This document shows, piece by piece, positions 1-64,000 of a stretch of DNA of 64,000 bases. A program made the translations under genes and the position numbers. The stretch is taken from contig JBHLLO010000002.1 of assembly GCA_048885535.1 (NCBI GenBank), forward strand, positions 16,952 through 80,951. The letters run 5' to 3'. The notes under the pieces were generated by a model, which saw nothing but the letters and a program-made list of their open reading frames with translations, was not told the origin of the DNA and ran no database searches. The DNA comes from Candidatus Hermodarchaeota archaeon. GTDB lineage: Archaea; Asgardarchaeota; Lokiarchaeia; Sigyniarchaeales; SOKP01. Each line of letters opens with the position of its first letter. Positions within the stretch are counted from its first letter, which is position 1.

Positions 1-575
1 AGTTGTTTATTAAGTAAGCTATTAAATGTATCAGAAGCCATTCCTTTTAATCCGTAACTACCGTCATCTGTACAATAGAAAATTTCAGAATATTCATCAT
101 CTACTGTATTAAAATGATTGATAAATAATAGTTCTTCTCCAATCTTAGCACCTTCAATTATAATACTTTTAAATTTCTTTCTTGAAAGTTCAGAAGCAAG
201 ATATTTTAGGGGAGCAATGCCGAAACCCCCTCCAATTAAGATTGATATTACAGATTTTTTTTTTGGTAATTCAAAATAGTTTCCGAGAGGACCTCTTACA
301 CCTAAAAAATCTCCTACATTTAGATTATGAATAGCATTCGTGCATTCTCCTACATTTTTGACAGTTATAGTCCAATTTCCATTCTCATCACATCCAGATA
401 ATGACATTGGAACCTCATCAACTCCAGGAACCCATATCATTACAAATTGACCTGCTTGAGGTTTAATATAATTATTATGCATAAATTCTTTAATGTTAAA
501 CTCTAAAGTCTTAACACCAATACAATTAGTTTTTATACTTTTTATTCTAACTGTTTGAACTATGTTTTCAGTCAA
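1..575 (-). CDS. pyrK: Dihydroorotate dehydrogenase electron-transfer subunit (PyrK-like), 3' end cut by window edge
   Basis: Absent from the ORF track because it runs off the window. My minus-strand translation from TTG at 575 reads LTENIVQTVRIKSIKTNCIGVKTLEFNIKEF...QFVMIWVPGVDEVPMSLSG...LGVRGPLGNYF...ILIGGGFGIAPL, a ferredoxin-reductase-type pattern. The start overlaps the pyrD stop by 8 nt and is preceded by GAGGTG. Confidence 0.75.
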   Translation of the reverse strand, partial: MTENIVQTVRIKSIKTNCIGVKTLEFNIKEFMHNNYIKPQAGQFVMIWVPGVDEVPMSLSGCDENGNWTITVKNVGECTNAIHNLNVGDFLGVRGPLGNYFELPKKKSVISILIGGGFGIAPLKYLASELSRKKFKSIIIEGAKIGEELLFINHFNTVDDEYSEIFYCTDDGSYGLKGMASDTFNSLLNKQ

Positions 576-1494
576 AATCAGGCACCTCTTGATTTTTCGA
601 TTGATGAGCTAAACCAATTGTATCAGATATAGATTTAAAATTCTCTCGCTCTAAATACCTAATTAGATTTTGATTAATTTGAGATAAAAAGTTAAATCCT
701 TGATAAAATGCGGTTCCAATTTGAATAGCAGATGCTCCGGCTAGAAAAAATTCTATAACATCTTTCCAATTATATACTCCACCACAGCCAATAATCGGAA
801 TATTTAATATTTTATAAAGATCATAAACAGCCTTTATAGCAATAGGATGAATGGCTCTTCCTGACATCCCACCACTACCGTGTGAGAGAATAGGTCTTCT
901 GACGTTAATATCAATAATCATGGAGCTTATAGTGTTAATTGCTACCACAGCATTAGCTCCTGCTTTTTCAGCCGCTTGTGCTATTTCACAAATATCAGTT
1001 ACATTTGGATTTAATTTAACAAATAGTGGTATTCCAATATTTTGTTTTAATTTTTTAATTAATGAATAGGTCAAATTCTTATCAATTCCAATACAGGATA
1101 CTTCTGCATGTGGACAAGATATATTTAATTCTAATGCATCAGCTCCAGCCTCTTCGGCCTTTAAAGCAACTTGCAAGTATGATTCATCATTTTCTCCAAA
1201 TATACTAACAATTAAAGGAAAATTGAGCGATTTAGCTTCTTTAATCTCATTTATAAAGTTGTCAATACCTGGATTTGCCAAACCTACACTATTTAAAAAG
1301 GTCCCAGGGAAAATCTCAATAATTGATGGATTCTTATATCCTTTTCTAGCTCTAGGACCAACCGATTTAGTTGTTATTGCCCCAGCTCCTGCGTTAATTA
1401 CTCTTTTCATGGTAGAACATGAAACTCCTAAAATTCCAGAAGCCAAGATTATAGGAGTTTTTAATTTTAAACCAGAAATATTAACTTCAAGCAT
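568..1494 (-). CDS. pyrD: Dihydroorotate dehydrogenase, class 1B catalytic subunit
   Basis: The 308 aa ORF carries LKTPIILASG, NSVGLANPG, LELNISCPHA and GCGGV motifs. It is directly coupled to pyrK. Confidence 0.9.
   Translation of the reverse strand: MLEVNISGLKLKTPIILASGILGVSCSTMKRVINAGAGAITTKSVGPRARKGYKNPSIIEIFPGTFLNSVGLANPGIDNFINEIKEAKSLNFPLIVSIFGENDESYLQVALKAEEAGADALELNISCPHAEVSCIGIDKNLTYSLIKKLKQNIGIPLFVKLNPNVTDICEIAQAAEKAGANAVVAINTISSMIIDINVRRPILSHGSGGMSGRAIHPIAIKAVYDLYKILNIPIIGCGGVYNWKDVIEFFLAGASAIQIGTAFYQGFNFLSQINQNLIRYLERENFKSISDTIGLAHQSKNQEVPDFD
583..588 (-). promoter_or_regulatory. Shine-Dalgarno-like GAGGTG upstream of the pyrK start, inside the pyrD 3' end
   Basis: The minus-strand sense sequence reads AAGAGGTGCCTGATTTTGACT, with GAGGTG 7 nt before the TTG at 575. 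This fits translational coupling of pyrD and pyrK. Confidence 0.5.
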
Positions 1495-1564
1495 TACTAT
1501 TATAACTTAAGGAAATATTATTATTATTATTTAAGAAAATTTACAGCAATTAGTTATCTCAAAA

Positions 1565-2758
1565 ATGAAATGTTTCATAATAGATACATTTATTGGAATA
1601 TTTGCAGTTGATGAGACTGGAAATATCTTAAATTATATATTTATTGATAATAAAAACCAAATAATTGAATTTTATCAATTGTTAGACAATATGACTATTT
1701 CTAATGAGTTCAAAAAATTTTTGACTGAATTAGAAAACTCCGGATTTAATTACTTTATTTTTGATAATTTAGAATTGGAAAGTATAACTTCTCAAAATTT
1801 AAGTTTTCAAACTACACTTGACACTGATGCTCTCGAGTTCAGGGATTTTCGTTTTAATTTAAGTAAAAGTTTAGCTAAAGTTGGCATCAATATTTCTGAA
1901 ATGGAGGTTCTTAATAAGGTTAAAGCTATTGAAGAGGAATTAATCAAAAAAAAAGTTAGTATATTAGGAGCTCAAAATGATATTATTATAATAAAAGCTA
2001 TTGATTCTATAGATACAATTAAAAAATCAATTAGTTTATATTCAAGTCGGCTAAGAGAATGGTATGGATTACATTTCCCTGAATTAACTGATAAATTGAT
2101 CGAAGATAATATAACTATAGCTCAATTAGTTCACAAATTAGGAGATCGAGATAATTTTACCTTTGAAAAAATAAGAAATGATTTTGAATTTAAGGATGAT
2201 CATATCAAAATGCTAGAGAATTTAGCTTCAAAGTCAATGGGGGCTACTATAAAATTAGATATCATTCAAAATTTTGCTGAACAAATAATAACACTTGATC
2301 ATTTTAGAGAACAATTAGAGGAATATTTAGAAAATTTAATGAAATTAACTGCTCCTAATCTGAATGCATTGGTTGGGAGTTTAGTTGGAGCTAAACTAAT
2401 AGCAAAAGCAGGGAGTTTAAAAAAATTAGCTTTTATGCCAGCATCTAGAATCCAAATTTTGGGAGCAGAAAAAGCTTTATATCGATTTTTAAAAACTGGT
2501 GAAAATCGACCCAAACACGGTTTAATCTATCAGTGGAATTTGATTAGAGGGAGTAAACCACACCAAAGGGGTAAAATATCACGTCTAATTGCTGGAAAAA
2601 TTGGTATTGCCTGTAAAGTTGATTATTTTGGTGGAATGTTTATAGGAGAAGAGTTGGCAAAAGAAATCGAAGAGAAAGTGAAAGAAATCGAAAGAAAATA
2701 TCCTAAAGTACCAAAAAGTAAGATCAAAACAAAACATGGTAAAAAAAGGAAAAGGTAA
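1565..2758 (+). CDS. nop5: C/D box sRNP protein Nop5 (Nop56/58 homologue)
   Basis: Motifs seen are LREWYGLHFPEL and APNLNALVGSLVGAKLIAKAGSLKKLAFMPASRIQILGAEKALYRFL, with a lysine-rich C-terminal tail. Fibrillarin lies immediately downstream. Confidence 0.9.
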   Translation: MKCFIIDTFIGIFAVDETGNILNYIFIDNKNQIIEFYQLLDNMTISNEFKKFLTELENSGFNYFIFDNLELESITSQNLSFQTTLDTDALEFRDFRFNLSKSLAKVGINISEMEVLNKVKAIEEELIKKKVSILGAQNDIIIIKAIDSIDTIKKSISLYSSRLREWYGLHFPELTDKLIEDNITIAQLVHKLGDRDNFTFEKIRNDFEFKDDHIKMLENLASKSMGATIKLDIIQNFAEQIITLDHFREQLEEYLENLMKLTAPNLNALVGSLVGAKLIAKAGSLKKLAFMPASRIQILGAEKALYRFLKTGENRPKHGLIYQWNLIRGSKPHQRGKISRLIAGKIGIACKVDYFGGMFIGEELAKEIEEKVKEIERKYPKVPKSKIKTKHGKKRKR

Positions 2759-2778
2759 ACTTTTAAAGGTTATGTAAT

Positions 2779-3471
2779 TTGAGCAATATTGAAATTCGGT
2801 CTCATCCTAGATTTTATAATGTATATATTTCTGGAAAACCTAATAATTTGAAATTATATACTAGAAATCTAGTACCTGGTGTAAGGGTCTATGGAGAAAA
2901 GTTAATCACCTTTAAAAGTATTGAATATAGAGAATGGGATCCTTTTAGAAGTAAGTTAGCAGCTTTATTGCTGGAAAATCCAAAAATTAACCTTTTTTCA
3001 CATGATTTAAAATGTTTATATTTAGGGGCATCTTCAGGAACAACAATATCTCACCTATCAGATATTTTATTTCAAGGTGTTATCTTTGGGGTGGAAGTAG
3101 CACCCAGAAGTATAAGGCAACTTATTCAAAATATTTCAGATAGAAAAAATATAATTCCAATTCTAGGAGATGCCAATTTTCCAGAAAAGTATGCAAAATC
3201 CATTTTTTCGAAGGTGGATTTAATATACCAAGATGTAGCTCAACCAAATCAAGCTGAAATAGCAATTTCGAACTGCAAATATTATTTGAAGAGGGGAGGA
3301 TATTTAGTAATAACTATAAAATCCCAATCGATTAACAGTATAAGAAGGTCAGAAAAAGTATATGAAAAAGAGAAATCGATTCTCAGAAATGCAGGTTATG
3401 AAATAATAGAAAATCTAAATATTCATAAATATGCAGCAAATCACATTGTTCTGATTATAAAAGAGATTTAG
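2779..3471 (+). CDS. flpA: Fibrillarin-like rRNA/tRNA 2'-O-methyltransferase
   Basis: Motifs seen are YLGASSGTTISHLSDI (SAM-binding) and YQDVAQPNQAEI. The Nop5-fibrillarin gene pair is the classic archaeal arrangement. Confidence 0.9.
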   Translation: MSNIEIRSHPRFYNVYISGKPNNLKLYTRNLVPGVRVYGEKLITFKSIEYREWDPFRSKLAALLLENPKINLFSHDLKCLYLGASSGTTISHLSDILFQGVIFGVEVAPRSIRQLIQNISDRKNIIPILGDANFPEKYAKSIFSKVDLIYQDVAQPNQAEIAISNCKYYLKRGGYLVITIKSQSINSIRRSEKVYEKEKSILRNAGYEIIENLNIHKYAANHIVLIIKEI

Positions 3472-4183
3472 TATAATCTGTAAGTTTTTTGTTATAGATT
3501 GTTTCGTTTAATATTTTTTTTGTAGTATTCCAAGTTTTTCGTGCAAATGATGGTGGCTTTTTATTTTTAGTTATCCAATCTCTCAAAAAATTAATAGTTT
3601 TCATATCAGAAGGGTATCCAGAACCAAAATCTCCATATTTCTCTCTTAAGGTTTCAATCAAATTATCCCTGATATCTTTAGCAATAATAGAACTAGCAGA
3701 CACAATGGGATAGGTATCGTCTGCTTTATGTTTAGAAATAATTTTCTTGGGTTTGTAATCTAATAGGGTTTTTATAGACATTCCAAATCTTTTTTCATTT
3801 ACATCAGCGGCATCTATTATTATTATATTTGGTTTTAAATCATTGATTATTTCAGTAAACTTTAATAATTCAAGTCTGTTCATAGTTAAATTACTTTTTA
3901 TTCTATCATCAATCTCTTTAGCACTGATAATGATAACTTTAATAGAATGACATTTTCCTTTTATAGTTTTTGCTAGTTCAGTTCTCTTCGATAGGGTGAG
4001 CTTTTTAGAATCTTTAACTCCAATTTCACGAAGAAAATCTAAACCATCAGATGGAAAACAAATACCGCATATCACCATAGGACCCAAGACTGGTCCTCTC
4101 CCAGCTTCATCAATTCCACAAATTAAATCGACATTATAGTCACAATTCTTGGATAAGTTCAATGAATTCCTCTTCATCATCAA
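3455..4183 (-). CDS. rnhB: Ribonuclease HII
   Basis: Motifs seen are GIDEAGRGPVLGPMVICG and ADDTYPIVSASSIIAK. The annotated start overlaps the upstream gene by 44 nt, so an internal TTG start is possible. Confidence 0.9.
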   Translation of the reverse strand: MMMKRNSLNLSKNCDYNVDLICGIDEAGRGPVLGPMVICGICFPSDGLDFLREIGVKDSKKLTLSKRTELAKTIKGKCHSIKVIIISAKEIDDRIKSNLTMNRLELLKFTEIINDLKPNIIIIDAADVNEKRFGMSIKTLLDYKPKKIISKHKADDTYPIVSASSIIAKDIRDNLIETLREKYGDFGSGYPSDMKTINFLRDWITKNKKPPSFARKTWNTTKKILNETIYNKKLTDYTKSLL

Positions 4184-5144
4184 TTTCTTCTAATTCTTTT
4201 ACTTTAACAATAGGGATTTTCTCCTTTATTAGAGTCTCAGTTATTTTAATATTATTATCAATGATAAAGAGAGCATTCTTATGAAATAATTTTGTAAATG
4301 TTCTTAAACATTTGATCATAGACTCATTAATCCTTTTTTGATCTTCAGTTATTCCAGAAAATATTGGATAAAAATTGGATTTTTGAATATTTTTAGAAAT
4401 TTGTGAGTATATAGATAATTGGAAAGGGACAGGTCCTTTTTTATACCAGTATGTACAAATCCCAATATCACTAATTATTTCTTGAATATGAGATTCAAAT
4501 GGTGACAAGTCATTTTCTTCTAAATTTTCCTTTTGATCTAAATCAAATTTTATTGGCCAATCAAGGATATTTATTCTTTTAAAGATCTCATTACTTTCTA
4601 AGATATCAGAGATTTTTTCAGCAATTTTTTCAGAAGGACGTAAAGTCTCATTTTCATAAGAATATACTGTCCTCTTTGCTATTCCTAACTTCTCAGATAA
4701 AGCCTTCCTACTTATTAACTGTTGTTCTCTAATTTCTTTCATTAAACATCCATTGAGAAAAATAATCCCTCCACCGCGTTTTGCTACTATGTAGGGATAC
4801 CTATTTCTACTTAAAACATTTTCTAATGTATTCAAAGATATAATTGGTAATCCTTCTCTAATATAAATAGTATTATCTTCTAATTTTTGATATCGATTTC
4901 TAATACCAATTAATAAAGGTTTGGACTTCAATAATAATGAGAGAGATTTGATGTCGTTAATAATATCTGGACTTATATTATCAATATTTGAAATTAACTT
5001 CACGCTAAAAATTGAATCTTCTTTTTTCACCAAAATATCAAAACAGAACTTACTTTTCCTATTAGAGTACTCATCTAAGGATAAAGTCTCAAAATCAGCA
5101 TTTTTTAATATTTCATTGATCTTATTCAGTACTGTTTCAGTCAT
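4140..5144 (-). CDS. Archaeal HTH (XRE-type) transcriptional regulator, about 330 aa
   Basis: A central helix-turn-helix, ISRKALSEKLGIAKRTVYSYENETLRPSEKIAEKI, is flanked by non-HTH domains. The size and layout resemble the conserved archaeal predicted-regulator family. Confidence 0.55.
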   Translation of the reverse strand: MTETVLNKINEILKNADFETLSLDEYSNRKSKFCFDILVKKEDSIFSVKLISNIDNISPDIINDIKSLSLLLKSKPLLIGIRNRYQKLEDNTIYIREGLPIISLNTLENVLSRNRYPYIVAKRGGGIIFLNGCLMKEIREQQLISRKALSEKLGIAKRTVYSYENETLRPSEKIAEKISDILESNEIFKRINILDWPIKFDLDQKENLEENDLSPFESHIQEIISDIGICTYWYKKGPVPFQLSIYSQISKNIQKSNFYPIFSGITEDQKRINESMIKCLRTFTKLFHKNALFIIDNNIKITETLIKEKIPIVKVKELEEIDDEEEFIELIQEL

Positions 5145-5270
5145 TAACTCCCATTATTAAAAAAATTAGTAGCACTAAAAATCTTTATTATTATTTTGAT
5201 TATATATTGCAAATTAAATAATTTAATTCTAAAACAATATCTTTTTTTAAGATATTTTTCTGCAAAATTT

Positions 5271-5831
5271 TTATTTAGTTATAAGTTTAAGAAAATCTGA
5301 ATCAGTTATTATTCCGATATATTTATCGTTTTTTTTTACTAGGATAGCAGGATAATTAACAAGTAAATTTGAAATATCTTTTGCGTTCCAATTAACTTCA
5401 ACTTCAGGAAAAGGTAATTCTTTTATAAGAAAGATGTCCATGTTTATAAGTTCTGGGTTATCAGTAATCTCTTTTTGAATCTTTTTAGAAGTTATACTAC
5501 CAAGATTTTGTCCATTCTCTATTATGGGGAGTTGAGAAATACCATTTTCGTACATTAGTTCTATAGCCTCTTTAATTGAAGATTTTGGTTTTATTGATAT
5601 TATATTCTTTGTCATAATATCTTTAGCAATCATTTCTGCTTGTGATTTTCTCATAGTTTCATTTTCTAAAAATTCATAAATTATTTTAAATTTCGAATAG
5701 GGAGGATCCATACTCCCATTTTCAATTCTTGAAATAGTTGATTGTGGTATACCTAATCTTTCTCCCAATTCTTTCTGACTAAAATTTAAACTCTTCCTTA
5801 AGTACTTAATTTTTGTATAATCTGGTAAAAT
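5271..5831 (-). CDS. XRE-family HTH plus CBS-pair domain regulator; N-terminus extended beyond the ORF-track start
   Basis: The track ORF begins at TTG 5768, in the middle of the HTH. The upstream in-frame sequence (stop TAG 5840-5838, then T T I L P D Y T K I K Y L R K S L N F S Q K E L) completes the first HTH helices. The only near-cognate start is ATT at 5831-5829, with AGGT 8 nt upstream. The CBS pair lies C-terminal (IMTKNIISIKP...GIITDSDFLK). Confidence 0.7.
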   Translation of the reverse strand: MLPDYTKIKYLRKSLNFSQKELGERLGIPQSTISRIENGSMDPPYSKFKIIYEFLENETMRKSQAEMIAKDIMTKNIISIKPKSSIKEAIELMYENGISQLPIIENGQNLGSITSKKIQKEITDNPELINMDIFLIKELPFPEVEVNWNAKDISNLLVNYPAILVKKNDKYIGIITDSDFLKLITK

Positions 5832-5987
5832 TGTCGTCTACCTTATACGTAAAGTTTTTTTACTATAATTTTAAAGCATAAAAAATGCATATAAAGCATT
5901 TTTTTTTCAATAATTATTTTAATTAATTATTAATTTAAATCTATACTAAAATAATTGTTTATATAAATTAGAATTTGGCTATGTAAA

Positions 5988-7235
5988 ATGTTGAAAGTAA
6001 ATCAACTTGACCTTAAATTTGGTGTAGAGCATTCCGATTTTCCAGAAATTTGTGAAAGGAAAGGAGTTGGTCATCCAGATAGTGTATGTGATGCAGTTGC
6101 AGATGCTTGTTCAAGAGCATTATGTTTGTATTACTTAGATACGTTTGGACGTGTTTATCATCACAATGTCGATAAAGCAGCATTAGTTGGTGGAGTAGCT
6201 AAACCAGAATTTAATGGAGGTCAAATAATTCAACCACAATACTTTTTAATTGTGGGGAGAGCGATAAATCAAATCCTTAGAGAGTGCGGTCCAAATCAGA
6301 ATAAATTAGAATATATACCAGTCGCTCCAATTTGTCTTGATACGTCACGTCAGGTTATGGGGAAAATTTTTAGAAATCTCCATTTGGATCAGCATATACA
6401 ATTTGATTATGCTGTTAGACCGGGTTCAGTAGATCTTACAGGAGTATTTGATGAATCTCATCATTCTGAAGATGTACCTCTCGCAAATGATACAAGTTTT
6501 GGGGTGGGTTATGCTCCTTATTCAGATGCGGAAAAAATAACCCTAGAAGCAGAAAAATTAATTAATTCAAATAAGTTTAAAGATGAATGCAAAGCATCCG
6601 GAGAAGATGTAAAAGTTATGACAGAGAGAGTGGGGAACAAGGTTGGTATTACAATAGCTGCTGCTATGATAAGTAAATATGTAAAGGATGTTGGTGAATA
6701 CATTAGTTATACTAATCAAATTAAGGATACAGTGCTAGACCTTGCTGTTAAAGTCATTCCAGAGAGAGAAGTCTCTTGTCAAATAAATGTTGCTGATATA
6801 ATAGAAAAAAATTTGATCTATCTTACAATAACAGGGACATCGGCCGAAGCAGGGGATGATGGGGAAGTGGGAAGAGGTAATCGTTCAAATGGATTGATCA
6901 CTCCATGTAGACCTATGAGTTTGGAAGCCGTTTGTGGAAAGAACCCAATAAATCATGTTGGAAAGATATATAATATCGCAGCAACAAATATTGCTCGAGA
7001 AATTTACAATAGAGGTGAGGGAGATATAATTGAATGTCATGTTAAGCTTTTATCACAAATAGGAAGGCCAATAACCGATCCATGGGTAAATTCCATAACA
7101 TTAATTCCTGCAAGTAATGTTAGTTTCTCAAGTGTTGAAAATATAGCAGTCGAAGTTTCTGAAGAATTTTTATCAAAAGAATCTATGATTGAATTAAGAA
7201 AGCGATTAATTGCTGGCGAAGAACAAGTATTTTAA
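5988..7235 (+). CDS. mat: Archaeal-type S-adenosylmethionine synthetase
   Basis: The N-terminal [18 protein letters not shown] and a length of 415 aa are typical of the archaeal MAT family and distinct from bacterial MetK. Confidence 0.9.
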
Positions 7236-7334
7236 AACTTAATTCCTAGTTAAATACCATTATTTATTTATTCTTTTTGTTTTTATTATTTACATTGATA
7301 TTGATGATTAAATTCAAAAATTTGTGATTGTCAT

Positions 7335-7598
7335 TTGAGTTTAGAAAAATGGTTAAAACCTGAAGAGAAAGAAAAAAAAAGTAAAGATGGAAAAACGAAA
7401 AAACAAAATCAGATTGACAAAAATAATAGAGGAGAATTAACTTCTCAGGTGCATTCCTCAACATTATTAAATGTAATGAGATTTAAACTTGAATGTACTA
7501 AAAGTTCATGCAAATATCAAAAAATCATTATTAAGAAAAATTTAATAGAAAAAGATAAAACTTGTCCTAGATGCAAGAGTAAGATGAAAGTTAAATAA
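7335..7598 (+). CDS. Small basic zinc-ribbon protein (hypothetical)
   Basis: 87 aa with a K/E-rich N-terminus, then C-x4-C ... C-x2-C (ECTKSSCKYQ...TCPRCKSKM). No family was recognised. Confidence 0.35.
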   Translation: MSLEKWLKPEEKEKKSKDGKTKKQNQIDKNNRGELTSQVHSSTLLNVMRFKLECTKSSCKYQKIIIKKNLIEKDKTCPRCKSKMKVK

Positions 7599-7605
7599 CA
7601 TTTCG

Positions 7606-7833
7606 CTAGTTTCTTTCTTTTATTAGTTCAAGAGTTTCAATATCAAACTGTGCTTCACAGTTGGGGCATCTATCTTTTTTTTTTAAATATTTTAATAATA
7701 AATAGACAAAAAAGCCTAGACCACAAGTAAGAATTACCATAAAAAATAGAACTTCATGATACATATGGTTAAAATTTTTCCTTCTTAACTGCACTTCCCG
7801 TTCACAAATAGGGCAATATACTCTTTTACCCGT
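7606..7833 (-). CDS. LITAF-like split zinc-ribbon membrane protein (start codon unresolved)
   Basis: The track ORF starts at GTG 7794. The 13 in-frame codons upstream (after TAA 7836-7834) read TGKRVYCPICERE. This supplies a first CPxC knuckle, followed by a hydrophobic stretch VLFFMVILTCGLGFFVYLLL and then KKKDRCPNC. There is no ATG/GTG/TTG upstream of the first knuckle. Confidence 0.35.
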   Translation of the reverse strand, partial: TGKRVYCPICEREVQLRRKNFNHMYHEVLFFMVILTCGLGFFVYLLLKYLKKKDRCPNCEAQFDIETLELIKERN

Positions 7834-8281
7834 TTAAGTTCACTTCTTTAGGCTATTTTATATTTATAAATAAATTAAATGATTACTTATTAATTTAATT
7901 TTTGAAAATAAAGGTTTTTCCTTCCCTAAAATTATTAAAAAATCAGTTAATATTTAATATAAAATTATAAATTAAAATCTTAATTTTCTTTTTTCTTTTT
8001 TGATAAGTCACTTAATATATTCCAAGTGCTCTTTACTCCCAAGTTATCTAATTTCTTTCTTTCTTCTTCTAGATCTTCTTGATCATTATTTTTTTCTTCA
8101 CTCATGGTTTCAGTCTTTTAAGTATTTATTATTATTTATTAAAGAACCGAACGCGAGATCTTTTTCAAATAAATAGATATCAAAACCTTGATTTAAATTT
8201 AGGCTAAATATTATTAATATAAAATTTTATATCAATAGTAAATTCTTAAGTTTTAATTTAAATTTTAAAGGTAATCTAGTC

Positions 8282-9244
8282 ATGCCCATTTGTTATCATT
8301 GTGGAAGAGAAACTGAAGATATATATCATTGCAGTAGATGTCAACAAAGTTATTGCAAACTGCATAAAACACCACTTGATCATGAATGTGATATTGTGTT
8401 GGCAAGCATAAAATCTTATCAGACTCCTTCAGCTACTATTTCAGTAACTCCAACCTCTCAAGATCTTATATCTCCAGATTCTCCAATTAGAGGGACTACA
8501 GATGGAACTTATACTTGGTATCGCCAAGAAAAATCCATACCTGATAATGCTTTTGATCCTGATTCAGGTATTGAATTTAAGGGAATATTACTGGCACATA
8601 AGTCAGAACTATTACATTTTATAATTGGAACTAGCCTCATATTTGTTATCGGATTTATTTCATTTTTCGATCTCATTTATAGTAATTATGTATGGGCTTT
8701 ATTTATGCTAGCTACTTTCTATATGACTACCTTCCTTTTTCATGAATTAGGGCATCGTCAGGTAGCAATACATTTCGGACTTCAAACTAAATTTAGATTA
8801 CTTACCTTTGGAATGCTATTGACTGGTTTTAGTATTATAATAGGATTATATGGTTTATTTACGTCATCACCAGGATTACCTATGCTTGCTTTACCTGGTG
8901 CTGTGGTGGTTTTAGGTTTAGATAAAATTAGTAGAAAAACAGGATTATGTAAAGCAGCTGGTCCTTTTATTAATTTAGTTTATGGCTCAATTCTACTTCT
9001 CATATCTTTTCTCATTCCAAAAACGTTATATCCTCTTAATAGTTTTATCGGTTATGCTGCGTATTTCAATTTTATGCTTGGAGCTTTCAATATGTTACCG
9101 TTTGGTATATTAGATGGTCAGAATATTTGGAAATGGAATAAGAAGATTTATATCTTCCTTATGCTACCATTACTTTTACTCTTAATAATCACTCTTTGGA
9201 GTATTTTTGCACCATTTGATATTAATCCATATATTCCACATTAA
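8282..9244 (+). CDS. AN1-type zinc finger fused to an M50 (site-2 protease) intramembrane metalloprotease
   Basis: The N-terminus, CYHCGRETEDIYHCSRCQQSYCKLHKTPLDHEC, fits C-x2-C-x9-C-x2-C-x4-C-x2-H-x5-H-x-C. The membrane domain carries HELGH and NMLPFGILDG. Confidence 0.8.
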   Translation: MPICYHCGRETEDIYHCSRCQQSYCKLHKTPLDHECDIVLASIKSYQTPSATISVTPTSQDLISPDSPIRGTTDGTYTWYRQEKSIPDNAFDPDSGIEFKGILLAHKSELLHFIIGTSLIFVIGFISFFDLIYSNYVWALFMLATFYMTTFLFHELGHRQVAIHFGLQTKFRLLTFGMLLTGFSIIIGLYGLFTSSPGLPMLALPGAVVVLGLDKISRKTGLCKAAGPFINLVYGSILLLISFLIPKTLYPLNSFIGYAAYFNFMLGAFNMLPFGILDGQNIWKWNKKIYIFLMLPLLLLLIITLWSIFAPFDINPYIPH

Positions 9245-9345
9245 TCAAAAGGAAATATTAAAAAATTATCAAAAGAATTATGAAGTAAAAAAATTTTAAG
9301 TTTATTAATAGATTTTTTTTTTAAAATTTATTAGAGTGAATTGAG

Positions 9346-10293
9346 TTGGCATTCTGTGAATTCTGTGGAGAAAAAATAGGATATTTACCATTTAAATGTA
9401 AATATTGTGGAGGAACATTCTGCAAGAAACATAGATTACCTGAAAACCATCAATGCTCTTTTGAATTAAAGCATGTACCGCTTGTCCCTGCGGATGTTAA
9501 AGAGATTCCTGTTTATGATAAGAGAGAATCTAAAGTAGCCATTCAAGAAGAGGCTATAAAAGCACCAAAAGCATTAAAAAAATATTTAAAACGCCAAGAA
9601 AGAGAAGCAAAATTAATTAAAAAACGAGCTCAGCCTTCTGTTTGGGGAAGATCTCGCATTAAAGGAACAAAAATATTAGTAGGTTTGATTTTAGGATTTT
9701 CGATTCTTGGATTTATTCTTCAATCTTATGGGCTTGGTAGGTACATTTTTTTTGACATATATATTTTGATCAATAATTATTTATTCCATACTATTCTCAC
9801 ATCTCTTTTTATAGGTCAAGTTTTTGATCCTTTTGGATTTTTCTTCTTTATAATAATGATATTCTTCTTATTTTTTATCTCTCGAAGTATTGAGTTAAAT
9901 TATGGGACTTCATTTTTAATAAAACTTTTTTTGCTTAGTGCTATAGGTTCTATGTTAATTTATATATTACTCAGACTCTTACTGATCACTATTTATCCCT
10001 TAGATGGATATTTCTTTAATTTATTCTATGTAGGTTTTGCTTGGGGAGGAATCTTAGGTTTATTAGCGTCTATGATTTTTCCAAATGCAAATAGGGAGAT
10101 TACTGCCTTTTTTTACTTTTTACCAATTAGAATGAAAGGGAGGACATTTCTATTTATAATAGTATTAATCCGTTTGCTGCCAGTGTTACTTTTTGTATAT
10201 TTTGATCCTGGGATTGTGTTGTATTATATACCGGATTTAGGAGGAGTATTATTTGCATATATTATTTTCAAATATGATTGGGGTTTAACTTAA
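9346..10293 (+). CDS. AN1-type zinc finger fused to a rhomboid-like six-TM domain, catalytic dyad apparently substituted
   Basis: The AN1 finger reads CEFCGEKIGYLPFKCKYCGGTFCKKHRLPENHQC. The membrane part has the rhomboid-like spacing SRSIELNYGTSFLIKLFLLSAIGSML. The GxSG position reads FAWGGILG and the AHxGG position reads PDLGG. Confidence 0.6.
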   Translation: MAFCEFCGEKIGYLPFKCKYCGGTFCKKHRLPENHQCSFELKHVPLVPADVKEIPVYDKRESKVAIQEEAIKAPKALKKYLKRQEREAKLIKKRAQPSVWGRSRIKGTKILVGLILGFSILGFILQSYGLGRYIFFDIYILINNYLFHTILTSLFIGQVFDPFGFFFFIIMIFFLFFISRSIELNYGTSFLIKLFLLSAIGSMLIYILLRLLLITIYPLDGYFFNLFYVGFAWGGILGLLASMIFPNANREITAFFYFLPIRMKGRTFLFIIVLIRLLPVLLFVYFDPGIVLYYIPDLGGVLFAYIIFKYDWGLT

Positions 10294-10351
10294 GCGACGA
10301 TCAAATAAAAACAAATATCAATGAATTTTAATTTTATTTTTTAAACTACAA

Positions 10352-11032
10352 TTGTTTGTTAAATTATATCTCATGACAAAAGGAGAAATTTCGAAAATCA
10401 TTGAATTAAATGAAGATTTAATAAAAAATAATGAACAATTAGCACTCCATAACTCAGAAAATTTTAAAAAGTATAATATCCATACTTTTGACATTGTTGG
10501 AGCAATTGGTGCAGGTAAAACTGCTCTTATTGAAACACTAGTTAAAGAACTTTCTCAGAAGATGCGAATTCTAGTGATTAATGGAGATGTCACTACTCGC
10601 GTTGATGCAGATCGTATTAAAAGACACGGTATAAAAACAATTCAAATTAACACAGGGAGAGAATGTGCTTTGAATTCCTATCACATCTCTCAAGTAATTA
10701 AAAATCATGACATAAGTAATTATGATGTAATTTTCATTGAAAATGTTGGGAATCTCATTTGTCCGTCTGATTTTATATTAGGAGCTGAAAAACGAGTTTG
10801 TATAGTATCTATTACTGAGGGTGAGTGGGTAATAGAAAAACATCCAATGCTTTTCAAGATGTCTGATTTAGCTGTAATTAACAAAATCGATTTGTTGGAT
10901 GTAATGGACGTTAATATTAATAAAATGATAAACGACGCAAGGGAAATTAACCCTCACATTAAGCTTATAAAATCCAGTGCAATTACAGGAGAAGGTATCC
11001 CAGAATTGATAGAAACTTTATTTAGAAAGTAG
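10352..11032 (+). CDS. hypB: Hydrogenase nickel-incorporation GTPase HypB
   Basis: Motifs seen are the P-loop VGAIGAGKTALIE, ENVGNLICP and INKIDL (the G4 NKxD equivalent). The true start may be the internal MTKGE. Confidence 0.8.
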   Translation: MFVKLYLMTKGEISKIIELNEDLIKNNEQLALHNSENFKKYNIHTFDIVGAIGAGKTALIETLVKELSQKMRILVINGDVTTRVDADRIKRHGIKTIQINTGRECALNSYHISQVIKNHDISNYDVIFIENVGNLICPSDFILGAEKRVCIVSITEGEWVIEKHPMLFKMSDLAVINKIDLLDVMDVNINKMINDAREINPHIKLIKSSAITGEGIPELIETLFRK

Positions 11033-11100
11033 CTAAATTTTAAATTAAGAATAAATGTAAAACAATATTAATAATAATAAAAATAAAATACTGAATTACG

Positions 11101-11529
11101 ATGTCCTTAAGACAGTATAATACAGAGTTGCAATCATTAATAGATAAAATTGTAAAAGTGTATTTAGATAAAGATAAATTCTTTGTAGGTTTATTGAAAG
11201 GTGTTAGTGAGGATTCTAATTTAATTCTAGAAAATGCAAAGAATGAAAAAAATAAAGATTTTCCCAAGGTTTTAATAAGAAGTACTTATTATTTTTATGT
11301 TACAGTTGAAGAAGAACCTTTTCCTATGCAAGCTTTAGCGGATCGTATTGCTACTATCTTTTCAAAAGGTCACGTAAATTACATTACAGATCAAAATATA
11401 ATTTCTATTTTAAATGGTAAAATTATAGTCGATGAAAATGGTGTTCGAGGCACAGGTCCATCTGCAGAACGAGTGAAAAAAATATATGAGCAATTCAAAT
11501 TAGATATTGAAAATCCTTCAGAGGAATAA
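11101..11529 (+). CDS. Sm-like (LSm) domain protein with C-terminal extension
   Basis: The Sm1-like segment is KIVKVYLDKDKFFVGLLKGVSEDSNLILENA and the Sm2-like segment is KVLIRSTYYFYV. About 70 extra C-terminal residues follow. Confidence 0.55.
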   Translation: MSLRQYNTELQSLIDKIVKVYLDKDKFFVGLLKGVSEDSNLILENAKNEKNKDFPKVLIRSTYYFYVTVEEEPFPMQALADRIATIFSKGHVNYITDQNIISILNGKIIVDENGVRGTGPSAERVKKIYEQFKLDIENPSEE

Positions 11530-11552
11530 TTTTTTTTAAAATTACAAGTTAA

Positions 11553-12032
11553 TTAATTTATAAAAAGATCTAAGAGATTCTTTAAATTTAAGTTTTGAAT
11601 TACATTTTTCATTAATGCTTTCCCCAAAGGAGTTACAATCAATGAGCCTGAATCTTCTATTTTTCTTAAATAATCATTGTTAATTAAAAAAGCTATATCA
11701 GATTCCCACACTTCAGAAAATACCTCTTTAAGATCTTCAATCTTTAAATTATCATCAACTTCTTTGCTCATAGCGATAATTAAAGCCAATGTTCCATATT
11801 GCGATGCTGAGATAGTGTCATCTTTTCCTTCGGATGTCAAAATGTAAAATGTTTCGTTAAGAAATTTTGATTTAATAAACTCAAATCCAACATTTTTTAG
11901 ATTATGATAGACATCACTCATTATTTTATCAAAATCGTAATTTTTACACAAGTTTTTTAGATCATCTTCCCTAATCATTTTTTGGGGTTGTGTTAAAATC
12001 ATTCTTGTAATTAACTTAACTGTATCTTCCAT
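11553..12032 (-). CDS. Hypothetical 159 aa protein, possible tandem winged-helix (ScpB/KITE-like); last gene of the cluster
   Basis: It lies 9 nt downstream of the coiled-coil gene. The pattern VYHNLKNVGFEFIKSKFLNETFYILTS ... SQYGTLALIIAMSKE...IEDLKEVF...LINNDYLRKIEDSGSLIVTPLGKALM resembles two winged-helix modules. This is a by-eye call only. Confidence 0.6.
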   Translation of the reverse strand: MEDTVKLITRMILTQPQKMIREDDLKNLCKNYDFDKIMSDVYHNLKNVGFEFIKSKFLNETFYILTSEGKDDTISASQYGTLALIIAMSKEVDDNLKIEDLKEVFSEVWESDIAFLINNDYLRKIEDSGSLIVTPLGKALMKNVIQNLNLKNLLDLFIN

Positions 12033-12041
12033 AATAATATT

Positions 12042-13670
12042 TCAACTTTCTTTAATTTCGAATGTCTTTATGTTTTTAATTTCTTTTTTAATTTCGATAT
12101 TTGAAATTATTAAAACCAAATTATATTTTTTTAGATTATCATTATTTTTGAATACTGGTAAAATTTTCCTGATTGCTCTTAAGATAGAGCCACCTTTATT
12201 ATAGTCATTTGGAATAAATAAATTTGAAAAGATAATATAATCCTTTTCTAAAATAAGACAGAAAGATAAGTATAAACTTACAATAAAAAATACCTTTTCT
12301 GGAGTTGTAAGCTCGCTAAAAGTAATTTTATCCTTATCCTTTCTTTTAAAGAAAGTACTTACAAATAAATTACTGTTCTTATTATTAATCAAAATTTGAA
12401 ATTGAATAAATAAATTAATTTTTAATAAGAAAAAATTTAATAACCTCTGAAGTTCGTCTAGGTTCACCTCAAATTTTCTGTAATTCTTTAAGCTTTCTAT
12501 GAAAATTTCCATCTTTTCATCAATTCTTAAATTTTTTATTTTTTTAGAGACTTCACTTGAGAAAAGCTCCAATTTTTTCTTTATGATTGATAAATCTTGT
12601 TCTTTCTTAATATCAATTAATTCTTCTGATTGAATCATTTCGTTTAATTCTTTATCAACTTTTTTAATGTCTTCATCGATTTGATTTAATGTCCTCAATA
12701 AGTTCACATTTGGTATTTCAGCTTCAATTAAATTCCCTTCTTCTGATTTTATTTTTTGTTTCAATTCAGATTGGATTTCATTAGCTTTTTTCTCATCCCT
12801 CTTTATAATACTTAAGAGTTTTTCATAATCATCTTTATAAATTTCGTACTTTGGAAATAGCTCATTTAGTTTTTCAATTAGTTCTCCTTTTTTAGATTTT
12901 GCTTGTTTAATATTGTATGAGATTTCTTTTGCTTTTAATTGTAACATACGAATTTTTTCCGAATTTCGAATAGACGTATTAATTCCTAAACTTTTCAAAA
13001 CTTCATCTTTACCACTCTCAGAACCATTTTGAGTATGACGTGTAATTTGATTAATTTGGGCGAAACACATCTTCAATTGAGAATTCAAATTTTCAATTTC
13101 TAATTCATAATTATTAATATCTTTCTTAATTAGGTTAATTTGATTTTTCTGTTGGAAATAGTCTTCCTCTAAGTACGCAGCTTTTTTCTTATTTTGTTCT
13201 AAGGAGTTATTAACTTTCTCTAATAAATCTGATATAGCTAAAAAATCACTTGAATCTTTATATTTTTTGGCTATGTCGAATTCAGTTTTTAATGCTTCCT
13301 TCCTCACTTTTAATTCTTTTAATTCTACTATAAAAAGTAATGATTCCAAAATATCAATAAATTCGGATAGAAGTTTCAGATTCATTTTTAAAGTTTTACT
13401 TTGGTCATTTAAAATATTTATAAGCCTTGGAACTTTGTCTAAATCTTTAAATTTTTTGCTTTCTTGATAGAAAATTTTAAAAAATTTATTAAATGGAATA
13501 GAATCTAAATTCTTGCATAAATTTTCGAAGTTTTTAATTCGATATTGCTCTATTGAATCTATTCTTAATCTACCTTTAATTAAACTAAATTTGTCTCTTA
13601 TATTTATTTGTTCAGAACCTATAGTAATAATAAAATTATCTCTCTGAATTTTGAAATCACTTTTAATAAT
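12042..13670 (-). CDS. Long coiled-coil protein with degenerate SMC/Rad50-like head halves; N-terminus extended 95-97 codons beyond the ORF-track start
   Basis: The track ORF is 12042..13385, yet the same frame stays open to 13676 (97 sense codons) with no ATG/GTG/TTG. ATT ATT sits at 13670-13665, 2 nt after the upstream stop. The extension contains RIDSIEQYRIKNFENL...FNKFFKIFYQESKKFK, where the Walker A position lacks GxxGxGKS. The C-terminus reads ITFSELTTPEKVFFIVSLYLSF...DYIIFSNLFIPNDY...YNLVLIISN, which resembles degenerate signature, Walker B and H-loop positions. Confidence 0.6.
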   Translation of the reverse strand: MIKSDFKIQRDNFIITIGSEQINIRDKFSLIKGRLRIDSIEQYRIKNFENLCKNLDSIPFNKFFKIFYQESKKFKDLDKVPRLINILNDQSKTLKMNLKLLSEFIDILESLLFIVELKELKVRKEALKTEFDIAKKYKDSSDFLAISDLLEKVNNSLEQNKKKAAYLEEDYFQQKNQINLIKKDINNYELEIENLNSQLKMCFAQINQITRHTQNGSESGKDEVLKSLGINTSIRNSEKIRMLQLKAKEISYNIKQAKSKKGELIEKLNELFPKYEIYKDDYEKLLSIIKRDEKKANEIQSELKQKIKSEEGNLIEAEIPNVNLLRTLNQIDEDIKKVDKELNEMIQSEELIDIKKEQDLSIIKKKLELFSSEVSKKIKNLRIDEKMEIFIESLKNYRKFEVNLDELQRLLNFFLLKINLFIQFQILINNKNSNLFVSTFFKRKDKDKITFSELTTPEKVFFIVSLYLSFCLILEKDYIIFSNLFIPNDYNKGGSILRAIRKILPVFKNNDNLKKYNLVLIISNIEIKKEIKNIKTFEIKES

Positions 13671-13672
13671 TT

Positions 13673-14710
13673 CTAACTATTTTCAAAATGCTTTTTATAC
13701 TTTTTATATTCTTTCTCTTTTTTGCTTTTTCTTTCACGAATTAAATCTAAAGGATCTTTATTTTCATCCTCTTCTTTATATTTCTTATCATTGAAAGAAT
13801 TTTCAAATTGAGATTTAAATTTCTCAATTTTTTTCGAAATATCTTCGGGTATTTCAATTTTTTTTTTGCTCTTTTGCTTAATGGAAACTTCATCTAACTT
13901 TTCTCTTTTTTTTCTACGTCTTAATCTTTCGAATTCCCCATTAGATAAAACAAGGTAATTTTCATAAGCCTCTTGCTGTTCTTGTTGCTTTTTCTTTAAT
14001 TTATCAATCTCTTCTTTTTCTATGCTTTTCTGGATTAGATCACTTTTCATTCTTAAATCTTCAGCGGAAAGACTATTTTCCATTTCATGAATAAATTGAA
14101 AGAATGTTAAGTTTGGATCTTCCAAAAACTTTTGTTTATATTGTTCTATTAACTGTTTGTCAGTATTTGGGGGAATTTGGTTTAAATTTTTATTAAGTTT
14201 TTTATTAATTAAGATTTTGTAAAATTTCGAGGCTTTTTTTATAGTTCTCAAAAAGATTGAATACTGATTTAATGATTCGGTTATATCTATCCATTCATTT
14301 AGCCCTACAGAAGGAATAAATGATATTTTCCCAATAATTTTGGATACGCTTTTAGTTTCTATTAGATTTACTCCGATTTTTTTTGTAATATTTTCATCGA
14401 GTTTTACGACCATTAGTTTTTGTTTAACACTTTCTTTATATTTCTTTATTAAACTATCCTTGTAAAATTGGTGTAGATTTAAGTTTTCTTTTAAAGCCTT
14501 ATTTAACTGTTCGTTTATGTTTTTTATGATTTCTAGTAATTCTTCATACTGATTAATAATGTTATCTTTAATAAACACTTCTGTGAGAGTGGTTTTTTTT
14601 TCCATCACTTTTCTTTTAATTTCATTTAATCTATTAAGATTAATTTGAAGATCTTCAATGGGAGAGCTAAATTCCTTAATTTTTTCAAGATTAAATAATG
14701 ATGGTTTCAT
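13673..14710 (-). CDS. Hypothetical coiled-coil protein with lysine-rich tail
   Basis: 345 aa. The N-terminal KEFSSPIEDLQINLNRL...IINQYEELLEII is faintly reminiscent of the ScpA/kleisin N-terminus (FEGPLDLLLHLI...QYLEYL). The C-terminal third is K/E low-complexity sequence. Confidence 0.65.
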   Translation of the reverse strand: MKPSLFNLEKIKEFSSPIEDLQINLNRLNEIKRKVMEKKTTLTEVFIKDNIINQYEELLEIIKNINEQLNKALKENLNLHQFYKDSLIKKYKESVKQKLMVVKLDENITKKIGVNLIETKSVSKIIGKISFIPSVGLNEWIDITESLNQYSIFLRTIKKASKFYKILINKKLNKNLNQIPPNTDKQLIEQYKQKFLEDPNLTFFQFIHEMENSLSAEDLRMKSDLIQKSIEKEEIDKLKKKQQEQQEAYENYLVLSNGEFERLRRRKKREKLDEVSIKQKSKKKIEIPEDISKKIEKFKSQFENSFNDKKYKEEDENKDPLDLIRERKSKKEKEYKKYKKHFENS

Positions 14711-14756
14711 GTTTTTTAGGAAATAAGATTCATTAATTACCTTTCTCTATAGAAGA

Positions 14757-15866
14757 TTAGATTTCCGGAGGACCTTCAATTTTCATTGATTTATTTCCAG
14801 ATCTATTTGTTTTTTCAGAAATTTGTTTAATATTACTTAAAATATCTTGACGTTCAACATGAATTGCCGTACCTCCAACCAATTTTAAAGCTTGATAAAA
14901 CATATCATAAGTTAGAATCTCTTTATTTATAGCCTTTAACAGGGCAACTTTAGTACCTCGTTCAATATCAGAACCTGAATATCCATGAGTTAATTTCAAG
15001 ATACCATTTATTTTACTCTTTTTTTTTATTTCATCCCAGAGGGTATTACTTTCAAATTCAGAGATTTTTTCTCCAATTTTACGCTTTAAATCTTTTTCTA
15101 TGTTCTGTAATTCATCATATTCTTTATCTAAGTTCACATATATGGATTCATCAACTCCTATTTTGGCATTTTTTATCTTTTGTAAAAATGAATCAATTAT
15201 TTGCTTTCGCAAATGAAAGTCAGGAAAATCAAATTTGAGATGAAATGTGAATCTCCTCCAAATAGCGGAATCTAATTGATTTTGATGATTAGTTGCTCCA
15301 AATATAGCAAGTGGAACACCTTCGTAGTTAATTCTATCAATGACCTGTAAAAATGATATTACAGCTCTTTTTATTTCTCCTACTTCATGGATATTTGATC
15401 TTTCAGATCCAATGGCATCAATTTCGTCGAAAAATAAAATAAAAGCAGACCTTTCTCGAGCAATTTCAGCAGCTAAATCTACAACGCGTCTTATTTGTTT
15501 AATTGTGTCTCCTAAGAGAGGAGAGACTAACCTGTCAGTTTCTACTACACATATTGGTATGTCGAATTTTTTTGCAAATCCTCTTGTTAATGATGTTTTA
15601 CCAGTACCTGGAGGTCCGTATAAAAGGACGGTTAAACTTGGATTTAATTTAGTTGCTTTTAGTTGTTCAGTAAATTCATCGTATTTTTTTAAAGCGTTGA
15701 AAAAGTCATTTAATATTTCTTTTTTTAGTTCATTACCTAAAATATCTTCAACATTTTCTTTGATATCATAAGGAAAATATACTGCACCATATTTACCTAT
15801 TCTATCTTTAATAACATCATCTGTGTATGTAATCTTTTTCTCGGCTTCATTTTTTTTATTACTAAT
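14757..15866 (-). CDS. Classical-clade AAA+ ATPase (single AAA module); start codon non-canonical or unresolved
   Basis: The track shows only the C-terminal 151 aa (TTG 15212) plus an antisense ORF at 15340..15771. My minus-strand translation is one continuous frame from 15872: ...[24 protein letters not shown] (Walker A), FILFFDEIDAIGSER (Walker B), AIFGATNHQNQLDSAIWRRF (sensor 1/SRH), FPDFHLRKQIIDSF..., and GYSGSDIE in the lid. There are 220 codons with no ATG/GTG/TTG. The first near-cognate start is ATT at 15866-15864. Confidence 0.85.
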   Translation of the reverse strand: MSNKKNEAEKKITYTDDVIKDRIGKYGAVYFPYDIKENVEDILGNELKKEILNDFFNALKKYDEFTEQLKATKLNPSLTVLLYGPPGTGKTSLTRGFAKKFDIPICVVETDRLVSPLLGDTIKQIRRVVDLAAEIARERSAFILFFDEIDAIGSERSNIHEVGEIKRAVISFLQVIDRINYEGVPLAIFGATNHQNQLDSAIWRRFTFHLKFDFPDFHLRKQIIDSFLQKIKNAKIGVDESIYVNLDKEYDELQNIEKDLKRKIGEKISEFESNTLWDEIKKKSKINGILKLTHGYSGSDIERGTKVALLKAINKEILTYDMFYQALKLVGGTAIHVERQDILSNIKQISEKTNRSGNKSMKIEGPPEI

Positions 15867-15892
15867 AAAATCTCATCTCTTTTTTTTGTAAT

Positions 15893-17209
15893 TTAATTAT
15901 TTTTTCTTTCTTTTTCAAATTTTTCACAATATTCTGCAATCTCAGATATAAGGTTTTTCAGATTATCTATTTCAGCGCCCATAAAATTAAAAATTTCCTT
16001 TCTATATTGGGGTGAATCTCTGATTTTCATTTTATCTAATCCTAGATAATTTGGAAAACAAATTAATTTCATTAAATAAGGAAGGACCTTCTCATTTGTT
16101 TGTAAATCTTTAAATATAGGATAAAAAATATTTTCATCAGACAGTTTCCATTTTAAAATCCCCATATAAATTAGGAAAGCAAAATTCATTGAGATCCAAT
16201 TAATTAATTCTTTTGATAAAAAACCACGCCTTTGGGAAGCAAAAGCCAAGTAATAGAGAAATAATGTCTCATTACTAAACTGTGGATATAATCGTAAAAT
16301 TCCATCTGATTGTTTATTTTCACGTAAAAAATTATTATCAATTAATATATTTACAAGATCTTCATTAGGGGCCAAAAAAAGATTATCTATTAAACGCAAG
16401 CCTATTCGTTCAACGATACTTTGTATTGCTTCTTCTTCAGCACTTGCAATCGAATCAATATAAGGTAGAAAAACGTCAACTTTTAATATCATTGGAAGCT
16501 CATAATTATCTTTTTCTGGATATGCCCCAAAATTCGGATCGAGATTAAAAAGTGAAGTTATATTATTTAAAATTTGAGATACCTTAGGTGATAAGGAGGG
16601 GATTTCAAAAACATCTGTATTTTCTAATTTCTCTCTATAATAGGTGTGTGATTGTATAATATGGCGTTGACAATCAAAAAAATTTTGAGAAAATCTTAAT
16701 AACTTTTCATAAATGAATTTTAAATTTGCTCCTCTTGGAAATAATCTTTCTTCGATAAATTTTACTAAATTGAATAAATATGTAATTTCTAGATTTCTTT
16801 CATCTGGATTTGTGATGTGCCTTAAAATATTTAAAGCATCTATGGATTCATAAAGAAAATCTACAATGTAATCTTTAATATCAATTATAGGTATTTCATT
16901 TCTATATTTCATAATAAAATCCTTAATAATTTCATAAACATTTGTTCTATACATTGCTGAGAATTCTGATAATGCTCTTACCTTCCGAATATTTCTTTTT
17001 TCTTCCTCTTGGCGAATTTTATCTAAAATTTCAGTATCTAGTAAAAGGTCTGCATCTAAATCGATAATAATTCTCCGAGTCTCTCTAAGGATTGGTCTCA
17101 TATGACTAATAAAAGTCAAATACCTTGGAAGTAAATCTGTCCATTTTTCTCTTTTTCTTCCTGGTTTTACTGTTCTCGTTGATTTCTTTTTATAACTTAT
17201 TCCAATCAC
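15893..17209 (-). CDS. Hypothetical all-alpha protein, 438 aa
   Basis: A long ORF with a basic N-terminus (KKKSTRTVKPGRKREK). No motif was recognised. It sits 8 nt from the upstream gene and about 20 nt from the AAA+ reading frame. Confidence 0.7.
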   Translation of the reverse strand: MIGISYKKKSTRTVKPGRKREKWTDLLPRYLTFISHMRPILRETRRIIIDLDADLLLDTEILDKIRQEEEKRNIRKVRALSEFSAMYRTNVYEIIKDFIMKYRNEIPIIDIKDYIVDFLYESIDALNILRHITNPDERNLEITYLFNLVKFIEERLFPRGANLKFIYEKLLRFSQNFFDCQRHIIQSHTYYREKLENTDVFEIPSLSPKVSQILNNITSLFNLDPNFGAYPEKDNYELPMILKVDVFLPYIDSIASAEEEAIQSIVERIGLRLIDNLFLAPNEDLVNILIDNNFLRENKQSDGILRLYPQFSNETLFLYYLAFASQRRGFLSKELINWISMNFAFLIYMGILKWKLSDENIFYPIFKDLQTNEKVLPYLMKLICFPNYLGLDKMKIRDSPQYRKEIFNFMGAEIDNLKNLISEIAEYCEKFEKERKNN

Positions 17210-17217
17210 CTAGATTA

Positions 17218-18357
17218 TCATTCTTCTTTATATCCTACTAATATTTCAGTTAAAATATTTCCTATACTAATGAATATAGGTATTTCTACTCTAACTAATT
17301 GTCCAAGGATCCATTTATTAACATCTTTGATTAAAAATCGTATTTGATTTATTATTTTTTTATTCACTTCAGAATCTATTATTTTCGACATCCATAAGCC
17401 ACCCCCTAACCTATATGCAACTATTTTAATAAGAGGAGCGAATAAGAATTCCAATACCTGCTTCATCATCCATGACTTTGGAATTATACTCATATTCGAC
17501 TCATCAAAATTTGGATCATTTAAGATAGGGCTTGTTTCATCAACTGTAATCTTTGGTAAAAAACTTAATAGCAATATTAAAGCAAATATCGCAGAGATCC
17601 CATTAATAGTATAAGTTCCTCCAATCTTTTCTATATCATCCCGATTAATTGCTATATTAGCTAAGAACATACAAATAAACACGTTTCTATCGAATTCTTC
17701 AGAAACATAAGCATAACCTAATTCTTCATCGATTGATAAATATTTCTCCTCTAGAATTTTAATTATATCATCAGGAAAAGTGTAAAAAGTATATATTCTT
17801 TTTTGACTAGATCTGATATCTTTTTCTACAATAAGTTCTTTTGATATTAAACCAAACATATCTATAAGTTCTTCAAGTTGCTTTTTCACATAATGTTTAG
17901 GTTTATTAGGATTTCCAAACATAGCATAGAATTGATGATCTACAATATGAAAGTCATTTCTCTTACTAAATGCTTCAACCATTCTATCTATTATTGGTCC
18001 TTGAGTTCCAGTTGCTATTGCCTTTGCTTTAGAAGTTACAAATCCATTTAACAATTCGTTAATAATGAAGTCTTGTTCATGAGTTCTTGACTTTAAAATT
18101 TTTTTAAAAGCTTCTGAAAAATTCTTTGTATTTGGAAAAAAAGTATTTTGAATCTTATCATTAATAGATTTTATAAATATCTCTCCATTATTTTTAGGAA
18201 AAATAAGTTTCATATCATTCAATCGTTGTATTAAAGCTACTTTAGCACCTGGAATGTTCTCAATATCTCTATTTTCAAGGCGCTCTATTGCATTTTCTAA
18301 ACTCTTCTCAAAATCTAAAAGCAATTCTTTCCAATTTGGGTCTTGAACTTCAGACAT
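17218..18357 (-). CDS. Hypothetical protein, 379 aa, with a predicted membrane segment
   Basis: Hydrophobic stretches are INGISAIFALILLLSFLP and a C-terminal IPIFISIGNILTEILVG. No family was recognised. Confidence 0.7.
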   Translation of the reverse strand: MSEVQDPNWKELLLDFEKSLENAIERLENRDIENIPGAKVALIQRLNDMKLIFPKNNGEIFIKSINDKIQNTFFPNTKNFSEAFKKILKSRTHEQDFIINELLNGFVTSKAKAIATGTQGPIIDRMVEAFSKRNDFHIVDHQFYAMFGNPNKPKHYVKKQLEELIDMFGLISKELIVEKDIRSSQKRIYTFYTFPDDIIKILEEKYLSIDEELGYAYVSEEFDRNVFICMFLANIAINRDDIEKIGGTYTINGISAIFALILLLSFLPKITVDETSPILNDPNFDESNMSIIPKSWMMKQVLEFLFAPLIKIVAYRLGGGLWMSKIIDSEVNKKIINQIRFLIKDVNKWILGQLVRVEIPIFISIGNILTEILVGYKEE

Positions 18358-18378
18358 TTTTTAAATTATTTTTTAAAT

Positions 18379-19338
18379 TTAATCAATATTCCAATTCATT
18401 TCTATAGATACTTTATTTAGAGCATTTATTAGAGGTTTTATTAACTTTTTATCAAAAATGTTAGGGGAAGCCATACCTTTCTGAGTTTTCCAACCCATTT
18501 GAACACCCTCACCCATTTCTCTTTTACCAAATTTAATGAAATTAGTTAGATCTCGAACCCACCAATAAAATCTTAACCACTTTTTGTTTGGATTATCTTT
18601 GGAATAGATAATTGCGAGAGCTTTCCATTCTCCAACTAGCCACTTTACTGTAATACCACTTATAGGCATGTAATAATTAATTGGAAAGTTACTATGAAAA
18701 CTTAGGTTTAGATCTGACGGTGGTATACTAAAAATCGGTTGATTATATCCCTCTAATATCACAATTTCAGAGCAATTTTGACAAATATAATGTGATTTAT
18801 TTTTCTCCATCTTATTCTGGCAATTCGGACATGTTCGATTCTCAATAATTCGGGCTTTAATTATATCTAAATTTCTTTCTTTTTCTAATTCCTCCTTAGT
18901 TTTTTGTTTAGATTTACCATATTTTCCCCTCCAGTTCCAATTTTCATCGAAAGCATCATCGATCTTTTTTAAAGCAATGATAATATTTCTAAGGACTTCT
19001 CTATTATAAATTTTAATTAATCCAGCATGTTGATAATTTTTCCACCATGACAATCTTATATATCTTTCTTTATATGAACTTTCACAAATTAAAACCGCCA
19101 TAACGTAATTAGAAGTTTTGGAAACAACTATTCCCTTTTCACAAACTTCGAAATCTTTATTCAAACTAAGATTTTTATGAAAATATTCACCATCTTGAAA
19201 CTCACCCTCCGCAATCACTTTTTTTTGTTCTTCTTCAACTTTTTCATCGGAATGCTTTAATATTTTTCTGCATTGAGGACATTGAAATATTCCAGCAACT
19301 AAAGGTTCCATATTAATATTACATGAAGGGCATTTCAA
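18379..19338 (-). CDS. Hypothetical protein with two copies of a [zinc ribbon + WW-motif domain] module
   Basis: Half 1 reads CPSC..CPQC ... VMAVLICESSYKERYIRLSWWKNY ... IIIALKKIDDAFDENWNW. Half 2 reads CPNC..CQNC ... ALAIIYSKDNPNKKWLRFYWWVRD ... LINALNKVSIEMNWN. Confidence 0.7.
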   Translation of the reverse strand: MKCPSCNINMEPLVAGIFQCPQCRKILKHSDEKVEEEQKKVIAEGEFQDGEYFHKNLSLNKDFEVCEKGIVVSKTSNYVMAVLICESSYKERYIRLSWWKNYQHAGLIKIYNREVLRNIIIALKKIDDAFDENWNWRGKYGKSKQKTKEELEKERNLDIIKARIIENRTCPNCQNKMEKNKSHYICQNCSEIVILEGYNQPIFSIPPSDLNLSFHSNFPINYYMPISGITVKWLVGEWKALAIIYSKDNPNKKWLRFYWWVRDLTNFIKFGKREMGEGVQMGWKTQKGMASPNIFDKKLIKPLINALNKVSIEMNWNID

Positions 19339-19340
19339 AA

Positions 19341-20441
19341 TTAATCATCACTCCCTATAATGATAGCTCTCTCATAATCTAGATTTAAAAGTTTAATATC
19401 TTTTTGGGATAGTTTAGAAATTTCATTATTAATTTCAACCAATTTTTCTCGAAGAGATAATAAAGATTCTTGAATTTCGTCAACAATATTTTCCTCATTA
19501 TATGAGACTTTTTCAATGAAGTTTAGATAACTATGTTTCCTACCCTTACCAGTGTAAATTCTTTTGATATCTACTAGATTTTTCTCAATATCATTTAATT
19601 TAAAACTAAAATTTAGCAACTCAAGTAAAGTCGATTTCCATTGTAAAAATAATTCGTTTTCTGAATCTATTTTTTCAAAATTAAATTTTTCTGGGAGTGT
19701 AATTTTATGATCTTTGAGATAGTTAAAGATTTCCATGCTTTCTTCTATTGCTTTATATATTTTAGTCAAAACGGTTTTACTATTTAATATGGGTTCGAAA
19801 ATGCTTATAAGTTTAGTGGTTTTATCTTGAATTTCTTTAAATCTTTTGAAAAACCCCTCTATTGTCATTTCTATTTTTACAGCGTGATACACATTACCAA
19901 ATTGATCTAAAATATAATATAAATCATCAGATAAAGCATAATCATGATCTCCGATTTCATATATTAAAGAATGGATAACATTGGTAGATTCGCATCTTAC
20001 ACTCTTTAATTTAGTAAGAGCTAAATTGAAATTTCTTCTTAATATCGATTTGAATTTTTTATTTAACATTAGAAAGAGAGTATCATCTGGCACAGATATT
20101 GCATTTTTTTCAACTGTAATTGTTTCTTCCCCTAATTTTATAATGAAATCATCTTCCTTTCTATCAAATTCTCTTAAGGTTCGAATATTTTTGAATAATC
20201 CTAAGTCAATTGCAATCTCAATAAATTCGTTTGACCAAAATTTTGTAATATTACTTTTATAAATGTCATCTAATATTAGTACCCTCTCATACGATTCTAT
20301 ACGACTTTTTTCTTTCAAATCTTTAAATAAATCATTCCTGATAACATAAAGAAACAATATGATATATCTCGTATCCAGATCGTCAAGGATTTTTTCAATT
20401 AAATTCCTATCGTGCTCTAATGATAAATCTCTATGTTCCAT
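19341..20441 (-). CDS. Hypothetical protein, 366 aa; first gene of the cluster
   Basis: A long ORF lying 2 nt upstream of the next gene. It is helical with a coiled-coil C-terminus. No family was recognised. Confidence 0.7.
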   Translation of the reverse strand: MEHRDLSLEHDRNLIEKILDDLDTRYIILFLYVIRNDLFKDLKEKSRIESYERVLILDDIYKSNITKFWSNEFIEIAIDLGLFKNIRTLREFDRKEDDFIIKLGEETITVEKNAISVPDDTLFLMLNKKFKSILRRNFNLALTKLKSVRCESTNVIHSLIYEIGDHDYALSDDLYYILDQFGNVYHAVKIEMTIEGFFKRFKEIQDKTTKLISIFEPILNSKTVLTKIYKAIEESMEIFNYLKDHKITLPEKFNFEKIDSENELFLQWKSTLLELLNFSFKLNDIEKNLVDIKRIYTGKGRKHSYLNFIEKVSYNEENIVDEIQESLLSLREKLVEINNEISKLSQKDIKLLNLDYERAIIIGSDD

Positions 20442-20633
20442 GCCTAAAATCCACTAATTATGTTAAAATTATTATAATTCTTTCAGTTAAAAAGAGTAAT
20501 TAACAGAATTAAACATTCCTAAAAAATCTTACGATTTCCTCTAAATTTAAATCAAAAAGAAAAAATTTTTTAGATTTGATTCCTAATTTCATAATAAAGT
20601 AGATTAAGAAAAATTCAATCATAATGATTTCAT

Positions 20634-21215
20634 ATGGGAAGAAGAAAAAGAAAACAACAGACATATAAAAGAGTTAAGAAAGTACCAAAAATATTTACTT
20701 GTCCTTCATGTGGAGAGAAGTCTGTAAAAGTTGAGGGGCTTAGAAAAGGCATAATTGCAACAGTTAAGTGTGGCTATTGTGGTTTAACAAAAGACGTATT
20801 AGTTAATTCAATATCAGAACCTGTTGACGCTTTTGGTGATTTTATTGATGTTTATTACGCTGATCAAGAAATGCAACGACTAGAGAGACGAGTTGAAAAG
20901 TTAAAAGAAGAAAATGCATGGGGTGAATTAGCTCTATGCTATTCAATTTTATCTGATCTTTGTAAAGTAAAGGCTGCGGAATTATTAGAAGATGAGGAGA
21001 ACACGGATTTAGATGAAGTTAATAATTGGAAGCTAAGATCAGAAGAGTATAAGAAAAAAGAAAAAGATGCTCTTCATCAACTAGATCTCCTTGAAATGGA
21101 AAAAGGTATAAAAACTGATGAAGAATCGCTATTTTCTGAACATGATGAGAGTAGTATAAAAAAGGAGAAAAAAATTGATGATATCTTTGATGATCCTGGG
21201 TTTTTAGAGTTCTAA
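20634..21215 (+). CDS. elf1: Transcription elongation factor Elf1 homologue with long acidic coiled-coil C-terminal extension
   Basis: The basic N-terminus MGRRKRKQQTYKRVKK is followed by FTCPSCGEKSVKVEG...ATVKCGYCGLTKDVLVNSISEPVDAFGDFIDVYY. This matches the Elf1 zinc-ribbon pattern F.CP.C...SV....C..C.....L.EP.DVY..WID. Confidence 0.7.
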   Translation: MGRRKRKQQTYKRVKKVPKIFTCPSCGEKSVKVEGLRKGIIATVKCGYCGLTKDVLVNSISEPVDAFGDFIDVYYADQEMQRLERRVEKLKEENAWGELALCYSILSDLCKVKAAELLEDEENTDLDEVNNWKLRSEEYKKKEKDALHQLDLLEMEKGIKTDEESLFSEHDESSIKKEKKIDDIFDDPGFLEF

Positions 21216-21223
21216 AATATAGA

Positions 21224-22930
21224 CTATTCTTTTAAGATTTTAGATTTGATATTCTGGGGGATATATTTCCATATTGGTAGTTTTAAAATAAAATCATAAA
21301 ACTTTTTCCGATTTAATTTATTTTTTAAAATAAAGTAACCCCAATTATAAAAAGCCAATCTATTGAAAAGGTGCATTAAATTTATACCAAATGGGTTATA
21401 TTTTGAAGTTAAAAAGCTTGCAATGTAAGCACCTAACCTTTTTGTATGTGGAATGGATTCTGGATAAATCGATTCGGACAGTGGTCTATTAAATATTTCA
21501 TAAATTGAAAATATTGGAATAAGTGCATCTAAAATTTTACTAACTTTGAGATCATAATTTTGACTATTAATAGAGTACATAGAGAGTTGATTTAGCTCTT
21601 TTATCGCAAAGTTAAAATAGCGTTCTTTGAAATTTAACCACATTTTTGCCATTAAATCCTTTATTTCAACTATTTCATTAAGGATCTCTTCTTCTTCAAA
21701 ATCAAAGCCATATTTTTTTTCATAATATTTTAGACATAATAAAAAAATCGAATCTATTGATTCATAGTTTAATTCTTCATCATTTTTCTTGCCTTGAATT
21801 AAATACTTCATTTCTTCATTTGTTAAAGGATGTAATGTATGAGTATATAGTGGAGTTGTCCATAATAGTTTCAAAATTTTTTCCATAACGTAGATATATA
21901 GGTTAAATTTCTCAATCTCAAAAAGTTTTTTAGAAGATTCAAGTATAGCCCATTTAAATCTTTTTGATCTATTGAAAAATAATTTTAGCTTATTATATCG
22001 GCTTAATCTACTTTTTAGATTTCTTTTTTCATTTTTATAGACTATAATTTTTTCAATTAAAATTTTTTTAAATGATATGAGTTTCTTAATATATGCATAA
22101 AAATCTATGTTATAGTTCTCATTCACTTTATCATGAGGAATTAAAGGAATATTTAATATTTTTTTAGGCGGAGTTAATTCAATACTCATAGAGTGATCTC
22201 CAATTGAATAGGAAAAGTAAATTTCTTGAAGAACTTCATCTAATGATCTAAAAGTCCCAAGATTTTTTGGATCTTTAGTAAAATATCCATGTAAAAGAGT
22301 ATCTATGCCTTTATAGACGTTGTTATTATATTCTGAGATAATTATTGACTCAAATTCCCCAGGGTGATGTCTTTTAATATTATATCTTTTGGATACTAAA
22401 AAGATTGCCTGGTTTGCTCTGTGGCATACAGTGTGACTCCATTTTAAAATTGGTTCCAAAATTTTTCCATAAGTCAATATATATCCATAGAATTCAGGAC
22501 CAAAATATATTGGAAAACCAAATCCACGAGATGTTGCAAATGTAAATTGAAAGAGGTGTCTTACTTTCTCCCCTTTTAATAATCCTGGGAATTTATAATG
22601 TAATACAAGCTTAGGATATAATGCATCACAACCTAGATTCATCCAAGCTTCGAATAAAATGAAACTATCAGGAAATTCCGACGAATCTCTATTGTAAATT
22701 AAATCACTCGTTAATGTATCTAAAGCCGATGGAAGTAAATAAAGCTTATCTCCTTTATAATTGATAGTTTCACGTATAAAAGGTTTTATTTGATTCTTTA
22801 TTTGAGCTTTTTTATAATAATAGCGATTCATTACTCTTATTAATGAAGGAATCTCTAAAATCTGCCTTTTGAGATCATGGGAAACTTTTATAGTAGAATA
22901 GCCTTGAATTTCATGTTTAGATTGCTCCAA
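21224..22930 (-). CDS. Hypothetical protein, 568 aa
   Basis: A long ORF rich in aromatic and lysine residues. No motif was recognised. It is convergent with elf1. Confidence 0.7.
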   Translation of the reverse strand: MEQSKHEIQGYSTIKVSHDLKRQILEIPSLIRVMNRYYYKKAQIKNQIKPFIRETINYKGDKLYLLPSALDTLTSDLIYNRDSSEFPDSFILFEAWMNLGCDALYPKLVLHYKFPGLLKGEKVRHLFQFTFATSRGFGFPIYFGPEFYGYILTYGKILEPILKWSHTVCHRANQAIFLVSKRYNIKRHHPGEFESIIISEYNNNVYKGIDTLLHGYFTKDPKNLGTFRSLDEVLQEIYFSYSIGDHSMSIELTPPKKILNIPLIPHDKVNENYNIDFYAYIKKLISFKKILIEKIIVYKNEKRNLKSRLSRYNKLKLFFNRSKRFKWAILESSKKLFEIEKFNLYIYVMEKILKLLWTTPLYTHTLHPLTNEEMKYLIQGKKNDEELNYESIDSIFLLCLKYYEKKYGFDFEEEEILNEIVEIKDLMAKMWLNFKERYFNFAIKELNQLSMYSINSQNYDLKVSKILDALIPIFSIYEIFNRPLSESIYPESIPHTKRLGAYIASFLTSKYNPFGINLMHLFNRLAFYNWGYFILKNKLNRKKFYDFILKLPIWKYIPQNIKSKILKE

Positions 22931-23069
22931 TTAACTCAGCTGTTAACTAGTCTTATAGTTTACTAATAATATTAAATGCTTATTTAATTATAATCTTAAT
23001 TAAAATTCGAAATAAGAGATAAGAGTTAATTGTTCCTAAATGTTAAAAGATTTTTAAGTGAAAATAAAA

Positions 23070-23534
23070 TTAACTTGGTGTTTTTCGTTTATTAAAAAGT
23101 TGTTTAAGTTCACTCATTATAGCTCCTCTCAAAGTTATTGGACTAGCAGGTCGAGCGGATCCTGGACCTCCAGGTGGACCTCCAGGGGGCGGTGGTGGAC
23201 CTCCAGGGGGTGGACGAGGACTTCCTGCAGGTGTACCACTGGGTGGACCTCCAGGGGGTGGAGGAGCACTATTTGGAGCTTTTGGTGCGGATACTATAGG
23301 CGCTACGGTACCTCCAGTTGACTTATAAATAGCTATTTCGTTACTCAATGTATTAACTTTAGTTTCTAATGTTGATAATTTTTGATGAATAGATGATAAT
23401 GATTGATCTACTAAATCAGGAATTCTAAGAATCATAGACATCATTCTTTCGACAATATCTCCGAAAGCATTTAACTTTTCTTCGAGAGGAGCCTTTCTAG
23501 TTTCTTGCATGAAATTTGCGAATTCTTCTGCCAT
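23070..23534 (-). CDS. Coiled-coil / polyproline / basic amphipathic-tail protein
   Basis: 154 aa. The N-terminal part is a heptad-like helix. The middle reads SAPPPPGGPPSGTPAGSPRPPPGGPPPPPGGPPGGPG. The C-terminus reads ITLRGAIMSELKQLFNKRKTPS. The coding strand was chosen because the opposite-strand ORF (23058..23321) is a W/S/R-rich mirror of the Pro/Gly codons. Confidence 0.75.
   Translation of the reverse strand: MAEEFANFMQETRKAPLEEKLNAFGDIVERMMSMILRIPDLVDQSLSSIHQKLSTLETKVNTLSNEIAIYKSTGGTVAPIVSAPKAPNSAPPPPGGPPSGTPAGSPRPPPGGPPPPPGGPPGGPGSARPASPITLRGAIMSELKQLFNKRKTPS
23164..23258. repeat. GC-rich imperfect tandem repeat (4 copies of GGACCTCCAGG within GGTGGACCTCCAGGGGG-like units)
   Basis: Copies are seen at 23164, 23176, 23197 and 23244. 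The repeat encodes the PPGGPP tracts on the minus strand and forms a sharp GC island in otherwise AT-rich DNA. Confidence 0.8.
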
Positions 23535-23676
23535 TTTTTTATCTCAATTTTTATAATTAAAGAATTATACAATAATTTTTCTAATAATTATATATCTGAA
23601 TTATTTAATAAATTTAAGTCCGTGTGTATTAAAACTATTTTGAGTAAAATTATAAAAAATATTAAAAAAAAAGAAG

Positions 23677-24309
23677 TTAACTTGATTTTGATACAGAATC
23701 TTTTATAACCATCCACAATTCATCTAATTCATTTCTCACTTCTAAAAATTGATGAATTTTTTTCAATAATACATCTCTAGCTATATCAAAGTCTCTTTGA
23801 TAATCATTGAATTCTGCATCTAAAATTTTAAGTTTTTCCCCTTCAATTAGTTTATTTTTCATTTTTTCAACATTTAGAGCCTTTTTAATGACTGCATTTC
23901 TTTTATTGGCTACTTCATTTAACGCATCTGCAAATTCTATTTTTTTCTCAATAAAATATTCTTTCTTCAAAGCAAGGTTTTTAATTGCATCTATGTATTT
24001 ATTATTCACTGCTATATATCCATCATTTTTACGAATGATATCTAAATATAAATTTATCTCTTCTTCTTGAATATTTGATTTTTTCTCTCTTACTAAAGTT
24101 TGCATTTGTTTAATTACGTCTCTAAAAGTCCGATTTAACATTTCTCTTCCTAAATTTGCTTTAGTAAGATTTTCTGCATATTTTTTTTGAGCATTGATAA
24201 GATCATATTGAGCTTTTGCCAGTTTTCTTATTTGATTGACTAACTCTTTCTCTGTTCCTGCTAATTCAAGCTCATCCTCATGCGTAATAATAGGGCTCAT
24301 TTTTATCAA
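23677..24309 (-). CDS. Hypothetical all-helical coiled-coil protein, 210 aa
   Basis: Heptad-rich K/E/N sequence throughout. No family could be assigned by eye. Confidence 0.65.
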   Translation of the reverse strand: MIKMSPIITHEDELELAGTEKELVNQIRKLAKAQYDLINAQKKYAENLTKANLGREMLNRTFRDVIKQMQTLVREKKSNIQEEEINLYLDIIRKNDGYIAVNNKYIDAIKNLALKKEYFIEKKIEFADALNEVANKRNAVIKKALNVEKMKNKLIEGEKLKILDAEFNDYQRDFDIARDVLLKKIHQFLEVRNELDELWMVIKDSVSKSS

Positions 24310-24399
24310 TTTTTATTAAAGATTAATTATATTAATTTTTAGTATGTTTTTTATGCCAATACTTAGTTATATATTTTAGTTTTTTAAATTTATTCATAA

Positions 24400-25434
24400 T
24401 TATAACGGAAATAACGCTGTTAAGATATTGTCTCTATAGTTTGCCTTTATAACTTTAGCCTTGATTTTTTTGTTTAAAATTTCATCAGAATAAAGGAAAG
24501 GTTTTTTTAATAAGACCTTTATACCAAAATTTCTACTAATTTTTCCAATACACTCATAATTCCAACGCCCTATTGATACTATCTCCAATTCTATTATATC
24601 ATGTTTTTTTAAATTAATGTTTGAAACAGGAAGGCGTTTATGAATCCCAAAATCTAAAGGTCCGAGTTTTAATTTGATATTGTATTTTTTTTCTAACTCA
24701 GTTAAATGTTTATAGAAATAAGTCCATGATTTTGGACGAATTTTTTTTAACTTTCTTCCTGTTTTATATATTAAGTATTTCTGAATGCCAATTTGGACCT
24801 TTTCTTTAGAGTATCCTTCATTCCTTAATTGAATGACAAATTTAATTATATCCTCAATATCTTTATCATTTTGGTTTGGAAACCATACAGGTGCAATTAA
24901 TACATTAATATTGGAGTCTAACAAGTAATAGATGTTCTGGATAAGAGCCTCAAGATTGTATTGCCTACAATCGCATAAATAATTTGCTTTGCTTTCATTT
25001 AGTGTATTTAAACTAATATTTATACGTGTAAGATTTAAGAGATTCAACTTTTTAATAATTTGTTTTGATAGTAGCAACCCATTACTTTGCATTGAGATAA
25101 TTTTTACTCCCTCAATTTCCCAAAGTTGGCTTAGTAACCTATACAATTCGGAGTATAAAAGGATTTCACCATAGGGAGCAATATGAATTTCTATATTAAA
25201 ATTTCCTTTAATAGTGACAGCTTTTCTTACTTCTTTAGCCAAATAATTGGAATTTACTATAAAATTAGTATTATAATCACCTGCATTTACAAAACAATAT
25301 TTACATTTCAAGTTACATAAAGTTAAAGGTTTTATTTCAATTACATTAGTACTACGATCTATTAAACCAATAAAATCAACCCCCATTAGGGGTATTTCTG
25401 ATTTTTCATCAATATATATTGTATTAGTAGTCAT
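24400..25434 (-). CDS. Radical SAM domain protein
   Basis: The cluster motif CNLKCKYCF fits CxxxCxxC near the N-terminus. A TIM-barrel-like body and a C-terminal beta-rich domain follow. Confidence 0.8.
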   Translation of the reverse strand: MTTNTIYIDEKSEIPLMGVDFIGLIDRSTNVIEIKPLTLCNLKCKYCFVNAGDYNTNFIVNSNYLAKEVRKAVTIKGNFNIEIHIAPYGEILLYSELYRLLSQLWEIEGVKIISMQSNGLLLSKQIIKKLNLLNLTRINISLNTLNESKANYLCDCRQYNLEALIQNIYYLLDSNINVLIAPVWFPNQNDKDIEDIIKFVIQLRNEGYSKEKVQIGIQKYLIYKTGRKLKKIRPKSWTYFYKHLTELEKKYNIKLKLGPLDFGIHKRLPVSNINLKKHDIIELEIVSIGRWNYECIGKISRNFGIKVLLKKPFLYSDEILNKKIKAKVIKANYRDNILTALFPL

Positions 25435-25465
25435 ATGAGTTTTAGGTTAATACTTTTTCATTTCT

Positions 25466-26539
25466 CTAAGGTTTATACCTCAAAATAGCTACTATATCAC
25501 CTAAAGCAATAATTTGTTGACCAGTAGGTTGTTCACTACTCAAAATGTAATATTTCCCATCAGATTTTTCTATATCAGTTAAAATCTCTTCAATTTCAAG
25601 TTTTTTCTCTTTTGAGATACCACGTATTAAAATATCTGTAATAAATAATTCTTCTATCACTCCACTTTTGGATAAATTAGAGATCTCTTTCACTCCAATA
25701 GCAATTAAGTCTGGATCAGTTGCTAAAATTGCAAAAATTTTCTCTATCTTATCTGTTTCTTGAAAAATTTTTACCTTTTCTTTTAAATTCTTTAATTGGG
25801 GAGATTTTAAGGTTTCAAATATTGCACTCTCAGTACCTGAGCTTGCATGAATAATATTAATTTTAGATAGATAATCCGGTTGTTTCTTGTCTTTAAGGTA
25901 TTTTAGAAATTTGTCTTTAATATTTCCAGGACCACACAAGATAATTAGATTTATATTTATGTTTTTGACGTTTTCATCCAATACTTTATTAATATCACCA
26001 AAAAATTCTTCATATGCTTTATTTCGATGGATTTGTTCATATCTTTTTCCGGGAATTGTTTTTTTAATAGTGGCTATTCTTGTATGACTAAAGTTAGTGA
26101 TAAGTGCAGCATTTGCTAATCCGCTTTCAATTGCAATTATAAGTAGTACAAAATTAACATCAAATTTTGAAAATTCCGTTAATCTTTTTATCTCACTCCT
26201 TAACCACATCTCCTTTATAATACTTAATTCGTTACCCACTTCGATATTAAATGTATGATAAGTTCCGAAACTCACAAAATCTTCAGGACCTTCACTAATT
26301 GTACCTTTAACTCTTAATCTATTTGAAAATTCATGGAATGAAACAGATTCTACCTTTAATTTTATCCACATTTTTTTTCGTTCTCCTTTTGTACCTTCCC
26401 TTAATACTACTCTTCTAGAAGTTCGCGTAGAAACATAATCATTCTTAGAAATAACATTATAAAGTGTCCATAAATCATTTAATGTTTCAATTTTAACAAT
26501 GACTTCTTGATTTTTATTATCTATTTCAAGAATCTTCAA
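25466..26539 (-). CDS. pelA: Pelota (Dom34) mRNA surveillance / ribosome rescue factor
   Basis: The N-terminus MKILEIDNKNQEVIVKIETLNDLWTLYNVISKNDYV and the 357 aa length are typical of archaeal Pelota. Confidence 0.85.
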   Translation of the reverse strand: MKILEIDNKNQEVIVKIETLNDLWTLYNVISKNDYVSTRTSRRVVLREGTKGERKKMWIKLKVESVSFHEFSNRLRVKGTISEGPEDFVSFGTYHTFNIEVGNELSIIKEMWLRSEIKRLTEFSKFDVNFVLLIIAIESGLANAALITNFSHTRIATIKKTIPGKRYEQIHRNKAYEEFFGDINKVLDENVKNININLIILCGPGNIKDKFLKYLKDKKQPDYLSKINIIHASSGTESAIFETLKSPQLKNLKEKVKIFQETDKIEKIFAILATDPDLIAIGVKEISNLSKSGVIEELFITDILIRGISKEKKLEIEEILTDIEKSDGKYYILSSEQPTGQQIIALGDIVAILRYKP

Positions 26540-26671
26540 ATATCAAATCAACTTTCTTAAACTGGTTATTCCTAATTTAGTTAAAGAATAGATATTAGAA
26601 AAGCTTACTTTTTTAGAAGGTATAAACAGTAAATAAATAAAAAAAGGAAAATGAAACAAAAATACAAAGAT

Positions 26672-26824
26672 TTATTCTTTTTCTCCTAAGGCTTCCCTAA
26701 TTTTTTCAAGTTCTTCCATTCTTTTCTTCTTTTCTTCTTCCCTTTTTCTCAGTTCTTCCACACTAACCTTTTGGAGAGTGACTCCCTTCTTAATCTCATC
26801 TTGTAACTCTTTATCAATTGGCAT
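26672..26824 (-). CDS. Unlisted 50 aa ORF with WH2-like N-terminal motif and K/E-rich helix
   Basis: Below the ORF-track size cutoff. My translation is MPIDKELQDEIKKGVTLQKVSVEELRKREEEKKKRMEELEKIREALGEKE, followed by TAA. AAGGAG lies 10 nt upstream of the ATG. Confidence 0.5.
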   Translation of the reverse strand: MPIDKELQDEIKKGVTLQKVSVEELRKREEEKKKRMEELEKIREALGEKE

Positions 26825-26834
26825 TATACCACAA

Positions 26835-26840
26835 CTCCTT
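26835..26840 (-). promoter_or_regulatory. Shine-Dalgarno AAGGAG for the 50-codon ORF
   Basis: The sense strand reads GTAAAGGAGTTGTGGTATAATG. The plus strand shows ctcctt at 26835-26840. Confidence 0.5.
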
Positions 26841-26948
26841 TACAATCAATAATTCTTGAGAAGAAATTATAATCTTAATTTACAGATATTATAACAATTT
26901 TTATTTATAAGTTTAAGTTTATAGAAAAACATTAAAACTAAAAGAAAA

Positions 26949-27401
26949 TTAAAGAGTTATTTCCATTAAATAAGCACTTTCTCGATTACTATAATAATTT
27001 TCAATTTCTTGAACTATTTGGAAATTAAATTTTTGATAAAGTCTTATTGCAATCCAATTTTTTTTATTAACAGTTAATATAATTTTCTTTATTTCTTGAT
27101 ATGCTTTGATTAGTTCTAATGCTGCTTGAAATAAGTATGAACCATAACCCTTATTTTGATAGGTTTTTTTTATTAAAAAGTTTATTATATTAACTCTATC
27201 TCTTCCGTCTCGAATAGCAATTATATAACCAATGATATTAGAGCTGTTTTTGCTCAATAGCTTTAAAAATAAAGAATTTCGTAAAATCAATTTTGTCATA
27301 GTTTGTTTTGAAAATGAATCTTGTTTGAATATCTGGTACTCCATTTTCATAATTTCCTTTAAATCATCTAAAACGACTCTCTTTATCTCCAAATTATTCA
27401 A
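26949..27401 (-). CDS. GNAT-family N-acetyltransferase (RimI-like)
   Basis: The acetyl-CoA motif region is YQNKGYGSYLFQAALE. The ORF is 150 aa and overlaps the upstream gene by 8 nt. Confidence 0.8.
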   Translation of the reverse strand: MNNLEIKRVVLDDLKEIMKMEYQIFKQDSFSKQTMTKLILRNSLFLKLLSKNSSNIIGYIIAIRDGRDRVNIINFLIKKTYQNKGYGSYLFQAALELIKAYQEIKKIILTVNKKNWIAIRLYQKFNFQIVQEIENYYSNRESAYLMEITL

Positions 27402-28533
27402 TCTCTTCTTTAAATTCTTTTATTGGAGTCTTTTCAGTTATTTGCATGTACTTTTCATCTCTAAACGGGGTAATTTCTACAATAAATCCTTGTAATTTAT
27501 ACTGATCTAATAATTCTATGAATCTCTCTTCTAAAGCAAATGCTACTGGTATTTTCATCTTTTGTTTATCATAAAAGACATATTTCTGAGGTATTCTTAT
27601 TTTATTCAATAACAATTCATTAAGTTTAAATAAAGATTGCTCACTTCCTTCAATCTGAGCAAATAATAGTAATCCATCATTATTAATAGATTCAAATGGT
27701 TTTTTGATTGATTTTGCGCGACGTAAATATCGTTCTTTTAGTTGCCAATAATCTTTTGCGCTTATAGAACAAAAATGGATTTTCATAGAAACTTCAGGGT
27801 AAATTTTTTTTAGTAATTTAAGAGCCGTCTTTTTGCTGTTCTCTACAGCTGCAATTGAATTTTTTTTTAGTCTGAAACCTTTTTCTCTTAAATATTGACT
27901 ATTGGTAAATGAAAATTCAAATTCGTTTAAATTTATAAATTGGACCCCTATTTTATCTAGAAATAATATTAATTCTTGGAGTTGCTCCATGTATTCTTTA
28001 GTTGGAATTACTGGTACCTCAACTCCAACAGTCATTCCTTTTTTTAATGCTAATGAGATTACTTTCCATCTATCTTTAGGAGGATTAAATCTTATTTCAT
28101 TTAGCCCTGCTTCAGCTAATTGATTAGCTAGTTCTTCACTGAAGTTCAACCCATTTGTATATAAATGTATATGAAACCTCTTCCCTTTTTTTCTCTTAAC
28201 ATATTTTATAATATCTATTGTTTTTTGAAAATTGGTATCAGAGAGGGGTTCCCCACCCGTAATACTCATTCCTTTTGCTTTGGTTTTATTAATTTCGTGA
28301 ATTATTTCTTCGTGGGAATTAATTTTAATTTCGTTTGCGAAGCTAAAATCTTTTCCTTTTCTTTCAAAAGAAATTGGGCAGTACCAATAACAATGTTTGG
28401 GATTTTGGCATATTCCGTTTAGGAACAAGACAGTTTTCTCTCCGTTTAGGCATAACTGGCATCCTTTTGGAATCCCTCTACCTTTAATATAGTATGTTAG
28501 TGCTTTTGATTGTATTATTCTTACATTTTTCAT
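27394..28533 (-). CDS. Radical SAM-related protein (pyruvate formate-lyase activase-related archaeal family)
   Basis: A Cys cluster (GICQNPKHCYWYCP), MSITGGEPL and NEIRFNP were seen. It overlaps both neighbouring genes, by 4 nt and 8 nt. Confidence 0.6.
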   Translation of the reverse strand: MKNVRIIQSKALTYYIKGRGIPKGCQLCLNGEKTVLFLNGICQNPKHCYWYCPISFERKGKDFSFANEIKINSHEEIIHEINKTKAKGMSITGGEPLSDTNFQKTIDIIKYVKRKKGKRFHIHLYTNGLNFSEELANQLAEAGLNEIRFNPPKDRWKVISLALKKGMTVGVEVPVIPTKEYMEQLQELILFLDKIGVQFINLNEFEFSFTNSQYLREKGFRLKKNSIAAVENSKKTALKLLKKIYPEVSMKIHFCSISAKDYWQLKERYLRRAKSIKKPFESINNDGLLLFAQIEGSEQSLFKLNELLLNKIRIPQKYVFYDKQKMKIPVAFALEERFIELLDQYKLQGFIVEITPFRDEKYMQITEKTPIKEFKEEIE

Positions 28534-29237
28534 TTTTTATAGAGCTTTTTTCTTACTATAGATTTTTTATTTGAAAGTTTCTTCAATACTTCTTCTGTGC
28601 TTTCTTGAATATCAATTACTTTCTTTAAAAATACTCCTGTTCTTCCGTATTTTTCTCTTTTCAATAAAACTTTTACTCTTTCTTTTACGGTATTCAAACT
28701 TATTTTTAATTCTTTTGCTACTAAATGTTCATTTCCAATAATAGAGTACTCATCATGCCCTTTATAATTAGGTTTAATCATTACTAATCGTTTATCAACT
28801 CCAGGTACTCTGAGGTGAGCCTTTAATTGATTAAGACTTACTTTTCCTCCAAAGTCATAGAATTCTATCGAATTCATATCCAGTTTAGAAAGGGGAACTG
28901 TTATACTTTCCATTTCATTCAAATATATGTATAATTTTAGAGAATCATTTGGAGTTGCCATAATTATTTCTCGAAAATAATTATTAAATCCATTTTTATT
29001 AAGGATATATTCAATCTGATAGGATGAGGTTGATTGAAGAAAAATTATATCTAAATCGCTCTCTTCATGAACATCCCCACGCGCAATACTTCCGTAGATG
29101 TATGGATTAAATCCTGCTTTTACAAAAATATTTAATAGTTCTATTGCTCTCTTTCTTTTTAATTTAATAAGTTCCCATTGATTTTTGGAGTATGTATGCG
29201 ATTGATAATGCTCTCTTAATATTTTTTCCCTTTTCAT
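28530..29237 (-). CDS. Pol-beta-superfamily nucleotidyltransferase domain protein
   Basis: The minimal NTase motif GSIARGDVHEESDLDIIF fits GS...D.D. Confidence 0.65.
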   Translation of the reverse strand: MKREKILREHYQSHTYSKNQWELIKLKRKRAIELLNIFVKAGFNPYIYGSIARGDVHEESDLDIIFLQSTSSYQIEYILNKNGFNNYFREIIMATPNDSLKLYIYLNEMESITVPLSKLDMNSIEFYDFGGKVSLNQLKAHLRVPGVDKRLVMIKPNYKGHDEYSIIGNEHLVAKELKISLNTVKERVKVLLKREKYGRTGVFLKKVIDIQESTEEVLKKLSNKKSIVRKKLYKK

Positions 29238-29261
29238 AGATTTAGCTTCTTATAATAGAAT

Positions 29262-30071
29262 TTATTTATTTTCTATGACGTTAATTATAGATCTGAAGAG
29301 TATAGTCTCATAATACTTGAATGTATTAGATGCTTTTTTAAAAAGGTAAAATCCACTTGCAATTTCTCCAAATGATTTAAAATCATGAATAAATTGTTTT
29401 AAAGAAATTTTTTTTAGAAATCGATTAATCTTTCCGCTAAAAATTACAAATAATCTGGATCTTAAATCTTTTGATTTAAAGATATTGATTAAAAGCGTTT
29501 TATTTAGCTTATTTAGTTTAGGATTGATTAAGATTAATTTATCATTATTCATATCGTTAATAAATGCTTTATACATCAGATTTGTAGGAATAAAATTTAC
29601 CAAAAAATAGTTTTTATTTATTTTAATTTTGTTTCGAGAAAAAAAAAGAAATAAGGATTGGATTAACTTCATAATTTCTTTTTGACTTTCTATCTTCTCA
29701 TTTTCTTTTCTTGGCTTTTTAAGAACTTTGCAGTTCAATATAATTACGTCCACACCATAAGTGCTTATAGCTTCGGCTAGTGCATTAACTAATTTTCTGT
29801 TTTTTGAAGTTTTAATAATTATCATTAATTTTTTATTATTTTTTTCAATACTGTCTTTTATTAATTCAAATTTTTTAATTGAAATATTTTTATACTCAGC
29901 CTTAATGGCAGATCCTTCAAAAATTATTCTGGACAATCTTTCATTAGATAATGAAGTTCTCCATCTATTCAAATATTTAAAAATTCTAACACTCAGTAAT
30001 AAAAGAAGTAAAAAAGAAATTATTATAGCATCTACTAATATCCAATCTACGCGAAATATATCAAAAGCCAT
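29262..30071 (-). CDS. Hypothetical N-terminally membrane-anchored protein
   Basis: One N-terminal TM segment (ILVDAIIISFLLLLLLSV) is followed by a K/N-rich soluble part. No family was recognised. Confidence 0.6.
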   Translation of the reverse strand: MAFDIFRVDWILVDAIIISFLLLLLLSVRIFKYLNRWRTSLSNERLSRIIFEGSAIKAEYKNISIKKFELIKDSIEKNNKKLMIIIKTSKNRKLVNALAEAISTYGVDVIILNCKVLKKPRKENEKIESQKEIMKLIQSLFLFFSRNKIKINKNYFLVNFIPTNLMYKAFINDMNNDKLILINPKLNKLNKTLLINIFKSKDLRSRLFVIFSGKINRFLKKISLKQFIHDFKSFGEIASGFYLFKKASNTFKYYETILFRSIINVIENK

Positions 30072-30094
30072 AAATATTCATTAAAGAATTTAAA

Positions 30095-30409
30095 CTATTT
30101 TATATTTTCATCTATCCAATTCAAATATTTTTCAGATCCTTTTTCAATTTCCACTCCTATGCATTCTGGTGTGTCATAGCTATGAATTTCATTAATTTTT
30201 TCAATTAATTGTTTTGAATTTCTTTCAGTCGTCTTAATCAAAAGTAAGTGTTCATTAGCGTCTTCAATTCTTCCTTTCCATCTATATATAGAAAGAATAT
30301 TTTGAATTATATTTACACAAGCTGCATATTTACTTTCTACCAAATGTTTTGCGATTTTTTTTCCTTCTTCAAGATTAGGAACAGTAACAAAAAAGATATA
30401 ATAACGCAT
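30095..30409 (-). CDS. cutA: Divalent-cation tolerance protein CutA
   Basis: 104 aa with YAACVNI...SIYRWKGRIE...LLLIKT...HSYDTPE, the CutA1 pattern. Confidence 0.85.
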   Translation of the reverse strand: MRYYIFFVTVPNLEEGKKIAKHLVESKYAACVNIIQNILSIYRWKGRIEDANEHLLLIKTTERNSKQLIEKINEIHSYDTPECIGVEIEKGSEKYLNWIDENIK

Positions 30410-30537
30410 TTTAATTAATTACTTTAATTCCATTTATCTATTACTATTATACTGATATACAAATCTTTTAAGATTTATTAAATCTTAATGTACTAAAAAT
30501 TAGTGTAAAATATTAAACTAAATTTAAAATAAAATTA

Positions 30538-30831
30538 ATGAATAGCAATTATGAAGACTGGTGGTACAATAAAATCTTTAGAGGGTATGCTAAAGCACGA
30601 AAAAATAGGTATGAAACATTATGGTTATGTAAAATGCTTAAAAAGCTTATGTTTCTATTAAATACAACTCAAGATACTACATTGGTAAAAAATAGTTTAA
30701 TTATATTACTCAACCTTTTTGAAGATTTTCCTTTAGATAGATTTGAAAAGAAGGGTAGAGATACAAAATATTTATCTCAAAAAGAGAAAAATGAACTTAA
30801 AAAACTCTTAAAAGATGCTTTGATAACTTAA
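30538..30831 (+). CDS. Hypothetical protein, 97 aa
   Basis: Supported by the ORF only. No motif was recognised. Confidence 0.4.
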   Translation: MNSNYEDWWYNKIFRGYAKARKNRYETLWLCKMLKKLMFLLNTTQDTTLVKNSLIILLNLFEDFPLDRFEKKGRDTKYLSQKEKNELKKLLKDALIT

Positions 30832-31046
30832 CTCAAAATAAAGGTTAGGATAACAGGATTATCTTGGATAGAAATTGAATGTATAATTGTATCAGAAATT
30901 ATAAATAATAGTATTTCTATTATAAATAAAAATAGGAATTTAATATCTAAAATTATTAATCAATTAAATTACACATTAATAATTAATGCTACATATCTAT
31001 ACAGAATGAACGATTAGGGTGGGATAAAATAATCCATAATGTTTAC

Positions 31047-31754
31047 TTGATTGACCAATTTACGGGAATTTGTTTAATTCATAGGAAGTATGGAACTATC
31101 GAATTTAATCAGGATTTAGTTTCGGGATTTTTAACAGCCCTTAAAGATTTTAGTGTCGAGTTTTCAAAAGGTTCTGGGGAATTAAAAGTTATTGACATGC
31201 AAATCTTTTATCTACTCTTAGTTTTTAAAGAGGGCGTATTATGTACTGCTGCGGCTGATAAAAATGATGACGCTAAAATTACTCATAAAGCATTGAGTGA
31301 TATTATTGATAAATTTATTACTGTACATGGTGAAACAATTAAAAACTGGGGAGGAGATGTACGTCTTTTTAGAGAATTTGAACCAATAATAGATGAGGTT
31401 CTAGAAAGTGGAAGGATAGCAGAAATCCAAATGAAGATACCCATTCTAAAGATTTATGAAAAGGATTTCCTGAAATCTCGTAAACAAATTACAAAAAAAG
31501 GACTGATTATTACCGAAGAAGATTTACGTCAATCTCAGAATCAAAAGCCTGAGTGGACTTCGAAGAGATTACCAACTCAAGTGATAACCCAGGGTTTTTT
31601 AGATGAGGAAATGTATAAAATAGCACATTTAGCAGATGGTTTCCACACAATTTCCGATATTGCTGAGGAAAGTGGAAAACCTGAAAGTGAGATTCAAGTA
31701 ATGATAGATGATTTAGACGATTTAGGTCTGTTAAAATTTATTGAAATAAAATAA
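31047..31754 (+). CDS. Hypothetical protein: N-terminal longin/roadblock-like alpha-beta domain (tentative) plus C-terminal winged helix
   Basis: The N-terminus reads MIDQFTGICLIHRKYGTIEFNQDLVSGFLTALKDFSVEF...IFYLLLVFKEGVLCTAAAD. The C-terminus reads HTISDIAEESGKPESEIQVMIDDLDDLGLLKFIE. Confidence 0.5.
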   Translation: MIDQFTGICLIHRKYGTIEFNQDLVSGFLTALKDFSVEFSKGSGELKVIDMQIFYLLLVFKEGVLCTAAADKNDDAKITHKALSDIIDKFITVHGETIKNWGGDVRLFREFEPIIDEVLESGRIAEIQMKIPILKIYEKDFLKSRKQITKKGLIITEEDLRQSQNQKPEWTSKRLPTQVITQGFLDEEMYKIAHLADGFHTISDIAEESGKPESEIQVMIDDLDDLGLLKFIEIK

Positions 31755-31930
31755 AGTAGATCTTAGAAAATTTTTGAATTCTACTCAAAATGATTATCAT
31801 TGTAATGAAGATTGCTTCTTTTTCTAATATTCGCATTAATTCTCATTGGTTTAAGAATAATAATTGAAATTAAATTGTTATTAAAATAAATGAAAATATT
31901 TATGAAAATTCTTGTACTAATTAATGTATT

Positions 31931-33403
31931 ATGAATGTCAATAAAATTGATGACAATATATACGAGATAGCACCAACAACGTTAATGGCACGAGTAGAAG
32001 GGAGAATTGAGAAATTTCAGATGTATGTACCAGTACATATTTATGCTAATGAATACATTCTCGAGAAAATCAAACTAGATAAAACTCTTGATCAAATTGC
32101 GAACGTAGCTTGTTTAAAAGGGGTTGAAAAACATGTAATCGCACTTTCAGACGCTCATCAAGGATATGGATTTTGCATTGGAGGTGTCGCAGGGACAGAT
32201 GCTGAAATTGGTATGATATCCCCTGGAGGTGTTGGATATGATATTAATTGTGGAGTTAGATTATTGAGAACAAACTTAATGCTTTACGAGATAAATAATA
32301 CTCTACCTAGTTTATTAAATACAATTTTTAAAAATATACCTTCGGGTTTGGGTTCAAAGGGGAAATTAAATATTAACTTTTCAGATCTAGATAATGTATT
32401 AAATACAGGAATGAATTGGACGTTAGAGAATAACTATGCTATTGAAGAAGATCTCAAACATTGTGAAGAGAATGGTTGTTTGAAAGATGCGGATGCCAGT
32501 CTAGTTTCTCAAAAAGCTAAAGAAAGAGGTTTTAAGCAACTTGGATCCCTCGGAAGTGGTAATCACTTTCTTGAGATTCAGAAGGTTGATGAGATATATA
32601 ATGAATCAATTGCAAAAAAGTTAGGAATATATGAAATTAATCAAATAACAATTATGGTTCATACAGGATCTAGGGCTCTTGGGCATCAAGTGTGTACAGA
32701 TTCTTTGCGGAACGTAGAACGTGCTATGAAAAAATACAAGGTTAGAGTTCCAGATCGGGAATTAGCTTGTGTTCCTGCAAATACTCCTGAAGCTCAGAAT
32801 TACCTTAGCCAAATGGCTTGTGCAGCCAATTTTGGATTTGCTAATCGTCAATTGATAACTCATTGGTTAAGAGAGTCTTTCCAACGACATTTTAATAAAA
32901 GTTTTAATGATTTAGATTTGCATTTGATATATGGAGTTTGCCATAATATTCTAAAAGTTGAGGAACATGAAATAAATGGGAAAAAGGTGAAATTAAATGT
33001 ACATCGTAAAGGCGCTACTAGAGCATTTCCACCGGGACATCCAGTACTTCCTCAAGAATACAAAGAGATTGGACAACCGGTATTAATTCCCGGTACAATG
33101 GGGAGCGCATCATATCTATGTGTTGGAAAGCCCAAATCGATGGAACTTTCATTTGGATCTACAGCTCATGGATCAGGAAGGGTTATGTCGAGATCTAAAG
33201 CAATAGCAAAATATAGGGGCTCGAATGTTAGAGAAGATCTAAGTAATAGAGGGATTTTAGTTAAAGCCGCATCAATGAAAGTCATTGCTGAAGAAGCTCC
33301 TGGAGCTTATAAAGATATTGATCAAGTTGTTCAAGTAAGCCATGATTTAGAAATTGTAGAAAAAGTTGTTAGATTAGTTCCTATAGGCGTTGTTAAGGGT
33401 TAA
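31931..33403 (+). CDS. rtcB: RNA 3'-phosphate ligase RtcB (tRNA-splicing ligase)
   Basis: Motifs seen are GVGYDINCGVRLL, GSGNHFLEIQ, HTGSRALGHQV, HRKGATRAF and PGTMGSASY. Confidence 0.95.
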   Translation: MNVNKIDDNIYEIAPTTLMARVEGRIEKFQMYVPVHIYANEYILEKIKLDKTLDQIANVACLKGVEKHVIALSDAHQGYGFCIGGVAGTDAEIGMISPGGVGYDINCGVRLLRTNLMLYEINNTLPSLLNTIFKNIPSGLGSKGKLNINFSDLDNVLNTGMNWTLENNYAIEEDLKHCEENGCLKDADASLVSQKAKERGFKQLGSLGSGNHFLEIQKVDEIYNESIAKKLGIYEINQITIMVHTGSRALGHQVCTDSLRNVERAMKKYKVRVPDRELACVPANTPEAQNYLSQMACAANFGFANRQLITHWLRESFQRHFNKSFNDLDLHLIYGVCHNILKVEEHEINGKKVKLNVHRKGATRAFPPGHPVLPQEYKEIGQPVLIPGTMGSASYLCVGKPKSMELSFGSTAHGSGRVMSRSKAIAKYRGSNVREDLSNRGILVKAASMKVIAEEAPGAYKDIDQVVQVSHDLEIVEKVVRLVPIGVVKG

Positions 33404-33418
33404 TTCACATTATAGGTT

Positions 33419-33856
33419 TTAGACATCAAAAATTATTTCTATTTCTATTTTACTTCTTTTTTTTTTAATAGTCATAAATGAATAAGTCACAGCCTTCACC
33501 TCTGTACCAATTTCATGTTTATCTCGATCAAATTTCTCACCACTCATAATTGCTTTTAAAAAATATTCATCGTTCTTAGTTTTGTTTAAATTTACAATAA
33601 TATCGCTAAAAATTAGGCCTTCAACATCAAAAAAGTAAAGAAACTCGGAGAGAAAGTCGAATAATAAAGCATAAGTATCTTCTGATGTTATTTCGATACT
33701 TCTTTTCACAAGTGGTGAAATTCTTTTCAAATCTGGAGTCATAATAGTCATCAGACTTAAAGCTGTTTGTATAAATGCGTCCTCTAAAGTTCTACCCCAA
33801 CTCCTTACTTTTATATCTGCTGTATGTTCTTCAAATTCAAATCCTGCTTCTTTCAT
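33419..33856 (-). CDS. Archease (RtcB activator)
   Basis: The ORF is 145 aa and contains FEFEEHTADIKVRSWGRTLEDAF. It is convergent with rtcB. Confidence 0.9.
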   Translation of the reverse strand: MKEAGFEFEEHTADIKVRSWGRTLEDAFIQTALSLMTIMTPDLKRISPLVKRSIEITSEDTYALLFDFLSEFLYFFDVEGLIFSDIIVNLNKTKNDEYFLKAIMSGEKFDRDKHEIGTEVKAVTYSFMTIKKKRSKIEIEIIFDV

Positions 33857-33875
33857 TATTAAGTCAAAAACATAA

Positions 33876-34451
33876 TTGGAATTTATTAAGTTGTTGTCTA
33901 AATTTGATTTTTTTAGGACTTTAAATCTCTTCTTAAAAAGATTCTTATGTATGCTTTATACGATCTTAGATGATTTAATTTTTTATCAGTCTTTGAAATT
34001 TATTAGAAAATATACTAATTTCGAACTTAAACTATTCGATTATTTTTATAATAAAACAAATATTTATCCTAAAAACATTGTTGTCATCAATCAGATCGTA
34101 TTTTTTTTCGTTGATAATGAAGATTATTTTGAAGCAAAGTTGTATTTGAGTTCTCTTAGATTTAAATTATGCAGAAAGGTAGCTTTAATTCGCGCAGAAA
34201 ACACTCTAATTAATTTAATACATAGCTTTTTTCCTGATATATATATACATGATATAAGAGTAGAATATAACATTTATTCGCGTAAGCGAGAGATATCTGT
34301 TAACTTTCTGACCTTCAAGGAGAGGGGGATCGCAATAGGTAAGAATGGAGATTATATAAAAGCAATTAACGAATTACTTGAAAAATATATTGAGTTCCAA
34401 AAGTTTGGAAAACCAGTAAAAATATCTTGCAAAGTTACAAAATTAGACTAG
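33876..34451 (+). CDS. KH-domain RNA-binding protein (archaeal NusA-like)
   Basis: The KH GxxG loop is ERGIAIGKNGDYIKAINELL. The real start may be the internal Met at about 33951 (MLYTILDD). Confidence 0.55.
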   Translation: MEFIKLLSKFDFFRTLNLFLKRFLCMLYTILDDLIFYQSLKFIRKYTNFELKLFDYFYNKTNIYPKNIVVINQIVFFFVDNEDYFEAKLYLSSLRFKLCRKVALIRAENTLINLIHSFFPDIYIHDIRVEYNIYSRKREISVNFLTFKERGIAIGKNGDYIKAINELLEKYIEFQKFGKPVKISCKVTKLD

Positions 34452-34455
34452 GAAT

Positions 34456-35229
34456 TTACCAGGGGACATCTTTTAGACCAGTAATATAAGCAACTGTATT
34501 AGCAATAATGCTTACTGAAGGTGTCAAAATTAATAAGAAAATGATAATAAATATATCTGGGGCAAGATATAGTCCTGGAATTATTAAAGCGGGAATAGCT
34601 GCAAAGAGAATCGCAAAAGAGACAAAATCAAGTTGATCAATTATCCAAAAGGGTGCTCCACTCTGAATATTCAATCTTCTTTTGAAGAAGGAGCCAATTA
34701 GATCTCCAAAAGCAGCACCGTAAGAACATAATATAATTCTTAATAATATTATTGGTAAACCTGAGGGGAATGACCCACCAATGAAATAAAATTGATAATA
34801 AATTAAATCAGTATAGAGTTTATATATTCCATGTGTCATTCCAGAAAGAGGGATCACCTCAATAGCAGGCCATAGTGCTAAAAACAAAAGATAGATCCCG
34901 AAGGATATTGGAATCCCTAAATAAAGAGGTCCAAAAATGAAACCTCGCCAGGTCTTATGCTCTCCAAATAATCTCCGCCCATCTTTACAGAATTTTCCAC
35001 GATCTATTGGTTTACCTCCTCCAACAATTACCATTCCAGCATTTGAAATATACCCAGGTGTTATAAATAATAAACTAAAAATAAGAAGTGCAATCCAATC
35101 TGTCCATGCAAATATTAGAGAAATAAATAAAAAATTCATTATAAGCAAAAGTGTGAAACTAATCGCTAATATTTTAGCAATTTTTGTATTTCTCTTCTTG
35201 AAAGAATAAGTAATATCATTTTGAGACAT
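34456..35229 (-). CDS. carS: CDP-archaeol synthase
   Basis: A polytopic membrane protein with GGGKPIDRGKFCKDGRRLFGEHKTWRGF and FGDLIGSFFKRRL, the CarS-family signatures. Confidence 0.75.
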   Translation of the reverse strand: MSQNDITYSFKKRNTKIAKILAISFTLLLIMNFLFISLIFAWTDWIALLIFSLLFITPGYISNAGMVIVGGGKPIDRGKFCKDGRRLFGEHKTWRGFIFGPLYLGIPISFGIYLLFLALWPAIEVIPLSGMTHGIYKLYTDLIYYQFYFIGGSFPSGLPIILLRIILCSYGAAFGDLIGSFFKRRLNIQSGAPFWIIDQLDFVSFAILFAAIPALIIPGLYLAPDIFIIIFLLILTPSVSIIANTVAYITGLKDVPW

Positions 35230-35491
35230 TTTTCCTTAGTGATCTGTAAGAGAACTTAGATGAAATAATTATTTATTAAAATTAAATATTGGTAAAAATA
35301 AAGAAATATAATAAATCATTAATATATTGTTCTATAAATAATAATCTTTTAAAAGTGAAACTGTGATATTAAAAAATACAGAAAAGATAAGTCAGAATAT
35401 ATTAACGATTTAACAGCTCTCGATTAATTTGTCGGTTAACAAATAGTTTTTAAATACTTGTTAATAATAAATATAGCGTAGGTGTTATTGT

Positions 35492-36814
35492 TTGTTGACG
35501 GATTCAAAAGATAATGACAATTACTCTTTTAATATCGATAGATTTTACAAGAATTATTTGAAAGGACCTAAAATTTTTAAGATGCGTGAAGCTTTAGAGC
35601 CCTCATATATTCCTGATGAATTACCTCATCGAGATAATGAGATTAAAAAAATTGCGGGGATTACTGCATGTGCACTAAATGGAGATGTACCACCTAATTT
35701 TTTATGCTATGGAATGACGGGTACTGGAAAAACGGCAACAATCAGATATATCAGTCAAAAACTGGCTCAACATTGTGAAGGATCCCCTCCCTGGTGGATT
35801 TATATAAATTGCAATATAATATCTACACCATATCGTATTTTAGCTCATATTTATAACACTATAGTAGGAAAAGAAAAAATACCCCCAACTGGATTACCAA
35901 AAGACATTATCTTCAAAAAACTACTCGGGATACTAGATTTAAAAATAAAAAATAGTGTATGTTTCCTTGTTTTAGATGAGATTGATGTTCTTATTGAGCG
36001 TAGAGGGGGGAATGAAATTTTATATGACTTAACAAGGCTAAATGAAAATTTAGATTCATGTAGAACCTGTTCAATAGGTATTTCCAATAAGTTAAGATTT
36101 ATGGATCATTTGGATTCGAGAGTTACTTCAGCATTATCGGGGCAAGAACCTATAGTGTTTCACCCATATAATGCTAATGAATTAGCAGATATACTCAAAC
36201 AACGTTCGGATATTGCTTTTAATGAGAACGTTTTGGGCGAAGGCGTTATAAAATTATGTGCTGGTTTAGCTGCAAAAGAGCATGGTGATGCAAGAAAGGC
36301 TCTTCAATTACTAAGGAAAGCTGGAGAGATAGCTGAGAGAAAGCAACATAAAGAAATCTCAGAAATAGACGTTATTAAAGCTCAAAAAGATCTTGAAAAA
36401 GATCATATAGTAGAATATATATTATCTATGCCCCTCCAAGCGCAATTAACGTTAACAGCCATTTATATTTTGAAAAAATTTGGAAAAGATCATATTATTA
36501 CTTCTGGTGATATATATGAAACCCACTCAGAATTAACTAAAATGTTACCTGGTGTAAAACAACTAACACACAGGAGAATTAGTGATTATATTAATGAATT
36601 ATCGTTAGCAGGGATAATAAATGCTAGTACAAAATCTATGGGGCATTATGGTAGGACAAAATTGATTGAAATTGATATCGAAAAAGATATACTTGAACGA
36701 GCTTTATCCCAAATAAAAAAATTTAAAGTGACTGGTATTTTAAACTATAAACCAATAACTTTGCAAAGTGATAAGGTTAAGATTAAGAACAATGTATTCA
36801 GAAAATTAATTTAA
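35492..36814 (+). CDS. cdc6: Orc1/Cdc6 replication initiator
   Basis: Motifs seen are Walker A GMTGTGKTATIRY, Walker B FLVLDEIDVL and HGDARKALQLLR. A C-terminal winged helix follows. Confidence 0.9.
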   Translation: MLTDSKDNDNYSFNIDRFYKNYLKGPKIFKMREALEPSYIPDELPHRDNEIKKIAGITACALNGDVPPNFLCYGMTGTGKTATIRYISQKLAQHCEGSPPWWIYINCNIISTPYRILAHIYNTIVGKEKIPPTGLPKDIIFKKLLGILDLKIKNSVCFLVLDEIDVLIERRGGNEILYDLTRLNENLDSCRTCSIGISNKLRFMDHLDSRVTSALSGQEPIVFHPYNANELADILKQRSDIAFNENVLGEGVIKLCAGLAAKEHGDARKALQLLRKAGEIAERKQHKEISEIDVIKAQKDLEKDHIVEYILSMPLQAQLTLTAIYILKKFGKDHIITSGDIYETHSELTKMLPGVKQLTHRRISDYINELSLAGIINASTKSMGHYGRTKLIEIDIEKDILERALSQIKKFKVTGILNYKPITLQSDKVKIKNNVFRKLI

Positions 36815-37489
36815 AAATTCTATTTCTTCAATCTCATCAGCTATTCGTTTAAGGAAGGAAGCTGTCAAATTTTCATCTTTTTCCTTTAACAAGAGGAATA
36901 ATCTAACAAGATGCTTGCAAAACTTTTTTTCCACTGATTTTCTTGTCTGGAAATCATGACAATTATGCTTCAATTTTTTTTTATTTAAATCTATTTTAAG
37001 TATATAAGCTTCCTCTTTAGACCCTTTCACAGTTGCATCTATTAAACCTTTATCTAAGTTAATTATTCGAAAACTAAATGCTGATTCAGAAATACTGACT
37101 GCTCGATTTATTGTCGATTTATCTGAAAATCCTTTTAAAATAATATTAAATTCATTTTTACTGTTTTTTTGGAATTGATTACTAAGTTTAATTTGTATTT
37201 TATAAGAAGCCATTTTTGCTAGAATGTCTAACTTTCTCTCATTTTGCCAATTTAATAGAGCTAAATTTAGCTTCTTAGACAATTTAAGGTTTTTATTTTC
37301 GTCTTGTATGATAAACTGGTTTTTGATGGCGTTACTAATAAACCTTTCTGCCTCATTGGGAGAATAAAGGAACAATTCAAAAGATAATTTATATAGCAGG
37401 TCATTGAATGAAATGTATGGGAAATTTAGGATTTTCCATATATATAATACCATTTCTGAGACTTTTTGTCTAGGAATTGGAAAAGACAT
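36806..37489 (-). CDS. SWIM-type zinc-finger-like protein
   Basis: The C-terminus YILKIDLNKKKLKHNCHDFQTRKSVEKKFCKHLVRLFL fits the SWIM layout, with HxC in place of CxC followed by CxH. It lies between cdc6 and the PolD small subunit gene. Confidence 0.5.
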   Translation of the reverse strand: MSFPIPRQKVSEMVLYIWKILNFPYISFNDLLYKLSFELFLYSPNEAERFISNAIKNQFIIQDENKNLKLSKKLNLALLNWQNERKLDILAKMASYKIQIKLSNQFQKNSKNEFNIILKGFSDKSTINRAVSISESAFSFRIINLDKGLIDATVKGSKEEAYILKIDLNKKKLKHNCHDFQTRKSVEKKFCKHLVRLFLLLKEKDENLTASFLKRIADEIEEIEFLN

Positions 37490-37522
37490 GAGAAGTAGAT
37501 TTGATTTATTTAATATATTTAA

Positions 37523-39298
37523 TTAATAATTGCTTTTTAAGTCTAGTTCAAATGCTTTTAAATCATCTAGTTGAATAATTGGTACTATTCCTGGTGTTGG
37601 ATTTATTCCAAAACTCTTCATAAAATCTGTTTGGGCTTGAAAGCATCCAGAATTGACTAATGTTATGTTATTATACTTTCCACTTCCATTTATATGAATA
37701 TGTCCCGTGTGAAAAATGTCAGGAATATTATCTATCACAAGCCAATCTGTTTCTAAAGGAGCTATTTGTGTTTTTTCTCCGTAGACGGGAGCTAGGTGCC
37801 TGCAGATAAGAAGTTCTTTCATAGCATCAATAGGCTTATTAATATCTAATTCGTGTATCAATAAATTTAAATCGTGAATGCTTTCCCCATGATAAATGAG
37901 AGTATCAACATTGTGAGTCTTAATTAAAGAAGGATTGCCTAGGCATGATACATTTAGATTCAGTAAGTCTAAACTATACTTCTTGGAAACTGCGGGTCTA
38001 GGAATTGCGTTTCTCACGGGTTCATGATTACCTGATACATAAAAAATTTTTATATATTCAGGAATTTGGTGTACAAATTCTAATGCTTTTTTATATTGAT
38101 CATAAATATCTGAAATAATTAAATCTTTTTGTTGGTTAGGGTAAACACCAATTCCATCTACCAAATCACCATTTATTATAAGATACTTTACTCTTCCAGC
38201 AATTTCTCTTAATTTTTTATTACCTATTTCTCCATTCAAAAATTTGATGAATCTTTTGAATAAAGGTTCTTCAAACTCTTTACTACCAATATGCGTATCC
38301 GAAATTAAAGCGATAGAAATAGGTTCGAATGACTTATTTGGTTGATAATCTCTAGGGAGTTCTGCTTTTGAAATATAATTAGCGAAAATAATTCCATTAT
38401 TAAATTTATCACCCTTATTGTAAAATCCCTTTACGTAGATCATTTGATCATAGATAGTTCTTTTAATTGTTTTAATAGAATCTTGATCCTCTAAATCTTT
38501 TCTAACAAGTACGTTGATTATTCCCGTTAGATCTTCTAAAGCAAATAAATAATTTCCATTTTTAGTCTGACGGATATCTTTAACTAATCCTATCAGTGAT
38601 ATTTCATTTTCTTTTGGAAACCTATCAAGATTTCTTATTTTAACTGTTGAACGAATATCAAATCGCTTCTTCATAAGAGATTCCAGCTTTTCGAATTTGT
38701 TTAAAGTTAATCTGTAAAAATCAGAATATTCTCCATCTGTATATAACTTTCCTGTTGGATCCTTTAGAATTTCATATTCGGCTTCATAATTCTTAGCAAT
38801 GGGAGAAAAGTGAGTAGTTGATTTAGTCGCTCCACTCTGTCTAAACTTTTGTTCTATAGAGTTTAATAAATCTTTATCAGAATTCGATGCCTTTCCTATT
38901 TGTGAATTTATATTATTCGATTCTGGTTCTATTATATTATCTAACTCTTGAGTTTCACTTTCAATTTCAATATTTAAGGATTGATTTAACAGGTCCCCTT
39001 CTAAAGCTTTCTTCTTAATTACTCTTTTTAACACTTTTTGTATTTTTTCATTCGAAATTTGGAGTAAAATATTTTCTGTTAGGTGACTTTTAAAATTTGG
39101 AATAAAGCTTAACTCTTTTATTATTAAACTTAAACTTTTTTGAGGATTCTTCAAATTTAAAATGTATTCCAAACTTTCAGGTGTAATATTAATCCCTGAA
39201 TTGACTAGCTTATTAATTATTATCCGTTTTAGTTCTATTAAATCCCTCTCCAATGATATCTCTTCCCCTTTGCAATTATAATACTTATATTGAAACAA
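37523..39298 (-). CDS. dp1: DNA polymerase D small (exonuclease) subunit DP1
   Basis: Calcineurin-like phosphoesterase motifs are present: ISDTHIGS, INGDLVDGIGVYP, SGNHEP and HTGHIH. An OB-like middle region is also present. Confidence 0.9.
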   Translation of the reverse strand: MFQYKYYNCKGEEISLERDLIELKRIIINKLVNSGINITPESLEYILNLKNPQKSLSLIIKELSFIPNFKSHLTENILLQISNEKIQKVLKRVIKKKALEGDLLNQSLNIEIESETQELDNIIEPESNNINSQIGKASNSDKDLLNSIEQKFRQSGATKSTTHFSPIAKNYEAEYEILKDPTGKLYTDGEYSDFYRLTLNKFEKLESLMKKRFDIRSTVKIRNLDRFPKENEISLIGLVKDIRQTKNGNYLFALEDLTGIINVLVRKDLEDQDSIKTIKRTIYDQMIYVKGFYNKGDKFNNGIIFANYISKAELPRDYQPNKSFEPISIALISDTHIGSKEFEEPLFKRFIKFLNGEIGNKKLREIAGRVKYLIINGDLVDGIGVYPNQQKDLIISDIYDQYKKALEFVHQIPEYIKIFYVSGNHEPVRNAIPRPAVSKKYSLDLLNLNVSCLGNPSLIKTHNVDTLIYHGESIHDLNLLIHELDINKPIDAMKELLICRHLAPVYGEKTQIAPLETDWLVIDNIPDIFHTGHIHINGSGKYNNITLVNSGCFQAQTDFMKSFGINPTPGIVPIIQLDDLKAFELDLKSNY

Positions 39299-39522
39299 AA
39301 TTTAATGGTTTGTTATTAAACTAAAAACAAATTATTCTTTTTTATAAATTGGGAGGGTTCAAAATATCAATATCATAGTATTAAAGGGTTTATTAAAAAT
39401 TCTTTAACTCTATCAATTAAAATAGAGGGCGTCAATTAGCCTATTAATAAATTAATTTATTTAGTTTATTGTTATTAAGAAGATAAATTTTTTTGTATTA
39501 TTTTTTTTAAAGCTGATTAACT

Positions 39523-42500
39523 ATGGTTGAAATGTCTAATGAAATGGAAAATTATTTTTCAGAGATTCAAAATCAAGTAGATGATTGTTATAACATAGCA
39601 GAAAAAGCTCGTAAAAAAGGTTTAGATCCTGAGATGTTTGTGGAGTGTCCACAAGCAAGAGATTTAGCTGGAAGAGTAGAAAAACTTGTAGGCCCAGAAG
39701 GAGTTGCTAAACTTATAAGAGAACTTAAAAATAAGGGAAAAAGCGATGATGAAATAGTATTTCAAGTAGTTAAAGATATATTAGATCAAAGAGTTGGCAA
39801 TATAAATTCATTAGAGGAGAGGGTGGAAAGAGCGATTAGAGTCGGTCTAGCTATAAAAACTATGGGGGTTGTGAGTGCTCCTTTGGAAGGAATTTCAAAA
39901 ATACTCGTTCGAAATGATAAGCAAGGAAATAGATACCTCTCACTTTATTTTGCGGGACCAATAAGGGCCGCTGGAGGAACAACGGCAGCATTATGTGTTT
40001 TAATTGCTGATTATGTTAGAGAAAAGACAAATATACCTAAATATGAGGCCACAGAAGCAGAAATTGGAAGATATGTAGAAGAAGTAAAGCTATATGACCG
40101 GAGGGTTCATTTACAATATCCATCCTCTAACGATGAAATTAGATTTGCAGTGAAGAATCTACCTGTTGAAATAAATGGGGATTCAACTGAAGATGAAGAA
40201 GTATCAGCATTTCGAAATTTACCACGGATTGATACAAACAAAATTCGTGGAGGTGCTTGTTTAGTTTTAAATGATGGAATTCTTTTAAAAGCACCAAAAC
40301 TATTAAAAATAGCAAGTGCAATGAATTTAGAAGGTTGGAATTGGTTAGATGATTTGAAAAAAATCGCTAGTAAAGGAGAAAGCAAAAATAAAGTAAAAGA
40401 AAAAGAATTTGCAGGAAAAGACAAAAACAAAATACCCCCAAACTCAAAATTTGTTGCTGATATTATTGCTGGAAGACCTGTATTTAGCCACCCATCAAAT
40501 GTTGGGGGCCACAGAATAAGATATGGAAGATGTAGAAACACTGGTTTAGCTGCAGCAGGTATCCATCCTGCTACAATGGGAATTTTAGATAACTTTATCT
40601 CAATTGGCACACAACTAAGGACTGAAAGACCGGGGAAAAGTGCTAGCATTTGTCCTGTTAGTTCTATTGAACCCCCAATCGTCAAATTAAAGAATGGAAG
40701 TGTAGTTAAAGTAAAAAATTATAATTTAGCAGTCAAATACTTTCCAGAAGTTGAAGAGATATTATTTCTTGGTGACATTCTTTTTAGTTTTGGAGAATTC
40801 GCCGAAAATAATCATGTGTTAATACCTTCCGGTTATGTTGAAGAATGGTGGGCTTTAGATTTAGAAAAAGTAGTTAAAGACATCCAGAGTATAGATCAAA
40901 AAATAAAGGACTATATACGTAATCCATTTAGATTCAAACCTACTCCAGAGGATGCCATTAAGTTATCACTAAAGTATAATATCCCTTTACATCCATCTTA
41001 TACTGATTTTTGGGGAAATGTTTCAGTTGATGATTTAATTTTATTAAGAAATGCCTTCTTGTTAAATTTTTCAAAAAATAATGATAAATTGATTATAGAT
41101 AATGATAAGGAAGTTAAAGAAGTTTTAGAAAAAGCTTTTATTCCACATAAAGTAAAGGAAAATAAAATAACCTTTAAGAAATCTAAAAGTTATGTATATA
41201 AAATATTGTTTAATCTTAAAGAAAAGCAAAGCAACGTAGTAAATAAGGAAGAAGATGTGTTTACTTACTTTTATAGATTATCTACTATAAGAGTGAAGAA
41301 TAAAGCTCCTTATTACATGGGAACTAGAATGGGACGACCTGAAAAATCTGAGCGAAAAAGCATGAAAGGGATACACACTTTGTTTCCTCTAAGCGATAAA
41401 GTAGGAAATTCGAGATCAGTTGAGAAAGCGATGGATTTACATAAAGTAAAAATAGATGTATGTAGAAGATTATGTCCTAATTGCAATAACGTAAGTATCT
41501 TTAATTTATGTCCTAATTGTAAAACTCATACTGATTTAAAATCAATCTGTTTAAAATGTAAGAGTTTATATCCAGCATCAGATCCTCAAGAAAAGGAAGT
41601 ATGCCCAAAATGCAAGGAAATGTTGAAATCTTCAAGTGATGCTTTATTTGATATTAAATCATATATAGATATGGTATTAGATTCTCTTCAGATATCTTTT
41701 CCAAAAAAGCTAAAGGGTATTTTTGGTTTAACCAACACTTTCAAAGTACCAGAACCAATAGAGAAAGGTATTTTAAGAGCTAAAAATGATGTTTTGGTTT
41801 ATAAAACTGCTGAGATAAGATACGATGCTACTGATATACCTTTAACCCATTTTAAAGCTGAAGAAGTGGGCGTCTCCATTGAAAAGTTAAAAGATTTAGG
41901 ATATACCTTAGATTTCAAGGGCGAGCCATTAAATAGAGAAGATCAGATTATTGAACTGAAAGTGCAAGATGTAATTATCTCTGATGATTGTGCTAATTAT
42001 TTAGTTAAGGTTTCAACTTTTTTAGATGATGAATTAGAGTATTTTTATAAAATGAATAGATACTATAATATTTCCGACAAGAAAGATTTAATTGGACATT
42101 TGATAGTAGGATTAGCGCCTCACACCAGTGCTGGAATTATCGGTCGTATTATCGGTTTTTCTCCTGTAAGGGGTATTTATGCTCATCCCTATTGGCATGC
42201 GGCAAAGAGGAGGAATTGCGATGGGGATGAGGATGGAATCATGCTACTTTTAGATCCCCTTTTAAATTTTTCAAGATATTATTTACCTAGTAAAATTGGA
42301 GGAAGAATGGATGCTACACTAGTTATTGGAACATTACTTGATCCAAATGAAATAGATGTCGAAGCACATAATATAGATACACTATTCAATTATCCTTTGG
42401 AGTTTTATGAAGCAACAGAGATATATAAATCCCCTTCAGAAATAGAACATCTAATGAATCTTGTAAAAAGCCGATTAGGCTCTCCAGAACAATATGAAAA

Positions 42501-42975
42501 TATTGGGTTTAATATTCCTACAGATAATATTAACGATGGTCCGACTGTAACAGCATATAAAACCTATGAATCCATGGATAGCAAAATAGACGGTCAATTA
42601 CATTTGGCTAAAATCATTAAGGCCGTAAATGCAAAAAAAGTTGCTGAAAAAATATTGATGACACACTTCAACCCAGATATTTTAGGTAATTTGAGAAAAT
42701 TTTCTGTGCAAGAATTTAGATGTGTGAAATGTAATGAAAAGTTCAGAAGACCTCCCATTTCAAATTCAGGAAATTGTACTAAATGTGGGAATAGAGTTAT
42801 ATTAACAGTCAATAAAGGTGGAATTGAAAAATATATCCCCCGGGCAATTAAATTATGCAAAAATTTCAAACTAGATAAATATACTGTTCAGAGAATGGAA
42901 TTGATCCAAGAGTACGTTGAAAGTCTAACTAATAATCCGAGAATCAAACAGCAAAAACTTTCTGATTTTTTCTAA
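39523..42975 (+). CDS. dp2: DNA polymerase D large (catalytic) subunit DP2
   Basis: 1150 aa. The N-terminus reads YFSEIQNQVDDCYNIAEKARKKGLDPEMFVECPQARDLAGRVEKLVG, and several CxxC zinc modules follow. The length gives no sign of an intein. Confidence 0.95.
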   Translation: MVEMSNEMENYFSEIQNQVDDCYNIAEKARKKGLDPEMFVECPQARDLAGRVEKLVGPEGVAKLIRELKNKGKSDDEIVFQVVKDILDQRVGNINSLEERVERAIRVGLAIKTMGVVSAPLEGISKILVRNDKQGNRYLSLYFAGPIRAAGGTTAALCVLIADYVREKTNIPKYEATEAEIGRYVEEVKLYDRRVHLQYPSSNDEIRFAVKNLPVEINGDSTEDEEVSAFRNLPRIDTNKIRGGACLVLNDGILLKAPKLLKIASAMNLEGWNWLDDLKKIASKGESKNKVKEKEFAGKDKNKIPPNSKFVADIIAGRPVFSHPSNVGGHRIRYGRCRNTGLAAAGIHPATMGILDNFISIGTQLRTERPGKSASICPVSSIEPPIVKLKNGSVVKVKNYNLAVKYFPEVEEILFLGDILFSFGEFAENNHVLIPSGYVEEWWALDLEKVVKDIQSIDQKIKDYIRNPFRFKPTPEDAIKLSLKYNIPLHPSYTDFWGNVSVDDLILLRNAFLLNFSKNNDKLIIDNDKEVKEVLEKAFIPHKVKENKITFKKSKSYVYKILFNLKEKQSNVVNKEEDVFTYFYRLSTIRVKNKAPYYMGTRMGRPEKSERKSMKGIHTLFPLSDKVGNSRSVEKAMDLHKVKIDVCRRLCPNCNNVSIFNLCPNCKTHTDLKSICLKCKSLYPASDPQEKEVCPKCKEMLKSSSDALFDIKSYIDMVLDSLQISFPKKLKGIFGLTNTFKVPEPIEKGILRAKNDVLVYKTAEIRYDATDIPLTHFKAEEVGVSIEKLKDLGYTLDFKGEPLNREDQIIELKVQDVIISDDCANYLVKVSTFLDDELEYFYKMNRYYNISDKKDLIGHLIVGLAPHTSAGIIGRIIGFSPVRGIYAHPYWHAAKRRNCDGDEDGIMLLLDPLLNFSRYYLPSKIGGRMDATLVIGTLLDPNEIDVEAHNIDTLFNYPLEFYEATEIYKSPSEIEHLMNLVKSRLGSPEQYENIGFNIPTDNINDGPTVTAYKTYESMDSKIDGQLHLAKIIKAVNAKKVAEKILMTHFNPDILGNLRKFSVQEFRCVKCNEKFRRPPISNSGNCTKCGNRVILTVNKGGIEKYIPRAIKLCKNFKLDKYTVQRMELIQEYVESLTNNPRIKQQKLSDFF

Positions 42976-44165
42976 ATCGATTCATCTATAGTTTTTACAG
43001 CATCAAAACATATTTCTAAACATCCACTCAGATTTTTCAAATAAATTCTTTTTGGAGTGTCTTTAGAGGAATGAATATATTTAGAATCTTTTGCTGAATG
43101 AAAGCAAGCTACTTGTAGGTTTGTTTTTGTCTTTTTAGCAAATTTCTTAAAAGATATATGGTCTGTTCCTGGTCTAATTGATCGATCATAGTTTACAACA
43201 GGAATCTTATTTCTAATTGCAGAAGCCTTTAATATTTCATTTAAATTTTTATTGGTGTCTTTTTTAAAAATTCCAGTCCTATTAAGAAGACCTATATAAG
43301 ATCCAACCATATCGATAATTATACTAAAAGAGTTATCAAGATCGTAAGTTTGTTTAAACTCCTCCCTGTGTTTTTTTAAAAATCTATTTGCTCCAACTAA
43401 TCCCCATTCTTCAGCTCCACTCCAAAGAAATATTACATCAAAATTTTTAATAGGATTCCTTTTTAAGATTTTCATTAACTCAATTAAGATTGAAACCCCA
43501 GATGCATTATCAATAGAACCTTTGGATTTCTTATTATCATAAATTAATAGAAAAATTAATAAAATTATCCCAAATTCAATTCCAGTGGTAATAAATATAA
43601 ATGGTTCAAGAGCAAATCTATGTTCATATAAAGAAAATACATCAGATATGACTAATATAGAAGTAAATATCATAATCGTAAAGTATGGAATAATTATCAT
43701 TCTAAAGATAAAGAATAAGACATTTTGCAACCTGTAAGGGGCAGTTGCCGAAAATGAGTCATAATGTGCACAGAAAAAAATAACTGGTCTTTTTTCTTTT
43801 TGGTTTTCAGCTGGAATTATAGTATAAATATTTCTAGATTCTTCCTTTTGAATTAAGGAATATTCACGAAGTTTGGGGAAGAGATATTTTATTGCAAAAA
43901 AGATAATTAAAATTAATACAGTTTCATACCTTAATATAAAATAAATTATGAAAATCACATAAAATAGTCTCATTAAAGCTCTTTTAGGTCCTGTCCAGTC
44001 AAAAAATTCAATTACAGGTTTTAGATTTTCTTTATTTATAGTATTTTCAAGATAAACAAGAGCTTTTGTCTCTCCACTAGTGGTAGCCGTACGAGGGAAA
44101 GACAGTTCATATATATGATCAAGTAGGGCAATCTCCTCATATAATTTACTTTCCAAAATAGTCAT
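42972..44165 (-). CDS. Membrane-embedded M28-family metallopeptidase
   Basis: Motifs seen are FFCAHYDS, DNASGVSILIEL, SGAEEWGLVGA and DHISF. Several TM segments are inserted. Confidence 0.7.
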   Translation of the reverse strand: MTILESKLYEEIALLDHIYELSFPRTATTSGETKALVYLENTINKENLKPVIEFFDWTGPKRALMRLFYVIFIIYFILRYETVLILIIFFAIKYLFPKLREYSLIQKEESRNIYTIIPAENQKEKRPVIFFCAHYDSFSATAPYRLQNVLFFIFRMIIIPYFTIMIFTSILVISDVFSLYEHRFALEPFIFITTGIEFGIILLIFLLIYDNKKSKGSIDNASGVSILIELMKILKRNPIKNFDVIFLWSGAEEWGLVGANRFLKKHREEFKQTYDLDNSFSIIIDMVGSYIGLLNRTGIFKKDTNKNLNEILKASAIRNKIPVVNYDRSIRPGTDHISFKKFAKKTKTNLQVACFHSAKDSKYIHSSKDTPKRIYLKNLSGCLEICFDAVKTIDESI

Positions 44166-44265
44166 ATCATAATCTGATTATTTTGGGAAACTTATGTAGG
44201 TTATGGTTTTTAATAATAAATAAAATCTATTTTCTAGAAAAAAATGTCTATAATTTTAAAAAAAT

Positions 44266-44349
44266 GCAGGGAGAGGGATTTGAACCCTCGAACTCCTATG
44301 AGACTAGAGCCTCGGTCTAGCACCGTTGACCAGGCTTGGCTACCCCTGC
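44266..44349 (-). tRNA. tRNA-Leu (anticodon GAG), class II with long variable arm
   Basis: The sense sequence is GCAGGGGTAGCCAAGCCTGGTCAACGGTGCTAGACCGAGGCTCTAGTCTCATAGGAGTTCGAGGGTTCAAATCCCTCTCCCTGC. The acceptor stem is GCAGGGG/TCCCTGC, the anticodon stem is CTAGA/TCTAG, the loop is CCGAGGC, and the T-arm is GAGGG-TTCAAAT-CCCTC. Confidence 0.75.
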
Positions 44350-44559
44350 CAAGATTGAATTTTGAAATCAGTCTAATAGGATAAATTAATACTAATTATC
44401 ATTATAAATTAATGAAATAAAGTTTTGGAGATTTTAAAAATTTATTTTATCTTTTTCTTTTTGTTTCAAAAAGATTTTTATTAGAACATAGTTAACTAGT
44501 TATATAATTTATAAGATTCTTATTTCAATATCCTCAAATTGCAAAAAGAGTTGTAGATA

Positions 44560-45573
44560 TTGTCAGTTGACACAAAAAAATTGAAAGCTTTGTTGCAATG
44601 GTATTCACAAAGTATCGGGGACGATTTAGTTGCAGCTCTTGTGGTAAATAGACAGGGATTGGTTATTGATGCTCTCTCAAAATCATCAGAAAAAACTCTA
44701 GATGAAGAGATTTTGGGAGGAGTTAGTGCATTGGTTGAGCCGGTATTAACAAGAATCACCGAAGAGTTTAGTTCTGGCTCTTTTGGAACAGGTACTTTTG
44801 ATACTGAGGATTATAGGTTGATTTTTTGTGAAGCTGGACCAGAAGCAGTGTTTGTAACAATTTTAGATGCTATTGCTGGTGTAGATCCAATATTTCCTTA
44901 TGCTTATTTAACCGCAGAAAAAATTGCTAGGATTTTTGACGGGAGATCTGTAAGCCCTGTAATTCCAAAATTGATAACAAAAGAAGATTCTAAAAATATC
45001 CAAAGAAAAGTAGATAAACTTCAAAAAGTTAAAGCAAAGTCTGGTGAATATGCTTTCAAGTTAATTTTGGGAGGAGATGGTAACGTTGGAAAAACTAGTA
45101 TGGTACACAGATTTGTTGAGAATACTTTTGCTCAGGATTATAAATCTACTATTGGAACTTCAATTATGAAAAAAGAATGCAACTTTGAAGGACTTAAGAG
45201 CTCTGTACGATTTATCATTTGGGATTTAGCTGGACAAGCTCAATTCAAAAGAGTTCGGTTATCTTATTTAGCTAATGCCGAAGCAGGAATTTTAGTCTTT
45301 GATGTGACAAATATAACATCTTATGAAAATCTTGTAAATTGGTTTAACGAGATAAATAGAGCCTCACCAGACATTTCATTAATTCTAGTTGGTAATAAAA
45401 TTGATTTAAAAAATAAAAGAGAAGTTTCAACTGAGGACGGTGAAGAAATTGCTAAGAAACTTAATTTATCTTATATTGAAACTTCAGCAAAAACGGGAGA
45501 AAATATTAATGACGCTTTTAGGACACTAGCTCTACAAATGATAAAAAAATATTTAACAACTGAAGATATGTAA
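44560..45573 (+). CDS. Roadblock/LC7 domain fused to a Ras/Rab-like small GTPase
   Basis: The N-terminal 125 aa read LVAALVVNRQGLVIDALS...AVFVTILD (Roadblock-like). The GTPase motifs are G1 GGDGNVGKTS, G3 WDLAGQ, G4 GNKIDL and G5 ETSAK. Confidence 0.85.
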   Translation: MSVDTKKLKALLQWYSQSIGDDLVAALVVNRQGLVIDALSKSSEKTLDEEILGGVSALVEPVLTRITEEFSSGSFGTGTFDTEDYRLIFCEAGPEAVFVTILDAIAGVDPIFPYAYLTAEKIARIFDGRSVSPVIPKLITKEDSKNIQRKVDKLQKVKAKSGEYAFKLILGGDGNVGKTSMVHRFVENTFAQDYKSTIGTSIMKKECNFEGLKSSVRFIIWDLAGQAQFKRVRLSYLANAEAGILVFDVTNITSYENLVNWFNEINRASPDISLILVGNKIDLKNKREVSTEDGEEIAKKLNLSYIETSAKTGENINDAFRTLALQMIKKYLTTEDM

Positions 45574-45578
45574 TTAAA

Positions 45579-45678
45579 GCCTCTGGGGGGATTTGAACCC
45601 CCGACCTATTCATCCTTATGGATTATCTCCAATTCGACTGATTACGAATCAGTTGCTCTACCACTAAGCCACAGAGGC
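45579..45678 (-). tRNA. tRNA-Thr (anticodon CGU) interrupted by an approx. 29 nt non-canonical intron between anticodon stem and T-arm
   Basis: The sense sequence is GCCTCTG TG GCTTAGTGGTAGAGC A ACTGA TTCGTAA TCAGT [CGAATTGGAGATAATCCATAAGGATGAAT] AGGTC GGGGG TTCAAAT CCCCC CAGAGGC. All four stems pair once the bracketed insert is removed. Confidence 0.8.
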
Positions 45679-45729
45679 CAAAAATTTGACTAATTAAATA
45701 TAAATTTAAGAAATAATAAAATTTTTCTG

Positions 45730-46737
45730 ATGAATGATAAAAAATTTATGGGATCTATAGGAGAATCAAAAATCATTGAACGAATAGGAGAGTTAATTTT
45801 AAAGACAACTGGTAAGAAACTACTCTTTGATGATAGCTTCTTTTTTGCTTGTAAAAAGAAACATTGTCTAGTTTCGAATTCTGATATGTTCGTATCCACA
45901 ACTGATGCTCCAAAACAGATGAATTTTTATCAAATGGGACGTAAGTCTGTTCTAATGAATATTAGTGATTTAATGACTAAAGGCGTACAACCTAAGGCAA
46001 TCATCATCTCACTAGGCATCCCAAAAGATTTGAGTATCAGTGACTTCGATCAATTAATGAACGGTATTATTACATACTGTAAAAAGTGGAATGTCGAATA
46101 TATTGGTGGGGATATTAATGAAACAAAAGAATTAATCATAAGCCCTACTATTTTTGGTTTTAAAAATCCTTCAAATATATTATTTAGAGAAGGAATAGAA
46201 ACAGGGGATGTTCTAATAATTAATAACAAATTTGGTTTAACAGGAGTAGGATTTGATATACTTTTAAGAAAAGGTGGTACATTAGAGGATTACCCACAAT
46301 ATGAGAGGGCAATATTAAGTGTTTTAGAACCAAATGATCCTGGGAATGAAGGATGCATTTTAGCCAACAATAGTTTAGCCACTTCAAGTATAGATTCATC
46401 AGATGGTTTAGCAAGATCCTTGAGAGAATTAATGCTATCTAATCCTCAGTTTGGATTTGAAATTACATATAGTGATGATTTAGTTGATAAGGAGGCAGTA
46501 AATTACTGTATAAACTACAATATTCCATTAGAACAAGTAATATTTGAGGGGGGAGAGGAGTTTATTCAAATTTTTACAATTAACGCAAATAAATATGAAA
46601 AAGCTCAAAAAAAGGTTAAAATGGCAGGTGGGCAGTTAATAAAAGTAGGAAATGTCATCTCTATAGGAAAAATATTTTTTAAAAAGAATAATACCAAGAT
46701 AGAATTAAAAAGACAGGGTTTCGAGCATTTTGTATAA
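45730..46737 (+). CDS. thiL: Thiamine-monophosphate kinase-like (PurM/AIR-synthase-related superfamily)
   Basis: Motifs seen are GESKIIERI, DDSFFF, VSTTDA, NISDLMTKGVQPKAIIISLGIP and IGGDINE, a ThiL-like pattern. Confidence 0.6.
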   Translation: MNDKKFMGSIGESKIIERIGELILKTTGKKLLFDDSFFFACKKKHCLVSNSDMFVSTTDAPKQMNFYQMGRKSVLMNISDLMTKGVQPKAIIISLGIPKDLSISDFDQLMNGIITYCKKWNVEYIGGDINETKELIISPTIFGFKNPSNILFREGIETGDVLIINNKFGLTGVGFDILLRKGGTLEDYPQYERAILSVLEPNDPGNEGCILANNSLATSSIDSSDGLARSLRELMLSNPQFGFEITYSDDLVDKEAVNYCINYNIPLEQVIFEGGEEFIQIFTINANKYEKAQKKVKMAGGQLIKVGNVISIGKIFFKKNNTKIELKRQGFEHFV

Positions 46738-46856
46738 TTTTAAAAAAGATTTTTCTTTCGAAAAAATACACAGAAAAAATTTTATACTATTATAGATTTG
46801 TAAAATTGTAATTATAGTTAAAACATAATAATTTATCTTTAACAAAATTACTGGTA

Positions 46857-46929
46857 GGGCTATTAGCGCAGACAGGTAGCGCAGCAGGCTTTTAACCTGA
46901 AGGTCGGGGGTTCGAATCCCCCATAGCCC
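46857..46929 (+). tRNA. tRNA-Lys (anticodon UUU)
   Basis: The sequence is GGGCTAT TA GCGC AGACAGGTA GCGC A GCAGG CTTTTAA CCTGA AGGTC GGGGG TTCGAAT CCCCC ATAGCCC, 73 nt, and folds as a clean cloverleaf. Confidence 0.9.
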
Positions 46930-47063
46930 GTATTATTTAATATATATAAAAAATCATTAATAATCATACTTTTTTTTATTTCTTTTTTACTTAAAATCAA
47001 TAAAAATAAAATTTTACTCTACTCTAATTTAATTATCGAAAATAGATTTTTGATTATTTTAAA

Positions 47064-48071
47064 ATGGAAAATTCTAAGTTACCATCAGATGATCCTGAGC
47101 AATTATTAATTAAATCTGAAGATAATACGGATTATAAATATGGTTGTGATCCAGAAAAACGAAAAATTGATGATTTACTAAAGTATGGAGTAATTAATTT
47201 AGATAAACCTAAAGGTCCGACAAGTCATGAAATAGTCTCATGGGTCCGAAAAATATTAGCCATTTCTAATGCAGGTCATGGTGGTACATTAGATCCTAAA
47301 GTTACTGGAATTCTTCCATGTGCACTTGGAAGAGCAACTCGCGCTTTAGCTGCCTTACTAGATGTTGGTAAAGAATATGTAGGGATAATGTATTTACATA
47401 GCCTTGAACCAAAAAAAAAAATTGAAAAGGCATTTCAAATCTTTACAGGGAAGATTTATCAAACACCGCCTTTAAAATCTTCTGTTGTTAGGAGATTAAG
47501 AATTAGAGAGATATATTACAGCAAAGTGCTTGATGTAAATGAAAATTACGTTCTATTTAAAGTAGGTTGTGAGGCGGGAACTTACATACGTAAGCTATGT
47601 TTTGATATAGGTGAAGCATTATGTTCAGGAGCCCATATGCTTGAGTTAAGAAGAACTAGAGTAGGCAACTTCCGAGAAGATGATACTCTTGTGACTTTAC
47701 AAAATGTAAAAGATGCTGTTACTATATATAGAAATGAGGGTGATGAATATTATTTCAGGAAGGTTATCCTCCCAATGGAAAGTATGGTTTCTCATTTTCC
47801 TAAAATATTTATTAGAGATACTGCTGTTGATGCAATATGTCATGGTGCTGATCTTGCTGCCGCAGGAGTTTGTTATATTGATGCGAAGATTAAAACAGGA
47901 GGTTTAGTGGTCTTAATGACTCTTAAGAAGGAATTAATTGGATTTGGAATTGCTAAAATGGGTGCAATGAAGATATTCAAAGCAAAATCAGGGATTGTAG
48001 TAGAAACAAATAAAATCCTTATGGAACGTGGCATTTATCCTCACTGGAGTGAATCAAAGGCTAAAAAGTGA
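47064..48071 (+). CDS. cbf5: H/ACA RNP pseudouridine synthase Cbf5
   Basis: Motifs seen are GVINLDKPKGPTSHEIVSWVRKIL and GHGGTLDPKVTGILPCALGRATR. A C-terminal PUA domain is present. Confidence 0.9.
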   Translation: MENSKLPSDDPEQLLIKSEDNTDYKYGCDPEKRKIDDLLKYGVINLDKPKGPTSHEIVSWVRKILAISNAGHGGTLDPKVTGILPCALGRATRALAALLDVGKEYVGIMYLHSLEPKKKIEKAFQIFTGKIYQTPPLKSSVVRRLRIREIYYSKVLDVNENYVLFKVGCEAGTYIRKLCFDIGEALCSGAHMLELRRTRVGNFREDDTLVTLQNVKDAVTIYRNEGDEYYFRKVILPMESMVSHFPKIFIRDTAVDAICHGADLAAAGVCYIDAKIKTGGLVVLMTLKKELIGFGIAKMGAMKIFKAKSGIVVETNKILMERGIYPHWSESKAKK

Positions 48072-48079
48072 AATAAAAA

Positions 48080-48712
48080 ATGAATAATAAAAATCAACAC
48101 TATTACAGTGCCTTTCCAGATTCAAAAGTCAAATTTCATTCTATTTCGGTAAGTCTAAGGCGTCACTTATATATATTTAAAACAATTTCAGGAGTATTTG
48201 CGTATAAAAAGTTGGATTTAGGTACAAAAATCTTAGTTGAAAATATGATGATTCCTCAGCAACCTGGTAATTTCATAGACCTAGGATGTGGGTATGGGGT
48301 TATCGGGATTGTTTTAGCATATGAATCTCCCTTAAGCATAATTTATTTAGTTGATGTAAATAAAAGAGCTATTTGGTGTACCAAAGAAAACATTAAGTTA
48401 AATTTGCCTGAAAGCAAAAATCGTGTTTCTGTTTTACGTGGGAATTATTTTGAACCAATTAAAGATAGAGGGATACTGTTTGATGGAATTTTTATGAATC
48501 CCGCCTTAAGACAAGGAAGAAAGACATTTTTAAATCTTTTTAAGGAGATAGTTTGCTATTTAAAATTAAATGGTAGTTTTCAATTTGTAATCAGGAGAAA
48601 AATGGGAGCGGATTATGTCCTAAATTATTTAAGAGCCAAATATCCTGAGGAAAGTGTCATTGTATTATGTAAGCAGAGTGGATATTGGGTTTTTATGTTC
48701 ACTAAGCGATAA
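48080..48712 (+). CDS. Class I SAM-dependent methyltransferase (small-domain, RsmC/RsmD-like)
   Basis: Motifs seen are FIDLGCGYGVIGIVLA and IFMNPALRQG (an NPPY-type position). Confidence 0.7.
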   Translation: MNNKNQHYYSAFPDSKVKFHSISVSLRRHLYIFKTISGVFAYKKLDLGTKILVENMMIPQQPGNFIDLGCGYGVIGIVLAYESPLSIIYLVDVNKRAIWCTKENIKLNLPESKNRVSVLRGNYFEPIKDRGILFDGIFMNPALRQGRKTFLNLFKEIVCYLKLNGSFQFVIRRKMGADYVLNYLRAKYPEESVIVLCKQSGYWVFMFTKR

Positions 48713-48820
48713 GTTAAAATAAATTTTTGATAAGTGATAGAGATGTTCATTATAAATAGTAAAATTTTTTAGAAATCTCCCCCTTTTTATTATTAATTTG
48801 TTAGAGAAGAGGATTTTTTC

Positions 48821-49078
48821 TTGACAAAAAAACGTAAAATTGATGTCTTACTTCATGAGTTAGTTCCTAAACACCAACTTCTAACTAAAGAAGAATCGCA
48901 GAAACTCTTAGAAAGATACAAAATCGGGGTAATAGATTTACCCCAGATGTCCGAAAAGGATCCAGTGGCAATTGCTATTGGAGCCAAAGAAGGAGATATA
49001 GTTAAAATTATAAGAGATTCTCATACGACTGTAAAACTCATTAATTATTATAGGTATGTTACAAAAGAAAAAGTCTAA
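48821..49078 (+). CDS. rpoH: DNA-directed RNA polymerase subunit H (Rpo5)
   Basis: 85 aa with HELVPKHQLLTKEESQKLLERYKI...LPQMSEKDPVA. It lies immediately upstream of rpoB. Confidence 0.85.
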   Translation: MTKKRKIDVLLHELVPKHQLLTKEESQKLLERYKIGVIDLPQMSEKDPVAIAIGAKEGDIVKIIRDSHTTVKLINYYRYVTKEKV

Positions 49079-49124
49079 CAATCAAATTAGTCTACGTGTG
49101 AAATTAATAAGGAGTTAAGTAAAA

Positions 49125-52100
49125 TTGAGTTCTGAATATTTATCTAATAATGACAAATGGGTTGTCTTAAAAAGTCTATTTGACGAAAAAGGCTTAGTTC
49201 GTCAACATTTAGATTCATATAATAATTTCATCGAGCATGAAATGCAAGAAATTGTCGATGAATCAGGAGAAGTTATTCCAGACATTCCAGGTTTTAAGAT
49301 AAAATTTGGTAAAATTAAAGTGGGTGTCCCTAAAGTTAGGGAAGCTGATGGAGCAACAATGGAAATAACTCCAATCGAAGCCAGAATCAGAGAATTAAGT
49401 TATGCAGCAGATATAACTTTGGAAATGACACCAATTACTATTGATGAGCGTACTCAAAGGGAAGAAGCTGAAGAAACATTGGAGATATATATTGGAAAAA
49501 TCCCTATAATGTTAAAAAGCTGCAGATGTCCTTTGGAGAATCTCTCTGAACAAGAATTAATTAATAGGGGAGAGGATCCTTTAGATCCGGGAGGATATTT
49601 TATTATAAACGGAACTGAACGTGTTCTTGTTACCCAAGAGGATTTAGCTCCAAATAGAATTCTTGCTGAAGAAGCAAGCAGAAGTTCCAGTGCAACTCAT
49701 CAAGCGAAAGTTTTTTCTACTCGAAGTGGGTTCAGAGCCCCTGTTACAATTGAAAGAAAGAAAGATGGTAATTTAAGAGTATCATTCCCCTCAGTTCCGG
49801 GAAAGATTCCTCTAGCAATTCTTATGCGGGCTTTAGGTTTACACTCAGATAGAGAAATTTTTGAGGCTATATCTGAAAATGAAGAAATTCAGAAAGAATT
49901 AATTCCTGTAATAGATGTTGCTTCTGAAATTCAGGTATTGAAGGATGCTGAGAAATCTCAACAAAACGCTTTGGATTATATTGGAAAAAGAGTAGCTATT
50001 GGGCAAACAAAAGATTATCGTATTCGACGTGCCCTTCAAGTTTTGGATAGATATCTTTTACCCCATATTGGTAATTCTGAAGAAGACAGAATAAAAAAGG
50101 CTTATTATTTGGGACAAATGGCTCAAAAAGTTATGGAACTCGCTTTAGGTTTGAGAGAACCAGATGATAAGGATCATTATGCGAATAAAAGGTTAAAATT
50201 AGCTGGAGAATTATTTACTTCATTATTCAGAGTTGCTTTCTTAAATCTAGTAAAAGATATAAAGTATCAATTAGAAAGAACTGCTGTAAGAGGGAGAGCT
50301 CCTAACATAAAGACGGCAGTAAGAGCTGACGTAATTACAGAAAGAATAAGACATGCGTTAGCAACTGGAAATTGGGTAGGTGGAAAAGCGGGAGTTAGCC
50401 AATTATTAAATAGAACTAACCATGTTGGAACATTAAGCCATTTAAGGAGAGTAATATCCCCTTTAAGTCGAAGTCAACCTCATTTTGAAGCTAGAGACTT
50501 ACACCCTACTCAATGGGGCAAAATTTGTCCTGCTGAAACCCCAGAGGGCCCGAATTGTGGCTTAGTAAAAAATCTTGGTTTAGCATCAATTATCTCGGTT
50601 GGAGCTGATGAGAGAATTATTGAAAATATCCTGATTGATTTAGGAGTTATACCCATAAATGAGGTTAAGAATGTTAAGGGTTCAAAAGTAAAAGTGTTTT
50701 TAAATGGAAAACTAGTAGGTATCCACCAGAAACATAACCCATTCATCAACCAACTTAGAGAAAAGAGGAGGAAAGGAGAAATTGGTCAACATGTAAATAT
50801 TGGATATTATCATGAGTCAAAAGAAATTCAAATTAACTGTGATGCGGGGAGAGCAACTAGACCTTTATTTGTCATAAAAAATAAAAAATTACTTATCTCA
50901 AAAGAGGATATTGAGAAGCTTAGACAAGGAAAGTTTTTATGGTCAGATTTGATCCAGAAAGGTGTAATTGAATATTTAGATGCTGAAGAAGAGGAAAACG
51001 CTTACATTGCTATGTTTGAAGAAGATATAACAGCTGAACATACTCATATGGAGATTTCACCAGCAGCTATTTTAGGAATTTGTGCTTCAATTATTCCCTT
51101 CCCTGAACATAATCAATCTCCTAGAAATACTTATGAAGCAGGAATGGTAAAACAAGCATTAGGTTTGTTTGCTGCTAATATGCACTTAAGACTTGATACA
51201 AGGGGACATACACTTCATTATCCTCAACAGCCTTTAGTTAAAACAAGCCCAATGGAAATTATTGGTATAAATAAAAGACCTGCTGGCCAAAATTTCATTA
51301 TTGCAATGATGAGTTATGAGGGTTTCAATATTGAAGATGCTATTATTATCAATAAAGCTTCTATAAATCGTGGATTAGCTCGAAGTCATTTTTTCAGAAC
51401 ATATGATGCTGAAGAAAGAAAATATCCTGGCGGCGAAGTTGATAAATTCGAAATCCCAGAAAGAGGTGTTAGAGGATTCAAGTCAGCAGAGTCATATAGA
51501 TTGTTATCTGAAGATGATGGAATAATCGAACCTGAAACAACAGTTAATGGAGGAGATGTTTTAATTGGTAGGACATCTCCACCAAGATTTATTAAATCCT
51601 ACGAAGAGTTTGAGTTAATGCAACCTAATAGGAGAGAGACTTCTAAGAATATGAGACACAATGAAAAAGGAATAGTAGACACCGTAATAATATCAGAAAC
51701 TGTGGACGGTAATAAGTTAGTCAAGATAAAAGTTAGGGATTTAAGAATTCCAGAATTAGGAGATAAATTCTCTTCCCGTCATGGTCAAAAAGGAGTACTT
51801 GGATTAATTCAACCTCAGGAGGATATGCCATTTACATCTTCCGGTGTTATTCCAGATATTATTGTTAATCCTCATGCGATGCCATCAAGAATGACATTGG
51901 GGCAACTATTTGAAGGGATTAGTGGAAAAATAGCAAGTACAACTGGTAAATTGGGTGATGCAACTGCATTTGAATGGAAAGATATTACTGAATTACAGGA
52001 ACAATTAGTTGAGGCAGGTTTCGAGTTTAATGGAAGAGAGATCATGTATAACGGAATTACTGGTGAAAAATATGAGGCAGGGATTTATTGTGCTCCTATT

Positions 52101-52496
52101 TATTACCAAAAGTTATATCACCTCGTGGCAGATAAACTTCATGCCAGAGCTAGAGGCCCAGTTCAAATATTAACAAGACAACCAACAGAGGGTCGTGCAC
52201 GCGAGGGAGGGCTTCGTTTTGGAGAAATGGAACGAGATTGCCTAGTCGGTCACGGATCCGCATTATTATTAAAAGAACGACTACTTGATGAGTCTGATAA
52301 AACAGTTATTTTAGTTTGTGAAAAATGTGGTTTATTAGCAACGTATGATAGAAATAGAGATAAACGATATTGTCCAGTTTGCGGTGAAGGAACAATTATT
52401 TCAAAAGTGGTTTGTTCTTATGCATTTAAATTGCTTCTACAGGAAATGATGAGTTTAGGATTAGCACCTAGACTTAAATTAAAGGAAAAGATTTAG
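49125..52496 (+). CDS. rpoB: DNA-directed RNA polymerase subunit B (Rpo2), unsplit
   Basis: 1123 aa with GGYFIINGTERVLV, SSRHGQKGV, GLRFGEMERDCL and a C-terminal zinc ribbon CEKCG...CPVCG. Confidence 0.97.
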   Translation: MSSEYLSNNDKWVVLKSLFDEKGLVRQHLDSYNNFIEHEMQEIVDESGEVIPDIPGFKIKFGKIKVGVPKVREADGATMEITPIEARIRELSYAADITLEMTPITIDERTQREEAEETLEIYIGKIPIMLKSCRCPLENLSEQELINRGEDPLDPGGYFIINGTERVLVTQEDLAPNRILAEEASRSSSATHQAKVFSTRSGFRAPVTIERKKDGNLRVSFPSVPGKIPLAILMRALGLHSDREIFEAISENEEIQKELIPVIDVASEIQVLKDAEKSQQNALDYIGKRVAIGQTKDYRIRRALQVLDRYLLPHIGNSEEDRIKKAYYLGQMAQKVMELALGLREPDDKDHYANKRLKLAGELFTSLFRVAFLNLVKDIKYQLERTAVRGRAPNIKTAVRADVITERIRHALATGNWVGGKAGVSQLLNRTNHVGTLSHLRRVISPLSRSQPHFEARDLHPTQWGKICPAETPEGPNCGLVKNLGLASIISVGADERIIENILIDLGVIPINEVKNVKGSKVKVFLNGKLVGIHQKHNPFINQLREKRRKGEIGQHVNIGYYHESKEIQINCDAGRATRPLFVIKNKKLLISKEDIEKLRQGKFLWSDLIQKGVIEYLDAEEEENAYIAMFEEDITAEHTHMEISPAAILGICASIIPFPEHNQSPRNTYEAGMVKQALGLFAANMHLRLDTRGHTLHYPQQPLVKTSPMEIIGINKRPAGQNFIIAMMSYEGFNIEDAIIINKASINRGLARSHFFRTYDAEERKYPGGEVDKFEIPERGVRGFKSAESYRLLSEDDGIIEPETTVNGGDVLIGRTSPPRFIKSYEEFELMQPNRRETSKNMRHNEKGIVDTVIISETVDGNKLVKIKVRDLRIPELGDKFSSRHGQKGVLGLIQPQEDMPFTSSGVIPDIIVNPHAMPSRMTLGQLFEGISGKIASTTGKLGDATAFEWKDITELQEQLVEAGFEFNGREIMYNGITGEKYEAGIYCAPIYYQKLYHLVADKLHARARGPVQILTRQPTEGRAREGGLRFGEMERDCLVGHGSALLLKERLLDESDKTVILVCEKCGLLATYDRNRDKRYCPVCGEGTIISKVVCSYAFKLLLQEMMSLGLAPRLKLKEKI

Positions 52497-52571
52497 TTAT
52501 CAAATTATTAATTAACTCATTTTAATTTGAGATTCTTTTAATTAAAAATAAAAAAAAATAGGATTAAATTC

Positions 52572-52991
52572 TTATAAGGTAAAACCTAGAAATTGTGCGA
52601 ATCCTGGAATCATTGTATATAATAGAAATAAAATAAACAATGTTAATAGAGAAATCCATACTGAATTATCCCATTGGACATCAAGTAAGTATTTTGTTAA
52701 GACTAAAATTATTAAAAAACCAATTACAGTTGTCAATAATGGTAAATAATTAGTTCCGCTAAAAGCAATGTAAGTCCCAATTACACTCAACACAGTATTA
52801 ATTGCTCCAAATACAATGGGTAATACTAATACAAATATCAGTGCTAATAAAATGATTAGGAATTTTTTATCAGATGCTTTTGTTTTTGAAACTATCAGTA
52901 TAACAGCAATATAAAGTATTAAAGTTACGATTACAGTAGCTAGCACTAACCACAAAATAAAGAAAAGAGTTTGTTCCCACTGAAATAACAT
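52572..52991 (-). CDS. Hypothetical integral membrane protein (about 4 TM)
   Basis: 139 aa, almost entirely hydrophobic helices. Confidence 0.6.
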   Translation of the reverse strand: MLFQWEQTLFFILWLVLATVIVTLILYIAVILIVSKTKASDKKFLIILLALIFVLVLPIVFGAINTVLSVIGTYIAFSGTNYLPLLTTVIGFLIILVLTKYLLDVQWDNSVWISLLTLFILFLLYTMIPGFAQFLGFTL

Positions 52992-53131
52992 ATTTTTCCA
53001 CTCTAATTAATTAAATAAGCAATTGATTAAAGAATTAAGAATATTATAATTTCTTCTTTTTTAAACCTTAAGAATTCTCCTCCAAAATCGTTTAAGCCTT
53101 TCTGGTGTAGGAATAACGTATTTAGTAATTA

Positions 53132-53359
53132 TTAAATTCCAAAATTAAGCAGGAAAAAATGAATTGAAAAGCCTAAAAATACCGCTGCAATGACAATCGC
53201 GAGTAATGAAAGCCTAATCGATATCTCTCTGCCATATCTAGTATATACGATTAAAATCGTTATAGCAATTAATCCCACGACTAAGAAAATCCATGCTAAT
53301 ATCCATAATGTTAATGATGGTACTTCAAATTGAGTATCTTGGAAAATCATAAGGAACAT
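53132..53359 (-). CDS. Hypothetical small membrane protein (2 TM)
   Basis: 75 aa with two hydrophobic helices. Confidence 0.5.
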   Translation of the reverse strand: MFLMIFQDTQFEVPSLTLWILAWIFLVVGLIAITILIVYTRYGREISIRLSLLAIVIAAVFLGFSIHFFLLNFGI

Positions 53360-53549
53360 TGATATTAATTAATATTTTTCTAAACTTGTTATTATCAAAT
53401 TCTTCATTTTTTTTTAATTTTTGCAAGTTTTTTTTGAATTTATAAAATTTCAAAATTTAACTGTAAAATTTCAAATTTTAACGTTAAAATTTAAAGAGAT
53501 GAACTTTTTAATAAAATTATTAGATCATCAAATCAGATGAATTTTAAAA

Positions 53550-54332
53550 ATGCACTTTCTAAAACAAATAGTTGAAACACCCATATTAGAGAAACCCTCT
53601 GAGAATTATATGAATGTTCATCGCCACTTTTATAGATATTCCAGAGGTGATTTCACAGGTCCAGCATTGAAGATTTCAAAAACGAGTGCAAAAATTACTT
53701 TAAAAGGATCACATGAATATGAAGATTTAATTTTGGAACTTACGACAAGATCAATTTCTAATCCTAATGAAGAATTTGTGATTAAAGGCAATTTAGTTAC
53801 GGGAACCGACATTCATGAGCAGTTATCTCAGTTAGGATTAAATTGGGATTTAAAATTGTCAACTGGAAAAACCAGAAATTATAAATCAGAAATTAATGAT
53901 ATGATAAAGAAAGAGAAACTATTGAAAATTATTGATCCTTTAAGAGCAACTAGTTATCTTTTACTGTCTTTTAATATCAACCCGAATTGCAAATTAACTA
54001 CCAAAAAAAATATTCCGCAACCATCTAAAAAGAAAGTAGAGGATGATGATGTAAATAAAAGAATTCAATTTTGTACAGGTTATTTGATTAATAAAGGTAA
54101 CAATATAAATCATATTTTAGATTCTGCTCTTTATGATTTTAAAACTGAAATTCCTATTAAATGGAAAGCAATTACAATCTTAAATTATTATAAGATTAAC
54201 GATATAATATTACCAAAAGATGTCAAAGATTCCAAAGTTTTAAGGATAATGGCAATCAGAAAGGGTGTTCTTATGCGTTCTGTAGATATAGATGGTGATT
54301 TAATTGAAAAGCAATATAAGATAGTTGTTTAA
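53550..54332 (+). CDS. Hypothetical protein, 260 aa
   Basis: A long ORF with no recognised motif. Confidence 0.6.
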   Translation: MHFLKQIVETPILEKPSENYMNVHRHFYRYSRGDFTGPALKISKTSAKITLKGSHEYEDLILELTTRSISNPNEEFVIKGNLVTGTDIHEQLSQLGLNWDLKLSTGKTRNYKSEINDMIKKEKLLKIIDPLRATSYLLLSFNINPNCKLTTKKNIPQPSKKKVEDDDVNKRIQFCTGYLINKGNNINHILDSALYDFKTEIPIKWKAITILNYYKINDIILPKDVKDSKVLRIMAIRKGVLMRSVDIDGDLIEKQYKIVV

Positions 54333-54403
54333 GTTAATTTATATCAAAAATATTTTTAAAAAGATTTAATTTTTATAACAGATTTATTGGTATCAACAAG
54401 AGA

Positions 54404-55012
54404 TTGAAAGGAAAAGTCTTGAAAGAATTAAGCTCCATGTTAAGATCATTTCTATATATCATCGGGGGTGATATCGCAATTGAAGTTGGAATCGAATTAT
54501 TAAATTCAGAAAACAAAGATATCACAGATGAAGATATTACAGAAAATATTAAAGAAAGGATTGAAAAAGAAGGAAGAGAGATAGATTTCGAACCCGATGA
54601 TACTGAAATTTTAAAATTAAATACTGTACGTAAGACCTTATACAAATTATATAGTGAAAAGTTAGCTCAATTCAGAAGGATTAGGGATAAATCAACAGGT
54701 TGGTTTATTTATTATTGGTGGCATGAATTTGATTTGCTTGAGGAAATTTTAATGGAAAAGAAAAAGGTTTTAGAACAAAAATTAAGAGAAAAACTACAGT
54801 TTGAAGAGAATAATTATTTCTTTATTTGTAAGGATTGTGAAACAACACTTACAAAATATAATTTCGAAGAGGCTTTCGAGCTCAATTTTAGATGTCCTGA
54901 GTGTGGTGGTCCTTTAGAAGCTCAAGATAATAATCAATTAATCCAATTTTTGAAAGAAAAGATTGTCCTTATTGAAAAAGCCCAATTCGTATCAATTGAT
55001 AAAAAAGAATAG
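54404..55012 (+). CDS. tfe: Transcription factor E (TFIIE-alpha homologue)
   Basis: The winged-helix region reads LYKLYSEKLAQFRRIRDKSTGWFIYYWW. The zinc ribbon reads CKDCETTL...FRCPECGGPL. Confidence 0.65.
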   Translation: MKGKVLKELSSMLRSFLYIIGGDIAIEVGIELLNSENKDITDEDITENIKERIEKEGREIDFEPDDTEILKLNTVRKTLYKLYSEKLAQFRRIRDKSTGWFIYYWWHEFDLLEEILMEKKKVLEQKLREKLQFEENNYFFICKDCETTLTKYNFEEAFELNFRCPECGGPLEAQDNNQLIQFLKEKIVLIEKAQFVSIDKKE

Positions 55013-55071
55013 AGGCTAATTGGTTAAAATTCTATAAATTTTTCAAAGTATTTTAAATAATATAATTTAAT

Positions 55072-57120
55072 TTGGGATTTAGTTTGGTATTATTTTTATC
55101 AAATAAAAGAAGATTCGGAACTTGTTCAAAGGATTGTTATGGATCTTGTGTTTTTGTGAGTGAATGGGATGATGAGGCACCAGAATTTAAATTTAAATCT
55201 GCTCAAGCTTTAAAGCAGCATCCTTTCACTAATGGCTTTTTTTGTGTTAAATATAATCATAGAGAAAAATTAATTTATCATCCTCATCGAATCAGAAAGC
55301 CTTTAATTCGTGAAAATGATAAAGGTAATAATCAATTCAAATCTGTCAGTTTCAAGGTAGCCCTAAATATTATTGCTAGTAAGATTTTCCAAATTAAGAA
55401 GAACTTTGGATCCACATCTATAGTAGCAGCTTTTAATTCTGGAAATTTTGGCCTAATATCAAGATTTGGACCATTAAGACTCTTTGAGAAATTAGGAGCA
55501 ACAATTACTACAGGGGGAATTTGTAACGAAGGAGGATGTGCTGGTCTTAAAAACTTATTTGGTACTTATTCCACTACAAATCCATTTCAAATCAATAATG
55601 CATCAACAAAATTAATTGTAGTTTGGGGAAGTGATCTATCTAATAGAAATGTCCATGCATATTATTTAGTAAAACAAGCTCAAAAAAGAGGAGTAAAACT
55701 TATTGTTATCGATTCCCGTAAGACTAAGATTGCCCAAGAAGCGGACATTTATATATATACTAAACCAGGTACGGATTACATTTTAGCTCAGGCAATTCTG
55801 AAAATGTTAATTGATGATAAATCTGTAGATCATAATTTCTTAGAAAAACACGTCGATGGACATGAGGAAATTCTATTAAAGTTATCCGAATTAGATCTAA
55901 AAGAGAAAATATCTTATTTAAGAATAGGTTTTAAGAAATTACGACAAATTGTGGATTTGTTAATTGAATTCAAGCATTATACTCTTTTTAATGTAGGTTA
56001 TGGGGTTCAAAAAGATTTTTTTGGAGGTAGAATTGTTCAAGCAATTGCATTAATACAAATATTTCTTGGAAATCTTGGAAAACCTGGAACCGGTTTGATA
56101 TATTCACAAAGTGATTTTAATAAGGAATTCTTATCAAACATTATAAATTATATTACGAAGATAACTCCTAGTTCGAATATATCCGAAATAACTTTAATCA
56201 GCTTAGGTGAAAGTTTAGCTTCTGAAGAATATAAGATGTTATTTATTTACAATTTCAATCCTGCAAGTTCTCTTCCTAACCAAAATCAAGTTCAGAAATC
56301 ATTTATGAGAAATGATCTATTTATAGTTGTACTCGATAACTTTTTAAATGAGACAACAAAATTCGCAAATGTCGTGATCCCTTCAAAATTTGATATCGAG
56401 ACATACGATTTAATTTCTCCATATTATATTCCAGGAATATCTATTAATCAAGCAGGACCGTGTCCTTACGAAGAATGTTTTTCTAATTATGAATTCTTTC
56501 AGCATCTTGCAGTAAAACTTGGCTTTCAAAATGACCCGATATTTGGAGAGGATCAAAAAGTTATCTATACAACGTGTTTAAGTATATTACCTTTAGAAAT
56601 CCAAAAGAGTATTGAGGAAAAAGGTTATTACTTATTATTTGAACATGATACTATTCCTTTTAAGAACCTAAGATTCCCTACTCATAATGGTAAGATACAA
56701 CTTCAGAATGTAAAGTTTAAATTCGAAATGTCTCATTTAAAAGATAATTCATTAGTTAGGATTAACGAGTTTTCTCTAATAACTCCCTCTCATGAATATT
56801 TCATCCATTCTCAGTTTGCTCAAATTCATCCAGAGTATTTAGAAGATTTCCAGAAAGTTTTTTTATGCTCAGATGATATCAAAAGATTAGGTTATTCGTT
56901 AGGAGAAAAACTTAGAGTTTCAAATAAGTATGGATCCTCTGTATATATATTGGGAGAAGAAAATTCATTGAATATGGGTACAGCTATGATATATTCAGGT
57001 GCTCCATTAAAGATATCAAATAATCAAAATGTTAATATTTTTATATCAAATATACCTGAAGAATTAGGTTTATCAGGTGCATATAATTCTGCTAAAGTCT
57101 TAATTAAAAAAGTAAAATAG
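55072..57120 (+). CDS. Molybdopterin (bis-MGD) oxidoreductase family protein
   Basis: The N-terminal Fe-S motif is CSKDCYGSCVF...FFCVKY (C-x3-C-x3-C-x26-C). The body is MopB-like and the C-terminus is a beta-barrel (LGEKLRVSNKYGS). No Tat signal is evident. Confidence 0.8.
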   Translation: MGFSLVLFLSNKRRFGTCSKDCYGSCVFVSEWDDEAPEFKFKSAQALKQHPFTNGFFCVKYNHREKLIYHPHRIRKPLIRENDKGNNQFKSVSFKVALNIIASKIFQIKKNFGSTSIVAAFNSGNFGLISRFGPLRLFEKLGATITTGGICNEGGCAGLKNLFGTYSTTNPFQINNASTKLIVVWGSDLSNRNVHAYYLVKQAQKRGVKLIVIDSRKTKIAQEADIYIYTKPGTDYILAQAILKMLIDDKSVDHNFLEKHVDGHEEILLKLSELDLKEKISYLRIGFKKLRQIVDLLIEFKHYTLFNVGYGVQKDFFGGRIVQAIALIQIFLGNLGKPGTGLIYSQSDFNKEFLSNIINYITKITPSSNISEITLISLGESLASEEYKMLFIYNFNPASSLPNQNQVQKSFMRNDLFIVVLDNFLNETTKFANVVIPSKFDIETYDLISPYYIPGISINQAGPCPYEECFSNYEFFQHLAVKLGFQNDPIFGEDQKVIYTTCLSILPLEIQKSIEEKGYYLLFEHDTIPFKNLRFPTHNGKIQLQNVKFKFEMSHLKDNSLVRINEFSLITPSHEYFIHSQFAQIHPEYLEDFQKVFLCSDDIKRLGYSLGEKLRVSNKYGSSVYILGEENSLNMGTAMIYSGAPLKISNNQNVNIFISNIPEELGLSGAYNSAKVLIKKVK

Positions 57121-57124
57121 TTTA

Positions 57125-57652
57125 CTAGTTATCTTTTTTTTTTTTCTTTATAAAAGCTATATCTCCTAGTGAGCTACCAGTGTTTTTTTTCAAAAACTTT
57201 TCTGTTTGGACACTTGCTTCCACTTTATTAGTTTTTATGAGCAATTTGATATTATAAACGTTCTCAATTTTTTTTGCTAATTTAATGGTTGGTTGGACTT
57301 TACCTGCTTCAATTCTTCTTATTAAAGAAGGTTTTTCGTTAAGCTTTTGTGCAAATTGATCTTGATTAAGCTTTAGAGCTTGCCTTACTTTCCTTATTTT
57401 ATGATTAAAATCATCCACGATTTCAAAATTATCTTCAAACTCAGATTTTTTAAAATCTCTCCGTGTTTGTGAACTTTTTGTTTGTTTGGTTGTACTCTTT
57501 TCAGGTGTGATTATTTTCTTCCCATGTTTCGCACAAACTTGACATACAACAATTTTAGCCCCTTCAATCAAAACATTAATTCCCTTACCCCATATTATAC
57601 TACCGCAAATAGGGCATTCTTTATTTAAATCATTAATTCTTTTTTTAGCCAT
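57125..57652 (-). CDS. mbf1: Archaeal multiprotein bridging factor 1 (zinc ribbon + XRE HTH)
   Basis: The zinc ribbon reads CPICGS...CQVCAKHG. The C-terminal HTH reads IRKVRQALKLNQDQFAQKLNEKPSLIRRIEAGKVQPTIKLAKKIE. Confidence 0.8.
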   Translation of the reverse strand: MAKKRINDLNKECPICGSIIWGKGINVLIEGAKIVVCQVCAKHGKKIITPEKSTTKQTKSSQTRRDFKKSEFEDNFEIVDDFNHKIRKVRQALKLNQDQFAQKLNEKPSLIRRIEAGKVQPTIKLAKKIENVYNIKLLIKTNKVEASVQTEKFLKKNTGSSLGDIAFIKKKKKDN

Positions 57653-57885
57653 AATTTCAAATATATAATTAAGGAGGTGTTTATAAAAATAAAATTGGTT
57701 TGAGGATTCTTATAATTTTTGGTTTTAAGGAGTAATTCATTATAAAATATAACCTATAAATTTTTTAGAAATCAACTTTTAAATGATATATTGGTATTAC
57801 CTTAAATTTAAATGAACTAATGGTTATTATAAATTTAAGCAATAATCTTTAAAATTAAAACTTTTATAAAGGGGTATTTTGCTTT

Positions 57886-59094
57886 TTGACAACGACTAAG
57901 GAAAAACGAAAAAAAGAAGAAACAAAGGATGGAGAATATCTGATAACTTATACCAGACATTTGGAGAAAAGACTTCGCAATTTAGAGACTGAAAAACAAT
58001 TACTAGATGCGGAAAGAATACGATTAGAACAAGAATTACATAGTCTGAGGAATGAAATTGATAGATTAAGAGAACCTCCATTGGTATCAGCAACAATTAT
58101 TGACATTCTAGATGAAAAGGGACGAGCAATAGTAAAAAGTTCTACAGGTCCTAGTTTTGTAGTTAACATGAGTAGAAAGGTAAAAAACGAAAAATTAACT
58201 TCTGGAATGAGAGTTGCCCTAAATCAAAGAACCTTTGCCATTATGGAGGTTTTACCAACAAAATTAGATCCTTTTGTTAAGGGAATGGAAGTTATAGATT
58301 CTATTCCCGATGTTTCTTATGAAGATGTTGGAGGTTTGAATCAACAATTACAGGAGGTAAGAGAAACTGTTGAATTGCCTTTACTTAAGCCAGATTTGTT
58401 TAAAAAAGTTGGAATAGAACCACCTAAAGGTGTTTTGTTATATGGTCCTCCTGGAACGGGCAAAACATTAGTTGCCAAAGCTGTTGCTCATGAGACAGAA
58501 GCTACGTTTATTCGAATAATAGGATCTGAGCTCGTTCAAAAATTTATTGGAGAAGGAGCAAGACTAGTTAGAGAAATATTTAACTTAGCAAAAGATAAAT
58601 CCCCTACGATATTATTTATAGATGAATTAGATGCAATTGCATCCCAAAGACTTAAAATTGCGACATCGGGGGACAGAGAAGTCCAAAGAACATTGATGCA
58701 ATTATTGAGCGAATTAGATGGTTTTGAACAAAGAGGAGATGTTAAAATAATTGGTGCAACTAATAGAGTTGATATATTAGATCCAGCTTTATTAAGGCCC
58801 GGTAGGTTTGATAGAATGATCGAATTCCCAATACCTGATGAAGAAGCAAGGAGAGCAATCTTTCAAATTCATATGAGAAATCTAACTATTGAAGAGAACA
58901 TAAATCTAAAGAAACTAGTAGAATTAACAGAGGGTGCTACAGGTGCTGATATAAAAGCGATTTGTACTGAAGCAGGAATGTTTGCAATTAGAAAAAATGC
59001 AGAAATTATTATCCAAGATGATTTTATCAAAGCGATTGAAAAAGTAATGCATAAAGTAAAAGAAAAAGCAATAGAGTCAAGACTTTATACTTAA
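57886..59094 (+). CDS. pan: Proteasome-activating nucleotidase PAN
   Basis: An N-terminal coiled coil and OB domain are followed by [24 protein letters not shown] and a C-terminal L-Y-T (HbYX-type) motif. Confidence 0.95.
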
Positions 59095-59173
59095 ATTAAA
59101 ATCTTTTTCTTCAAGTAATTTCAGTGATTATTCTATTACTTACTTTTAAAATAAATATTTCTTGTAGAATATT

Positions 59174-59665
59174 ATGGAACAAGATTTTCTGTTAACATTA
59201 AGAAAAGTTAAAGCAATTAGTGATTACCAATTTGGAACAAAAATAACAGATATTTTATTTGATAATAGTGAAAAAGTGCATGTTTCTTTTTCCAAAAACA
59301 CGGGGACAATTAGACATGTCTATTATGACAACAATTTAATGTTAAATTTTCGACCTGATAATGGGTTCTTTACTTTAACGTTATTTGCAGCTAAAAGAAT
59401 TATCTCTAATATTTCAACGCCAAAATTGCGAGTTATAGTCTTAAATGAAATATCAGAATTTATAAAAAAGGGTAGAAATGTATTTTGTAAGCATGTAATT
59501 GATATTGATGCTGATTTGAGAGCTTTAGATGAGGTAATTGTTGTTAATCAAGATGATGAATTATTAGCAATCGGTAAATTAATGTTCCCTACTCCTTATG
59601 TGAAAAGTTTTAAGAGAGGAATCGCTGTAAATGTTAGAAAAGGATTAAATAAATCTAAAATTTAA
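59174..59665 (+). CDS. PUA-domain RNA-binding protein
   Basis: The C-terminus DEVIVVNQDDELLAIGKLMFPTPYVKSFKRGIAVNVRKG is a PUA-type pattern. Confidence 0.7.
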   Translation: MEQDFLLTLRKVKAISDYQFGTKITDILFDNSEKVHVSFSKNTGTIRHVYYDNNLMLNFRPDNGFFTLTLFAAKRIISNISTPKLRVIVLNEISEFIKKGRNVFCKHVIDIDADLRALDEVIVVNQDDELLAIGKLMFPTPYVKSFKRGIAVNVRKGLNKSKI

Positions 59666-59705
59666 ATACATATAAAACAAAAAAATAGTAAAAACTGAGG
59701 ATTAA

Positions 59706-60185
59706 ATGGTCAAATTGCCTAAAGAAATGCAAAAAAAAGAAAAGGGTAAACCAAAGAGACCTCAAGCAGTTAAGAAAAGAGAAGGTTCTCAAATGGGGTC
59801 AAGACAAATGCGTCGAAGGATGCAACAACAAGGGATTGATATGGATCAGATTGAAGCAAATAGAGTGATTATTGAAGGTCCGGAAAAAACTCTCGTAATA
59901 GAACAGCCTGAAGTGATCCTTATGACACAAATGGGTCAACAAATTTATCAGGTAATAGGAGATGCAAAAGAATTCTCTCCAGAGGAATTATTAGTTGAGG
60001 CAAAAGAAGAAGTAGAGATTCTTGAATCCTCTGAAGAAATTGAAACTAAGCCAATAATAACAGAAAATGATATTATGCTTGTTGCAGCCCAAGCAAATGT
60101 AGATAAGGAAGAAGCTAAAGCTGTTTTAATTTCATGTGATGGAGATATCGCAAAAGCAATTTTGCAGCTTAAAAATAGACCTTAA
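59706..60185 (+). CDS. nac: Nascent polypeptide-associated complex protein (NAC + UBA)
   Basis: The NAC domain reads IEANRVIIEGPEKTLVIEQPEVILMTQMGQQIYQVIG. The C-terminal UBA-like region reads ITENDIMLVAAQANVDKEEAKAVLISCDGDIAKAIL. Confidence 0.85.
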   Translation: MVKLPKEMQKKEKGKPKRPQAVKKREGSQMGSRQMRRRMQQQGIDMDQIEANRVIIEGPEKTLVIEQPEVILMTQMGQQIYQVIGDAKEFSPEELLVEAKEEVEILESSEEIETKPIITENDIMLVAAQANVDKEEAKAVLISCDGDIAKAILQLKNRP

Positions 60186-60247
60186 TTTAAAAAAAAATAA
60201 TAATTATCAATAATTTTAGTCATATAATCTAAAGAAGGTAATAAATA

Positions 60248-60601
60248 ATGTCAAAAATTAAGAAAAAAGCAAAGGAAACTATAGAGAATTCGCTAAAACA
60301 AGATATAATATTTGAAAAAATCATTCGATTTTCGGGATGGATGTTTTTACTTTCTCTAATTGCATTTTTAGGAGGTTGGTTTGCCCTAGATATAATCCTA
60401 GACCTAGATATATTATCATTAGGCGCCTCAACACTTACAGTTACAATTTTCTTGGGAATTAACTCTGCATTTAGTTTTGGTTTAGCCTCAAAAGTTAAAG
60501 AAAATAGAGAACAGAAGAAAAAATTCTATATTGATTGGTTAATCGCTGAGTTTTTATTCAGTATGATTGCAATTTTTGCAATCTCAGTTTATCAATGGTA
60601 G
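60248..60601 (+). CDS. Hypothetical membrane protein (about 3 TM)
   Basis: 117 aa with hydrophobic helices. No motif was recognised. Confidence 0.5.
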   Translation: MSKIKKKAKETIENSLKQDIIFEKIIRFSGWMFLLSLIAFLGGWFALDIILDLDILSLGASTLTVTIFLGINSAFSFGLASKVKENREQKKKFYIDWLIAEFLFSMIAIFAISVYQW

Positions 60602-60673
60602 ATTAAGTTTTTTATTAAGTTTTCAACCTAACCTACAATTTTGCATACTTTTTATGCACGAATTATACTATAA

Positions 60674-61003
60674 TTATTTATAATCTTCTCTTGGTGGATT
60701 GAAAACATCAATTACATTCGAATCTTCTAAGATAATGGCTCCATGGTTTTCAAAAGAGTCGAATACATAACTATCCCCCTCTTTAACAATGAAGCTGCCG
60801 TTGTCAGTGATAAATTTTAATTTTCCTTTCAAAACATATCCTACTTGATGTTCTTTATGAGAATGAACAGGTACTTCTGATCCCTTATGAAGCATAAAGT
60901 AACACAACATTAAGTTATCATTGTAAGCAAGAGTTTTTCTATAAATTCCATTTAATGCTTCTATAAAATCTATAGCCTCCCCGTTAACTATCTTATTTTT
61001 CAT
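60674..61003 (-). CDS. Cupin-domain protein
   Basis: The cupin motif 1 region reads GSEVPVHSHKEHQVGYVLKGKL, with a later HGA. The ORF is 109 aa. Confidence 0.75.
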   Translation of the reverse strand: MKNKIVNGEAIDFIEALNGIYRKTLAYNDNLMLCYFMLHKGSEVPVHSHKEHQVGYVLKGKLKFITDNGSFIVKEGDSYVFDSFENHGAIILEDSNVIDVFNPPREDYK

Positions 61004-61413
61004 TTTATATTTCCTATTTAACCATTTTATTAAATTTTTTTATTTAAATATACACATGATTATTTACATTTAAAATTCTATAAGAAATTAAAAAATCAAT
61101 GAAGACGACATTTTTTTATATTTACTACAATTTATGAATTCTTGACTGTTTTGAATTACATAGACAGAAAGGGAAAATAACCTGTCGTGATTAAGATGTA
61201 CTGAACATAAAAATCGAAATATTAGATTAATAAAGTAAATTTAAATTCGAAAGATAAATAAATTTTTATATCAGAAGAGGTAAAATATTAACGTTAATAA
61301 TTTTTTAATAAATTTTTTGTCCCAAGTCTCCTTACCGACAAAATTATTTAATTATTAATAGTATAATATACCTGCTTAAGATATAAGAATATTAAAAAAT
61401 GTGTTAGGTTGTT

Positions 61414-63549
61414 ATGGCTTTGATACCAAACTCTCAAATTATTAATGGAAATAATTCTCGGAAATTAAATAGTGGAATTTTAAAAAATTTGTTGCCTAGA
61501 GTGTTTAGAACCGAAGGTGATGTAGTTCCTTTTGATCCAGTTAAAATTGAACAGAGTTTGATAAAAGAAACTGGGTTAGACAAAAATTTTGCTGATAAAA
61601 TAACAGAATTAGTTGTACGGCGTATTATTTCTTCGGGTATAAAATTTCTTTCTGGACCACATATTCGTGAGATTGTATGTTCAATCTTATCAGAACAACA
61701 TTATGAAGAAGAACGCAAATTATATACTAGAATAGGTATGCCTTTAATGGATTATGAGGCTATTTTAGAGAATGGTATTAACGAAAATGCTAATCAAGAT
61801 ATGAACCCAGAAAGTATTCATCATTGGGCAGCAAATAGAATATCTGACGAATATGCTTTGCTAAGAATTTTGGATTCTGAAGAAGCTCATGCACATTTAT
61901 ATGGTGATATTCATGTTCATATGCTTAGATATTTTGATTTAAGACCATTTTGTCAAGAATGGGATCCTCGGATGATTCTTGAGCATGGATTGCCACCTGT
62001 AGATAGTTGGGCGCATTGTAGTAGATCAGGACCAGCTGGAAGTCTAAGAGTAGCAGTTACTCATCTGGCAAAGTGGCTAGGTATTATTCAAGGTGAATTC
62101 AGTGGAGGTCAAGGTTATGATTATATAACTACATTTCTAGCACCATATGCTCGAGGGATTTCAGATAGAGAAATTGAACAATCAATGCAATGTCTTATTT
62201 TTGAAACAAATCAAATTTTTGCAGCAAGAGGTGGCCAAGTTCCATTTACTTCAATTTCTTGCACTCCAACTATTCCTGATGGTTTATTTAATATTCCTGC
62301 CATAGGTCCGCATGGTAAGGCTGTGGGTAAATATGGAGATTACAAAGATGAATGCTTAAAGCTATTTGATGCCCTAACTGATGTTTATATCCAAGGAGAT
62401 TATAATGGAAAATTGTTTGCATTTCCAAAACATGAAATAAAGTTAAAAAGAGAGTGGATAAAAGAGTTTGAACCTTCATATCTGAAAGTTATGGAAGAAA
62501 CTTCAAAAATGGGAACTCCTTATTTCTTAAATATGTGTCCAGATTGGATGCCCGATGAAATACATAGCCAGTGTTGCAGGAAATTTTTAAGTGGTAATGA
62601 AATAATCAGTAAATGTATTTCAGATCCTGAAGAGAGAGATAATTTTAACGTTTGGGAAAATTACGTTACTATTGGATCTCTACAGAGTGTTAGTCTTAAT
62701 TTACCTCGTTATTCATACTTATCAAATAATGAAGATGAGTACTTTAAGATATTGGATAAAAAGATGGAATTATGTGCAAGAATTTTAATAAAAAAATGGA
62801 AATTAATGGAAAAAAGATTAAAATCAGGCCATTTACCCTTATGTAGTGGTAAAATCAATGGAAAATCAATTTTTAATTTACATGATCAGAATGTATCTAT
62901 TGGGTTTACAGGGCTAAATGAAGCTGTGAAAAGTTTAATTAATGAGGAATTGCATGAAAGCGAAAATGCATATAATTTAGGCAAGAAAATTCTGAATTAT
63001 ATGGTGGCAAAATGTAATACAATGACAGATCGGGATGGATATTCTTATTCATTGTGGGAACAACCTAGTGAGCACACTGCTAGACGTTTAGCAATTTTGG
63101 ATTTGAAACATTTTCCTAAAAAGGCTATAGTTCAATCTTCAGGTAATTCAGCTTATTATACCAATTCAAGTCACATTCGTTATGATATAAATATTCCTTT
63201 GTCAAAGCGGATTCAGTTACAGGGAGATTTTCATCCGATTGTGAATGGAGGTGTGATTACACATATTTGGCTTGGGGAACAAAAACCTGATGTCCAAGGG
63301 TTATGGGAATTAACAAAAAGAATTTGTTTAAATACTAACACAGCGTATTTTGCTTATACTATTGACTTTACCTTCTGCCCTCATTGTAGAAAGATGTATC
63401 GAGGGGGGCAATTTACTTGTCCAAAATGTAGTTCTCTAGATGTAAAAGTTTATTCAAGAATTACTGGGTATTATAGCGATGTTAATAGGTATAATCCAGG
63501 GAAAAGAGCAGAATGGGAATCAAGAAAAAGGTATAATTTATTCAATTAA
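61414..63549 (+). CDS. nrdD: Anaerobic (class III) ribonucleoside-triphosphate reductase
   Basis: The N-terminal ATP-cone reads VVPFDPVKIEQSLIKETGL. The C-terminal zinc site is CPHC...CPKC, followed by the glycyl-radical motif SRITGYYS. Confidence 0.9.
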   Translation: MALIPNSQIINGNNSRKLNSGILKNLLPRVFRTEGDVVPFDPVKIEQSLIKETGLDKNFADKITELVVRRIISSGIKFLSGPHIREIVCSILSEQHYEEERKLYTRIGMPLMDYEAILENGINENANQDMNPESIHHWAANRISDEYALLRILDSEEAHAHLYGDIHVHMLRYFDLRPFCQEWDPRMILEHGLPPVDSWAHCSRSGPAGSLRVAVTHLAKWLGIIQGEFSGGQGYDYITTFLAPYARGISDREIEQSMQCLIFETNQIFAARGGQVPFTSISCTPTIPDGLFNIPAIGPHGKAVGKYGDYKDECLKLFDALTDVYIQGDYNGKLFAFPKHEIKLKREWIKEFEPSYLKVMEETSKMGTPYFLNMCPDWMPDEIHSQCCRKFLSGNEIISKCISDPEERDNFNVWENYVTIGSLQSVSLNLPRYSYLSNNEDEYFKILDKKMELCARILIKKWKLMEKRLKSGHLPLCSGKINGKSIFNLHDQNVSIGFTGLNEAVKSLINEELHESENAYNLGKKILNYMVAKCNTMTDRDGYSYSLWEQPSEHTARRLAILDLKHFPKKAIVQSSGNSAYYTNSSHIRYDINIPLSKRIQLQGDFHPIVNGGVITHIWLGEQKPDVQGLWELTKRICLNTNTAYFAYTIDFTFCPHCRKMYRGGQFTCPKCSSLDVKVYSRITGYYSDVNRYNPGKRAEWESRKRYNLFN

Positions 63550-63620
63550 TGATTATTATTTTGCATACGTGAATATTAGATTTCTCCTATTTTTAAATAG
63601 TTATAAAAAATAACTTATTT

Positions 63621-63938
63621 ATGCTATCTTTTAATTGTCTTGAGGAAATTCAGCAAAAGGTTGATGAGTGGATCACTAGTCATGGTGGATATTGGTCTCC
63701 ATTAGCTATGTTAGCAGCAATTATGGAAGAATTAGGCGAATTAGCTAGAGAAATTAATTGTAACGAAGGGTTTAAACCAAAAAAGAATATAATTGAGCAA
63801 TCAAAACTTGGAGAAGAGCTTGGTGACCTACTTTTTTCTTTAATTTGTCTCGCCAATTACTATAAAATTGATTTGAATAGCGAATTTAAAAAGGTTTTAA
63901 CTAAGTATTTAGAAAGAGATTCAAAAAGATTTCTTTAA
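63621..63938 (+). CDS. MazG-like nucleotide pyrophosphohydrolase
   Basis: The paired motifs EELGELAREI and GEELGDLLFSLICLANYYKIDL are typical of the all-alpha NTP-PPase fold. Confidence 0.8.
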   Translation: MLSFNCLEEIQQKVDEWITSHGGYWSPLAMLAAIMEELGELAREINCNEGFKPKKNIIEQSKLGEELGDLLFSLICLANYYKIDLNSEFKKVLTKYLERDSKRFL

Positions 63939-64000
63939 TTTTTAATGTTTTTTGCAAGTTTATAATTGAGTAAGTATTTTCATTTGTTAAGTATTTAAAT

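What the first reader, a model, noticed from the sequence alone, without database searches (positions are those of the whole stretch)
23070..23534. Coiled-coil + polyproline + WH2-like basic tail: an actin-regulator-like architecture encoded by a GC-rich repeat island
This 154 aa protein has three parts. The first is an N-terminal heptad helix that could mediate oligomerisation. The second is a 40-residue tract, SAPPPPGGPPSGTPAGSPRPPPGGPPPPPGGPPGGPG, the kind of polyproline that eukaryotic profilins and SH3/EVH1 domains bind. The third is a C-terminal RGAIMSELKQLFNKRKT, whose hydrophobic triad followed by a basic cluster resembles a WH2 or G-actin-binding motif (ALLxxI...LKK). Polyproline followed by WH2 is the core logic of WASP/WAVE/VASP-type actin regulators. 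At the DNA level the tract is four imperfect copies of GGACCTCCAGG (23164-23258). That arrangement is prone to slippage, so tract length may vary between strains. The WH2-like small ORF lies only about 3 kb away.
Basis: partly seen in the sequence, partly recalled or inferred. Interest (0 to 1): 0.65.

Follow-up and report, generated by a model that had tools for sequence, protein, structure and literature searches.

The report
Conserved Asgard coiled-coil, polyproline adaptor protein
This is a real, strongly conserved but undescribed small protein of Asgard archaea (the closest known prokaryotic relatives of eukaryotes). It has a coiled-coil head, a proline-rich linker of variable length and a conserved tail helix; indirect evidence links it to the actin system, but the tail is not a WH2 motif.

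Summary
A 154-aa minus-strand ORF (23070-23534) encodes a heptad coiled-coil head, a Pro/Gly tract built on four exact GGACCTCCAGG repeats, and a basic C-terminal helix. It is a real gene: about 200 homologues were found, all in Asgard archaea and all annotated hypothetical, and all three parts are conserved.

The WH2 reading of the tail fails. Pfam WH2 matches 0 of 43 family tails, while control WH2 peptides score E 1e-8 to 1e-14. Family tail profiles find no solved WH2 chain.

An actin link still gets indirect support. The same head domain occurs in one polypeptide with a Ras GTPase and two gelsolin domains. The always-adjacent 207-aa gene folds into a BAR-like three-helix bundle (weak statistics). 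The conserved 50-aa ORF 3 kb away does retrieve N-WASP and MIM WH2 chains.

No binding to actin or profilin could be tested, and published Loki profilins did not bind polyproline.

Best reading: an oligomeric tether-and-motif adaptor, probably in the actin/membrane system. It resembles Ena/VASP or WAVE in logic but is not a member of those families. Moderate confidence; high interest if confirmed.

The parts
23070..23534 (-). Complete gene: 154 codons plus stop
   Evidence: ORF list and translation. A 100% identical protein exists in a public MAG, with about 200 homologues.
23319..23534 (-). N-domain, residues 1-72: short helix 2-14 plus long helix 17-72. Heptad coiled coil with the conserved signature AEEFxxF...P.EEKLNxFGDIVE.MM...LRIPDLVDQSL
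   Evidence: AF2 gives pLDDT above 90 for residues 21-70. Invariant columns are listed. 3.5-residue periodicity beats all 2000 shuffles. The profile finds 124 cluster representatives.
23133..23318 (-). Disordered linker, residues 73-134. Its Pro/Gly-rich core is residues 91-125 (23160-23264)
   Evidence: AF2 pLDDT is below 50 here. The tract is 36-62 aa in 77 orthologues and varies by GGPP units. The median longest proline run is 5, range 2-7.
23164..23255 (.). Four exact copies of GGACCTCCAGG (at 23164, 23176, 23197, 23245), which encode PGGP/GGPP units on the minus strand
   Evidence: GC3 is 0.16 against GC1/2 of 0.80/0.91.
23082..23153 (-). C-motif, residues 128-151: RPASPITLRGAIMSELKQLFNKRK. 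The predicted helix is residues 135-151 (23082-23132)
   Evidence: P132, L135, R136, G137, A138, I139, E142, L143, K144, L146 and F147 are invariant in 35 sequences. E142 and L143 are invariant across 43 distant members. AF2 predicts a helix with pLDDT 71-80.
23680..24300 (-). Context: the up207 gene, always immediately upstream. 207 aa, predicted BAR-like three-helix bundle
   Evidence: Present in 70 of 70 loci that include upstream DNA. A homologue lies 2 kb away in the distant locus L091. AF2 gives pLDDT 87 and pTM 0.70. Foldseek top hits are BAR domains, best E 3.6e-3.
26672..26824 (-). Context: conserved 50-aa ORF with a WH2-like N-terminal half (ELxxEIKKGVxLQKV)
   Evidence: 33 orthologues. 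The profile's top PDB hit is the N-WASP WH2 construct 3m3n_W (E 9.4e-4), with 2vcp_D and MIM 2d1k_C also hit. There is no Pfam WH2 hit.
20634..21215 (+). Context: Elf1-like zinc-ribbon protein with a long C-terminal extension. It is again adjacent to the family gene in a distant lineage
   Evidence: Pfam E 2e-18. The homologue is 36% identical with a shared GFLEF C-terminus.

Best explanation
The gene encodes a cytoplasmic adaptor protein specific to Asgard archaea, built as anchor, tether and motif.

Shown:
- An N-terminal coiled-coil module of about 70 residues with a highly conserved face.
- A disordered Pro/Gly linker whose length changes by slippage of a 12-bp GGPP unit.
- A C-terminal basic helix conserved at the residue level, as expected for a specific protein-binding short linear motif.

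Inferred:
- The coiled coil oligomerises or docks the protein, so that several flexible arms each present a proline tract and a tail helix.
- The system it serves is most likely the actin/membrane-remodelling machinery. In that case it would concentrate actin, or an actin-associated partner, in the way oligomeric Ena/VASP or the WAVE coiled coil with its Pro-rich and C-terminal helices do.

It is an analogue in logic, not a member of the WH2, Ena/VASP or WASP/WAVE families.
For: Architecture and conservation:
- About 200 homologues, all from Asgard MAGs.
- All three parts conserved, down to about 25-30% identity.
- AF2 predicts helix 17-72 with pLDDT above 90, a disordered 73-134 and helix 135-151.
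- Strong heptad periodicity.

Actin link:
- The N-domain core (profile positions 17-68) occurs at residues 320-371 of P0488 (73 bits).
- The same polypeptide carries a Ras GTPase (E 2e-38) and a gelsolin repeat that scores 33.8 bits, above Pfam's 21-bit cutoff.
- It also carries a second gelsolin domain, which matches the Loki 2DGel structure 7whg_G at E 9e-11.
- P0153 and P0489 are similar fusions.
- The P0137 gene overlaps an upstream Ras/Arf GTPase gene, operon-like.
- Other relatives are fused to Ras or LRR domains.

Neighbours:
- The adjacent up207 gene is BAR-like.
- The 50-aa ORF 3 kb away retrieves WH2-actin complex chains.

Other:
- The proline tract has the GPPPPPGG form and is the only proline run in 64 kb.
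- The literature lists only profilin and gelsolin as Asgard actin regulators and says assembly machinery is undiscovered (PMC7444086, PMC9433394, PMC12993045).
Against: - No binding to actin, profilin or membrane was tested.
- The tail fails every WH2 test.
- Loki profilins are reported not to bind VASP polyproline, and Heimdall and Thor profilins bind only weakly (PMC8410842).
- The N-domain is also fused to winged-helix, zinc-ribbon and LRR modules, so gelsolin is one partner among several. The gelsolin fusions lack the tail motif.
- The surrounding block is mostly housekeeping genes and is collinear in all 80 loci, so adjacency has little weight.
- The BAR-like match is weak (no hit at E of 0.001 or better) and the fold is simple.
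- The proline tract is not universal.
Confidence: 0.38

Rival explanations
1. The proline tract recruits profilin-actin and the tail is a WH2 motif that binds G-actin in the cleft between subdomains 1 and 3. This would make the protein a minimal WASP/VASP-type elongation factor.
For: The GPPPPPGG-type tract is conserved in most orthologues. By eye, the tail begins RGAIMSEL, like RGALLDQI of WASP. Oligomerising head. Gelsolin fusions exist.
Against: Pfam WH2 matches 0 of 43 tails, while control WH2 peptides score 34-51 bits. Tail profiles find no WH2 chain in the PDB. There is no LKKV/T at WH2 spacing; the sequence continues LFxKRK. Loki profilins did not bind polyproline (PMC8410842). Some members lack proline runs.
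Confidence: 0.12
2. A hub-tether-peptide adaptor unrelated to actin. The coiled coil docks on an information-processing or other core complex, and the tail recruits a factor. The ribosomal stalk protein P1 and the FtsZ C-terminal peptide work this way.
For: The neighbourhood contains Pelota, radical-SAM enzymes, GNAT and Elf1. Elf1 adjacency recurs in a rearranged distant locus. Very high conservation is typical of core machinery. From memory, the LxxLF core of the tail resembles the archaeal P1 C-terminus (a lead only).
Against: Collinearity of the whole block makes adjacency uninformative. No homology to stalk or transcription factors was found. The domain fusions point to gelsolin and Ras rather than to translation or transcription.
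Confidence: 0.25
3. A membrane-anchored spacer. The basic C-terminal helix inserts into the membrane like the MinD or FtsA targeting helices, the Pro/Gly linker sets a distance, and the coiled coil binds the BAR-like neighbour.
For: The tail has net charge +4 and hydrophobic residues I, M, L, L, F. up207 is adjacent and BAR-like.
Against: An invariant Glu and residue-level conservation are atypical for lipid-binding helices. The BAR assignment is weak.
Confidence: 0.15
4. A spurious ORF created by a low-complexity GC-rich repeat.
For: Repeat DNA, with alternative ORFs on the opposite strand.
Against: About 200 homologues with conserved non-repetitive head and tail. Codon-position GC pattern of a native coding region. 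The gene is syntenic in 80 loci.
Confidence: 0.01

Closest known systems
Ena/VASP proteins (EVH1, Pro-rich region, G-actin- and F-actin-binding motifs, tetramerising coiled coil)
   Same: An oligomerising coiled coil, a GPPPPP-type tract and a short basic helical motif on a flexible arm. Small overall logic of multivalent delivery.
   Different: The order is reversed, with the coiled coil at the N-terminus. There is no EVH1 domain. The tail does not match WH2/GAB profiles. No F-actin-binding motif was identified. No sequence homology was detected.
SCAR/WAVE (N-terminal coiled coil bundled with Abi and BRK1, Pro-rich region, V-C-A tail) and BRK1
   Same: The same N-to-C order: coiled coil, proline tract, C-terminal helix. 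Small-GTPase association of relatives. From memory, the tail resembles the WASP connector helix LVGALMHVMQKR at least as much as it resembles the WH2.
   Different: There is no acidic/Trp Arp2/3-binding motif; the tail is basic. BRK1 is hit only at E 0.18, beneath about 40 generic coiled coils.
Asgard Ras-gelsolin-coiled-coil-gelsolin proteins (P0488, P0137, P0153, P0489)
   Same: True homology of the coiled-coil core (61-77 bits).
   Different: They lack helix 1, the Pro/Gly tract and the tail motif. Instead they carry gelsolin domains, a GTPase and a Zn knuckle.
Anchor-linker-peptide proteins (archaeal ribosomal stalk P1; FtsZ linker plus C-terminal peptide; MinD membrane-targeting helix)
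   Same: A helical anchoring domain, a disordered linker of variable length and a conserved terminal peptide.
   Different: No sequence relationship. The linker is Pro/Gly-rich rather than Ala/Glu/Lys-rich. The tail is basic and only weakly amphipathic.
MIM/IRSp53-type I-BAR proteins (BAR domain, Pro-rich region, WH2)
   Same: If the neighbours are taken together, a BAR-like bundle, a proline tract and a WH2-like peptide all lie within 4 kb.
   Different: Here they are separate genes, the BAR assignment is weak, and no interaction has been shown.

Membership tests
WH2 motif (Pfam PF02205) | Match to the curated WH2 profile | tested here: not met
   No hit at E up to 10 for the full protein, for the 31-aa tail or for 43 family tails. 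Control WH2 peptides from WASP, WAVE, WIP and N-WASP score E 1e-8 to 1e-14, and thymosin-beta4 scores 0.04.
WH2 motif (Pfam PF02205) | An LKKV/T-type element 5-7 residues after the amphipathic helix | tested here: not met
   The sequence reads IMSELKQLFNKRKT, and the family consensus is IMxELKxLFxKRK. There is no Leu-basic-basic-Val/Thr element at that spacing.
WH2 motif (Pfam PF02205) | Similarity to solved WH2 peptides bound to actin | tested here: not met
   Profiles A3 and A7 against 177,635 PDB sequences return no WH2 chain at E up to 10. The same test on the 50-aa neighbour returns three such chains.
WH2 motif (Pfam PF02205) | Binds G-actin in the cleft between subdomains 1 and 3 | not testable with these tools
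Ena/VASP | EVH1 domain and EVH2 block (GAB, FAB, C-terminal tetramerisation helix) | tested here: not met
   No Pfam hit. The coiled coil is at the N-terminus.
WASP/WAVE nucleation-promoting factors | C-terminal acidic motif with a conserved Trp that binds Arp2/3 | tested here: not met
   The tail ends KRKTPS and the family tails are basic.
WASP/WAVE nucleation-promoting factors | N-terminal homology to the WAVE homology domain or to BRK1 | tested here: inconclusive
   BRK1 (3p8c_E) scores E 0.18 and 15 bits, ranked below about 40 generic coiled coils. This cannot be told apart from heptad similarity.
Profilin-binding polyproline ligand | A run of about 5 or more prolines flanked by Gly/Ala/Leu (criterion from general knowledge of formin FH1 and VASP) | tested here: inconclusive
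   Present in the window protein (GGPPPPPGG) and typical of orthologues (median longest run 5). The range is 2-7, and the tract is absent in several distant members. Binding was not testable. Loki profilins are reported negative (PMC8410842).
Coiled coil | Continuous heptad pattern of core hydrophobic residues in a long helix | tested here: met
   Core positions 17, 21, 24, 28, 31, 35, 38, 42, 46, 49, 53, 56, 60, 63, 67 and 70. Power at period 3.5 beats 2000 of 2000 shuffles. AF2 helix 17-72. PDB hits are coiled coils.
Undescribed Asgard family (N-domain, linker, C-motif) | Full-length homology with a conserved head signature and tail motif | tested here: met
   E values from 8.5e-92 to 1e-38 over the 120 listed hits. 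Invariant columns. The tail motif is present in 167 of the 243 family and representative sequences scanned with a pattern.
BAR domain superfamily (for the up207 neighbour) | Three long helices matching solved BAR domains, with dimerisation into a curved six-helix bundle | tested here: inconclusive

The most novel reading that the evidence does not exclude
This family, the WH2-like 50-aa protein and the BAR-like neighbour may be parts of the missing actin-assembly machinery of Asgard archaea. In this reading the protein is an oligomeric, small-GTPase-linked elongation or nucleation-promoting factor that uses a polyproline arm and a non-WH2 actin-binding helix. It would then be a prokaryotic analogue or precursor of VASP/WAVE-type regulators that predates eukaryotes.
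Probability: 0.15. Interest if true: 0.9.

Novelty: new variant of a known kind. Interest (0 to 1): 0.62.

Why it matters
Asgard archaea have eukaryote-like actin, profilins and gelsolins, but no factor that promotes filament nucleation or elongation is known. The papers I read say this machinery "has yet to be discovered" (PMC9433394).

This is a small, soluble, highly conserved protein with the modular logic of eukaryotic assembly factors. Its head domain is also found in a Ras-gelsolin protein. That makes it a concrete and cheap candidate to test: a 154-aa recombinant protein in pyrene or TIRF actin assays.

A positive result would push regulated actin assembly, and perhaps its coupling to small GTPases and membrane-curvature proteins, back before eukaryogenesis. 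A negative result would still define a new Asgard-specific coiled-coil module and a new short linear motif.

Tried and rejected
1. BRK1/WAVE-head homology. The PDB profile search gave BRK1 at E 0.18, beneath many generic coiled coils. I rejected this as evidence.

2. Docking the tail onto Lokiactin with monomer AF2, using a natural-linker fusion.
- I fetched Asgard actins.
- Two MAFFT alignments mis-registered the tails onto actin's GGSILASL segment.

3. Family libraries. Pfam, NCBIfam and PDB sequence searches of the protein and its neighbours gave nothing above threshold.

4. Foldseek of the target model against the PDB gave no matches, as expected for an extended helix plus disorder.

6. 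Synteny as functional evidence. All 80 loci are collinear over more than 12 kb, so adjacency mostly reflects conservation across the clade. I used only the persistence of up207 and Elf1 in rearranged distant loci.

7. Horizontally acquired GC island. Rejected, because GC3 in the tract is 0.16.

8. Short-motif resemblances recalled from memory (WASP connector helix, MinD targeting helix, ribosomal P1 C-terminus, ESCRT MIM1). All fit about equally well, which shows that such resemblance has no power to discriminate.

Full report
**1. Observation.**

The window averages about 28% GC, but GC reaches 0.68 at 23150-23249.

The tract contains four exact copies of GGACCTCCAGG, at 23164, 23176, 23197 and 23245. 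TRF reports 12-bp and 21-bp units.

The GC island comes entirely from Pro (CCN) and Gly (GGN) codons. GC1/GC2 in the tract are 0.80/0.91, while GC3 is 0.16, as AT-biased as the rest of the gene. This is native coding DNA.

No other ORF in the 64 kb has a run of four or more prolines, a copy of the head domain or a copy of the tail motif.

**2. It is a real, conserved gene of Asgard archaea.**

A search of 5.8 billion proteins found 197 homologues at E of 0.01 or better. All are 133-191 aa and all are annotated hypothetical. They come from MAGs labelled Hod-, Prometh-/Loki- and Thorarchaeota.

The surrounding genes fit an archaeon related to eukaryotes: Elf1, Pelota, fibrillarin/Nop5, PAN ATPase and NAC.

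An alignment of 35 sequences shows three conserved parts:
- a head with invariant A2, E4, F5, F8, P16, E19, K20, F24, G25, E29, M32, L36 and D40;
- a Pro/Gly tract that varies in length;
- a tail, RPAsPvsLRGAIMxELKxLFxKR, with 11 invariant positions.

A profile of the head alone, searched against 1.84 billion representatives, found 124 clusters. Members down to roughly 25-30% identity keep the head, linker and tail plan. E142 and L143 are invariant in 43 distant tails.

**3. Anatomy.**

AF2 with the family alignment predicts a short helix at residues 2-14 and a long helix at 17-72 (pLDDT 91-97). Residues 73-134 are disordered. A terminal helix spans 135-151 (pLDDT 71-80).

Core hydrophobic residues follow an unbroken heptad pattern from L17 to Y70, and none of 2000 shuffles reaches the observed periodicity. 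The head profile hits parallel coiled coils in the PDB.

By inspection of the sequence there is no signal peptide or transmembrane segment, so the protein is cytoplasmic.

**4. The tract.**

In 77 orthologues taken from 80 metagenomic loci and four earlier contigs, the tract is 36-62 aa. Its DNA is 58-73% GC, against 26-38% for the head.

Close relatives with nearly identical flanks differ by whole GGPP units: L097, L098, L095 and L108 have 48, 52, 56 and 60 aa.

A P5 core (GGPPPPPGG) is typical, but the longest proline run ranges from 2 to 7. Several distant members have no Pro-rich tract at all and still keep the tail. The invariant property is therefore a flexible spacer, usually proline-rich.

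**5. The tail is not a WH2.**

- Pfam WH2 (PF02205) gives no hit at E up to 10 for the protein, for its 31-aa tail or for any of 43 family tails.
- In the same tool, 31-aa WH2 peptides from WASP, WAVE, WIP and N-WASP score E 1e-8 to 1e-14, and thymosin-beta4 scores 0.04.
- Tail profiles searched against all PDB sequences return no WH2 chain.
- The sequence has no LKKV/T element at WH2 spacing.
- The helix is only weakly amphipathic (hydrophobic moment 0.17), which also argues against a classical membrane-targeting helix.

Residue-level conservation, including an invariant Glu, fits a specific protein-binding short linear motif. The partner is unknown.

**6. Independent links to actin.**

Longer relatives carry the same coiled-coil core next to known actin-binding folds.
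- P0137 matches the Lokiarchaeota 2DGel structure 7whg_G at E 9e-11, and eukaryotic gelsolins at about 1e-5.
- P0153 matches the Thor gelsolin-like domain 7c2f_B at E 4.5e-4.
- P0488 (560 aa), from the same 90% cluster as P0137, is a fuller version. It has a Ras GTPase at residues 5-163 (E 2e-38), then a gelsolin repeat at 217-287 (33.8 bits against a 21-bit cutoff). The head core follows at 320-371 (73 bits), then a second gelsolin domain and a Zn knuckle.
- Other relatives are fused to Ras or LRR domains.
- The P0137 gene overlaps an upstream Ras/Arf GTPase gene.

These fusions lack the tract and the tail. The head is also fused to winged-helix and zinc-ribbon modules. The link is therefore suggestive, not exclusive.

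**7. Neighbours.**

All 80 loci are collinear. The order is NTP-transferase, radical SAM, GNAT, 50-aa ORF, Pelota, radical SAM, up207, this gene, an optional 568-aa gene, Elf1, then four unannotated genes. Adjacency alone therefore carries little weight.

Two linkages survive rearrangement. An up207 homologue (27% identity, E 7.5e-21) lies 2 kb from the family gene in L091. Elf1 is directly upstream in L089/L090.

up207 is exactly 207 aa in nearly all of the 120 listed homologues (of 512 found), which are 70-100% identical. It folds with confidence into three helices of about 70 residues each (pLDDT 87, pTM 0.70). Its best PDB matches are mostly BAR-superfamily domains: arfaptin, SNX1, IRSp53 and MIM I-BAR, endophilin, amphiphysin and F-BAR. 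The statistics are weak, with best E 3.6e-3 and TM 0.35-0.55. BAR homologues have been reported sparsely in Asgard archaea (PMC10307638).

Its profile's top hit among 177,635 PDB sequences is the N-WASP tandem-WH2 construct 3m3n_W (E 9.4e-4). N-WASP 2vcp_D and MIM 2d1k_C are also among only nine hits, and all three align on the WH2 core. Each repeat is weak on its own, and Pfam gives no hit. The WH2 label therefore fits that ORF better than it fits this tail.

**8. Literature.**

The papers I searched list only profilins and gelsolins as Asgard actin regulators. They state that nucleation machinery is undiscovered (PMC7444086, PMC9433394, PMC12993045).

They report that Loki and Odin profilins do not bind VASP polyproline, and that Heimdall LC3 and Thor profilins bind weakly, at about 0.3 mM (PMC8410842).

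I found no description of this family. The library does not cover most subscription journals.

**9. Verdict.**

The architecture resembles Ena/VASP or WAVE in logic, and the protein family has indirect ties to gelsolin, small GTPases, a BAR-like neighbour and a WH2-like mini-protein. The tail is not a WH2, profilin recruitment is doubtful in Lokiarchaeia, and no interaction could be tested.

The most likely mechanism is an oligomeric anchor-tether-motif adaptor in the actin/membrane system (confidence about 0.38). The main rival is a similar adaptor serving an unrelated core complex (about 0.25).

Noticed in passing
window 26672-26824 (-): A conserved 50-aa ORF (consensus EL..EIKKGV.LQKVDEEE.KKREEEKKKRMEELEKVK.ALG in 33 orthologues). 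Its profile's top PDB hit is the N-WASP tandem-WH2 construct (E 9.4e-4), and N-WASP 2vcp_D and MIM WH2 2d1k_C are among only nine hits. Pfam WH2 is negative. It could be a free-standing WH2/thymosin-like peptide in an archaeon.
   Followed up: partly
window 23680-24300 (-): The up207 protein is always adjacent, is exactly 207 aa in nearly all listed homologues and is 70-100% identical to them. AF2 predicts a three-helix bundle whose best structural matches are BAR, I-BAR and F-BAR domains, with weak statistics.
   Followed up: partly
P0488 (560 aa; relatives P0137, P0153, P0489); locus L093 3762-4562: A multidomain Asgard protein with a Ras GTPase, a gelsolin repeat, the coiled-coil core, a second gelsolin domain and a Zn knuckle. 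The shorter version is encoded just downstream of two Ras/Arf GTPase genes. It looks like a GTPase-coupled actin regulator and, as far as I found, is undescribed.
   Followed up: partly
window 20634-21215 (+); L089 6240-6857: The Elf1-like proteins here are 193-205 aa, with a long charged extension. The C-terminus (...GFLEF) is shared by the window copy and the one distant homologue compared. The gene stays next to the family gene in a rearranged distant lineage.
   Followed up: no
window 15893-22930 (-), plus 13673-14710: A run of unannotated genes (438, 379, 319 with Zn ribbons, 366 and 568 aa) has no Pfam or NCBIfam family above threshold. It is collinear in every one of the 80 loci that extends that far.
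   Followed up: no
loci L007-L086: Probing GTDB genomes with human beta-actin returned many short contigs in bacterial assemblies that are 94-100% identical, which are probably eukaryotic contamination. It also returned 85-89% identical actin genes on long contigs or complete chromosomes of cyanobacteria (Microcoleus CP181291.1) and Myxococcota, which look like real transfers.
   Followed up: no
(protein names): Identical or near-identical proteins are attributed to MAGs labelled Hodarchaeota, Promethearchaeota, Heimdallarchaeota, Thorarchaeota and Hermodarchaeota. The phylum labels on these MAG records are therefore not reliable guides to lineage.
   Followed up: no
window 23058-23321 (+), 23135-23269 (-), 23174-23299 (+): Three alternative-frame or opposite-strand ORFs of 41-87 aa lie inside the Pro/Gly repeat. 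They are by-products of the repeat composition and are not genes.
   Followed up: yes

Follow-up and report, generated by a model that had tools for sequence, protein, structure and literature searches.

Among described systems, the closest counterparts of the small archaeal protein considered here are the WH2 domains (PF02205), which are found in N-WASP, WAVE, WIP, MIM, Spire and actobindin and in which a three-turn amphipathic helix is followed by a glycine and an L-x-K-V motif. WH2 domains are generally seen as having arisen in eukaryotes, some bacterial effectors excepted. Tandem WH2 proteins of eukaryotes include Spire, Cobl and ciboulot, and leiomodin/tropomodulin combines LRR with a WH2-like element. 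A second point of comparison is provided by the beta-thymosin/ciboulot type (PF01290), a free, slightly acidic peptide of ~45-50 residues in which an extended segment of LKKT type stands between an N-terminal and a C-terminal helix.

Much less has been described in archaea. The Asgard cytoskeletal proteins named in a 2026 review are actin, profilin and gelsolin only (PMC12993045). The linker of Asgard two-domain gelsolins carries an LKKT-type motif (LRRV, LVDV or LKDV; PMC7444086, PMC9433394, bioRxiv 10.1101/2025.11.30.690169), a four-residue element inside the gelsolin protein that lacks an amphipathic helix. In crystal structures this motif contacts actin near Asp25, and Loki and MK-D1 actins have kept the LKKT-type site around Asp25 (PMC9433394). 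In the full-text literature that can be searched, which has subscription journals outside it, these linkers are the only WH2-like motifs in archaea, so that an earlier description in a subscription journal is possible; a stand-alone archaeal WH2 peptide was likewise not found there, as an earlier note on this DNA had assumed. Leishmania profilin has a WH2-like insertion, which binds in the cleft of actin and on which function depends (PMC10907219). Arcadin-2 of Pyrobaculum depolymerises crenactin (PMC12050087).

Here we report on a small gene from an Asgard archaeon, found in a stretch of 64,000 nucleotides (the window) with a G+C content of 29%. The earlier note had proposed a 50-codon WH2-motif gene between pelota and a GNAT gene, preceded by AAGGAG 10 nt before its ATG, and the ORF list contains exactly this sequence at exactly this place: the coding sequence, which starts with ATG and includes the stop codon, occupies positions 26672-26824 on the minus strand and encodes 50 amino acids (MPIDKELQDEIKKGVTLQKVSVEELRKREEEKKKRMEELEKIREALGEKE). 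It is without annotation in the source record and is housed in the 409-nt gap between the start of pelota (26539) and the end of the GNAT gene (26949). The Shine-Dalgarno-like AAGGAG, which is the complement of 26835-26840 and thus also on the minus strand, is separated by 10 nt (26825-26834) from the ATG (26824-26822). Directly 3′ of the stop codon lie oligo-T tracts (26625-26671, minus strand) resembling an archaeal terminator, a role that they may have. The downstream neighbour, on the same strand, is pelota (25466-26539; NCBIfam TIGR00111, 227.7 bits), and the upstream neighbour, again on the minus strand, is a RimI-like GNAT N-acetyltransferase gene (26949-27401; NCBIfam rimI, 74.6 bits, below its cutoff). 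A TTG-start ORF of 38 aa (MFHFPFFIYLLFIPSKK...; 26543-26659, minus strand) is located between the small gene and pelota; it overlaps the T-rich, terminator-like tracts and seems to be spurious.

The 50-aa ORF is a genuine gene under strong purifying selection. A search of 5.8 billion proteins yielded 202 homologues of the small protein, all called 'hypothetical' and derived from Asgard MAGs, and those listed are 49-51 aa long and 69-94% identical to it. A profile scan of 185,579 species genomes found the small gene in at least 62 syntenic loci, that of the window's own genome not being one of them; these loci belong to Promethearchaeota throughout, bar one contig labelled Nanopelagicaceae. Orthologues in Asgard relatives, on which the earlier note had made its proposal depend, thus exist in number. 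Across 36 distinct orthologous coding sequences dN/dS is ~0.10, with a median dN of 0.11 and, among unsaturated pairs, a median dS of 1.03 (284 of the 630 pairs are saturated), and the sites that vary at codon positions 1, 2 and 3 number 22, 16 and 41 of 42, respectively. Upstream of most of the 36 orthologues, a purine box (AAAGGTG or AAAGGAG) stands at a fixed distance from the ATG, and in all but a few orthologues T-runs follow the stop codon at an equivalent position, which together fit a separate transcription unit for the small gene. At the same loci, the median identity of the small protein is 77%, as compared with 62% for pelota, 65% and 59% for the radical-SAM genes and 51% for GNAT; the small protein exceeds pelota in identity at 65 of the 67 loci. 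Such a degree of conservation is expected for the ligand of a very conserved partner.

Two database labels within this set deserve comment. The 'multidrug resistance efflux pump' and 'H-NS' that JGI assigns to some members are low-complexity artefacts. The contig labelled 'Candidatus Nanopelagicaceae bacterium' (L061; DATKTW010000134.1) has the complete Asgard gene order, with a pelota 62% and a small protein 71% identical to those of the window, and it is almost certainly misbinned.

The gene order in the close loci, of which there are at least 62, is CutA1, a ~270-aa gene, a 235-aa gene, radical SAM, GNAT, the small gene, pelota and radical SAM. Pelota identity is at least 58% across these loci, so that the genomes, however variously labelled, belong to a single lineage. 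Around the distant family members P0138 (Sigynarchaeota) and P0135, pelota does not adjoin the small gene, which indicates that the order of the genes was inherited and does not reflect a functional operon. A functional link between the small gene and pelota was rejected on the ground of this lineage-specific synteny, and so was a translation- or ribosome-associated protein defined by family-wide linkage, pelota being absent around both members; the small protein of the window has no match to ribosomal families in NCBIfam or Pfam. No actin, profilin or gelsolin gene adjoins the small gene in the contexts examined, which include those of four other family members, and there is no actin gene in the 64-kb window or in loci L001-L008. 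As to the neighbours themselves, a RimI-like GNAT 34% identical to that of the window adjoins P0135 (L077, 6239-6712) in an otherwise unrelated context. The two radical-SAM genes (window 24400-25434 and 27394-28533, minus strand), syntenic with the small gene in at least 62 genomes, have only weak MoaA- or NrdG-like matches. The 235-aa gene (window 28530-29237, minus strand), also syntenic in at least 62 genomes, has no NCBIfam match, and its orthologue in L007 matches NTP_transf_2 weakly.

The AF2 model of the 50-aa protein, built with the family alignment, consists of a helix at residues 5-13, an extended segment at 14-21 and a second helix at 22-49. Its mean pLDDT is 89, with 85-88 over the first helix and the loop and ~95 over the second helix. 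A Foldseek search of the PDB with this model gave no matches, the model being too small to inform. Residues 5-20, the WH2-like segment (26765-26812, minus strand), thus form an amphipathic helix from K5 to K13, then G14, then an extended stretch from V15 to V20 bearing L-x-K-V. In this half I11, K12, K13, G14, L17 and K19 are invariant in 34 aligned members, V15 and V20 are kept in at least 90% of the family, and L7 varies to M or I. The long charged C-terminal helix (residues 22-49; 26678-26761, minus strand) has further invariant residues in the same 34 members (R28, E31, K32, R35, M36, E38, L39, E40, K41, A45 and G47) and contains the best-conserved motif of the family, R-E-E-E-K-K-K-R-M-E-E-L-E-K. 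UIM and MIM1 motifs were considered for this helix and ruled out by eye, because key positions are absent.

How far does the N-terminal half resemble WH2? As references we used 10 canonical WH2 sequences, which score 34-68 bits in Pfam and are therefore valid for this purpose. Profile alignments place residues 7-20 (LQDEIKKGVTLQKV) in the register that the earlier note had read by eye, with L7, I11, G14, L17, K19 and V20 on the L, I, G, L, K and V columns of WH2, and these are largely the invariant positions listed above. The general layout of a WH2 domain is present in the small protein: two to three turns of amphipathic helix lead through a short linker to an LKKV/T-type motif, and the spacing is fixed. 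When the N-terminal halves of 28 diverse members (alignment A4) were compared by hhalign with the ten Pfam-validated WH2 sequences (A5), the probability was 85% and the score 23.3, with P=6e-6, a result that is compatible with homology and convergence alike and that, though strong for a comparison aimed at one family, would equal E ~0.15 over ~25,000 Pfam families and is thus marginal after correction. None of 400 column shuffles reached this score (6.9±1.7, maximum 15.3; z ~10).

The composition of the protein was considered separately, since the earlier note had itself regarded a chance match in a K/E-rich proteome as a real possibility. When the N-terminal 25 residues were shuffled 20,000 times, the real score on a WH2 HMM was reached only twice; 20,000 shuffles of the full length reached it 37 times. 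An HMM made of eukaryotic WH2 sequences only was run unfiltered over the window and 73 Asgard loci, which in six frames give 6,731 ORF segments (457 kaa). Orthologues of the small gene occupy roughly the first 68 places, with 6.5-12.8 bits. The copy in the window has 10.7 bits, as compared with 10.0 and 5.9 bits over the whole segment, and 6.5 and 5.7 bits over a single domain, for the best unrelated segments. The resemblance to WH2 is thus far above what composition would give.

Searches in the opposite direction, from the family to known structures, gave a similar picture. A profile of the close family alignment (A1) run against 177,635 distinct PDB sequences had an N-WASP 3xWH2 construct as its best match (E=0.0025). 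When the more diverse family alignment (A3) was used, the same construct remained at rank 1 (E=1.5e-4), N-WASP 2vcp_D came at rank 2 (0.062) and Spire DDD at rank 4 (E=0.12), and N-WASP 6uhc_H had E=7.2. This growth of the signal with a broader profile is unlike the usual behaviour of chance matches. The resemblance nevertheless stays below the definition of the domain: Pfam WH2, the profile by which the earlier note had proposed to judge the peptide, has zero matches at E<=10 to the window protein or to any of the 34 members, its gathering threshold being 23.1 bits. Single-sequence searches of Pfam, NCBIfam and the PDB gave nothing significant (DUF7067, E=0.026; L29, E=1.4; N-WASP, E=5.4). 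In addition, the first basic residue of LKKV is replaced by Q, E, T or A in the family, and the orthologues reach no more than the 6.5-12.8 bits given above on the HMM of eukaryotic WH2 sequences.

The A1 profile was also run against 1.84 billion representatives, where it found 52 proteins at E<1e-3. One of them, P0159, was retrieved at E=1.1e-5 over profile positions 4-22 and consists of three repeats (LKRTESVDKSAP, LKKTMSVDKSSP and LTRTAS) that score 36 bits on the WH2 HMM; its only matches in the PDB are N-WASP and WIP WH2 peptides. P0159 is the only canonical LKKT-type WH2-repeat protein that the Asgard profile retrieved from the 1.84 billion sequences. It is encoded on a short metagenome contig (L078, 256-765), its repeats have VDKSAP tails, and no named relatives were found by search. 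GTAAGT and GTAGTA on this contig suggest eukaryotic introns, and the gene may be a eukaryotic one.

The remaining proteins retrieved make it possible to view the small gene in a wider frame. Judged by its sequence, it is a stand-alone copy of an Asgard module of ~45 residues, which is reused in at least five architectures and whose named sources are Promethearchaeota, Lokiarchaeota or Sigynarchaeota in every case. About 35 Asgard proteins of ~250 aa (P0142, P0173-P0205) begin with a profilin-like domain, which a linker connects to the module, and end in a domain of ~50 aa. The module of these proteins reads LMKGLIDFFKKGGKLEKPDExDIKRREKERKQRMEELEKVLxALE, in which the final V of the motif is changed to P (LEKP). 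The AF2 model of one of them, P0183, has a pLDDT of 82-91 across residues 1-120, and its best Foldseek match in the PDB is OdinProfilin/actin (5zza_P; E=8e-11, TM 0.91), followed by LokiProfilin 1 and 2, Thor, Heimdall and eukaryotic profilins, which identifies a profilin fold; Pfam Profilin matches the fused relatives at E=2.5e-4 and 1.5e-3, below threshold. P0155 (L075, 7001-8164) joins a profilin domain to four modules. P0129 (L074, 7001-8494) has eight to ten modules in tandem, some reading hLxEI...LKKID or LQKIS, and P0167 and P0172 have four apiece; the arrays of 4-10 copies have a period of ~48 residues and recall the tandem WH2 proteins of eukaryotes. In P0164, P0168 and P0170, LRR repeats precede the module and RING or (double-)zinc-ribbon elements follow it, an order that may be compared with leiomodin/tropomodulin, and in P0165 an RHH-like segment precedes the module. 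The motif of the C-terminal helix is retained in profilin-fused and tandem copies, whose scores on the WH2 HMM are less than 3 bits. Both a free small protein (P0143) and a protein with a profilin domain and four modules (P0211) are encoded in one MAG (locus-tag prefix ACTSUE). These profilin fusions and tandem arrays lay beyond the data of the earlier note and constitute independent evidence that points in the same direction as the WH2 reading.

Some features of these proteins may be recorded for their own sake. The ~50-aa C-terminal domain of the profilin-plus-module family is conserved (ITIKAxFxTDYIYDDFQLLRxKHKI...). The contig of P0142 (L009, 6001-6909) also bears the eukaryotic signature genes AAR2 and GPP34. 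P0206 and P0207 have a profilin-like N-terminal domain fused, without the module, to a TrmB-type HTH regulator region (Pfam PF01978) and could represent an actin-linked transcription factor.

Compared with WH2, the small protein thus has the same succession of a three-turn amphipathic helix, a glycine and L-x-K-V with identical spacing, as can be seen by setting its residues 7-20 beside WAVE1 (LLEAIRKGIQLRKV; Pfam-validated); actobindin likewise has ELQ..I..G..L. As with WH2, the module is found alone, in tandem arrays and joined to other actin-related domains. Unlike WH2, however, the small protein lies below the Pfam threshold, has Q, E or T at the first basic residue of LKKV and carries directly after the motif an invariant charged helix of 28 residues, which is its best-conserved part; the named sources of the module are all Asgard MAGs, and actin binding there is putative. 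Because the Pfam definition is not reached and an extra invariant helix is present, we place the family as a new, WH2-like one rather than as a member of WH2. Of the WH2-motif gene originally proposed, the conserved gene and a likeness above background have thus stood, while Pfam membership has not, and the C-terminal helix has no WH2 counterpart.

The free peptide of this size, with its two helices and the LKKT-type extended segment between them, also has the layout of beta-thymosin and ciboulot, including a slightly acidic character. Beta-thymosin, in contrast, has a ten-residue linker between the motif and the C-terminal helix; in the small protein this helix begins two residues past the motif and is about three times as long. 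Membership of the beta-thymosins was rejected: hhalign of A3 against a beta-thymosin alignment gave P=0.26, and there is no match to Pfam Thymosin, a profile that gives 82 bits to thymosin beta-4 and 158 bits to ciboulot, the positive references. 'Thymosin-beta-like', as the peptide had been called, accordingly holds for the layout only, profile similarity being absent. If the small protein binds as proposed below, it would also be analogous to Arcadin-2 as a short-helix ligand of actin in archaea. In work attributed to Izoré et al. in 2016, a short helix of Arcadin-2 reportedly binds a hydrophobic groove of the archaeal actin and sequesters monomers. Arcadin-2 is nevertheless without sequence relation to the present family, belongs to the Thermoproteota lineage and has no LKKV-type motif. 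With the Asgard gelsolin linker the small protein shares an LKKT-type motif, but unlike the four-residue linker element it is a full helix-plus-motif unit with its own gene and without a gelsolin domain. The Asgard profilin-plus-module proteins resemble Leishmania profilin in joining a profilin fold and a WH2-like element in one chain, for which the Leishmania protein offers a eukaryotic precedent (PMC10907219). The arrangement differs: in Leishmania the element is inserted within the profilin fold, whereas Asgard archaea have it as a distinct module on the C-terminal side, in one to four copies, and also as a free gene.

What, then, does the small protein bind? That nothing is bound because the ORF is a spurious one in an AT-rich intergenic spacer is scarcely credible: it is indeed unannotated, short and of low complexity (K/E-rich), but the pattern of conservation refutes this explanation, with a dN/dS of ~0.10 at saturated synonymous change, 202 homologues of the same length, a conserved Shine-Dalgarno-like box and T-tracts, an identity higher than that of pelota and an AF2 mean pLDDT of 89. 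A conserved Asgard adaptor module with a partner other than actin, e.g., the ribosome, another component of translation or a chaperone, has to be taken more seriously, its likeness to WH2 then being due to chance or convergence. The absence of a Pfam WH2 match would suit such an adaptor, as would the conservation of the charged C-terminal helix above that of the WH2-like part, the position of the gene between the RimI-like acetyltransferase and pelota in at least 62 Lokiarchaeial-type loci, and the occurrence of the module with LRR, RING/zinc-ribbon and RHH domains, none of which is actin-specific. However, adjacency to pelota is gone in P0138 (Sigynarchaeota) and P0135, and the adaptor would leave unexplained both the repeated fusion to a profilin fold and the WH2 ranks of 1, 2 and 4 in 177,635 PDB sequences with z ~10 against shuffles; we consider it unlikely, though a serious contender.

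A cytoskeletal module that acts otherwise than by WH2-type monomer binding, as a filament-side binder, a bundler or ruler, or a binder or regulator of profilin, seems to us more doubtful again. Repeats of ~48 residues in arrays of 4-10 copies, together with the invariant long helix of the family, would be appropriate for a filament-side ruler or bundler, the profilin fusion is also compatible with an intramolecular regulator, and fused and tandem copies are poor on the WH2 HMM, but the WH2 contact positions are precisely invariant in the stand-alone family, and nothing in the data is specific to filament binding. The reading that we put forward, tentatively and with a confidence somewhat short of even, is that the small protein is a WH2-like G-actin-binding peptide. 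Its WH2-like front half and the profilin fusions suggest, in more general terms, that it is probably an undescribed actin regulator.

An outline of how a WH2-like G-actin-binding peptide of this kind might work is as follows. The module would bind actin monomers in the way that WH2 domains do: G14 would terminate the N-terminal helix, and the extended V15-V20 would place L17 and K19 of L-x-K-V, the equivalent of LKKV, on the acidic patch near D24/D25 of actin. The actin side of this proposed interface is plausible in Asgard archaea, as Asp25 is contacted by the Asgard gelsolin linker (PMC9433394). The helix at residues 22-49 might continue along the monomer and hinder polymerisation as in beta-thymosin-type sequestration, or else it might serve as a rigid spacer or as a pairing element. 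The free 50-aa protein could then buffer or shuttle the monomer pool of lokiactin, the module behind profilin could add a second actin contact, and modules in tandem could align several actins with one another. That actin is bound, where it is bound and how polymerisation is affected are all things that we infer.

If the family is WH2-like in function, the known actin regulators of archaea would gain a third class, and it would become testable whether WH2-type monomer binding, perhaps even nucleation, predated eukaryogenesis. A further step, that a WH2-type monomer-binding module predates eukaryotes, is ancestral to eukaryotic WH2 and was used free, fused to profilin and in Spire/Cobl-like arrays, must at present be regarded as improbable, though the resemblances in sequence and architecture would accord with it. 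Were it true, the archaeal actin toolkit would have had monomer sequestration, and possibly WH2-based nucleation, beside profilin and gelsolin. Even with a partner other than actin, there would still be a previously unannotated protein that is better conserved than pelota and whose module occurs in at least five architectures.

A minor observation concerns the very beginning of the protein. The N-termini of the family read MP, MAP, MTP or MS, and such starts are typical of substrates of N-terminal acetylation.
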